Shown here piece by piece: positions 1 to 35,224 of a DNA stretch of 35,224 bases (its first letter is position 1; every line of letters starts with the position of its first letter). The DNA comes from a virus (Duplodnaviria > Caudoviricetes). The notes beneath the pieces are model-generated. The model did not search any database. It was not told the DNA's origin and saw only the letters and a program-made list of their open reading frames with translations. A program made the position numbers and the translations under genes. The stretch covers positions 1-35,224 of the IMG/VR virus record IMGVR_UViG_3300005805_000244; one strand, written 5' to 3'.

Positions 1-99
1 GTTCTTCAATGAAACATTAACCAATGATAATGTTGCCTTGAGATGGGATGTGCAAGGTGCAATTGCACAATTCTTGAATGCTGGAAACACCAAGTTCAT
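1..99 (+). repeat. 99-bp terminal overlap, copy 1 (circular assembly)
   Basis: 1-99 is identical to 35126-35224. Confidence 0.97.
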
Positions 100-910
100 G
101 GCATCATCAAATGCAAATACAGGATTGTATACAACATACAATGTTGGATTGAATACATACATGGCAGACATTGAGCCATTTGCATTTCAAGATGATTCGA
201 CACCACCAAACAATGACCCAAGCAATAGTTATTCAAACACTTTGTATGAATATACTGCGAATGCAAATGGGATATATTCATTCCGTGTTAAATTGAAATG
301 GAAGTGGGAAGCATTTGTTGCCTTTGATTTCATCAATGGCAATGGACTTGCTGCCATTGGATGGAGAGTCAATGTCAAAGCATATAATGGTGTTACATTT
401 CAAAGAGAAAATAGTTCGTTGACACCAATAAAAACAACACAAGCAATCAACTTATTTCAAGGAACACCATTCAGTCCACCAAAAACATTTACCGATGAAG
501 TATTTGTTGACATATTTCTTGCCGCTGGAGAAACTGCAAGAATAAATATTGAATATGATTGGTCTGCAATAAGTGGTGAAACCGACCCATTACAAGCATA
601 CATCAATAAACTTGGCTCTCATTCAGTTCGTTTCTTATCTGGATGTGAGTTTGAATGTGTTGGAACGGCTGATGGTGGTGGCATATACAAAGAATCAACA
701 AGCAATACTTATCATGTTTCATTATTTAAATACGATTATCCTATCAGCGAAAACGATTGGATAACATTAAAGTCAAACCCATCAAGGGCAATAATGTTTG
801 GCATTGACAATGCATCAAAGAAAGGATGGATAAACAACATTGATAGAAACTCATCAACTGGCATGGCATCCATCGAATTGATTTCAAATCTTGAAAATAC
901 AAGCAATTAA
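2..910 (+). CDS. C-terminal part of tail-tip/hub-like structural protein that starts at 33993 and crosses the circular junction (~680 aa total)
   Basis: Frame of 33993 ATG continues through ...PPVFFNETLTNDNVALRWDVQG into the 38..910 frame; lies directly after the tape measure gene. Confidence 0.75.
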   Translation, partial: FFNETLTNDNVALRWDVQGAIAQFLNAGNTKFMASSNANTGLYTTYNVGLNTYMADIEPFAFQDDSTPPNNDPSNSYSNTLYEYTANANGIYSFRVKLKWKWEAFVAFDFINGNGLAAIGWRVNVKAYNGVTFQRENSSLTPIKTTQAINLFQGTPFSPPKTFTDEVFVDIFLAAGETARINIEYDWSAISGETDPLQAYINKLGSHSVRFLSGCEFECVGTADGGGIYKESTSNTYHVSLFKYDYPISENDWITLKSNPSRAIMFGIDNASKKGWINNIDRNSSTGMASIELISNLENTSN

Positions 911-2451
911 TGTCAACTACATACATACCAAATCAACCTGTTGTCTTTCAATATACAACCGATGCTTGTGCAGAACCATCACCGAAGTATGTGCAACTTG
1001 CAACATTGAATGACACAACGCAATTTCAAATTAAACTCACACCATGTCCCGATTGCGTTAATCAAATCAGTCCGGAAAACTTTACTGCTGATCCGGAAGA
1101 ATGGACTGAATCTTATTGCAAAGTAAGTGAGGGATTGACACCATTGTCAATTTTAATTGGCAATGATGGACAATACATTCAATGGACATTCACGGTTACC
1201 GATATTTCGGGTTCATTCACATTGCAAATTGGTTCAACAATTCTTGCAGTAATCACATCAATAGGAACATATACATTCACATTCTTATCTGTTGATGACA
1301 ACACAATTTATTTTTATCCCGATTCTACAACATCAACGATTTGTTTTGATGACATTGTCGAAAGCAATGCTTGTGTTGTTCCTGTAAATTATCGCATGAC
1401 CATCAAAGACTCAAACGGAAACTTTGTTGCAGAGATAGACAAGGCATGGACAATTGCAGAAGACTCATTGACAACATCAATCAATTGGTCATCATATCCA
1501 TCCGTTGTTGAGGGTGGTTGCTACTACATTTGTATCGCAGACCCATGCGTTAACACCGATGACCAAAACATCGAAGATGTATTTTCGCATGAATATACCA
1601 TCCTTGAAACCAATGCAACATTGACACCATCTGAAGGTGGAACGGTTCTAACATATGCATCAGTTCTTTTGAGTGGTCAAGCAACTGCGGTCTTTGACAA
1701 TTCAACATTAATTGATGGACAATGCTACACGGTTTCATGGTCAGTAGATGAAATCAATTGCGTAAGGTATCGGTTTAGTCATAATGGAGGCACAACCCCT
1801 TGGCAAACAACTGATGCACCATTTAGTCATTCATTCACATGGAACACAGGAGATTTACTGCAATTGCAAATTGAATCACATGGAACTGGTTGCGACACAT
1901 TTGACTTGACTATCTTTCAAATTAAGATTCAAGTGTGTGCCTCTGCAATCGTTTGTGATTGTTGTTCAAATATGTTCAAGATTGTCGATGGTGACTGCAC
2001 CCACTTGGTGAAAGTCTGCAATGATAAGAATGCATTCGGCTTTGTGTTTAATGGTTCATTCTTTACACCGAACATCAGACTCAAATCAAGACTTGTTCGT
2101 GGCAAATATTCAGCAGAGAGAGAGTCATTTGAAGATTCACTTGGAAACAAGAACACCGTATATTTCAAACGCAGAAAAAGCCGTGAGTTCAGAGTCGATT
2201 CAGTCGCTGAATATGTGCATGATTTCCTGTCAACACTTGCCGGATATGACCATCTATATATCGATGGTGTTGAATATTTTGTCGATGATGATGAGTATTC
2301 AGTCACATATGCAACACGCAATGACATCGAAGCCATGACCACAATCAATGTATCTGAAAAAGTCCAGTTGGTAGAGAATAAGAATTGTGGCAACACATCT
2401 GCATATTGTGCTACCATTGAACCGCCAACAAAGACTTGTAATTTCTGCTAA
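910..2451 (+). CDS. Cys-rich minor tail/structural protein
   Basis: 513 aa, beta-rich and acidic, coupled to the previous gene (TAATG), tail-module position. Confidence 0.6.
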   Translation: MSTTYIPNQPVVFQYTTDACAEPSPKYVQLATLNDTTQFQIKLTPCPDCVNQISPENFTADPEEWTESYCKVSEGLTPLSILIGNDGQYIQWTFTVTDISGSFTLQIGSTILAVITSIGTYTFTFLSVDDNTIYFYPDSTTSTICFDDIVESNACVVPVNYRMTIKDSNGNFVAEIDKAWTIAEDSLTTSINWSSYPSVVEGGCYYICIADPCVNTDDQNIEDVFSHEYTILETNATLTPSEGGTVLTYASVLLSGQATAVFDNSTLIDGQCYTVSWSVDEINCVRYRFSHNGGTTPWQTTDAPFSHSFTWNTGDLLQLQIESHGTGCDTFDLTIFQIKIQVCASAIVCDCCSNMFKIVDGDCTHLVKVCNDKNAFGFVFNGSFFTPNIRLKSRLVRGKYSAERESFEDSLGNKNTVYFKRRKSREFRVDSVAEYVHDFLSTLAGYDHLYIDGVEYFVDDDEYSVTYATRNDIEAMTTINVSEKVQLVENKNCGNTSAYCATIEPPTKTCNFC

Positions 2452-2454
2452 CAA

Positions 2455-3135
2455 ATGAAAATTCTTGTAAAGTTTCCGACCCGGTCAAGACCTGATAAGT
2501 TCCTGTCAACACTCAAAGGTTACATCGATAACACATACGATGAATCAAATATTGACTACTTAATCACATTGGATTCAGATGATCCGTCAATGAATGATGA
2601 TGTTTTGAAATCAATCAATGCATTGTCCAAAAACATCACAATCAATCATGGCACATCGACATCAAAGATTCATGCAGTCAATCGTGGGTTGGAGCTTTAC
2701 AAGAAACATTGGGATATTATTGTTCTTGCATCTGATGACATGGTTTGTATGCGTAAGCATTGGGATGACATCATCATTCGCAACATGAAGAGTTTCTATT
2801 CTGATACCGATGGAACATTGTGGTTTTGGGATGGTGACATAAACACAAAGAAGAATGGTCTTTGCACCATGAACATCATGGGCAGAAAATATTATGATAG
2901 ATTCGGTTACCTATACCATCCATCATACATCAGTCTTTGGTGCGACAATGAATACACGGATGTTGCAATGCAACTGAACAAGATGGTATTCATTGATGAT
3001 GTCTTATTCAAGCACATTCATTTCAGCAATACACCAGGAATGCGACCAGATGCATTGATGCAGAAGACTCAATCTTATTTCATGCGTGACAAAGAGAACT
3101 ACTATAAACGCAAACAAATAAACTTTGGACTATGA
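2455..3135 (+). CDS. GT-A fold (GT2-like) glycosyltransferase
   Basis: N-terminal KFPTRSRP, VLASDDM DxD-like motif, SLWCDNE, terminal HIH. Confidence 0.8.
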   Translation: MKILVKFPTRSRPDKFLSTLKGYIDNTYDESNIDYLITLDSDDPSMNDDVLKSINALSKNITINHGTSTSKIHAVNRGLELYKKHWDIIVLASDDMVCMRKHWDDIIIRNMKSFYSDTDGTLWFWDGDINTKKNGLCTMNIMGRKYYDRFGYLYHPSYISLWCDNEYTDVAMQLNKMVFIDDVLFKHIHFSNTPGMRPDALMQKTQSYFMRDKENYYKRKQINFGL

Positions 3136-3881
3136 GTCAAATGATTTGCACACATAATGCCGGAGCGACATCGTGCATGACAATGCGATTGCATGAGGCA
3201 ATTGAGTTCTATGAACGATTTGGATACTATCCCGATTCAATTGATTCATCAAAACAATTTGCATGGTATCAAGATTCGCACTATCAAAATGTCGCACAAA
3301 ATGTCTTTGGTAAATATTGGAACAGACCATTGCCATATGTGCCATTCAAAGAAGATTGGCAATATAGATGGTATGATGATATTAATGTTGATTTATTGAC
3401 ACAAACTGCAAATGCATTGTGTCCATTGCATGAAGAGATTCTTGACATTGCAAAAGACATGATTGAACGCATGGGAAATCGAACTGCAATTCTTTATCGT
3501 GGTAATGATAAAATCAAAGAGGTCGGAAGATGTCAATATGATGTGATTGTTGAAATGGCAAATCAAAGCAAATCAAAACAATTCATTGTGCAGACTGATG
3601 AGCAAGAGTTCTATCAATATTTTGTTTCTCATTTCAATGACACAATTGCATTTGATGAGATACCAAGAATTAGTCGCAATTACAATTCATATGTGATGCC
3701 ATCAAAATCTTATCGCAATGCATTCCTTTGCAACTTTCTTGCCGCACTTTATGCCATCGGTCAAGCAAGGAAACTGATACTTACAACTGGCAACACAGGA
3801 TTGTGGACAATGATTTATCGGGGTCACACAAAGAATGTATGGCAATACAATGGAAAGTTCAATGAATGGAAAAAACTATGA
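3132..3881 (+). CDS. GT-B fucosyltransferase-like protein (NodZ/GT23/O-FucT-like)
   Basis: LYRGNDK resembles the HxRxxD motif; FIVQTDE and LILTTGN resemble the later fucosyltransferase motifs. Confidence 0.6.
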   Translation: MSQMICTHNAGATSCMTMRLHEAIEFYERFGYYPDSIDSSKQFAWYQDSHYQNVAQNVFGKYWNRPLPYVPFKEDWQYRWYDDINVDLLTQTANALCPLHEEILDIAKDMIERMGNRTAILYRGNDKIKEVGRCQYDVIVEMANQSKSKQFIVQTDEQEFYQYFVSHFNDTIAFDEIPRISRNYNSYVMPSKSYRNAFLCNFLAALYAIGQARKLILTTGNTGLWTMIYRGHTKNVWQYNGKFNEWKKL

Positions 3882-4471
3882 AACCAATTCTGACAATCGC
3901 AATACCAACAATCGTTTCAAGGCAAGAAAAGTTTCTTGCATTGATGTCATACATTGAAAAGCAAATCGAAGAATCAAAGTTGCAAAAGAAAGTTGAAGTC
4001 ATCTTTGAGGTTGACAACAAGGAAATCAGCATCGGAGCGAAACGGCAGAAGTTGATTGATAGAGCAAATGGCAAATACCTTGTGATGATTGATGATGATG
4101 ATTGGATTGCAGATGATTATGTAAGTGCAATAATCAAAGCAACGAATGAGGATCCTGACTGCATCGGCTATCTTGAAGATTGCAACTTTGAAGGTGACCG
4201 AAAAGCGACATCATGCATATCAAAAGAATACAATCGATGGGCATCGAATGTCGGAATCTATCAATATGTTCGTTCACCATTCTTTAAGATTCCAATCAAG
4301 ACTGAATTGTGCAAACAAGTTGGATGTTCTGACTTACGATTCGGTGAAGATGCAGACTTTGCCAAACGCATTTATCCACTCATAAAAAGTGAATGTTTTA
4401 TCAATAAAAAGATGTATTTTTACCGATACCAAAACGAAGAGTTCAATTCAAAATACGGAATCAGAAGATAA
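3878..4471 (+). CDS. GT2-family glycosyltransferase
   Basis: LTIAIPT, SIGAKRQKLI, GKYLVMIDDDD, GEDADF; start taken at the ATG overlapping the previous stop. Confidence 0.85.
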   Translation: MKPILTIAIPTIVSRQEKFLALMSYIEKQIEESKLQKKVEVIFEVDNKEISIGAKRQKLIDRANGKYLVMIDDDDWIADDYVSAIIKATNEDPDCIGYLEDCNFEGDRKATSCISKEYNRWASNVGIYQYVRSPFFKIPIKTELCKQVGCSDLRFGEDADFAKRIYPLIKSECFINKKMYFYRYQNEEFNSKYGIRR

Positions 4472-4511
4472 GATTCAACATATAGAAAATCAAATCAAAT
4501 ACTTTCAACAC

Positions 4512-4766
4512 ATGGCAGAAAAGAAAACCAATATACCAAAGACCACCACAGGAAAGGGAAAGAACTTTCTTCCCATTTCACAAGGTGCTGGTATGACTGC
4601 AATCGGAAGAGAAAGATACAATCGTTTGACCGGATCAAACTTGAAAGCTCCCGCTCCAAATCCAAAGACTGAAGCCGACAAGGCAAGAAAGGAATCCTTT
4701 TGTGCAAGGTCTATCGGTTGGACTGGAGAAAGAGGCAAGGCAGCACGGAAACGATGGGATTGCTAA
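4512..4766 (+). CDS. small basic phage protein, DUF6321-like
   Basis: GMTAIGRERYN..GSNLKAP, RKESFCAR and C-terminal RKRWDC pattern; start at ATG 4512. Confidence 0.65.
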   Translation: MAEKKTNIPKTTTGKGKNFLPISQGAGMTAIGRERYNRLTGSNLKAPAPNPKTEADKARKESFCARSIGWTGERGKAARKRWDC

Positions 4767-4831
4767 ATGCAAACAATAATGAAAAACTACATCATACTAC
4801 CATTCTATAAAACCAAAAAAACCAAAAAGTT

Positions 4832-4981
4832 ATGCCACTTAAAAAAGGTTCATCTCCAAAAATCATTTCTGAAAATATCAGAATGGAAATCAAAAAGGGA
4901 CATCCTCAAAAACAAGCCGTAGCAATGGCATTATCATCTGCATATGGTTCATTGAAAAAAGGTAGTTACAAAAAGAAATAA
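4832..4981 (+). CDS. 49-aa basic phage protein, not in ORF track ([36 protein letters not shown]...)
   Basis: Translated by hand; fills the gap before 4986; MPLKKG..S.NI..E...G.PQKQAVA.AL pattern is familiar from phage head regions. Confidence 0.75.
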
Positions 4982-4985
4982 TCAA

Positions 4986-5861
4986 ATGAAATCACAAGGT
5001 GTCTTATTAATCGCAGCACATCATCCTTACTACGGCAATTATGCATATCAACTTGCCGTATCAATCAAAGCAAGTTCACCGAACATTCCCATCTCCATTG
5101 TCTTTGAAGGCAATGGTATTGGTCATTTGAATGCCAAGCAACTTGGATTGTTTGACCATATCATCGAAGCACAGGAGAAACACTATGTGTCAAAATCACT
5201 TGGCACAAAGGACATCTTCAAAATCAAAACACAAGTGTATGACTTGAGTCCTTATGATGTGACATTGTATTTGGATGCTGACATGATTTGGTTGCCAAAG
5301 AAATCAATCAACCAATTGTTTGATGAATTGGCAGATGTTGATTTTACGATGTCAAATCGTGGAAGTCTTTCGATTAATGATGCACCAAATGGTTTCATTG
5401 AATGGGCAACACCATCAGATATAAAATCAATCTACGGATTCAAAGATGAAACGATGTTTCACTTGTCAAGTGAGTTCATCTATTTTAAGAAAACCAAAGA
5501 TGTCAAAGCATTGTTTGAAAAAGTCAAGAAGAATTTCGACTATCCCAAAGTTTCATACAAGGTCTTTGGCAACAATCAACCTGATGAACTGGCATATACC
5601 ATAGCCATGATGCAGACAGGAACATATCCTCACACATCACCATACTATCCGGCATATTGGGAGTCATTTCAGCAAATGAATCTGCAACCATCAAAGATGT
5701 ATGAAGACTATTATCTTTGTTCTTTTGGTGGAGCAATGCAACGCAATAATGTCAAAGAGATATATGACAATCTTGCAAAGTATTATATGAATCAAATTGG
5801 GGAACGATATTTCCCATTAACAAACAAGAATAAATTCTTGCCGGAAAGGGCAATAATATAA
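4986..5861 (+). CDS. GT-A nucleotide-diphospho-sugar transferase (GT8-like)
   Basis: LAVSIK, KTQVYDLSPYDVTLYLDAD (DxD), QPDE. Confidence 0.75.
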   Translation: MKSQGVLLIAAHHPYYGNYAYQLAVSIKASSPNIPISIVFEGNGIGHLNAKQLGLFDHIIEAQEKHYVSKSLGTKDIFKIKTQVYDLSPYDVTLYLDADMIWLPKKSINQLFDELADVDFTMSNRGSLSINDAPNGFIEWATPSDIKSIYGFKDETMFHLSSEFIYFKKTKDVKALFEKVKKNFDYPKVSYKVFGNNQPDELAYTIAMMQTGTYPHTSPYYPAYWESFQQMNLQPSKMYEDYYLCSFGGAMQRNNVKEIYDNLAKYYMNQIGERYFPLTNKNKFLPERAII

Positions 5862-5867
5862 ACGAAA

Positions 5868-7904
5868 ATGACAATAGTTGACAGGTCTTTTGTAGACCAG
5901 TATTTCAACGGTCGGAAGCGACATCATATGTATGCAGATAGTATCGATGAACACTATCATGTATCATTCCATTTCGATGGATTCTTTCGCAAGGCATTTG
6001 ATGATTCTCAAAGATTGGTTGACCACAACCCATACTTTGAAAGATTGATTGACAATATGCGACCCAATGAATCAGAACGATTCAAGAATTGGAGAAGAGA
6101 GAACTATATTCCCGAAAACAAGACTCCATGTTTCAAGGTATTAAACATCTTGAAGAAAGGCATTCGTTCAGAGGACTGGAAGATTGATTGGTCACAAGCA
6201 TTCAATCCACCACAAGTCAAGGAATCGGAGTCACTTGAGAACTATACCGAATACAATTATCCTTATTGGAATAGTGTTGAGAATTGGATGTATTCTTATG
6301 GCATCAAAAAGTTGTTGACTGACCCAAATGGAATCATTGCAGTCATGCCGATTTCATATGATGTGCAACCATCCGAATACTACAAGCCATACACATACAT
6401 CATAGATTCAAAAAGAGTCATTGATTTTGAAGCCGAAGAGTATTTGGTTTATGAATCAGAACGCAAATGCACATACTACTCAAACGGAAGAACATACACC
6501 AATGGCAGAGTCATAACGATAATGACACCACATGAAATATGGGATATTGAACAATCAGGATCAATGGGTTCAACAACCAATTTCAACATGGTTCTCAAGA
6601 TGGTTCACAACATCGGATTTCTTCCGGCATGGCAACTTGGTGGCTTTGTAAAAAAGCATACGGAAGACTATGTCTTGTATGAATCATTCATATCTTCGAT
6701 GTTGCCCGGTCTTGACAAAGCTGCAAGAGAGATGTCTGACTTGGATGCAGAGGTGATTCAAAATATTTTCTCTACAATGTGGAGAGTTGATGGACAAGAT
6801 TGTCAGACTTGTAGTGGCATTGGTAAAGTTCCAACGGCACAAGGTTCGGTTGTTTGTCCGACTTGTAATGGTGATGGAAACTTTGCAAGGTCACCCGAAA
6901 AAGAAATTGTCATCAAGCAAACTGGACTTGCTCCGACATCAGTTCCAATTCCTCCCGCTGGTTATCTTACCAAGCCAACTGACATTGTCAGAGTTCAAGA
7001 TGAAAGGATTCAAAACCACATTCTGAATGCATTGTCATCCATTGGCATGGACTACATCGTAGGTTCATTGAATCAGAGTGGTATATCAAAGCAATATGAC
7101 AGGGAAGAGGCAAACAATTTTGTCTATGCAGTCTACTATCACATTGTCGAAAATATCTTGAATGATGTCTATTTCTTCATCAATGAATATCGAAATTCAA
7201 ATCTTGTCATCAGTTATGATGTGAGACAGACAATGTTGCCGAAGATAAATATTCCTCAAAGGTTTGACATCTTCAGCGAAGGAGTTGTGATGCAACAAAT
7301 CAAGAGTGCAAAAGAGGCGAATGTCGATTCATTGATTACTGATGAAATGGAAATCGACCTTGTCACCAAATATTTCTACAACAATTCAACTTTGCGTGAC
7401 AAGATTGTCACCATTAAACAATGCAATCCATTGCCAAATGTAACTGAACAGGAGAAAGCAGATATGCTTTTGACCAAGTCGGTTTCAAAGGAGGATGTTG
7501 TGTTGAGCAATTACATTGTTGCATTTGTTGAAAGAGCAATTGAAGAAGTAGACAATTTTTTGAATCTGAAAAGGTCAGAGAAGTTGGCAATCCTTTACAA
7601 ATATGCACAAGAAAAGATTGAACAAATCAGTCCAGTTGTCAAGTCAATCACATCAACACCTATTGATGGTGCGACTGCAAATGCTGATGTTGTTGACATC
7701 GAAGCCGAAGCCAAAGCAAATCTCAAAGGTTCAGTCGGTGGTGTGCAAGGTATCCTTGAAGTTCAAAGGTCAGTTGCTCAAGGTATCACGGATCCTGATG
7801 CAGCAATTGCATTGTTGTATGAAATATATGGTTTCGATACTGAAACAGGGGCAAGAATTGTTGGAACACCAAAGCCAGTTGTTGCACCTAACACACAAGC
7901 ATAG
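5868..7904 (+). CDS. portal protein with DnaJ-like zinc-finger insertion
   Basis: 678 aa; QSGISKQYD resembles the SPP1-type portal SG motif; precedes minor head gene; CQTCSGIG...CPTCNGDG. Confidence 0.7.
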   Translation: MTIVDRSFVDQYFNGRKRHHMYADSIDEHYHVSFHFDGFFRKAFDDSQRLVDHNPYFERLIDNMRPNESERFKNWRRENYIPENKTPCFKVLNILKKGIRSEDWKIDWSQAFNPPQVKESESLENYTEYNYPYWNSVENWMYSYGIKKLLTDPNGIIAVMPISYDVQPSEYYKPYTYIIDSKRVIDFEAEEYLVYESERKCTYYSNGRTYTNGRVITIMTPHEIWDIEQSGSMGSTTNFNMVLKMVHNIGFLPAWQLGGFVKKHTEDYVLYESFISSMLPGLDKAAREMSDLDAEVIQNIFSTMWRVDGQDCQTCSGIGKVPTAQGSVVCPTCNGDGNFARSPEKEIVIKQTGLAPTSVPIPPAGYLTKPTDIVRVQDERIQNHILNALSSIGMDYIVGSLNQSGISKQYDREEANNFVYAVYYHIVENILNDVYFFINEYRNSNLVISYDVRQTMLPKINIPQRFDIFSEGVVMQQIKSAKEANVDSLITDEMEIDLVTKYFYNNSTLRDKIVTIKQCNPLPNVTEQEKADMLLTKSVSKEDVVLSNYIVAFVERAIEEVDNFLNLKRSEKLAILYKYAQEKIEQISPVVKSITSTPIDGATANADVVDIEAEAKANLKGSVGGVQGILEVQRSVAQGITDPDAAIALLYEIYGFDTETGARIVGTPKPVVAPNTQA

Positions 7905-7906
7905 CA

Positions 7907-8827
7907 ATGGCGGTTTCAGCAAATCAACTTGTTGAATTGATTGATGAAAGAATCGGGAAGTTTGTTAACACTCTTCCCGAACTTTCACAATCTGCATTCA
8001 AAGACATTCAAGGATTGCTAAAGCAATTGAAACTTGATTCATCCGGTAACATAAAAATATCAGTTGAAAATCTTCGTTTGATTAACAAGATAAAGTCAAG
8101 GGTAGAGAATAGCATCTTGACTGATGCATACTATCAAAACATCTCTGATATCAAAGAATCGTTTGCAGACATAACAACATTGCAAACTGATTATTTCAGT
8201 AAGGCATTTGATGCATTTGATAGACCAAAAGTGATTGCTGAATTGCAAAAAGTGTCTATCAATTCAACCGTTGAATCATTGAGTGAATCAGCAATCAATG
8301 AGAATGTCATTGGTGGAGTCGGTGAAATTCTTGAAAGAAACATCACAAGTGGTTCATCATTCCTTGACTTGAATAAACAACTTACCGATTTCATGGTTGG
8401 GTCTGATAAGATAGACCCGAAGTTGATGTCTTATTCAAGGCAGATAATGACTGACTCATTGAGTCAATACACGGCAAACTATCAGAAAGTTGTTACTGAT
8501 GATTTAGGTTTGAAGTGGTATCAATATGTTGGTTCATTGACTGCAAATACAAGCCGACCATTGTGTGTTGCATTGGTCGAAAAAAGATGGGTGCATGAAA
8601 CCGAAATCGGTGATGCATCAAGAGGTATCGTTGACGGCAAGAATGTCGGTAAGGAAGGTATGATTCCGAACACTACAAAATCAAACTTTCAAGTATTTCG
8701 TGGTGGTTACAATTGCAATCATCTCCTTGTTCCTGTGGCTGAAGAATCAGTCCCGAAAGAAGTCCGTATCAGTTTATATAAAAAGAAAAATATTGAATAC
8801 GATGGCAAAGGTCTTGCCGTCAAATAA
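7907..8827 (+). CDS. minor head/head morphogenesis protein (Mu gpF/SPP1 gp7-like)
   Basis: WYQYVG...SRPLC...RGGYNCNHLLVPV, immediately after portal. Confidence 0.75.
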   Translation: MAVSANQLVELIDERIGKFVNTLPELSQSAFKDIQGLLKQLKLDSSGNIKISVENLRLINKIKSRVENSILTDAYYQNISDIKESFADITTLQTDYFSKAFDAFDRPKVIAELQKVSINSTVESLSESAINENVIGGVGEILERNITSGSSFLDLNKQLTDFMVGSDKIDPKLMSYSRQIMTDSLSQYTANYQKVVTDDLGLKWYQYVGSLTANTSRPLCVALVEKRWVHETEIGDASRGIVDGKNVGKEGMIPNTTKSNFQVFRGGYNCNHLLVPVAEESVPKEVRISLYKKKNIEYDGKGLAVK

Positions 8828-8831
8828 TAAC

Positions 8832-9116
8832 ATGAAAAAGTTTCTGCAAGAGTTTGGAATCGATGTTGCGTTGATGATTGCCGGGATGTTCGGAAGTCTT
8901 TTGATGGTGTCCAAGAAATCAACATTTAATGCAAAGGCATCCATCATTGGAATAGTTTCGGGAACATTATCTGCAAACTATCTCACGCAACTTGTTGTTG
9001 ATTTGTTTGAGTTGACTGGCAAGTCGCAATATGGTATTGCGTTCTTGCTTGGGTATTTTGGATTGAAAGGTGTTGAGAAACTCTTTGAAATATACCAAAA
9101 GAAAAACAACCTATGA
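8832..9116 (+). CDS. holin-like membrane protein
   Basis: About 3 hydrophobic segments, AGMFGS and AFLLGYFGLKGVE, basic tail; start at ATG 8832. Confidence 0.6.
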   Translation: MKKFLQEFGIDVALMIAGMFGSLLMVSKKSTFNAKASIIGIVSGTLSANYLTQLVVDLFELTGKSQYGIAFLLGYFGLKGVEKLFEIYQKKNNL

Positions 9117-9412
9117 ATCTATATACTACAATCAATTTCATATCAAACATCGTTCTTGGTTATTCATTGACTATGTTTTACATTTATCTATTTGCTGATG
9201 CAACAAAGATAGTTCATCGATGGTCATTTGTTGGTCATTGGTCATTGCGTCTTGGTTTGTCTGCAATGATTATCGGAACACTATTCAATGTCTTGACATT
9301 CGACACACCAAGCAAATCACAATTGCTTATGAACATCGGTCTTTCAATAGTCTTTGTATGGGCATATTTATTTCACAAACAATTATTCAAATATAAAAAT
9401 CAAAACAAATGA
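9113..9412 (+). CDS. small membrane protein (~3 TM), possible lysis accessory
   Basis: Hydrophobic; overlaps the holin-like stop. Confidence 0.55.
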   Translation: MNLYTTINFISNIVLGYSLTMFYIYLFADATKIVHRWSFVGHWSLRLGLSAMIIGTLFNVLTFDTPSKSQLLMNIGLSIVFVWAYLFHKQLFKYKNQNK

Positions 9413-9645
9413 AGTATCAATTCAAAGGTTTTCATCATGTTGCACCTGTAAAGCAATCAATGAGTGGTGATGGTTCTTTCATATACACCGTCATCTATTT
9501 TGTGCATAATACCGAAAACGATTCGGTGTCTTCTGAAATAGTTGAAATCAGTGTTCCCGGATCAACAACCAATTCAGAAACCAATCCATACATCATGAAC
9601 AATATCATGATGAGAATCAATGCTGCACTTAACAAAATCAGTTAA
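9409..9645 (+). CDS. hypothetical protein
   Basis: ATGA overlap with the previous gene; followed by a hairpin. Confidence 0.6.
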   Translation: MKYQFKGFHHVAPVKQSMSGDGSFIYTVIYFVHNTENDSVSSEIVEISVPGSTTNSETNPYIMNNIMMRINAALNKIS

Positions 9646-9648
9646 TTG

Positions 9649-9676
9649 ATGGGGAGTATAATGCTCCCCATTTATT
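9649..9676 (+). terminator. hairpin, possible intrinsic terminator
   Basis: ATGGGGAG / CTCCCCAT stem followed by TTATT. Confidence 0.55.
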
Positions 9677-9685
9677 CATATTCAT

Positions 9686-10309
9686 ATGAACATTTACAAA
9701 GGTCAATTCTTTCAAGACAAGTATGTCAACAATAAGTTCTTCAAGAACAAAGACAATGGTGTCTTCCTTGACATTGGTGCAAACGATGGCATCACTTTTT
9801 CAAATACATATTTCTTTGAGAAAGAACTTGACTGGAAAGGAATGTGCATTGAACCACTTGATTCTGCATATGAACAATTGGTGTTGAATCGGTCAAGCAT
9901 AAACATCAAAGGTTGTGCATGGACTTGTGATACAACAATGAAGTTCAGACAAGTCAATGGTGGTGGTGAGATGTTGTCAGGTCTTGTTGATGCTTATCAG
10001 ATGGAGCATCAGAAACGCATTGAACTTGAGTCGATGAATGATGGCTATGTTGACATCGATATCAATTGCTATGACATCAACGCATTGCTTGACAAACACA
10101 AGATGTATGACATTGACTTATTGTCAATTGATACCGAAGGAAGTGAGTTCAACATCTTGCAATGTATTGATTTCACAAAGTTCAAAATCAAAGTCATCAT
10201 TGCAGAAAACAACTACAATGATTTTGAAGTCAGAAGATTGTTGGCATCCAAAGGATACATCTTCGATTCAAGACTTGACATCGATGACATCTTTGTCTTG
10301 GCTACTTGA
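9686..10309 (+). CDS. FkbM-family SAM-dependent methyltransferase
   Basis: QFFQD, FLDIGANDG..SNT, WKGMCIEP, LSIDTEGSE. Confidence 0.9.
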   Translation: MNIYKGQFFQDKYVNNKFFKNKDNGVFLDIGANDGITFSNTYFFEKELDWKGMCIEPLDSAYEQLVLNRSSINIKGCAWTCDTTMKFRQVNGGGEMLSGLVDAYQMEHQKRIELESMNDGYVDIDINCYDINALLDKHKMYDIDLLSIDTEGSEFNILQCIDFTKFKIKVIIAENNYNDFEVRRLLASKGYIFDSRLDIDDIFVLAT

Positions 10310-10496
10310 TGATGGCTCCTGTTTCTTTTGCGAAACGATATTCGGTAATCAACTTATTCACAGCATTCTCAAAAGATAGTTTGCGACCTCTTGTCAATGC
10401 ATCGGCTTGGATGCGTTTGATGGTCAAACAATTCTCCGGAGTGAAGATGATGCCATAGGCACAACACTCTTCACAATCACCTTTTTTTCTTGCCAT
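10302..10496 (-). CDS. small putative DNA-binding regulator (ribbon-helix-helix-like) with N-terminal Cys cluster
   Basis: MARKKGDCEECC...LSFENAVNKLITEY; minus-strand TACATTTG promoter just upstream. Confidence 0.6.
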   Translation of the reverse strand: MARKKGDCEECCAYGIIFTPENCLTIKRIQADALTRGRKLSFENAVNKLITEYRFAKETGAIIK

Positions 10497-10526
10497 ATAT
10501 ATGAGATGTAAAGTGATGTAAATATA

Positions 10527-10534
10527 CAAATGTA
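10527..10534 (-). promoter_or_regulatory. Bacteroidota-type -7 promoter element TACATTTG
   Basis: Plus strand CAAATGTA; matches TAnnTTTG, 30 nt upstream of the minus gene. Confidence 0.6.
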
Positions 10535-10576
10535 AATATCAATTATCAATTTTACTTTGATTTATTTTGCATTGCT

Positions 10577-10891
10577 ATGAAAACACTTAAAGTATTTCTC
10601 AAATCGGGCAGCGAAGTATTCGTTCCCGAAAGCAACATCGAAACATTTAGACGCATCCACTTTGACAATATTGTTGAAATAGTATATCCCGATTCAAAAG
10701 GAGAATACAAAGCAACAAAGAAAGTTGTTGAAAGTGTTGATGTAAGTGTTGCCATCAATTCATTCAAAAAAGAGAATGAAGAACTGGCAAAAGAGAATGA
10801 GATTCTGAAGGAAACTTTGGAGAATCTCAACACTATCGTTGATGATGTTGCTGAAAAGACGGCTAAAAAAAGCAAAACCAAAACCAAATAA
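10577..10891 (+). CDS. hypothetical protein with coiled coil and basic tail
   Basis: 104 aa, first gene of the capsid operon. Confidence 0.65.
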   Translation: MKTLKVFLKSGSEVFVPESNIETFRRIHFDNIVEIVYPDSKGEYKATKKVVESVDVSVAINSFKKENEELAKENEILKETLENLNTIVDDVAEKTAKKSKTKTK

Positions 10892-10894
10892 TAT

Positions 10895-11800
10895 ATGAAA
10901 CTCGGAGAATTTCTCAACAAACTATTTACTGATGTTGGCATCGCATATGATGATCCAAGTGTAAAAGCAGTATTGTCTTCACCATCAATCATTGAACTTG
11001 ATGTTCCTGATGATTTGACTGGAAGAGTCTTGTCTAACTTATTGACTCAAGAGGCAGCAGAGGCAAATCCAAAAATCAAATCATTGATAACTGCAAAAGC
11101 ATTGAATCCTATTGATTCAAAGATTGAAGCTCTTGCTGAAAAGCACGGAATCAATGACAAGTGGTTGGTGTTCAAAGATGCCAATGTCAAACGCAATGCT
11201 GATGGTCGATTCAACACTTACGATGCCATTGAGAAATTCAACGATTTCATTGCAGAAGAGTTGAAAGGAAAGTTTGCCGGAGCAAGTCAAGGTGACAAAT
11301 CAAAGATGATTAAAGACATCGAAGACTTGAATGCAAAGATTCTCACAACTCAACAATCATACGAACAAAAGATTCAGCAATTGCAGTCAGAAAGACAAAG
11401 CGACCGAATCAATTGGACTCTTGACAATCTTTATTCATCATACAAGTATGCAATGGAAGACACACTCAAGATGCCGAAAGAAGTCTGCATTGAAACTGCA
11501 AAGAATATTGCATCTAAAAAATTAAAAGAAAACGGCTTGAAGGTTGTCGCTGATGATTTGGGAAACATCGTTCTGCGGACATCTGAAGATACTCCTTACT
11601 TTGAGCAAAATAAACAAGTTTCGGTTAGCGACTACTTTTCAAAAGTATTTGCAGACAACAATCTACTCCAAGCATCTGCACCATCAACCGCTCCTGTTCA
11701 ACAAATGACTGCACCACAAGTGAACGCAAATGTTAGTCGCTCACAAAACGCAGCCATCAGCAAACTGGCAGCACAAATTGCAGAGGCAAATCAAATCTAA
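10895..11800 (+). CDS. capsid scaffolding protein
   Basis: Helical/coiled coil, low-complexity C-terminus, directly upstream of the major capsid gene. Confidence 0.65.
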   Translation: MKLGEFLNKLFTDVGIAYDDPSVKAVLSSPSIIELDVPDDLTGRVLSNLLTQEAAEANPKIKSLITAKALNPIDSKIEALAEKHGINDKWLVFKDANVKRNADGRFNTYDAIEKFNDFIAEELKGKFAGASQGDKSKMIKDIEDLNAKILTTQQSYEQKIQQLQSERQSDRINWTLDNLYSSYKYAMEDTLKMPKEVCIETAKNIASKKLKENGLKVVADDLGNIVLRTSEDTPYFEQNKQVSVSDYFSKVFADNNLLQASAPSTAPVQQMTAPQVNANVSRSQNAAISKLAAQIAEANQI

Positions 11801-11820
11801 ATTCTAACAATTAAAATAAA

Positions 11821-12939
11821 ATGGCAAACGGATTTCGCCCTTATTTACTCGCACATCTGATGGAGATTGCACAATCTGCAACTCCTCAATTCAAAGTTGA
11901 TCCACAAGGATTTCTTAACTTTCTTCAATCACAAAAGAAACCATCAGTTCTTCGCCTTAATAATGCCGCTGGACACCAAGAAAGTGTTCAAGTAAAGTAT
12001 CGTCAAAGGTGGACAAAAGATTTCGTTGATTCTTCAATCGATTGTAATGTTACCAATGTTCCATCTTATCTTGAAACATCAGTTGCTCTTGCTTCCACAT
12101 CTGCATTTGCAATCAACATTGCTGATGAAACCATCGCAAAGTATGAAGATGAGGCATCAAAGACGGTTGCCGTAGGTCAACCATCAACTGATTTCATGAA
12201 TGAGTTCGTTGAAGAAATATATGCTGGTGCTAACGCAATTCTTTCCAAATTGAACTCTGATTTGTTGACTATCCTTTCAGCAAACATCGGTGTCAATAGA
12301 AGGACTGGTGTCAACACCGCATCTACAATCAATTTGAACAAGAATGCAAACACCAACAATCTTACCGATGGTATCACGCAGATTCTTGCCGATTACAAAC
12401 TGAATGGTTTCACAGGAACTCCACAAGCAATTGGTGGTGGTTTGTTTGCTAACTACATGTGGCAACAAGTTGCTAAAGGTTTGGATTCAACAGGTCTGAA
12501 CTCTTCAATACTTGCCGGAGGCATGAAGTTCTATTATGACCTTGATGTTGCAACCGTTTTCGGTGCAAACCATCTCATCGTTGCTGAACCTGATGCAGTT
12601 CAAATCGTGGAGTATATGAAATACACAGGATTCAAAGCCGGAATCAAACCCGGTGGTTCTACATTCGGAACAATGACTCTTCCTATGCAAGTTGGAACTG
12701 AAGTTCTTGGTGTTGATTTTGATTTCCAATTGAAATACAACGATTGTAAGAAATCATTCACCGATGCTTACTATGGCAATTCAGTTGAAATCGAACCCGG
12801 CTATCAGTTAATCATTAGCAAATCTGCCGGTCTGTTTACTCTGCCGACAAATGCTTATCGTGCCGGAGATCCTCTTGTTGGAAATCGTGGCACATTGCGT
12901 TACAATATCACCAACTCTTGTGATGATTGCGGAGCATAA
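11821..12939 (+). CDS. major capsid protein
   Basis: 372 aa, after scaffold, followed by a strong terminator. Confidence 0.75.
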   Translation: MANGFRPYLLAHLMEIAQSATPQFKVDPQGFLNFLQSQKKPSVLRLNNAAGHQESVQVKYRQRWTKDFVDSSIDCNVTNVPSYLETSVALASTSAFAINIADETIAKYEDEASKTVAVGQPSTDFMNEFVEEIYAGANAILSKLNSDLLTILSANIGVNRRTGVNTASTINLNKNANTNNLTDGITQILADYKLNGFTGTPQAIGGGLFANYMWQQVAKGLDSTGLNSSILAGGMKFYYDLDVATVFGANHLIVAEPDAVQIVEYMKYTGFKAGIKPGGSTFGTMTLPMQVGTEVLGVDFDFQLKYNDCKKSFTDAYYGNSVEIEPGYQLIISKSAGLFTLPTNAYRAGDPLVGNRGTLRYNITNSCDDCGA

Positions 12940-12960
12940 CGCAAAGTAATTGTTGATAAC

Positions 12961-12997
12961 AAGAAGACCCTACTCTTCATCGGGTAGGGTCTTTTTT
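12961..12997 (+). terminator. rho-independent terminator
   Basis: AAGACCCTAC / GTAGGGTCTT stem with T-run. Confidence 0.85.
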
Positions 12998-13011
12998 AAA
13001 ACCATAAAAAA

Positions 13012-14043
13012 TTGGATTGTTTAATTAACTATATAGGAATCAGAGGATGCAGTAACACTACATCTACATCGGGCATTTACATCAATGACTTTTTGTATGG
13101 CTTGGAGTGGAGGCAGATTGACCAAATCGCAGATGCTGACCAACAATCGTTTGTTGGTGTTTGGAGTGATGTGCAGAAGAGAGCAGCCGCAAGATTCAAG
13201 GTTGACACCAATGTTGCAATGAACAATAAGTTCGGAGCAAATGGATACAATAGTGGTTACAAGCTCAAGCACATTCTTCAATCGCATGACATCGGAAAGA
13301 AGATAGATGCATCAACAACATTCGCACCATTGAATGAAAATCGTGGATTGCGAATCGAAACATCACAATATGGAAGCAACTTGCAATTGATTCACATCCA
13401 AACAATCAATGTTTATTTTGCAAACCCATACAACTTTACCGTTACAATCAAAGACATTACAACCAACACAACACTTGACACATTCAATGTGACTGGTATT
13501 GCCGGATGGAATGCAATCAATGTCGGCAAAGACTACTACTCGAAAAATATTTCAATCACATATATGGCAACAGGAACAACATCAACATCCTTGCAACTTG
13601 AAAATGTCAATGGATGGAACAATGATTGCAACTGCACTTGTTATTCAACAAGCAGATGTGAATCATATGTGTATGGTGTCAAGGGTTCTACGCAGACAAC
13701 AAACACTTATGGTGTTTCGGTTGTGTTCAGCAGCAAGTGTTCATATGACACTTTGGTCTGCAACAACAAAGGACACTTTCTGACATCATGGGCATACTTG
13801 CTTGGTGCAGAACTGATGAATGAACGCATCTACTCCTCACGCATCAATCGATGGACAACCATCGACAAGACAAGAGCAATTGAATTGCGTAAAGAATATG
13901 AGGCGAAATACATTGGTGGAATCATCAATGAAACAAAATATGCCGGAGATTTAAACAATGCCGTCTATGGTCTTTCTCTTAATCAAAACGATTGTTGCAT
14001 TGAATGTGACGCTCCTGTTTCATACAAAAGCACCATCCTCTAA
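13012..14043 (+). CDS. head completion/head-tail adaptor-like protein (TTG start)
   Basis: Position after capsid; helical ends around a beta-rich insert; Cys-rich. Confidence 0.55.
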   Translation: MDCLINYIGIRGCSNTTSTSGIYINDFLYGLEWRQIDQIADADQQSFVGVWSDVQKRAAARFKVDTNVAMNNKFGANGYNSGYKLKHILQSHDIGKKIDASTTFAPLNENRGLRIETSQYGSNLQLIHIQTINVYFANPYNFTVTIKDITTNTTLDTFNVTGIAGWNAINVGKDYYSKNISITYMATGTTSTSLQLENVNGWNNDCNCTCYSTSRCESYVYGVKGSTQTTNTYGVSVVFSSKCSYDTLVCNNKGHFLTSWAYLLGAELMNERIYSSRINRWTTIDKTRAIELRKEYEAKYIGGIINETKYAGDLNNAVYGLSLNQNDCCIECDAPVSYKSTIL

Positions 14044-14045
14044 AG

Positions 14046-14696
14046 ATGAACTACGAAAGCAACATCGATAATGTCTTGCGTAAGTTTGAAAACAAACTAA
14101 CGAAGTTGACTGGTGTTGGCAAGAATCAAATGATCCGGGAGGTTGCATCAACATTGTATGCAAATATAAGTCATCGCATTCATAACGATGGCAAAGCGGC
14201 AGACAATACTCCAATCGGAAAGTATTCAACGAAGTTGATGTTGGCTACCAAGAACCAATTCAAGAACAAATCGAAGTTCAAACAAACGGTCATTGAATCA
14301 ACACAATTGAAATTCAAAAATACAAAACAAGGAGTCAAGACAAAGAAAGGAAAGAAAACAAAGCAACCATTGTGGATTAAGTTTCCGAAAGCAAAGAAAG
14401 CCGTTCCTGTCATGATGATTGAAGGTGGCTATCGTGATTTCAGAAACATTCAAGGTATGGATGCAATGAATGTCAACCTAAATTATTTTGGCAATCTTCG
14501 TAAGGACTTTGGATTTCAAGCACAAGGCAAAGACTATGTCATTGGATTCAAGTCTGCATATGGTGAAAAACTCCGCAAGATATTTGAACAAGATAAATAC
14601 AAGAAAAAGATTTGGGCAGCATCAAAAGCAGACCAACAAATTGCAGTCGATATTTTTGAACGATATTTAGAACAAGAATTGAATGCCAAAGATTAA
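14046..14696 (+). CDS. neck/tail completion protein with Lys-rich insertion
   Basis: RIHNDGKAAD..IGKYS and VNLNYFGNLR resemble virion morphogenesis proteins; basic. Confidence 0.55.
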   Translation: MNYESNIDNVLRKFENKLTKLTGVGKNQMIREVASTLYANISHRIHNDGKAADNTPIGKYSTKLMLATKNQFKNKSKFKQTVIESTQLKFKNTKQGVKTKKGKKTKQPLWIKFPKAKKAVPVMMIEGGYRDFRNIQGMDAMNVNLNYFGNLRKDFGFQAQGKDYVIGFKSAYGEKLRKIFEQDKYKKKIWAASKADQQIAVDIFERYLEQELNAKD

Positions 14697-15279
14697 AGAA
14701 ATAATCACATACATCAACAATGAGTTGAAATCAGTATTGACACAAAATCAATATCAGATGGCAACTTATTATGATGATATTGTTGAATTGGTTCCTGTCA
14801 TCGAAAACGATGTGCGTAACACTTACCCGGCAATCATTGACAACTATGGTGACGGCATCTCTGCAATCATTGATGATACCGTTCCCATGCAAGTCTATCA
14901 TCGTTTGAATGGTCTTGAATATGAAGTCATTCTTGAAGACAATTATGGTGACAATCTGAACACCATTCAAGAAACTGCAAACATGACAATGATTGTCATA
15001 AGCGACCGAATCAAGATACAAACGCACGGCAGCAATTTGATTTCAACAATATTGTTGTATATGCCTAAAGAAACCAACAACACTTTCTTGAGCAACAACA
15101 ACATCGAACATATATCAATTGAAATTGCATCGGTAAACACAAATAGTGAAGAGGTCTACAAAGCAGAGTATTCAACTGAATCATTTGACTTGCGACCATC
15201 TTCAATCATGTATGCCGTTACATATAAAATCGTTACTCAATTCAGCAAGGATTGTTTCCCTACTTGTTTAATTGATTAA
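14683..15279 (+). CDS. tail terminator-like protein
   Basis: Acidic, 198 aa, between neck and tail tube genes. Confidence 0.45.
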   Translation: MPKIKEIITYINNELKSVLTQNQYQMATYYDDIVELVPVIENDVRNTYPAIIDNYGDGISAIIDDTVPMQVYHRLNGLEYEVILEDNYGDNLNTIQETANMTMIVISDRIKIQTHGSNLISTILLYMPKETNNTFLSNNNIEHISIEIASVNTNSEEVYKAEYSTESFDLRPSSIMYAVTYKIVTQFSKDCFPTCLID

Positions 15280-15325
15280 AAGGGCAAATGCCATAATTCA
15301 AAAACAATAATAAAAATAAACTACA

Positions 15326-15859
15326 ATGCCAATTTACTATCCATCGTGTAACACCGTGTTGTCACCGACCTGTAGTGATTGTCCTCCAAAAGAACTTGGT
15401 GGCATTCGCAGCATATGGTTTCAGCACGTTTCGGTTGCATTTGCCGACATAACAAACCCAGCGGAATGGGCAGCAAAGATTTGTGCCGGATCAGTTATCG
15501 TTCTTCCAAAGACAAGAGGTTCTCTTGAAATGGCTGAAGTTACTGAAACAGGTTTCGGTGACATTCCAATGGACTTGTCCGGATATGATTTCACTCTTAA
15601 TGTGTTCGACCCAAACTATCTCGGAAACTGCAACTTTTGGAACTCTATCAAAAAGTCACTTGATTATTTGGTAGGCTACAGAACCGAATCGCAAGTATAT
15701 CTTTCAAGCAAACCCGCTTTGGTTATTCCAAAAGCACCGATTGCCGAAGACATCAAATCAAAAGTGATTTGGAATGCAACCATCAAGTTCTCACAAGAGG
15801 ACATCCCATGTCCAACAAATATGCCTGTCGGAATCTTCGACCGTTGCATTGCTTGTTAA
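15326..15859 (+). CDS. major tail tube protein
   Basis: CSDCPPKELGGIRSI N-terminus, beta-rich, size and synteny. Confidence 0.6.
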   Translation: MPIYYPSCNTVLSPTCSDCPPKELGGIRSIWFQHVSVAFADITNPAEWAAKICAGSVIVLPKTRGSLEMAEVTETGFGDIPMDLSGYDFTLNVFDPNYLGNCNFWNSIKKSLDYLVGYRTESQVYLSSKPALVIPKAPIAEDIKSKVIWNATIKFSQEDIPCPTNMPVGIFDRCIAC

Positions 15860-16209
15860 TGATGACAATGGAGAAACTCTGCACATACAATAGTTATTCT
15901 GATTGCGAAAAATGTTTAGAGGTGGTCAGTAGTCTTCCGTTTGTGTTGGCTACTGACCTCACTCCATTGACTGAATACTTTGTGTTCTGCAAGGATAAGT
16001 TCGGGGAGGTCTATTTCACAACAATCACAACAACATTGACTGGAGAATTGTCATTCAATGACACATTGTTCTTGAATCTTTTCAATTCTGCAAGTGGTGT
16101 TTTCAATATTTGGATTTCATCCGATGCATCGGGATTGCCAAAGGCAACACTTTATGAAGAGGATGATGTTCCTGTTAAATGCATTGTGTATAAATACATT
16201 TGTGACTGA
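15859..16209 (+). CDS. hypothetical structural protein
   Basis: Start at ATG overlapping the tube stop (TAATG); coupled to the fibre gene. Confidence 0.6.
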   Translation: MMTMEKLCTYNSYSDCEKCLEVVSSLPFVLATDLTPLTEYFVFCKDKFGEVYFTTITTTLTGELSFNDTLFLNLFNSASGVFNIWISSDASGLPKATLYEEDDVPVKCIVYKYICD

Positions 16210-17396
16210 TGCCATACATCGATAAGTTCTATACGGTCAACAATCTTTACTACATCGGGTATGATGATATGTCATATTTGTATGTTCAACAAGATGGTTG
16301 TCAATTATACTTGACTGCGAATCCGAATGTCGCAATACTTGTCGATGTCTATGACAACAACTACACACTTGACATCACACTCATCACAACACCAACGGTT
16401 GGTTCAATATCTGCGTTAATCAGTTTAACACCGACACAAGTCATATCACCGACAGGGAGTGCCGGAGGTGATTTGTCAGGAACCTATCCGAATCCATCAG
16501 TTGTATGGGCAAATGGTGTTACATACTACAACACGCAATACATCAATAGCACAAGGGCAATAAACACAACATCACCATTGACCGGAGGTGGTGACTTGTC
16601 TGCCGATAGAACCATTGCAATGCCTCAAGCAACGGCATTGGTAAGTGGTTATCTTGGCAATGCTGATTGGGGAACATTCAACGGAAAAGAACCGGGCATT
16701 CCATTTGGCACAACATCACAATGGTTTAGAGGTGATAAGACTTGGCAATCATTGCCGAATGCAGTTGCCGATGGAACAACAAAAGGAGTTGCCACATTTA
16801 CTGCATCCGATTTCAATGATAACGGATCCGGTGTCATCAGCATTGACTATGCCAACGGACAAGTTGCCAACGGAAGCACAAAAGGTTTTGTAACATCTGC
16901 CGATTGGCAAATGTTTAATGCAAAAATCGGTGGCAAGATTTACAAAGACCATACGAATGCAACTGCGGTTACAGGAACCACGGCAAACACACTTGTCAAA
17001 TCAGTCTTGATTCCCGGTGGCACATTTGCCGTAGGTGACATTTTGAATATTATTTATAGGGCAAGGAAAGTGGGTACAGCAGGTACTACATCCTTGCGTA
17101 TATACATAAACACAACGGCAGCCATTGCCGGAGGAACATTACTTGCAACCAACACAACTGCAACCGCCACATTATTTTCACAAATAACAAGGGAGGCGGT
17201 CATCAAAACTGCGACCAATACGGAAGTGGTTGCTTCTGCAACTGCGGGTGTCACGGATGCAATCAATTCAACCGTTGCTGCATCTGCACTCAATATTGAT
17301 TGGACAACCGACAAGTATTTTGTTTTCGCTATTCAGAACGCAAATACAGGCGATAGCACAACGGCATCTATGTATAATATTAAAATGCTTGAATAA
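16209..17396 (+). CDS. tail fibre/receptor-binding protein
   Basis: AGGDLSGTYPNP, TTSPLTGGGDLSADRTI, repeated A....G.....DW..FN.K units, Thr/Ala-rich C-terminal domain. Confidence 0.75.
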   Translation: MPYIDKFYTVNNLYYIGYDDMSYLYVQQDGCQLYLTANPNVAILVDVYDNNYTLDITLITTPTVGSISALISLTPTQVISPTGSAGGDLSGTYPNPSVVWANGVTYYNTQYINSTRAINTTSPLTGGGDLSADRTIAMPQATALVSGYLGNADWGTFNGKEPGIPFGTTSQWFRGDKTWQSLPNAVADGTTKGVATFTASDFNDNGSGVISIDYANGQVANGSTKGFVTSADWQMFNAKIGGKIYKDHTNATAVTGTTANTLVKSVLIPGGTFAVGDILNIIYRARKVGTAGTTSLRIYINTTAAIAGGTLLATNTTATATLFSQITREAVIKTATNTEVVASATAGVTDAINSTVAASALNIDWTTDKYFVFAIQNANTGDSTTASMYNIKMLE

Positions 17397-17599
17397 TGCA
17401 TCAATTGATTTTTAATAATAATATCATCACATTGAATGGCATTGATTATGCATATGAACAGGCAGAAAAGATTGATGACCTATGCGTTCATGTTTTCATG
17501 GGAGGTCAAGTGATTGCATTCATGGGAGAAGATACAACGATAAACGGCATTGCAATGGCAACGGCTGATGACATCATAAACACTTTAAACAATGGCTAA
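17396..17599 (+). CDS. small hypothetical protein (possible fibre accessory)
   Basis: TAATG coupling to the fibre gene. Confidence 0.6.
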   Translation: MHQLIFNNNIITLNGIDYAYEQAEKIDDLCVHVFMGGQVIAFMGEDTTINGIAMATADDIINTLNNG

Positions 17600-17813
17600 C
17601 TTTCATCCAAAAAATTACACAAAGAAAAATACTCCTGATGCTGCACAAAAGATAGGTGATGCATTGCTTTTACTTGGAGCAATCGGTGGAGTCATTGTTG
17701 CTGCACCTATAGCATTGCCAGTCGGTGTTGTTACAATTGCCGGATACCTTGTGACTATCGGTGCAGTTGGAAAAGTGGTTACCAAGTTCTTTGGTGCTGA
17801 AGTCGAAGAATAA
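17592..17813 (+). CDS. small membrane protein (holin-like or virion membrane protein)
   Basis: Long hydrophobic hairpin LLLLGAIGGVIVAAPIALPVGVVTIAGYLV. Confidence 0.6.
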   Translation: MANFHPKNYTKKNTPDAAQKIGDALLLLGAIGGVIVAAPIALPVGVVTIAGYLVTIGAVGKVVTKFFGAEVEE

Positions 17814-18168
17814 AAAAGCGACTTTTTTTTATTTGATTAATAGTAATTATTGTTATTACTATTAGGTTATCCTTGTAGATTTAGAGCATCGTTCAAGCAT
17901 AGTTGTTCTATCCTCACTTTCTTATTAAAAAAAAGTGAGTTGAACTATGCTCTGACTTTTTTGGACATCCTCGTGAGTTTGTCGCACCGCCATTTGCATA
18001 CATAGGTCAACGCATCGTGCCTATGCTTGGAGTCTATTTACGAAACTAATGCGTTCCGTCAGTCATATGGCTCTCTCCTTTGTTGCACCATTGGTCTTTG
18101 ACTGCATCCCCTTGTAGACCTTATTTCGATTTGCCCAAGTGTTAATCTCATTCCCCCAACAAATCGAC
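17813..18168 (-). ncRNA. candidate ~350-nt structured non-coding RNA or RNA-based origin element
   Basis: No credible ORF; at least 5 stems, a possible pseudoknot, an upstream TATATTTG, and G-U pairs favouring the minus strand. Confidence 0.55.
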
Positions 18169-18169
18169 A

Positions 18170-18177
18170 CAAATATA
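18170..18177 (-). promoter_or_regulatory. -7 promoter element TATATTTG pointing into the non-coding element
   Basis: Plus strand CAAATATA; TTG about 22 nt upstream on the minus strand. Confidence 0.6.
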
Positions 18178-18203
18178 AAAAAACACGCATTTCGTGGGTC
18201 AAG

Positions 18204-18212
18204 TGTGAATAA
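18204..18212 (-). promoter_or_regulatory. DnaA-box consensus TTATTCACA
   Basis: Plus strand TGTGAATAA; matches TTWTNCACA. Confidence 0.5.
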
Positions 18213-18355
18213 CTATGACCTATTTTTGACAGGATCCAATGCAAAATCACCCTTTTTTGAATATCAATATGAAAAAAATGGTGTTGATTTTCAGTACTTT
18301 ATAAAAATCTGCAACTTTATTTTGATTCTTATGTCGAACATTCAACATTTGATTG

Positions 18356-18363
18356 TAGATTTG
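18356..18363 (+). promoter_or_regulatory. early promoter -7 element TAGATTTG
   Basis: TAnnTTTG match upstream of the early gene cluster. Confidence 0.65.
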
Positions 18364-18377
18364 CAGAAACAAACACG

Positions 18378-18614
18378 ATGTCTAACACTAAAAACAACAA
18401 CACAATGGAAACACAAAACAAATCAATCATTCCAAAGGGAGCATTTTCAGAAATGCTGTCCGCATTTAGATATTTCGACAAAGTAGATGATGGATGTGGC
18501 TATGATAGACTTAATGCAAAAATGAGAATGATTCAAATGACATATCAGTTATCTGATGATGATTTATGCATTGTTGAGAAATGGGCATATGATAAATATT
18601 ATCAAGCCAAATAG
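18378..18614 (+). CDS. early hypothetical protein (true start may be 18405)
   Basis: Follows promoter; A-rich leader before METQ. Confidence 0.65.
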   Translation: MSNTKNNNTMETQNKSIIPKGAFSEMLSAFRYFDKVDDGCGYDRLNAKMRMIQMTYQLSDDDLCIVEKWAYDKYYQAK

Positions 18615-18675
18615 TTAAACCAAACGGGGAGCAACATCCTACACTGCATATTTTAAACCTTAAAAATCAAAAGCA

Positions 18676-18882
18676 ATGAAAACAACAACAACCATCAGCA
18701 AAAGAGAAATCAAAGTGACTGCAAACAAGTCAAAAAAGACCTACACCATCCGCACCTCTGCCGGAAAGTATCGCACCAACCCGATGTCATCTGCCGATTT
18801 TAACGATGCCGACTATTGGACAGGAAATGATTGGCAGAACTTTCTCAACACCTGTATGTTCGAATACTACGCAGTCAATTAA
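18676..18882 (+). CDS. early hypothetical protein
   Basis: CTTAAAAAT leader motif upstream. Confidence 0.7.
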   Translation: MKTTTTISKREIKVTANKSKKTYTIRTSAGKYRTNPMSSADFNDADYWTGNDWQNFLNTCMFEYYAVN

Positions 18883-18903
18883 TCATCTTAAAAATCAAAG
18901 GCA

Positions 18904-19113
18904 ATGAAGACTCCTGAAAAATATGATTCAATCAAACGAATCATCGGTGGTGAAACCGACATCATTGAGGTATATAATGGCAGAATAAAATTCAGATATT
19001 GTCAATCCGATACTTTTAATGTTTGGGTTAACATAGACTGCATCGAATGGAATGATGAACTGGATGCATGGGTATTTACCAAAGCTCCGTCTTATGATAG
19101 GGCATTCTCATAA
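18904..19113 (+). CDS. early hypothetical protein
   Basis: CTTAAAAAT leader motif upstream. Confidence 0.7.
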   Translation: MKTPEKYDSIKRIIGGETDIIEVYNGRIKFRYCQSDTFNVWVNIDCIEWNDELDAWVFTKAPSYDRAFS

Positions 19114-19130
19114 ACTTAAAAATTAAAGCA

Positions 19131-19238
19131 ATGATACACGAAATCATCATCGTAGGACTAATAGCAAAGGCAATGGTCTATGGATTCCTCAAGTTCACGC
19201 AATACTGCGAATCAAAAAAAAATGATAAAGTCATTTGA
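19131..19238 (+). CDS. 35-aa single-TM peptide, not in ORF track (MIHEIIIVGLIAKAMVYGFLKFTQYCESKKNDKVI)
   Basis: Translated by hand; same CTTAAAAAT leader as its neighbours. Confidence 0.6.
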   Translation: MIHEIIIVGLIAKAMVYGFLKFTQYCESKKNDKVI

Positions 19239-19264
19239 TTATTTCAAATCACTTAATACATTTG
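19234..19264 (+). promoter_or_regulatory. Bacteroidota sigma-A type promoter TTTG-N19-TACATTTG
   Basis: TTTG 19234-19237, TACATTTG 19257-19264; palindrome ATTTGA-N5-TCAAAT overlaps the -33 element. Confidence 0.75.
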
Positions 19265-19313
19265 CACACATTATCAACAATCATTTATGTCTTACTCTAA
19301 AAATTAAAATCAA

Positions 19314-19511
19314 ATGGAAACACAAATGCAAAATCAAAAAGAAGTCAAAGTTCGTGGTGGCAAAAGACCAAATGCCGGACGCAAACCATCAGGAAATCGC
19401 AAGGTGCAAGTCAGCATCTATGTCGAAGAGAAAATCATTGAAAGTCTTGGTGGAATGACTACCGTCAAAAGCATTCTTCTTGATGTCATTGCTAAATCAA
19501 GCAATCAATGA
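19314..19511 (+). CDS. small DNA-binding protein (RGG.R.NAGRKP motif plus RHH-like segment)
   Basis: RGGKRPNAGRKP followed by VQVSIYV strand and helices. Confidence 0.7.
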   Translation: METQMQNQKEVKVRGGKRPNAGRKPSGNRKVQVSIYVEEKIIESLGGMTTVKSILLDVIAKSSNQ

Positions 19512-19717
19512 CAACGAAACTGATTCACATCACCGACCTATCTGGCAAAGACAAATACTATTTTTGTTTTGAGTTTGCCAACTCCGTTGTCCAACAGGAA
19601 ATCAATCGTTTTGAATATGAACTCTTGAAAGACGCAGAAGAGGCACACTACACCAATGAGGTCACCAAACTGAAGCATAAGTATAGGATGCTTGAGCAAG
19701 AACAACAAAATCAATAA
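19508..19717 (+). CDS. hypothetical protein
   Basis: ATGA overlap. Confidence 0.65.
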   Translation: MTTKLIHITDLSGKDKYYFCFEFANSVVQQEINRFEYELLKDAEEAHYTNEVTKLKHKYRMLEQEQQNQ

Positions 19718-19737
19718 TCATCAAAAACAACAACGCA

Positions 19738-20019
19738 ATGGACACATTTATCAAAGCAATGATTTGCGAACTGGTCAACAAAGTTTGCGACATCCATCTT
19801 CACACTACTTGTGAGGCAGACATCAAGGTGAATTTACAAGTCGGGTCAATCACTATCATCATTGGTCATTCAGACCGAATGCTTGATTGGTTTGATCCGA
19901 TTTACTACACTACCTTGTATTTTAAGCATGACAATGAAAAAACATTTGCACAATCCTATTTGGACACCATGCTTGATTTGCAACAAGTCAGTAGAAATAA
20001 TGCAATTATTTTGATTTGA
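19738..20019 (+). CDS. hypothetical protein
   Basis: A-rich leader, fills the gap. Confidence 0.65.
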   Translation: MDTFIKAMICELVNKVCDIHLHTTCEADIKVNLQVGSITIIIGHSDRMLDWFDPIYYTTLYFKHDNEKTFAQSYLDTMLDLQQVSRNNAIILI

Positions 20020-20023
20020 TTGC

Positions 20024-20031
20024 TACATTTG
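20024..20031 (+). promoter_or_regulatory. -7 promoter element TACATTTG
   Basis: TAnnTTTG upstream of the recombination genes. Confidence 0.65.
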
Positions 20032-20072
20032 CACAATCAACAACATATTATTAACAACTTAAAAAAAACACG

Positions 20073-20930
20073 ATGAAATTAAGTAAAGCAACAAGACAAC
20101 AAGTAAAGCTCCGCATGGGTCTATCTGGTGCGTCTGGATTCGGAAAGACCTATTCAGCACTCTTACTTGCCTATGGCATGACCAATGATTGGAACAAGAT
20201 TGCCGTCATTGACACGGAGAACAATTCTGCATCTCTTTATTCTGATTTAGGTGATTACAATGTCTTGGCATTGTCAGCACCATTTTCACCCGAACGATAC
20301 ATTGAAGCCATCAAGACTTGCGAATCGGCTGGGATGGATGTCATTATCATTGATTCAATCACCCACGAATGGGAGGGTGTCGGTGGATGTCTTCAAATTG
20401 TTGATTCTTTGGGTGGTCGGTTTCAAGATTGGTCAAAAGTAACACCAAGACATCAAGCATTTATCAATGCCATCTTGCAATCATCCTGTCACATCATCAC
20501 AACCGTTCGCAGAAAACAAGACTATGACATGACCAAGAATGAAAAAGGCTATGTCCAAGTTCAAAAGGTCGGCACAAAAGAAGTGACAAGGGATGGATTT
20601 GAATATGAACTGACCATCAACTTTGAGTTTCTGAATGATAAGCATATGGTGAGGGCATCAAAGGATAGGACATCGATGTTTAGCGGAAAGCCGGAGTTCG
20701 TTATCACATCAGAAACAGGTCGCATGATTCTTAACTGGTGCAACAAAGGTGTTGAATCAGCAAAGATAGAAGTCGCAGAACAAAGTCTTGACCTATTGGA
20801 TGCATTGTTTGGTGTTGAATCAGCAAACGATTTGATTGAACTGCAAAGTGTTTGGAACAATTATGCATCTTTGCAATCAAACAAGGATTTCATCAATGCA
20901 GTAAAAGCAAAGAAAGGAGGTCTGAAATGA
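20073..20930 (+). CDS. AAA-family ATPase, Sak4-like recombination protein
   Basis: Walker A GASGFGKT, VIDTE, IIIDSITHEW. Confidence 0.8.
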   Translation: MKLSKATRQQVKLRMGLSGASGFGKTYSALLLAYGMTNDWNKIAVIDTENNSASLYSDLGDYNVLALSAPFSPERYIEAIKTCESAGMDVIIIDSITHEWEGVGGCLQIVDSLGGRFQDWSKVTPRHQAFINAILQSSCHIITTVRRKQDYDMTKNEKGYVQVQKVGTKEVTRDGFEYELTINFEFLNDKHMVRASKDRTSMFSGKPEFVITSETGRMILNWCNKGVESAKIEVAEQSLDLLDALFGVESANDLIELQSVWNNYASLQSNKDFINAVKAKKGGLK

Positions 20931-21418
20931 GTCTTTCACTCTATCAAATCACGGAGCAATACAAGCAAATTGCCGAAGCATTAATCGAATCAGGTGGCGA
21001 AGTGTCACCTGATATCGAAGACGCATTGAAAATCAATCAGCAGAATCTTCAAGAAAAGGCGGTGAACTATGGTTACATCATTAAGCAATCAGAACTGGAG
21101 TGTGATATGATTGATGCAGAGATTCAGCGACTGACAAAGATGAAGAAAGCAAGGCAGAATGCCATCGAAGAATTGAAAGCAAGGCTGACATCGGCAATGA
21201 CCTATTTTGAAATCAATGAAATCAAATCACCAACATTGAAACTTTCATTCAGAAAATCAGAGTCAGTTGAAATCATCAATGAGGCATTGATCCCGGATCA
21301 ATACAAGATGCCACAAGCACCAAAGATTCTGAAGATGGCAATCAAAGAGGCACTCAAGAATGGTGAACCAGTAGATGGTGCAGTCATCGAAACCAATTAC
21401 AACCTACAAATCAAATAA
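20927..21418 (+). CDS. siphovirus Gp157-family protein
   Basis: SLYQIT..Y, EIQRL..MKK, LSFRKSESVEI, IKEALKNGEPVDGA. Confidence 0.85.
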   Translation: MSLSLYQITEQYKQIAEALIESGGEVSPDIEDALKINQQNLQEKAVNYGYIIKQSELECDMIDAEIQRLTKMKKARQNAIEELKARLTSAMTYFEINEIKSPTLKLSFRKSESVEIINEALIPDQYKMPQAPKILKMAIKEALKNGEPVDGAVIETNYNLQIK

Positions 21419-21442
21419 TTATTAACCTTAAAAATCAACACA

Positions 21443-21778
21443 ATGAAACTTACAACAAATCTTTTCGGAGAAATCATCATCACCATCAGCAAGGCAGAGG
21501 TCGATGCATTGATGAACAACAAATCAATTGAAACATCATCTTCCAAAATCAAGTTGCCAACAATGCACAACAAGTCTTTGCAGTTTCTCAAAGAAGTCAA
21601 AGGTGTCTTTGGGTCAAAGGAAATCAAACGCAGAGATGCAACATTGCGTAAATTGGCAAACAAATATGACATCATTGATTTATCGCAGTTGCTTTCAAGA
21701 TTACGCAAATCAAACTGCATCGATGTCAAGACTAAAGGAGTGATGAAAAGAATTGATACTTTTGTGGTAAAGTATTAA
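21443..21778 (+). CDS. hypothetical basic protein, possible winged helix
   Basis: CTTAAAAAT leader; LSQLLSRLRKSNCIDV. Confidence 0.65.
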   Translation: MKLTTNLFGEIIITISKAEVDALMNNKSIETSSSKIKLPTMHNKSLQFLKEVKGVFGSKEIKRRDATLRKLANKYDIIDLSQLLSRLRKSNCIDVKTKGVMKRIDTFVVKY

Positions 21779-21781
21779 TCG

Positions 21782-22162
21782 ATGGCAACTGGACTACTTG
21801 GGCAGACATTCACCGATGGTGCAAGAATAAATATCAAGCCGATGTCGGTGAATGCTGCCTATCGTGGTCGCAGATACAATACAAAAGAACACATACAATG
21901 GGAACAACTTGTCATGTTTTCTTTACCATCCATCGAATTGCCATCACCTCCATTTGAAATCGCATTTACATTTGGTTTATCATCAGTCAACGCAGATGGT
22001 GACAACTGCATCAAAATCGCACAGGATGTCATTGCCAAGAAATATGGATTCAATGACAAGCAAATCAAAAGATGGTTGGTTGAAGTCATCAAAGTTGACA
22101 AAGGCAAAGAGTATTTTGAGTTTCACCTTAACACATTAAACAATGACACAAAAAGAACTTAA
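21782..22162 (+). CDS. RusA-like Holliday junction resolvase
   Basis: PMSVN, DGDNCIK..QD, NDKQI catalytic pattern. Confidence 0.75.
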   Translation: MATGLLGQTFTDGARINIKPMSVNAAYRGRRYNTKEHIQWEQLVMFSLPSIELPSPPFEIAFTFGLSSVNADGDNCIKIAQDVIAKKYGFNDKQIKRWLVEVIKVDKGKEYFEFHLNTLNNDTKRT

Positions 22163-22604
22163 ATTGAAAGCAGAAATGTTTACGGACAATCTTTTGCACC
22201 AACACATTTACATTGCTGGTTACAACCAAGCATTGATTGATTTGACAAAGCAAGAATCAAAAGAAATCGTTCATCCTTTTCTAAATGACAAAGATTTTGT
22301 CGAAATTTGGCAAGAATTTATCAAGGTCAAGAAGAAGAAGAAAGCATCGGTGTCATCACGCATTCTGATGCGACAACTCCAAAAGCTTGAAGACCTTGCA
22401 AACAACAATGTCAAAATCGCAAACGAAATAGTGACCAAATCAGTAATGTCGGGATGGTCAGATGTGTATCCTTTAAAAAACAACACCAATGCAATTACAA
22501 CCAGTCAACAAAGCAATTCAGCATCAGCAAAAAGAGAAAGCATTAATCGAATGGAAGACCTTGCCAGAGCAATCATACAAGGCAATACAGGTAATCAGTT
22601 TTGA
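22143..22604 (+). CDS. protein resembling the C-terminal domain of phage replication initiators
   Basis: WQEFIKVKKKKK...LQKL...ANEIVTKSVMSGWSDVYP. Confidence 0.55.
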   Translation: MTQKELKLKAEMFTDNLLHQHIYIAGYNQALIDLTKQESKEIVHPFLNDKDFVEIWQEFIKVKKKKKASVSSRILMRQLQKLEDLANNNVKIANEIVTKSVMSGWSDVYPLKNNTNAITTSQQSNSASAKRESINRMEDLARAIIQGNTGNQF

Positions 22605-23091
22605 TGATGTAATCAAGGCAGAGTCACCATCACTTGCCAAGATGAAAAAGGAATATGGTGACATACATACCAAAGCAATCTTGACAATAATCATCGTTGA
22701 TGTCATCAAATTCTTCAATGTCGGCAAATCAATGTCGGATGTGCAAGTCGGTCAAACGATTGAATTGATTCAGCAAGAATATTGGATGCTAAAACCCGAA
22801 GATTTTAAGTTGTGTTTTAACAATGCCAAGAAAGGAATGTATGGTCAAGTATATGACCGGATCGATGGACAAGTCATCATGTCTTGGTTGCAACAACACA
22901 TTGCAAAACGATTTGAATTTTCAGAGCAACAATCAATGCAAAAGCATGACCGATTGAAAAAGGAAACTGAAACAATGCGTCAGCAACAATTGCAGAGCGA
23001 CAAAGAAAAGCATCAAGAAATACAACGAATCGCAGTTCAGCAATACATCAATAATCAAAAGAACAATGAAGAAAATCAAAATAGGCAGTGA
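22489..23091 (+). CDS. replication-associated protein (DUF6633-like, helicase-loader position)
   Basis: EYWMLKPEDFKLCF..AKKGMYGQVYDRIDGQVIMSWL. Confidence 0.6.
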   Translation: MQLQPVNKAIQHQQKEKALIEWKTLPEQSYKAIQVISFDDVIKAESPSLAKMKKEYGDIHTKAILTIIIVDVIKFFNVGKSMSDVQVGQTIELIQQEYWMLKPEDFKLCFNNAKKGMYGQVYDRIDGQVIMSWLQQHIAKRFEFSEQQSMQKHDRLKKETETMRQQQLQSDKEKHQEIQRIAVQQYINNQKNNEENQNRQ

Positions 23092-24523
23092 CTTTTCTGG
23101 AGTCGGTGCATTCAACCAAGCATTGATGCGACTGGGCATTGATTATGAAGAGGTCTTTGCGTGTGACATGGACAAGTATGCAAGGCAGACCTTCATTCAT
23201 AACTATGGAGAACCAAAGTATTTTCCGACTGATGTCTATAAGAGAGAGATTCCACAGGATTCATTGGACATATACATGACAAGTCCACCATGTCAAGCGT
23301 TCTCATTAGCTGGAAAAAGATTAGGCAAGGATGACAAAAGAGGCATCTTGTTTTTCAATTCACATGAGTTCATCAAGGTGAATAAGCCAAGGTTCTTCAT
23401 ATTTGAGAATGTAAAAGGGTTGTTGTCGGATGATGGAGGCAAGACATTTAGTGAGTGGGTAAATATGTTGGGAGGCAAGTCAGTTAATGGAACGATGGTG
23501 ATGTTTCCTGATGAAGATAGTGTACCATATCACCTCTATTGGCAAGTATTAAATGCCAAAGAACATGGTGTTCCTCAAAATAGGGAAAGGGTTTTTCTTA
23601 TCGGCATCCGTGATGACAAGGATAATAACTTTCGATTTCCAGTTGAAGAGCGTTTGACAAAACGATTGAAAGATGTTTTGGAAGAGGTAGTGGATGATAA
23701 ATACTTTTTAACTGAATCAAAAATTGAATATCTGCAAAGAACTAAAGGAACAAGCTTTGATGTCAATTCAAATATATTAAATCAAACTTTACCAAACGAA
23801 TCAAGAACAATTCAAAGTGGTTACTATAAGTGTCCAAGAGATAACCAGTACATTAAGGTTAAGTCGGCAACATCACTTGGATATGAAGAGGCAACTGATG
23901 GTGATTCAATCTCATTGTGTCATCCTAACTCTGATACAAGAAGAGGAAGAGTTGGAAAGGGAGTTGCTCAAACAATTGATACCACAAACAATCAGGGAGT
24001 GATTCAAATAAATCCAAGCAAGGAAAGTGGAGGCAAACAACCATATCAGCAGAATAGGGTTTATGATGGAGATGGCATATCTCCGGCAATAAATTCAGGT
24101 CAAGAAAATTGGGGTGGCAATATTGTTAGATACACCAGCAAACGATTAAACGAAACCCTTGATAAGTTTGATCACGACCTTCCCAAAGACAAGCCGGTAA
24201 TCATTGATGCCGCAAACAATACCTTTGTTTCAATACCAACCAATAAATATCAAAAGGAAATTGAACAATCATTAAGCCAAGATGTTTGCACAGGCATAGA
24301 TGCAAGTTATTATAAAGGATTTGGAGTAAGGCAAGGTAAGTGCAGGCAAGTAGTTGCACAAGATTACAAAATCCGCAGACTTACCCCAAGAGAATGCTTT
24401 CGTTTGATGGACTTTCCTGACACATTTACATGGACTTGTTCCGATTCTCAAGCATACAAACAAGCCGGAAACTCTATCGTGGTTAATGTGCTATATAAAA
24501 TTCTAAAAAGATTACCAATATAA
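23066..24523 (+). CDS. DNA (cytosine-5)-methyltransferase with long variable region
   Basis: FSGVGA, SPPCQAFS, FENVKG, PQNRERVF, RRLTPRECFRLMDF, YKQAGNS. Confidence 0.95.
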   Translation: MKKIKIGSDFSGVGAFNQALMRLGIDYEEVFACDMDKYARQTFIHNYGEPKYFPTDVYKREIPQDSLDIYMTSPPCQAFSLAGKRLGKDDKRGILFFNSHEFIKVNKPRFFIFENVKGLLSDDGGKTFSEWVNMLGGKSVNGTMVMFPDEDSVPYHLYWQVLNAKEHGVPQNRERVFLIGIRDDKDNNFRFPVEERLTKRLKDVLEEVVDDKYFLTESKIEYLQRTKGTSFDVNSNILNQTLPNESRTIQSGYYKCPRDNQYIKVKSATSLGYEEATDGDSISLCHPNSDTRRGRVGKGVAQTIDTTNNQGVIQINPSKESGGKQPYQQNRVYDGDGISPAINSGQENWGGNIVRYTSKRLNETLDKFDHDLPKDKPVIIDAANNTFVSIPTNKYQKEIEQSLSQDVCTGIDASYYKGFGVRQGKCRQVVAQDYKIRRLTPRECFRLMDFPDTFTWTCSDSQAYKQAGNSIVVNVLYKILKRLPI

Positions 24524-24542
24524 ACAATCAAAAACAATAAAA

Positions 24543-24824
24543 ATGAACAACGAACTGAACATCAATTTCAATCGAATTGAAAACAATGCAGAATCAAACG
24601 CAATTTTGCAATCAAACAAGACGCACCTATCAAAGCAATGCAAGATGTTGCTTGATGCACTCATGCGTGGTGAACATCTGACAACGGCTGAAGCTCTTAT
24701 CTTCTACGGAATCGGTGACATGAGAAGAAGAGTCAAAGACCTCCGTGATGCTGGATATCAAATCAAGGATTCATTGCAGAAAAATCGTTACAAGAAATAC
24801 TATATAGAAATCAAATGTCAATAA
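24543..24824 (+). CDS. winged helix-turn-helix protein
   Basis: LLDALMRGEHLTTAEAL..YGI...RRVKDLRDAGYQI. Confidence 0.75.
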   Translation: MNNELNINFNRIENNAESNAILQSNKTHLSKQCKMLLDALMRGEHLTTAEALIFYGIGDMRRRVKDLRDAGYQIKDSLQKNRYKKYYIEIKCQ

Positions 24825-25432
24825 TCAAATTGCAAGAACGCATCGGTGTCAAGGCAGATGGCATCTTTGGTCGCAACACATTCAATGCTGCCATGCAACA
24901 CTTTGGAATGACTCCGATTCGTGCTGCACATTTCTTCGCACAATGTGACCATGAAACAGGAGGATTTAAAATATACACCGAAAATCTGAATTACTCTGCA
25001 TCGGGATTGATGAGGACATTCAAGAAGTATTTCAATGCTGAACAAGCATCAGCATATGCAAACAAACCGCAAATGATTGCCAATCGTGTATATGCTAACC
25101 GCATGGGTAATCGTGATGAATCAACTGGTGATGGGTATAAATATAGAGGCAGAGGTGCAATTCAATTGACAGGGTTGGATAATTATTATCAATTCGCTTT
25201 GTGGTTCAAGATGCCATCAATACTTTTGAACCCGGATCTTGTTGCAACTGATTATGCTTTTGAATCTGCATTATTCTTTTTCAACAACAACAAGTTGTGG
25301 AGCATATGCGACAAAGGAATAGATGAACGCACCATTCGTGAGGTGACAAAGAAAATAAATGGCGGCTATAATGGCATCAATGACCGAATCGATAAAACCA
25401 TAAAGTATTACAACTATGCACAATCCGTTTGA
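24815..25432 (+). CDS. endolysin, GH19 chitinase-like with N-terminal peptidoglycan-binding motif
   Basis: ADGIFGRNT, HFFAQCDHETGG, ENLNYS, YRGRGAIQLTG, TKKINGG.NG..DR. Confidence 0.92.
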   Translation: MSIIKLQERIGVKADGIFGRNTFNAAMQHFGMTPIRAAHFFAQCDHETGGFKIYTENLNYSASGLMRTFKKYFNAEQASAYANKPQMIANRVYANRMGNRDESTGDGYKYRGRGAIQLTGLDNYYQFALWFKMPSILLNPDLVATDYAFESALFFFNNNKLWSICDKGIDERTIREVTKKINGGYNGINDRIDKTIKYYNYAQSV

Positions 25433-25640
25433 TGAACTAACACAGGAAGACAATGAATCATTCTACAATCACCTCATGTCAATATGGGAAATCACACCGG
25501 ACAAGGTAAAAGAACGGTTCAGACGCAATCAACAATGTTTGATGTGTGATGAGTGCAAAGGGTATGTTTCATCAGTTCAGAAAGCAATAATCGAAGCAAA
25601 GAAAAAGAAATATGAAGAATCAAAGACAATGGACAACTGA
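25416..25640 (+). CDS. hypothetical protein with CxxCxxC
   Basis: Overlaps both neighbours. Confidence 0.55.
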   Translation: MHNPFDELTQEDNESFYNHLMSIWEITPDKVKERFRRNQQCLMCDECKGYVSSVQKAIIEAKKKKYEESKTMDN

Positions 25641-26253
25641 AGAAGTGCAACTACTGCGTGACCTTTATCCCATTAAGTCAGCAATTACAATTGGTGCAAT
25701 GATTAATCGGTCACGGACATCGGTGTCATCAAAGGCGAATCAATTGAAGATTCGCAAGGCAGATGACTGGGCAACCAACCCGGAGGCAAAAAGATTCTTC
25801 AAAGGTCATATGCATACACTTAATCGAAAGCCTCACAACAAAGGCAAAAAGCAAAGTGACTATCTGACCGAAGAGCAAATTGAACGGATCAAACAAACGC
25901 AATTCAAGAAAGGCAGCAAACCATCACATACAATGCCTGTTGGAACAATCATCACTCGCACAAATAATTTGCGAAAGACATATCAGTTTGTGAAAGTAGA
26001 TGAAAAGAAATGGTTATTTTTGCACCATAAGATTTGGATGGATGCATATGGTAAAATACCAAAAGGTCATGTGATAGCATTCAAAGACAAAGACACAATG
26101 AATGTCACAATTGAAAACCTATATATGCTATCAAAGGAAGAACATTGTCACAATAATCGTGACTCAAAATATCCAATGGAACTGCGTGAACTTATCAGAT
26201 TGAAAAACAAACTAAAAAAAGAAGCATGGCAAAGAACAAAATCGAACACTTGA
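25612..26253 (+). CDS. HNH endonuclease-domain protein
   Basis: LHHKIW...GKIPKGHVIAFKD....N..IENL; FKKG repeats. Confidence 0.85.
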   Translation: MKNQRQWTTEEVQLLRDLYPIKSAITIGAMINRSRTSVSSKANQLKIRKADDWATNPEAKRFFKGHMHTLNRKPHNKGKKQSDYLTEEQIERIKQTQFKKGSKPSHTMPVGTIITRTNNLRKTYQFVKVDEKKWLFLHHKIWMDAYGKIPKGHVIAFKDKDTMNVTIENLYMLSKEEHCHNNRDSKYPMELRELIRLKNKLKKEAWQRTKSNT

Positions 26254-26453
26254 GGGATCATCTCTTTGAGGCAATAGAAATGCTCAAGGATGAGGAAAGC
26301 AACATGACCGTTGACAAAGCAGAGGCAATAGCATCATTGTCGCAGCAAATAATCAACACGGCAAAATTAGAAATAGATTTTGCAAAGACCGTTGATTCAA
26401 TGAATGGACTATCAACACCTACCGAATTTCTTCAAAAACAATTAAACAAATAA
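26226..26453 (+). CDS. conserved phage protein typically adjacent to this HNH type
   Basis: LRDHLFEAIE.L....KAEAI..LSQQIINTAK. Confidence 0.75.
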   Translation: MAKNKIEHLRDHLFEAIEMLKDEESNMTVDKAEAIASLSQQIINTAKLEIDFAKTVDSMNGLSTPTEFLQKQLNK

Positions 26454-26457
26454 AATT

Positions 26458-26688
26458 ATGGAAACAAAAATCAACACAGGAGCAATCTTCAAAAACAACA
26501 AGAAGACATCAGAAAAAGCTCCGGACTACAAAGGCAAAATCAATGTTGATGGCAAAGAGGTTGCCATTGCTTGTTGGGTAAGACAATCACAAACAACTGG
26601 AGAGTCTTATTTCAGTTGCAAGATTGAAGAACCATATGTCAAGCCACCACAAGACACTCCGGATACCATGAATGATTTACCATTCTAA
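26458..26688 (+). CDS. small OB-fold/SSB-like protein (DUF736-like)
   Basis: GAIFKN..K...APDYKG, ACW, C-terminal DLPF. Confidence 0.75.
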   Translation: METKINTGAIFKNNKKTSEKAPDYKGKINVDGKEVAIACWVRQSQTTGESYFSCKIEEPYVKPPQDTPDTMNDLPF

Positions 26689-26700
26689 ATAATCAAAGCA

Positions 26701-26952
26701 ATGAACAAACAAGAAACAAGTCTTGATTGGTTGATTTCGCAAATCACAACAAGCAAGATGTCTGCAAAGGAAGTGATTGCAAAAGCAAAGGCAATGCACA
26801 AGGAAGAGATAATTGAAGCATACTGCACAGGATGTCTTCATATGGCAGAGGATGAAACCATCTTTCCAAGAGAAACAAGTGAGAGATACTATCAAACAAC
26901 CTACTGCGAAAACCCTCAACCAAAACCATTCATTCCATTCATGTATCGATAA
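26701..26952 (+). CDS. hypothetical phage protein
   Basis: TSLDWL...AKAMHKEEIIEAY...YYQTTY pattern. Confidence 0.7.
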   Translation: MNKQETSLDWLISQITTSKMSAKEVIAKAKAMHKEEIIEAYCTGCLHMAEDETIFPRETSERYYQTTYCENPQPKPFIPFMYR

Positions 26953-26964
26953 AAAAACAACACA

Positions 26965-27168
26965 ATGAACCCACAAGAAAAAGCAAAGGAAATTTATGAG
27001 TATTGGTTGGATATGTTAAATGAACAAGCAATTGACCATCCAAACATCCACCAACTAACAAAGGAATGTTGCTACACAATGATAGACATCATACGCAGTT
27101 CAGCATTCCCGAATGTTACATGGGGTGACTATTGGATGGAAGTAAAAGACCAAGTCAAATGGCTATGA
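26965..27168 (+). CDS. hypothetical phage protein
   Basis: PQEKAKE....YWMEVK pattern. Confidence 0.7.
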   Translation: MNPQEKAKEIYEYWLDMLNEQAIDHPNIHQLTKECCYTMIDIIRSSAFPNVTWGDYWMEVKDQVKWL

Positions 27169-27446
27169 AAATAAGCAATGGCATTCTGAATTGCAATGTG
27201 CTGATTCATTCGCCAACACTTACTGACATAGGTGTTGACAATGAAGACTGGATAAACATATGCATAAACATGGATGCCATTGCATCCATCAGGCAAGACT
27301 ATGCAGAAACGATTGTTGATGAATCAGCGGTCATCACTCTCATCGGAATCAATGACCCTCACATCGTTGACATTCCATACAAACAATTGATTAATGAATG
27401 GGCAAAATATAAATCAAATGAAATTGACACCAGAAGTAATCATTGA
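27165..27446 (+). CDS. hypothetical protein
   Basis: ATGA overlap start. Confidence 0.6.
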   Translation: MKISNGILNCNVLIHSPTLTDIGVDNEDWINICINMDAIASIRQDYAETIVDESAVITLIGINDPHIVDIPYKQLINEWAKYKSNEIDTRSNH

Positions 27447-27807
27447 CACCATATGCAGAGCAATGGAAATCAATGTCGATGATGTTGTATTGAATAAGAC
27501 ACGCAAGGCAGAAGTGGTCATGTGCAGACATATATGTTTCTATTTCATACAACAATATGTGAAATCAAAAGCATATCCCGATAAACCCATTGAATATGTC
27601 GCAATCGCAAGAATCTTCAACAAGAATCACGCAACAATCATTCATGCCATTCGTAAGGTCAATGACTATATGAAGTTCAATCTAAAGTTCAGAGAGCGGA
27701 TATATATCTATACGCAGATAATCGAACGGCAAATGGATGAAACACTTTGCAATTGTTGTGGTTCAAAGTTGACATTTGAAAACGCAAACAACAAATCATT
27801 GCATTGA
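27418..27807 (+). CDS. DnaA C-terminal (domain IV)-like HTH protein
   Basis: TRKAEVVMCRHI, IARIFNKNHATIIHAIRKV (compare DnaA RDHTTV.HA). Confidence 0.85.
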   Translation: MKLTPEVIIDTICRAMEINVDDVVLNKTRKAEVVMCRHICFYFIQQYVKSKAYPDKPIEYVAIARIFNKNHATIIHAIRKVNDYMKFNLKFRERIYIYTQIIERQMDETLCNCCGSKLTFENANNKSLH

Positions 27808-27869
27808 TAATTGTTAGTTCTTTCGTATCTTTAAATACAATGAAAATACAATGATAAAATCAAAACAAA

Positions 27870-28220
27870 ATGCCGAATCCCGAAAATCTTAAAAGTTGGA
27901 AGAAAGGTCAGTCTGGAAATCCAAAAGGAAAACCAAAAGGAGTTGAACATTCAAAGACAAGACTCATTCGTTTACTGCAAATCGTTCAGAAGAAAAAGAA
28001 TGCCATCACAGGAGAAAGTGAAGAGTTTAGTGTTGCAGAGCAAATGGATATGGCACTTATACTCAAGGCACTCAAAGGTGACATCAAAGCATATGCTGAA
28101 ATACTTGACCGAATAGAGGGCAAGGCAACGCAGCACATTGAAAACAAGAATGAAGTGCCATTGACAATTAAAGTAATGCGTGATGATGGAACTGGAAGTT
28201 CATCTCAAGAAACTGCATAG
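27870..28220 (+). CDS. terS: terminase small subunit (DUF5681-like)
   Basis: WKKGQSGNPKGKPKG, KALKGD..A...LDRIEGK; upstream of TerL. Confidence 0.8.
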   Translation: MPNPENLKSWKKGQSGNPKGKPKGVEHSKTRLIRLLQIVQKKKNAITGESEEFSVAEQMDMALILKALKGDIKAYAEILDRIEGKATQHIENKNEVPLTIKVMRDDGTGSSSQETA

Positions 28221-29421
28221 TGGTCAAGCAAAGGTCTTGTCTGACGCATCACGATTCAATATACTGAAGATTGGTCGCAGATGGGGAAAGACTACACTTG
28301 CCGTCCATGAATTGATTCCACAACTTGCAATCGATGGAAAGCCTGTTGCTTACTTTGCACCGACATATGGTGACTTGCATGATGTGTGGCATGAACTCAA
28401 ATACATCTTGATGTCCATCATCAGCGAAAAGAATGAACAACAAAAGCAAATGCGTTTGATTACAGGAGGAGTAATTGACTTTTGGTCAATGGATAATCCG
28501 GATTCCGGGAGAGGTCGAAAGTATGCAAGAGTTGTTGTTGATGAAGCAGAGAAGGCATCGAAGTTTAAGGAAGCTTGGCAGAATACAATCCTCCCGACAT
28601 TGATTGATTATGGTGGGGATGCTTGGATCCTGTCTACTCCCAAGTTCGGTGACACCTATTTCAAACGATTGTTTGCAAATGGTAAGGAGCAAGATGACTG
28701 GTCATCGTTCAACCTATCAACATATCAAAATCCAACAATAAGACCGGAAGAGATTGAAATAGTCAAACGCAGTATGGATGAGTTATCATTCAGATGCGAA
28801 ATACTTGCAGAGGATGTGGACATCACAAGGAATGCTTTTGCTTATGCATTTGATGAATCAAAGCACATCAGAGAATGCAGATGCAACCCATCACATTATG
28901 TGACTCTATCATTTGACTTTAATGTTGACCCTATCACTTGCACCGCATCACAACATTATGACAACACCAAGTTCTTCATCAAAGAGTTCAGACTTGAGAA
29001 CTCTGACATCTATGAACTTTGCCAACGCATCAGAGCATCATTTCCTCAATCAACATTTATGGTAACTGGAGATGCCACAGGAAGAAACCGACAAGCAATC
29101 AGCAGAGGCAATCTGAACTACTATGCAGTCATCAAATATGAATTGAAACTTGGTGATGGTCAGTTCAAACAAGGCAATGTCAACCCATCGGTGGCAGACA
29201 CAAGGGTATTGATGAACTCCATGTTGCAGAACTACAACATATACATTGACCCGAATGAATGTCCATATTTGATTCGTGACCTCAAGTATGTGGAAGTAGA
29301 TGACAAAGGTGACATCAAGAAAGACAGGAGCAGCGAAACAAGAAAGGCTGACTTATTGGATTGCATGAGGTATGACCTCTACACATTCCATCGTGATTAC
29401 ATTAAGCAAATAGGACTATGA
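28180..29421 (+). CDS. terL: terminase large subunit
   Basis: Walker A GRRWGKT, Walker B VVVDEA, STP, nuclease SFDFN and DLLDCMRY. Confidence 0.93.
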   Translation: MMMELEVHLKKLHSGQAKVLSDASRFNILKIGRRWGKTTLAVHELIPQLAIDGKPVAYFAPTYGDLHDVWHELKYILMSIISEKNEQQKQMRLITGGVIDFWSMDNPDSGRGRKYARVVVDEAEKASKFKEAWQNTILPTLIDYGGDAWILSTPKFGDTYFKRLFANGKEQDDWSSFNLSTYQNPTIRPEEIEIVKRSMDELSFRCEILAEDVDITRNAFAYAFDESKHIRECRCNPSHYVTLSFDFNVDPITCTASQHYDNTKFFIKEFRLENSDIYELCQRIRASFPQSTFMVTGDATGRNRQAISRGNLNYYAVIKYELKLGDGQFKQGNVNPSVADTRVLMNSMLQNYNIYIDPNECPYLIRDLKYVEVDDKGDIKKDRSSETRKADLLDCMRYDLYTFHRDYIKQIGL

Positions 29422-29612
29422 CAAAGAAGAGCAGAGCAAGACATATGGTCTTGGAACTTGAATTGAAATATAGCATTCAAAGAAGCAATGCACTTGAACT
29501 GGCAAAGTGGTCAGTTGAAAATACCATACGAACAATGGCATCACTTGACATCGAATCAACAAAGATGCTTGAGTATTGGAAAGATATCAGAAGAGAATTG
29601 GAGTTGCTATAA
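29418..29612 (+). CDS. hypothetical protein
   Basis: ATGA overlap; YWKDIRRELE resembles the C-terminus of 26965..27168. Confidence 0.6.
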   Translation: MTKKSRARHMVLELELKYSIQRSNALELAKWSVENTIRTMASLDIESTKMLEYWKDIRRELELL

Positions 29613-29768
29613 AAAACAAAAGCACCATAGCAACTTTCACCTTGCTTGATGCTTTGTTTCGCCACGCACACACGGGAACGCAACGATTTTTGGGAGAGGA
29701 AAATGCCGACCAACTTACGGAGTCGGTCGGCACTAACACAACACAATGAAGGGTGCAAAGAACAACAG
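29612..29768 (-). ncRNA. candidate ~155-nt small RNA
   Basis: Minus-strand TATATTTG at 29771-29778, GC-rich hairpin 29704-29732, terminator-like hairpin with U-run ending near 29612. Confidence 0.55.
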
Positions 29769-29807
29769 GACAAATATAAATAGTAATTGAATACCTATAT
29801 CAATTAG

Positions 29808-29816
29808 TTATTCACA
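29808..29816 (+). promoter_or_regulatory. DnaA-box consensus TTATTCACA between divergent promoters
   Basis: Exact TTWTNCACA match. Confidence 0.5.
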
Positions 29817-29852
29817 CGATAGCAACAATCGTGATTGTGTTTTTCAATTATG

Positions 29853-29860
29853 TATATTTG
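29853..29860 (+). promoter_or_regulatory. -7 promoter element TATATTTG
   Basis: TAnnTTTG just before ATG 29866 (near-leaderless). Confidence 0.6.
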
Positions 29861-29865
29861 CAATT

Positions 29866-30168
29866 ATGATTGACACACTACTCATCCTACTATTCAATTC
29901 ACTATTCATCATTGGACTGCATTACACTCTTCAATATGATGAGGTGGATGGTGAGGTGTTCAATGCACAAATACTTTGGAGAATCAAATACTATGCAGTC
30001 AAATATCTTGGTGACTATTGGAGCAAACCATTCGGTGGTTGTCTGATTTGTATGTCTGCATTGTGGTCGGTTCCTGTTTACTTTGCTTATTTTGATTCTT
30101 TATATTTTTATCCTCTATACATCTTTGCACTTGCTGGTGTGAATAGAATATTAATACGATTAATCTAA
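29866..30168 (+). CDS. membrane protein, DUF1360-like
   Basis: Hydrophobic segments with KP..GCLICMS.LW. Confidence 0.6.
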   Translation: MIDTLLILLFNSLFIIGLHYTLQYDEVDGEVFNAQILWRIKYYAVKYLGDYWSKPFGGCLICMSALWSVPVYFAYFDSLYFYPLYIFALAGVNRILIRLI

Positions 30169-30173
30169 CGGCT

Positions 30174-30401
30174 ATGGCAGCAATAAATGATTTTGTGTTG
30201 AACAATGGATGGACTTGCATCGGCAAATGCGGATGCCAAGTCGATATGTGGAAGTATGTCAACAAGACTTACAATGCATATGAGATACGCATTGCGGTAA
30301 ACAATTCAGAGCAATTCAGCATAAGACACCAAGACATCACACGCAAGTCCGGAAGAGGACTTGATGAGTTAAAGGTAAGATACAAGGAGTTATTTCAATG
30401 A
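30174..30401 (+). CDS. hypothetical protein (CxxxCxC)
   Basis: Operon packing. Confidence 0.6.
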   Translation: MAAINDFVLNNGWTCIGKCGCQVDMWKYVNKTYNAYEIRIAVNNSEQFSIRHQDITRKSGRGLDELKVRYKELFQ

Positions 30402-30592
30402 GTGAAGAAAACGAAATCAAACTGACGGAAGAGCAACTGGCACTTATATTCAAGGGCATCCGTCCTGATGACATCAGCAAAGAATTGTTTGATGCATTGC
30501 GTAGGGATAGGGATAAGTATATGCGTAATCGATTAAAAGGAATGTTATTTCATAATTCAAAAACCAATGGGACATATGTCAAAAAAAGTTAA
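30398..30592 (+). CDS. hypothetical protein
   Basis: ATGA overlap. Confidence 0.6.
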   Translation: MSEENEIKLTEEQLALIFKGIRPDDISKELFDALRRDRDKYMRNRLKGMLFHNSKTNGTYVKKS

Positions 30593-31235
30593 AGCTCCAT
30601 CGTATAATGGCAAGATTCAAACTGAACACCGTGTTGTTTACTCATTTACTTGTAATGGTATCGATTTTTATAAGTTTGATGATTCTATGTCTATACCTTG
30701 TGGACGCAGTTTCCATGCTCTTTCGTATTATGAAGAGCTGGAGATGCGATGCACAAAGGAGTATCTGCAAGGAACGATGACTGCAATCATTGACATTCTC
30801 AAGAGCAATGAAATAAATATCTTTGAAATCTACAAAATGTGTGAGAACACACTTGAAAGACTTGACTACATCTTCGTTCCGGACATCGTGAAGAAGTTGG
30901 CATCGGTTGTTTACTTTGATGAATCAGAGAATCCTTATTCATATGATTTCAAATATGGTGTTGAGAAGATGCAGATGTGGATGGATCATCCTGTTGAAAT
31001 CAAAGGGACTGATGAGTCATGGGAGCAAGGAATAGATTTTTTTTTGTCAAAGCCAATACGGAACTTAATGCCGTCAACCAGTTTATCCAAACAAGATTTA
31101 AAAGTCTATTTAGCAACGCTGGAGGCAATGACAAAGGAACAGGTAACAACAATTTTATCGAATCTATCAGAGAAGCATCGGAACAAAGATTTCTTCAACA
31201 TACTAAAATCGCAAACCAACACAACCTTAAACTAA
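30567..31235 (+). CDS. tail assembly chaperone (gpG-like)
   Basis: Upstream of tape measure; contains a T9 slippery run. Confidence 0.65.
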   Translation: MGHMSKKVKAPSYNGKIQTEHRVVYSFTCNGIDFYKFDDSMSIPCGRSFHALSYYEELEMRCTKEYLQGTMTAIIDILKSNEINIFEIYKMCENTLERLDYIFVPDIVKKLASVVYFDESENPYSYDFKYGVEKMQMWMDHPVEIKGTDESWEQGIDFFLSKPIRNLMPSTSLSKQDLKVYLATLEAMTKEQVTTILSNLSEKHRNKDFFNILKSQTNTTLN

Positions 31236-31336
31236 ACGAACTATATCGACTATCACTCTACGAATATTATTTGTTGATTGAAGATATGGTCATCAGTAAT
31301 GCAAAGAACAATCCACATATGGTGGACAATGGCTAA
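31037..31336 (+). CDS. -1 frameshift extension of tail chaperone (gpGT-like)
   Basis: T TTT TTT at 31037-31043; -1 frame open to 31336; ends LNELYRLSLYEYYLLIE. Confidence 0.7.
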   Translation, partial: FFFVKANTELNAVNQFIQTRFKSLFSNAGGNDKGTGNNNFIESIREASEQRFLQHTKIANQHNLKLNELYRLSLYEYYLLIEDMVISNAKNNPHMVDNG

Positions 31337-31377
31337 CAAGCAAAAGATTGAATGTATATATTTCAATTCACATATAA

Positions 31378-33993
31378 ATGCAAGATGTCGTAATTAGAAT
31401 CAAAGGTGATTCAAGTGACATAATCAAACTCGGTGAAGAACTGAAGAAGTTAGGCAAGGTCGATGCAGACAATGCCAAGCAATTTGAAGAGAACAACAAG
31501 AAACAAAAGAAAGCAACAACTGAACAATCATCAGCACTCAAAGAAATCTTTTCAGAACTGACCGATATTCGTGGTCAGTTAATTAATATAGGCAAAGGAA
31601 TTGTTGCTGCCTTTGCCGTTGATGCAATCATAAACTTTGGCAAGGAATCAATTAGAGCATTTCAAGAAGCAGAACTAAATGCAAAGAAACTGCAAGGTGC
31701 AGTAATGACAATTGGTGGTGAAGGGGATAAGGCATTTCGCAAATTGATTGACCAATCAGAACAACTGCAATCACTATCAATTTTTTCTGATGATGCCATT
31801 CAACAAGCACAAACACAACTTGTTCAATTTGGTTTGACATCAAAGGAAGTTGAAAATCTAACTCCAAAGATTCTTGATTTAGCATCTGCAACTGGAACTG
31901 ATTTAGGACAAGCAACCGATTTGGTCATTCAAGGTATCAATGGTCAAACAAGAGCATTGAAACCACTTGGACTTGAGTTTAAAAACACAGGGGATAAGGC
32001 ACAAAATCTTGCAATTGTAAGTGAGAAACTTGGAAAGTTTCAAGGTCAAACAAACGATGTATTGAATACATCATCGGGAACATTGGCAAATCTTGCAAAC
32101 AAATGGGATAATGTCAAAGAAAAAGTCGGTGAGTATCTTTTATCATTTACAGGAGCAAAACAAAAAACTGCAGTTGACTTATTGCGTGATGAACAAACGC
32201 AATTTGAAATTCTTGAAATGCGTTTGAATAGTTTGAATCCAAAATCAAAAGAGCGTGTTGAAATAATTAAAACAATGCAAGAAAAGTATCCCGGATTTCT
32301 TGCAAATGTTGATGCAGAAAAAGTATCAAATGAACAATTGACATCTGCATTGAAAAAAGTAAACAATGAATATATTGTAAAGATTGCAATCAAACAAAAT
32401 GAATTAAAGATTGAAGAGGCAAGTCAAGTTGCTGGTGAGGCAGCAGCAGAGGCAGCAACGGCAAGAGTTGCACTTGAAAAAGAATTTGCAAAATTGATAA
32501 ATGGATCAAGTAATTCACGCAAACAATATAATCAAGAACAAGTTAAAGGATTGCCTATTGACCTTGCAATTAATGAAATTCTAAACGGAAGAATTAAACT
32601 ATATGCAACAAGTAGTTCAACACTATCAAATCTTGCAGAGTTAAATAAAGAATATACTGATGCACAAATTGAAAGCGTATCTGCACAAATGACTCTTGAT
32701 GATTTATCAAAGAAATCAAAAGAAGAAGCGGTTGCGTTACAAAAAATGTTCAATGTTACTATTGCAGAAGAGTTAGATGTCAAGTCAAATCTTGGAAAGA
32801 CCGAAGACCAACTTGCAAAAGAGGCAGAAGAAAGAGCAAAGAAAGCAGAGGCAGATGCAAAGAAAAAAGCAGATGCAGAAAAGAAAGCAGCAGATGCAAA
32901 GAAAAAAGCAGCACAAGATATTATTGATGCTGAAAAACGCATTCAACAAGCATTAGCAGAAACTGCACAAATTGAGAATGAGCAATATGAAAAATATATT
33001 GATGCTCAAAAAGTCATCATTGCAACACAGGAAGAAAGAAAGATATTGTTTGCCAAAGTATATGGCGAAGAAACTGATATTTTAAATGCAGAATTTGAAA
33101 AGCAAAAGAAAGCAATCGATGAAAGATATGGCAAGGAAATCAAAGCCGTTGAAGATGCCGGAATGGATGCATCTGCATTGCGTGATGCCCAACAACTGGA
33201 ACAAGAACTTGCATATAAGGAACATCAAGACAAACTGACCGAAATAAACAAGAAAAGTGAAGAACAAAGACTGACCGACACAAAACAATCAGTCAATGAA
33301 TGGTCAAATATTTTTGGTCAGTCACTTGATGTGTTTAACAATATCAATCAAATTGCATACAATACCGATTTGCAATACTATCAAAAGCTCCTTGACAATA
33401 AACAAATCAGCGAAGAGCAATTCAATGAAAAGCAAAAGGAACTGGCAAGACGCAAGGCACAAAGGGACAAAGAGATTGCCATCTTCAACACAATTATTTC
33501 AACGGCAAGAGCTGTGACTGAAGCATTGCCAAATTTGGCATTGTCAGTTCTTGCTGGTGTTCTTGGTGCTGCACAACTTGGAGTCATCATATCACAACCC
33601 GAACCGAAACTTGCAAAGGGAACTGCATTCTTGAAAAGAGGAAAGAACCCATCAGGTATTGATACTATTCCGGCAATGTTGAATGAAGGTGAGGCGGTCA
33701 TTCCAACTGAACGCAATCTTGAGAATCCGGGTCTTGCTGATGCTTGGATCAAGGGAAATCTTGAGCAATACATCAACAATAAGTATGTTGTTCCGGCATT
33801 AAAAGCAAATCGCAAAGGATTCGATGATGAGTCATTTATCAATAAGTTGTCAAAATCAATGTCGCTGAATGCGGCATTCAATGATGGCAACTTGCTTGAG
33901 TCTGACAGAATGAGTCGCAGACTATTGATGGAGCAAAACCAATTGCTCAAAAAGATTGCCAATGGTAGCAACAAAAACCCCTATCGATTCTAA
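31378..33993 (+). CDS. tail tape measure protein
   Basis: 871 aa, Ala/Lys/Glu helical, MQDVVIRIKGD start, LAKG...DTIPAMLNEGEAVI near the C-terminus. Confidence 0.9.
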   Translation: MQDVVIRIKGDSSDIIKLGEELKKLGKVDADNAKQFEENNKKQKKATTEQSSALKEIFSELTDIRGQLINIGKGIVAAFAVDAIINFGKESIRAFQEAELNAKKLQGAVMTIGGEGDKAFRKLIDQSEQLQSLSIFSDDAIQQAQTQLVQFGLTSKEVENLTPKILDLASATGTDLGQATDLVIQGINGQTRALKPLGLEFKNTGDKAQNLAIVSEKLGKFQGQTNDVLNTSSGTLANLANKWDNVKEKVGEYLLSFTGAKQKTAVDLLRDEQTQFEILEMRLNSLNPKSKERVEIIKTMQEKYPGFLANVDAEKVSNEQLTSALKKVNNEYIVKIAIKQNELKIEEASQVAGEAAAEAATARVALEKEFAKLINGSSNSRKQYNQEQVKGLPIDLAINEILNGRIKLYATSSSTLSNLAELNKEYTDAQIESVSAQMTLDDLSKKSKEEAVALQKMFNVTIAEELDVKSNLGKTEDQLAKEAEERAKKAEADAKKKADAEKKAADAKKKAAQDIIDAEKRIQQALAETAQIENEQYEKYIDAQKVIIATQEERKILFAKVYGEETDILNAEFEKQKKAIDERYGKEIKAVEDAGMDASALRDAQQLEQELAYKEHQDKLTEINKKSEEQRLTDTKQSVNEWSNIFGQSLDVFNNINQIAYNTDLQYYQKLLDNKQISEEQFNEKQKELARRKAQRDKEIAIFNTIISTARAVTEALPNLALSVLAGVLGAAQLGVIISQPEPKLAKGTAFLKRGKNPSGIDTIPAMLNEGEAVIPTERNLENPGLADAWIKGNLEQYINNKYVVPALKANRKGFDDESFINKLSKSMSLNAAFNDGNLLESDRMSRRLLMEQNQLLKKIANGSNKNPYRF

Positions 33994-35224
33994 TGTTCAC
34001 ATTCTACTTTGACAACACGATTGTCAGCAATCCAATCAATTGGTCTGAATTGAGTGAAAAGATTGAACGCAATGATGAATTGCGTGGTCTATTCATAAAG
34101 ATTGACAAGACATTGACATTCACCGAAGATGCATATGCATATCTATATTCAATTAAATCACAATTAGGTTATTGCCAATTTGTATCGTTTCGCATATTGA
34201 AAGAATGTGGCAACACAAAGCAACAAATATTCACAGGCAACATTCGAATATCAGATTGCAAATTCAATCTTTCAAAATGCACCGTTGAATGTAGCATTGA
34301 AGATGATTCTTATGGTGCAAGGATATTCAATAATAAAAGCATAAAGACATTTATCAATAGTGGATTCAGTAAGAATGGTCTTGCAATTACTCCAGCAAAT
34401 ACATATCGTATGTTTTTGATTGAACCATCAACCAATGTTGCAAGTGTTTTATATGTTGAAGTGTTTGATGTCATGGAATGCTTTGAATATTTGGTCAAGT
34501 TTATGACTGATGGACAAATGAATGTTGTTTCTGACTGGTATACAAATCTTCCATCAAATCAAAAGATTTGCATCACAACAGGTGCAGAACTACGAAAGAA
34601 ACAACACTTGAATGTTGATGTTCCATCCATTTCATTTGATGACTTATTCAAGGAGATGAACAAGAAGTTCAATCTTGGAATGTCGGTTGAGTTAATCAAC
34701 AATGTTCAGACATTGCGTATTGAACCGATGACATACTTTTTCAATCAGACATCATCATTAAACACAAATAACATTCCAGAATTGCTTGAATACATTGATA
34801 CATACAATCTTTATTCAAATGTTAAATTGGGATGTAGCAAAGCGGTTGAGTTTGACAATACAATTCATTCGTTGCCACCCATTCGATTCTTGACATTCAA
34901 TGAAGAAAATTACATTATTCAAGGTCAATGCAACATCGATAGAGAACTTGATTTGTCGAATGACTATGTAATTGATAGCAATGTCATTGAGCAAGTTGCA
35001 TTCACAAACACAAACGATACTGGCAATGATAAAGATATTTTCATGATTCAATATGAACCATTGATGATATTGCCGACATATGTATTGTCAGTTATGTGGA
35101 ATGATATCACAACACAACCACCTGTGTTCTTCAATGAAACATTAACCAATGATAATGTTGCCTTGAGATGGGATGTGCAAGGTGCAATTGCACAATTCTT
35201 GAATGCTGGAAACACCAAGTTCAT
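33993..35224 (+). CDS. N-terminal part of tail-tip/hub-like protein (MFTFYFDNTIVSNPINW...), continuing at position 100
   Basis: ATG overlaps the TMP stop; frame open to the end of the window; missed by the ORF track because no stop occurs inside the window. Confidence 0.8.
   Translation, partial: MFTFYFDNTIVSNPINWSELSEKIERNDELRGLFIKIDKTLTFTEDAYAYLYSIKSQLGYCQFVSFRILKECGNTKQQIFTGNIRISDCKFNLSKCTVECSIEDDSYGARIFNNKSIKTFINSGFSKNGLAITPANTYRMFLIEPSTNVASVLYVEVFDVMECFEYLVKFMTDGQMNVVSDWYTNLPSNQKICITTGAELRKKQHLNVDVPSISFDDLFKEMNKKFNLGMSVELINNVQTLRIEPMTYFFNQTSSLNTNNIPELLEYIDTYNLYSNVKLGCSKAVEFDNTIHSLPPIRFLTFNEENYIIQGQCNIDRELDLSNDYVIDSNVIEQVAFTNTNDTGNDKDIFMIQYEPLMILPTYVLSVMWNDITTQPPVFFNETLTNDNVALRWDVQGAIAQFLNAGNTKF
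35126..35224 (+). repeat. 99-bp terminal overlap, copy 2
   Basis: Identical to 1-99. Confidence 0.97.

Follow-up and report, generated by a model that had tools for sequence, protein, structure and literature searches.

A putative small-RNA gene behind terL of a freshwater phage, with a predicted seed antisense to early-gene starts of the same genome

The window, by which we mean the whole analyzed stretch of 35,224 nt, holds the genome of a freshwater phage. Because its ends are identical over 99 nt (positions 1-99 and 35126-35224), the genome is taken to be circular with a length of 35,125 bp, and one long gene spans the join. Freshwater and lake runs from 11 studies contain the phage. It encodes a terminase, a portal, a tape-measure protein, an endolysin and, for recombination, a Sak4-like/Gp157 pair. 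The structural block also houses two glycosyltransferases and a methyltransferase (2455-4471 and 9686-10309), and a DNA methyltransferase lies at 23066. From the TAnnTTTG boxes ahead of the operons and the A-rich leaders without Shine-Dalgarno motifs we infer a Bacteroidota host; TAnnTTTG is the consensus given for Bacteroidota promoters in the accessible parts of PMC7366714 and PMC9723704. A scan of genome contigs for a host or prophage returned one match, a 25% terminase in an unrelated genus, and no prophage relative. Integrase, partition and antirepressor families were not found among the 57 ORFs scanned against PHROGs, which does not prove the absence of such genes since many of these ORFs had no family at all.

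Directly behind the DNA-packaging gene terL is a non-coding unit on the minus strand. It opens with a Bacteroidota-type -7 promoter box of the TAnnTTTG form (29771..29778), which reads TATATTTG at 29778-71. With the box at -12 to -5 relative to +1, a position taken from the accessible text of PMC9723704, transcription is predicted to start at 29766 and the first six bases, GUUGUU, occupy 29761..29766. The seed (29736..29750; UUCAUUGUGUUGU at 29750-38) is the mirror of an early leader with its start codon, and its anti-AUG portion is predicted to lie in a loop closed by a weak stem of 4 bp. A GC-rich hairpin followed by four U comes next (29700..29734, arms 29704-11/29725-32); a promoter-terminator detector chose it as the first terminator, and it may possibly act as such. 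Further on are a middle hairpin, G.U-rich on the minus strand (29659..29686), and a terminator-like hairpin (29611..29658) whose long U-run ends at 29611, at the stop codon of gene 29418. The latter hairpin was not in the list of a generic terminator scan. The predicted RNA would thus be about 67 nt, ending near 29700, or about 155 nt, ending at 29611. Box, seed segment, hairpin arms and U-run, together with a 14-codon plus-strand ORF at 29746, were all found where the preliminary description had placed them. Between the unit and a plus-strand TAnnTTTG box ahead of the structural-gene block (29853..29860) there are two short inverted repeats, 29815-29833 and 29786-29805, which are possible operator sites; their sequence is not conserved in the two close relatives introduced below. 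The element matched no Rfam family at E <= 5, and a comparison with INPHARED phages gave four records with chance matches of 28-29 nt only. That the unit is a 3' UTR folding back onto its own leader was ruled out, as there is no minus-strand gene upstream.

The minus strand of the element folds with z = -4.25 (none of 200 shuffles as good), and the plus strand with z = -2.1 (7 of 200). Strain contigs from four runs in four studies provided four variant haplotypes; the two contigs with a depth under 5 both repeat haplotypes of deeper contigs. These haplotypes carry 16 stem substitutions, none of which breaks a minus-strand pair: they form six double changes (29709/29727, twice and in different ways, 29711/29725, 29710/29726, 29630/29645 and 29627/29647) and four single changes. 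Four of the double and three of the single pair-keeping substitutions fall in the GC-rich hairpin, two double changes are in the terminator-like hairpin, and one single change converts a G.U to an A-U pair in the middle hairpin. By random placement all pairs would remain intact with a probability of 0.001, 0.005, 0.002 and 0.05 for the respective haplotypes. Template switching can produce double changes in DNA hairpins without selection on an RNA. The polarity of the G.U pairs is for this reason the better argument for a minus-strand RNA: three of the four single changes create a mismatch in the plus-strand fold where the minus-strand fold still has a G.U pair. The promoter box is unchanged in the strain contigs, with flanking changes at 29770 and 29779, and neither the first six bases nor the seed carries a substitution. 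The invariance of the seed differs from the stems (0/15 versus 8/24, p 0.015) but not significantly from the spacer (0/15 versus 7/74, p = 0.6). The proposal that the element is a structurally selected small-RNA gene on the minus strand is well supported by these patterns. Of the original suggestion of an sRNA gene, the gene itself was thus strengthened by the compensatory changes and by the presence of a unit in relatives, and the action as an sRNA is argued from sequence.

Two close phages were found, G001 and G002, with terminase identities of 81-82% and capsid identities of 82 and 74%; with the window they make up the three members of the clade in the collections searched. G001 is a fragment cut within the early block, and the gene starts of both relatives come from a simple caller and include errors, whereas those of the window were curated by hand. 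In the window the early block (18378-27807) and the structural genes share a strand; in G001 and G002 the early block is on the opposite one, an inversion. The detector, which searches for a promoter plus terminator outside genes and is blind to targets, finds a U/G-rich unit behind terL in the window, in G001 (about 66 nt) and in G002 (about 61 nt), one such unit per genome. In all three phages the TAnnTTTG box is at the same place, and the promoters of the unit and of the structural genes point away from each other. The units share no similarity by blastn, and neither relative aligns to the gap. More distant relatives mostly have the structural-block promoter immediately after terL; a unit behind terL occurs in 2 of the 48 labelled rows among the matches listed. 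Rfam gave nothing at gathering score in five related loci.

The first six bases, GUUGUU, are common to the three units. A pattern scan for the promoter plus GUUGUU gave 71 loci, 16 of them intergenic and 7 with a terminator, including G001, G002, tRNA leaders and a further orphan unit in G012; a looser motif was found in 3 of 46 Sak4-bearing records. As a family signature GUUGUU was ruled out, as tRNA leaders of other phages carry the same start. Since it also opens tRNA transcripts of other phages, the hexamer is treated as a feature of the promoter and is probably part of the promoter or initial transcript, not of the seed. Bases 29766-29756 equal the transcript starts of tRNA genes in other Bacteroidota phages (L188, L236, L204, L223), and this tRNA-like start suggests a strong promoter of the stable-RNA type. 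The first bases of the predicted RNA also look like a possible boxA antitermination signal.

An examination of the start regions confirmed the reported exact matches of the seed, with 13 nt at gene 26965, 12 nt at gene 21443 and 11 nt at 18405. An 11-mer from the seed occurs exactly at three places, the element included, and with one mismatch it has 8 matches where 3.3 are expected, a number reached by one of 100 shuffles. That the segment can pair with the phage's own early starts was supported and could be extended. A contiguous helix of at least 11 bp with at most one G.U pair is possible at 5 of 53 own starts versus 10 of 917 foreign ones (Fisher p = 0.0008). The predicted plus-strand targets are the starts of gene 26965 (26957..26969, 13 bp), gene 21443 (21436..21447, 12 bp) and gene 18405, the first of the early block (18397..18409, 13 bp with one G.U), together with two starts that had not been named before, each with 11 bp and one G.U: gene 19738 (19730..19740) and gene 20073 (20067..20077), which encodes the Sak4-like recombinase (AAA_24). 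Gene 20073 is the first of the Sak4/Gp157 pair and has its own promoter box at 20024. All five belong to early genes, and the net pairing at target starts after opening costs is -11 to -14 kcal/mol. In each of the three phages the top five predicted targets are all in the early block, where mock seeds place 1.6-2.0 of five. Comparisons with controls came out in favor of pairing for the helix enrichment and the 11-mer but not for the whole 32-nt 5' stretch, whose best duplex energies in the window did not surpass those of the controls, shuffled or mock (top-3 p = 0.13 and 0.12). A significant result takes either a 20-nt core, which was chosen after the matches had been seen, or the contiguous-helix measure.

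These numbers should be read in view of the leaders themselves. The own early leaders of the window resemble one another, and their antisense matches as many starts (up to 9), so that multi-target matching is expected from any copy of an early leader. The number of targets is therefore evidence that the seed is a mirror of the early leaders as a class, and not evidence of an activity. The seed of G002 has no overall preference for its own genome and pairs better with leaders of the window (13, 13 and 12 bp) than with its own (11, 10 and 10 bp). Weak matches to the FopS covariance model, far below the cut-off, were observed on the minus strand at 18614-18686 (E 0.02) and 21418-21453 (E 0.13). 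As these fall on the antisense of early leaders, the leaders are of the type that FopS seeds recognise.

A more specific signal comes from the recombinase gene. The longest helix between a seed and the Sak4 leader of the same phage is 11, 12 and 11 bp for the window, G001 and G002, compared with 5-7 bp in the cross combinations. Of the mock seeds taken from the 917 foreign leaders, 1.2-2.0%, at most 0.1% and 1.0-1.2%, respectively, attain the own value. When the mock seeds are A/C-rich, 3-7% of them attain the Sak4 helix of the window and 4-6% that of G002. Over 35 settings of seed length and window the own Sak4 leader has a median rank of 2, 1 and 2 of 30, and a median rank of 2 or better was reached by only one of 78 other promoter-terminator units. 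The pre-set test with hairpin-trimmed seeds, which also covered units outside the clade, gave ranks of 6, 3 and 3 for the own Sak4 leader and none of ten outside units at rank 1; the better ranks stem from a second setting and the sweep of 35 settings, both run after it. The co-variation of seed and target in related phages that the preliminary description had asked for is thus present at the Sak4-like gene, but own-versus-cross energies over all orthologue pairs, genome-wide, revealed no general shift. In this comparison only the Sak4 pair stood out, with -16.8 and -19.8, and with -3.1 for window/G002. The sequences support the view that the seeds of the three relatives, although mutually unrelated, each track their own Sak4 leader.

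Outside the clade ten short U/G-rich units were considered. The unit of G027 (L372:1141 minus) has its own Sak4 leader at median rank 1. That of G033 (L413:9540 minus) has matches of 19, 15 and 14 bp to early leaders of its own phage (p < 0.0005); that of G035 (L379:6179 plus) is enriched for own leaders by energy (p 0.003). The orphan unit of G012 (L272:443 plus) mirrors its own early leaders less clearly. These four units were picked after the detector output had been viewed. The same layout was also seen lying antisense across genuine gene starts, in G009 (L268:3161 minus) and G028 (L407:7012 and L405:6209 minus), and one of these antisense units faces the Sak4 leader itself. Such an arrangement is a possible origin of the trans-acting form.

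The closest known counterparts, as far as the accessible parts of PMC11697453 and PMC7366714 describe them, are FopS (RF04319) and GibS of Bacteroides thetaiotaomicron, which repress mRNAs without Shine-Dalgarno sequences by pairing over the start codon. RbpB is a binding partner of FopS, whose effect on SusC-type mRNAs is to repress their translation, and one FopS copy occurs in a phage (available text of PMC11697453). With these RNAs the window unit shares the TAnnTTTG housekeeping promoter, the single-stranded 5' seed, the terminator hairpin and, by prediction, the pairing at start codons; going by the same portions, the predicted lengths of the short form (about 67 nt) and of the relatives' units (about 66 and 61 nt) are close to the 65-70 nt of FopS. 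It differs in that FopS has multicopy paralogues that target host glycan transporters, whereas the window unit is single copy with a phage-specific seed whose predicted targets are phage early genes. The seed changes with the phage's own leaders, and the long form has extra hairpins, again unlike what those sources report for FopS and GibS. The FopS covariance model gave no match at 29611-29766 at E <= 10 and none in G001 or G002, in a setup in which the control exceeded the cut-off in 1 of 14 genomes. Membership of FopS (RF04319) was ruled out by this negative result and the single copy.

Likenesses exist also with phage RNAs. C4 of P1/P7 (RF01695) and sar of P22, according to the excerpts available of PMC12197685 and PMC5320573, are phage sRNAs that block the phage's own starts with a specificity set by a variable exposed stretch. 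In those accounts C4 acts on an adjacent antirepressor operon, whereas the predicted targets in the window are several scattered early genes including the recombinase; the window unit is further unlike C4 in that it would work without Shine-Dalgarno pairing and sits in a genome where lysogeny genes were not found among the 57 ORFs. The C4 model matched none of the three genomes at E <= 1, and C4 membership was ruled out by this result and by the lack of a three-stem, RNase P-processed fold. Lambda PreS and VpdS of VP882 are likewise phage-encoded trans-acting sRNAs of the lytic cycle, but in the accessible part of PMC12197685 both bind Hfq and a host gene is activated by PreS, whereas the window RNA is predicted to repress phage genes. 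The general features of trans-acting sRNAs are present in the window: the unit has its own promoter and terminator, a conserved RNA structure and no conserved ORF, and an exposed seed that is complementary to start regions elsewhere and co-varies with them, with some settings weaker or negative. To our knowledge, Bacteroidota are generally said to lack Hfq. In the literature covered, from which most subscription papers were missing, no Bacteroidota phage RNA that represses its own early genes and no sRNA aimed at a Sak4 recombinase was described.

In view of the above, we consider it probable that the element is the gene of a FopS/GibS-like trans-acting repressor of early-gene translation in the phage itself. 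Host polymerase with the housekeeping sigma factor would transcribe the RNA from 29766, and the transcript would end near 29700 and/or at 29611. The seed, with its anti-AUG in an exposed loop, would pair with about -8 to +5 of the early mRNAs, that of the Sak4-like protein above all. This would keep the 30S subunit off and block ribosome loading, for which FopS-10 and GibS in Bacteroides offer a precedent of ribosome block at the start (accessible parts of PMC11697453 and PMC7366714). Repression of translation by the window RNA is suggested by analogy with these cases. Because the promoter stands back to back with that of the structural genes, the RNA would most simply accumulate alongside the late transcripts and, at the onset of packaging, turn down recombination and other early functions. 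We propose this timing tentatively and give it somewhat less than an even chance; it is the weakest of the steps suggested here.

The same RNA and targets could serve immunity or persistence, with constant expression that keeps early lytic genes silent, both in the resident phage and in a sister phage that superinfects, in the manner of C4. An ordinary housekeeping box and phage-specific seed/leader pairs, which would give heteroimmunity, fit this role, and the accounts of P1/P7 in the available portions of PMC12197685 and PMC5320573 provide a precedent. The genome contigs without a prophage relative, the 57 scanned ORFs without an integrase or partition gene and the divergence from the structural block in all three phages argue against it, and we regard it as unlikely. 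Another view holds that the RNA mainly represses host mRNAs with strong A/C-rich leaders, in the way that FopS acts on SusC-type transporters and possibly including the phage receptor, and that the phage matches are a side effect of a common style of leader. Since about 1% of the foreign starts (10 of 917) give at least 11 bp, tens of host sites would be expected; moreover, the G002 seed is generic, and, by eye, the anti-AUG and 3' letters of the G001 seed recur in the FopS consensus given in the accessible text of PMC11697453. The enrichment in the window's own genome and the preference for the own Sak4 leader in the three clade members and G027 make this explanation improbable.

The unit might instead be a relic. 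In this view an early gene was lost but left its leader behind, together with a cis-antisense promoter and terminator, and the RNA now made there acts in cis only, by insulating terL from the structural block or by cutting read-through RNA. The units antisense to real starts in G009 and G028, the mutual resemblance of the early leaders and the ability of template switching to generate the hairpin changes are in line with such a history. It deserves little credence, however, given that three unrelated seeds each track their own Sak4 leader and that the G.U polarity points to a minus-strand RNA. Finally, the match could be the leader of a translated micro-ORF, the 14 codons at 29746, whose ATG is in a good Bacteroidota context and whose translation had been named in the preliminary description as the observation that would count against an sRNA. 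One-base insertions behind 29750/29751, at the seed edge, frameshift this ORF in contigs of three of the four runs. It is also not conserved, the relatives having ORFs of 26 and 5 codons with unrelated sequence, the shorter of which begins inside the promoter box. On both grounds translation of the ORF is unlikely, and as an account of the match it is very improbable.

If the repressor reading is correct, the ordering of early and late expression in small Bacteroidota phages that have host-type promoters only could be put down to one RNA directed against a common leader. The co-variation of seed and leader would also provide naturally occurring, orthogonal pairs of RNA and target in a phylum that does without Shine-Dalgarno pairing. 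It is conceivable, if somewhat less likely than not, that Bacteroidota phages encoding no RNA polymerase, sigma factor or recognisable repressor schedule their cycle by an sRNA that mirrors their early leaders, with the seed rewritten in step with the recombinase leader, and that the unrelated phages G027 and G033 arrived at the same device. The device would then be a widespread master switch in which an RNA controls early genes independently of Shine-Dalgarno pairing.

A second non-coding unit is present on the minus strand at 17815-18177, between the late and early blocks. It has a TAnnTTTG box at 18177-70 followed by about 350 nt that fold with z = -4.7, with none of 100 shuffles as good. 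Rfam gave no family for this unit, which is a candidate for an undescribed structured RNA or an origin RNA. It has 70% identity over 279 nt to G002 (E 3e-18).
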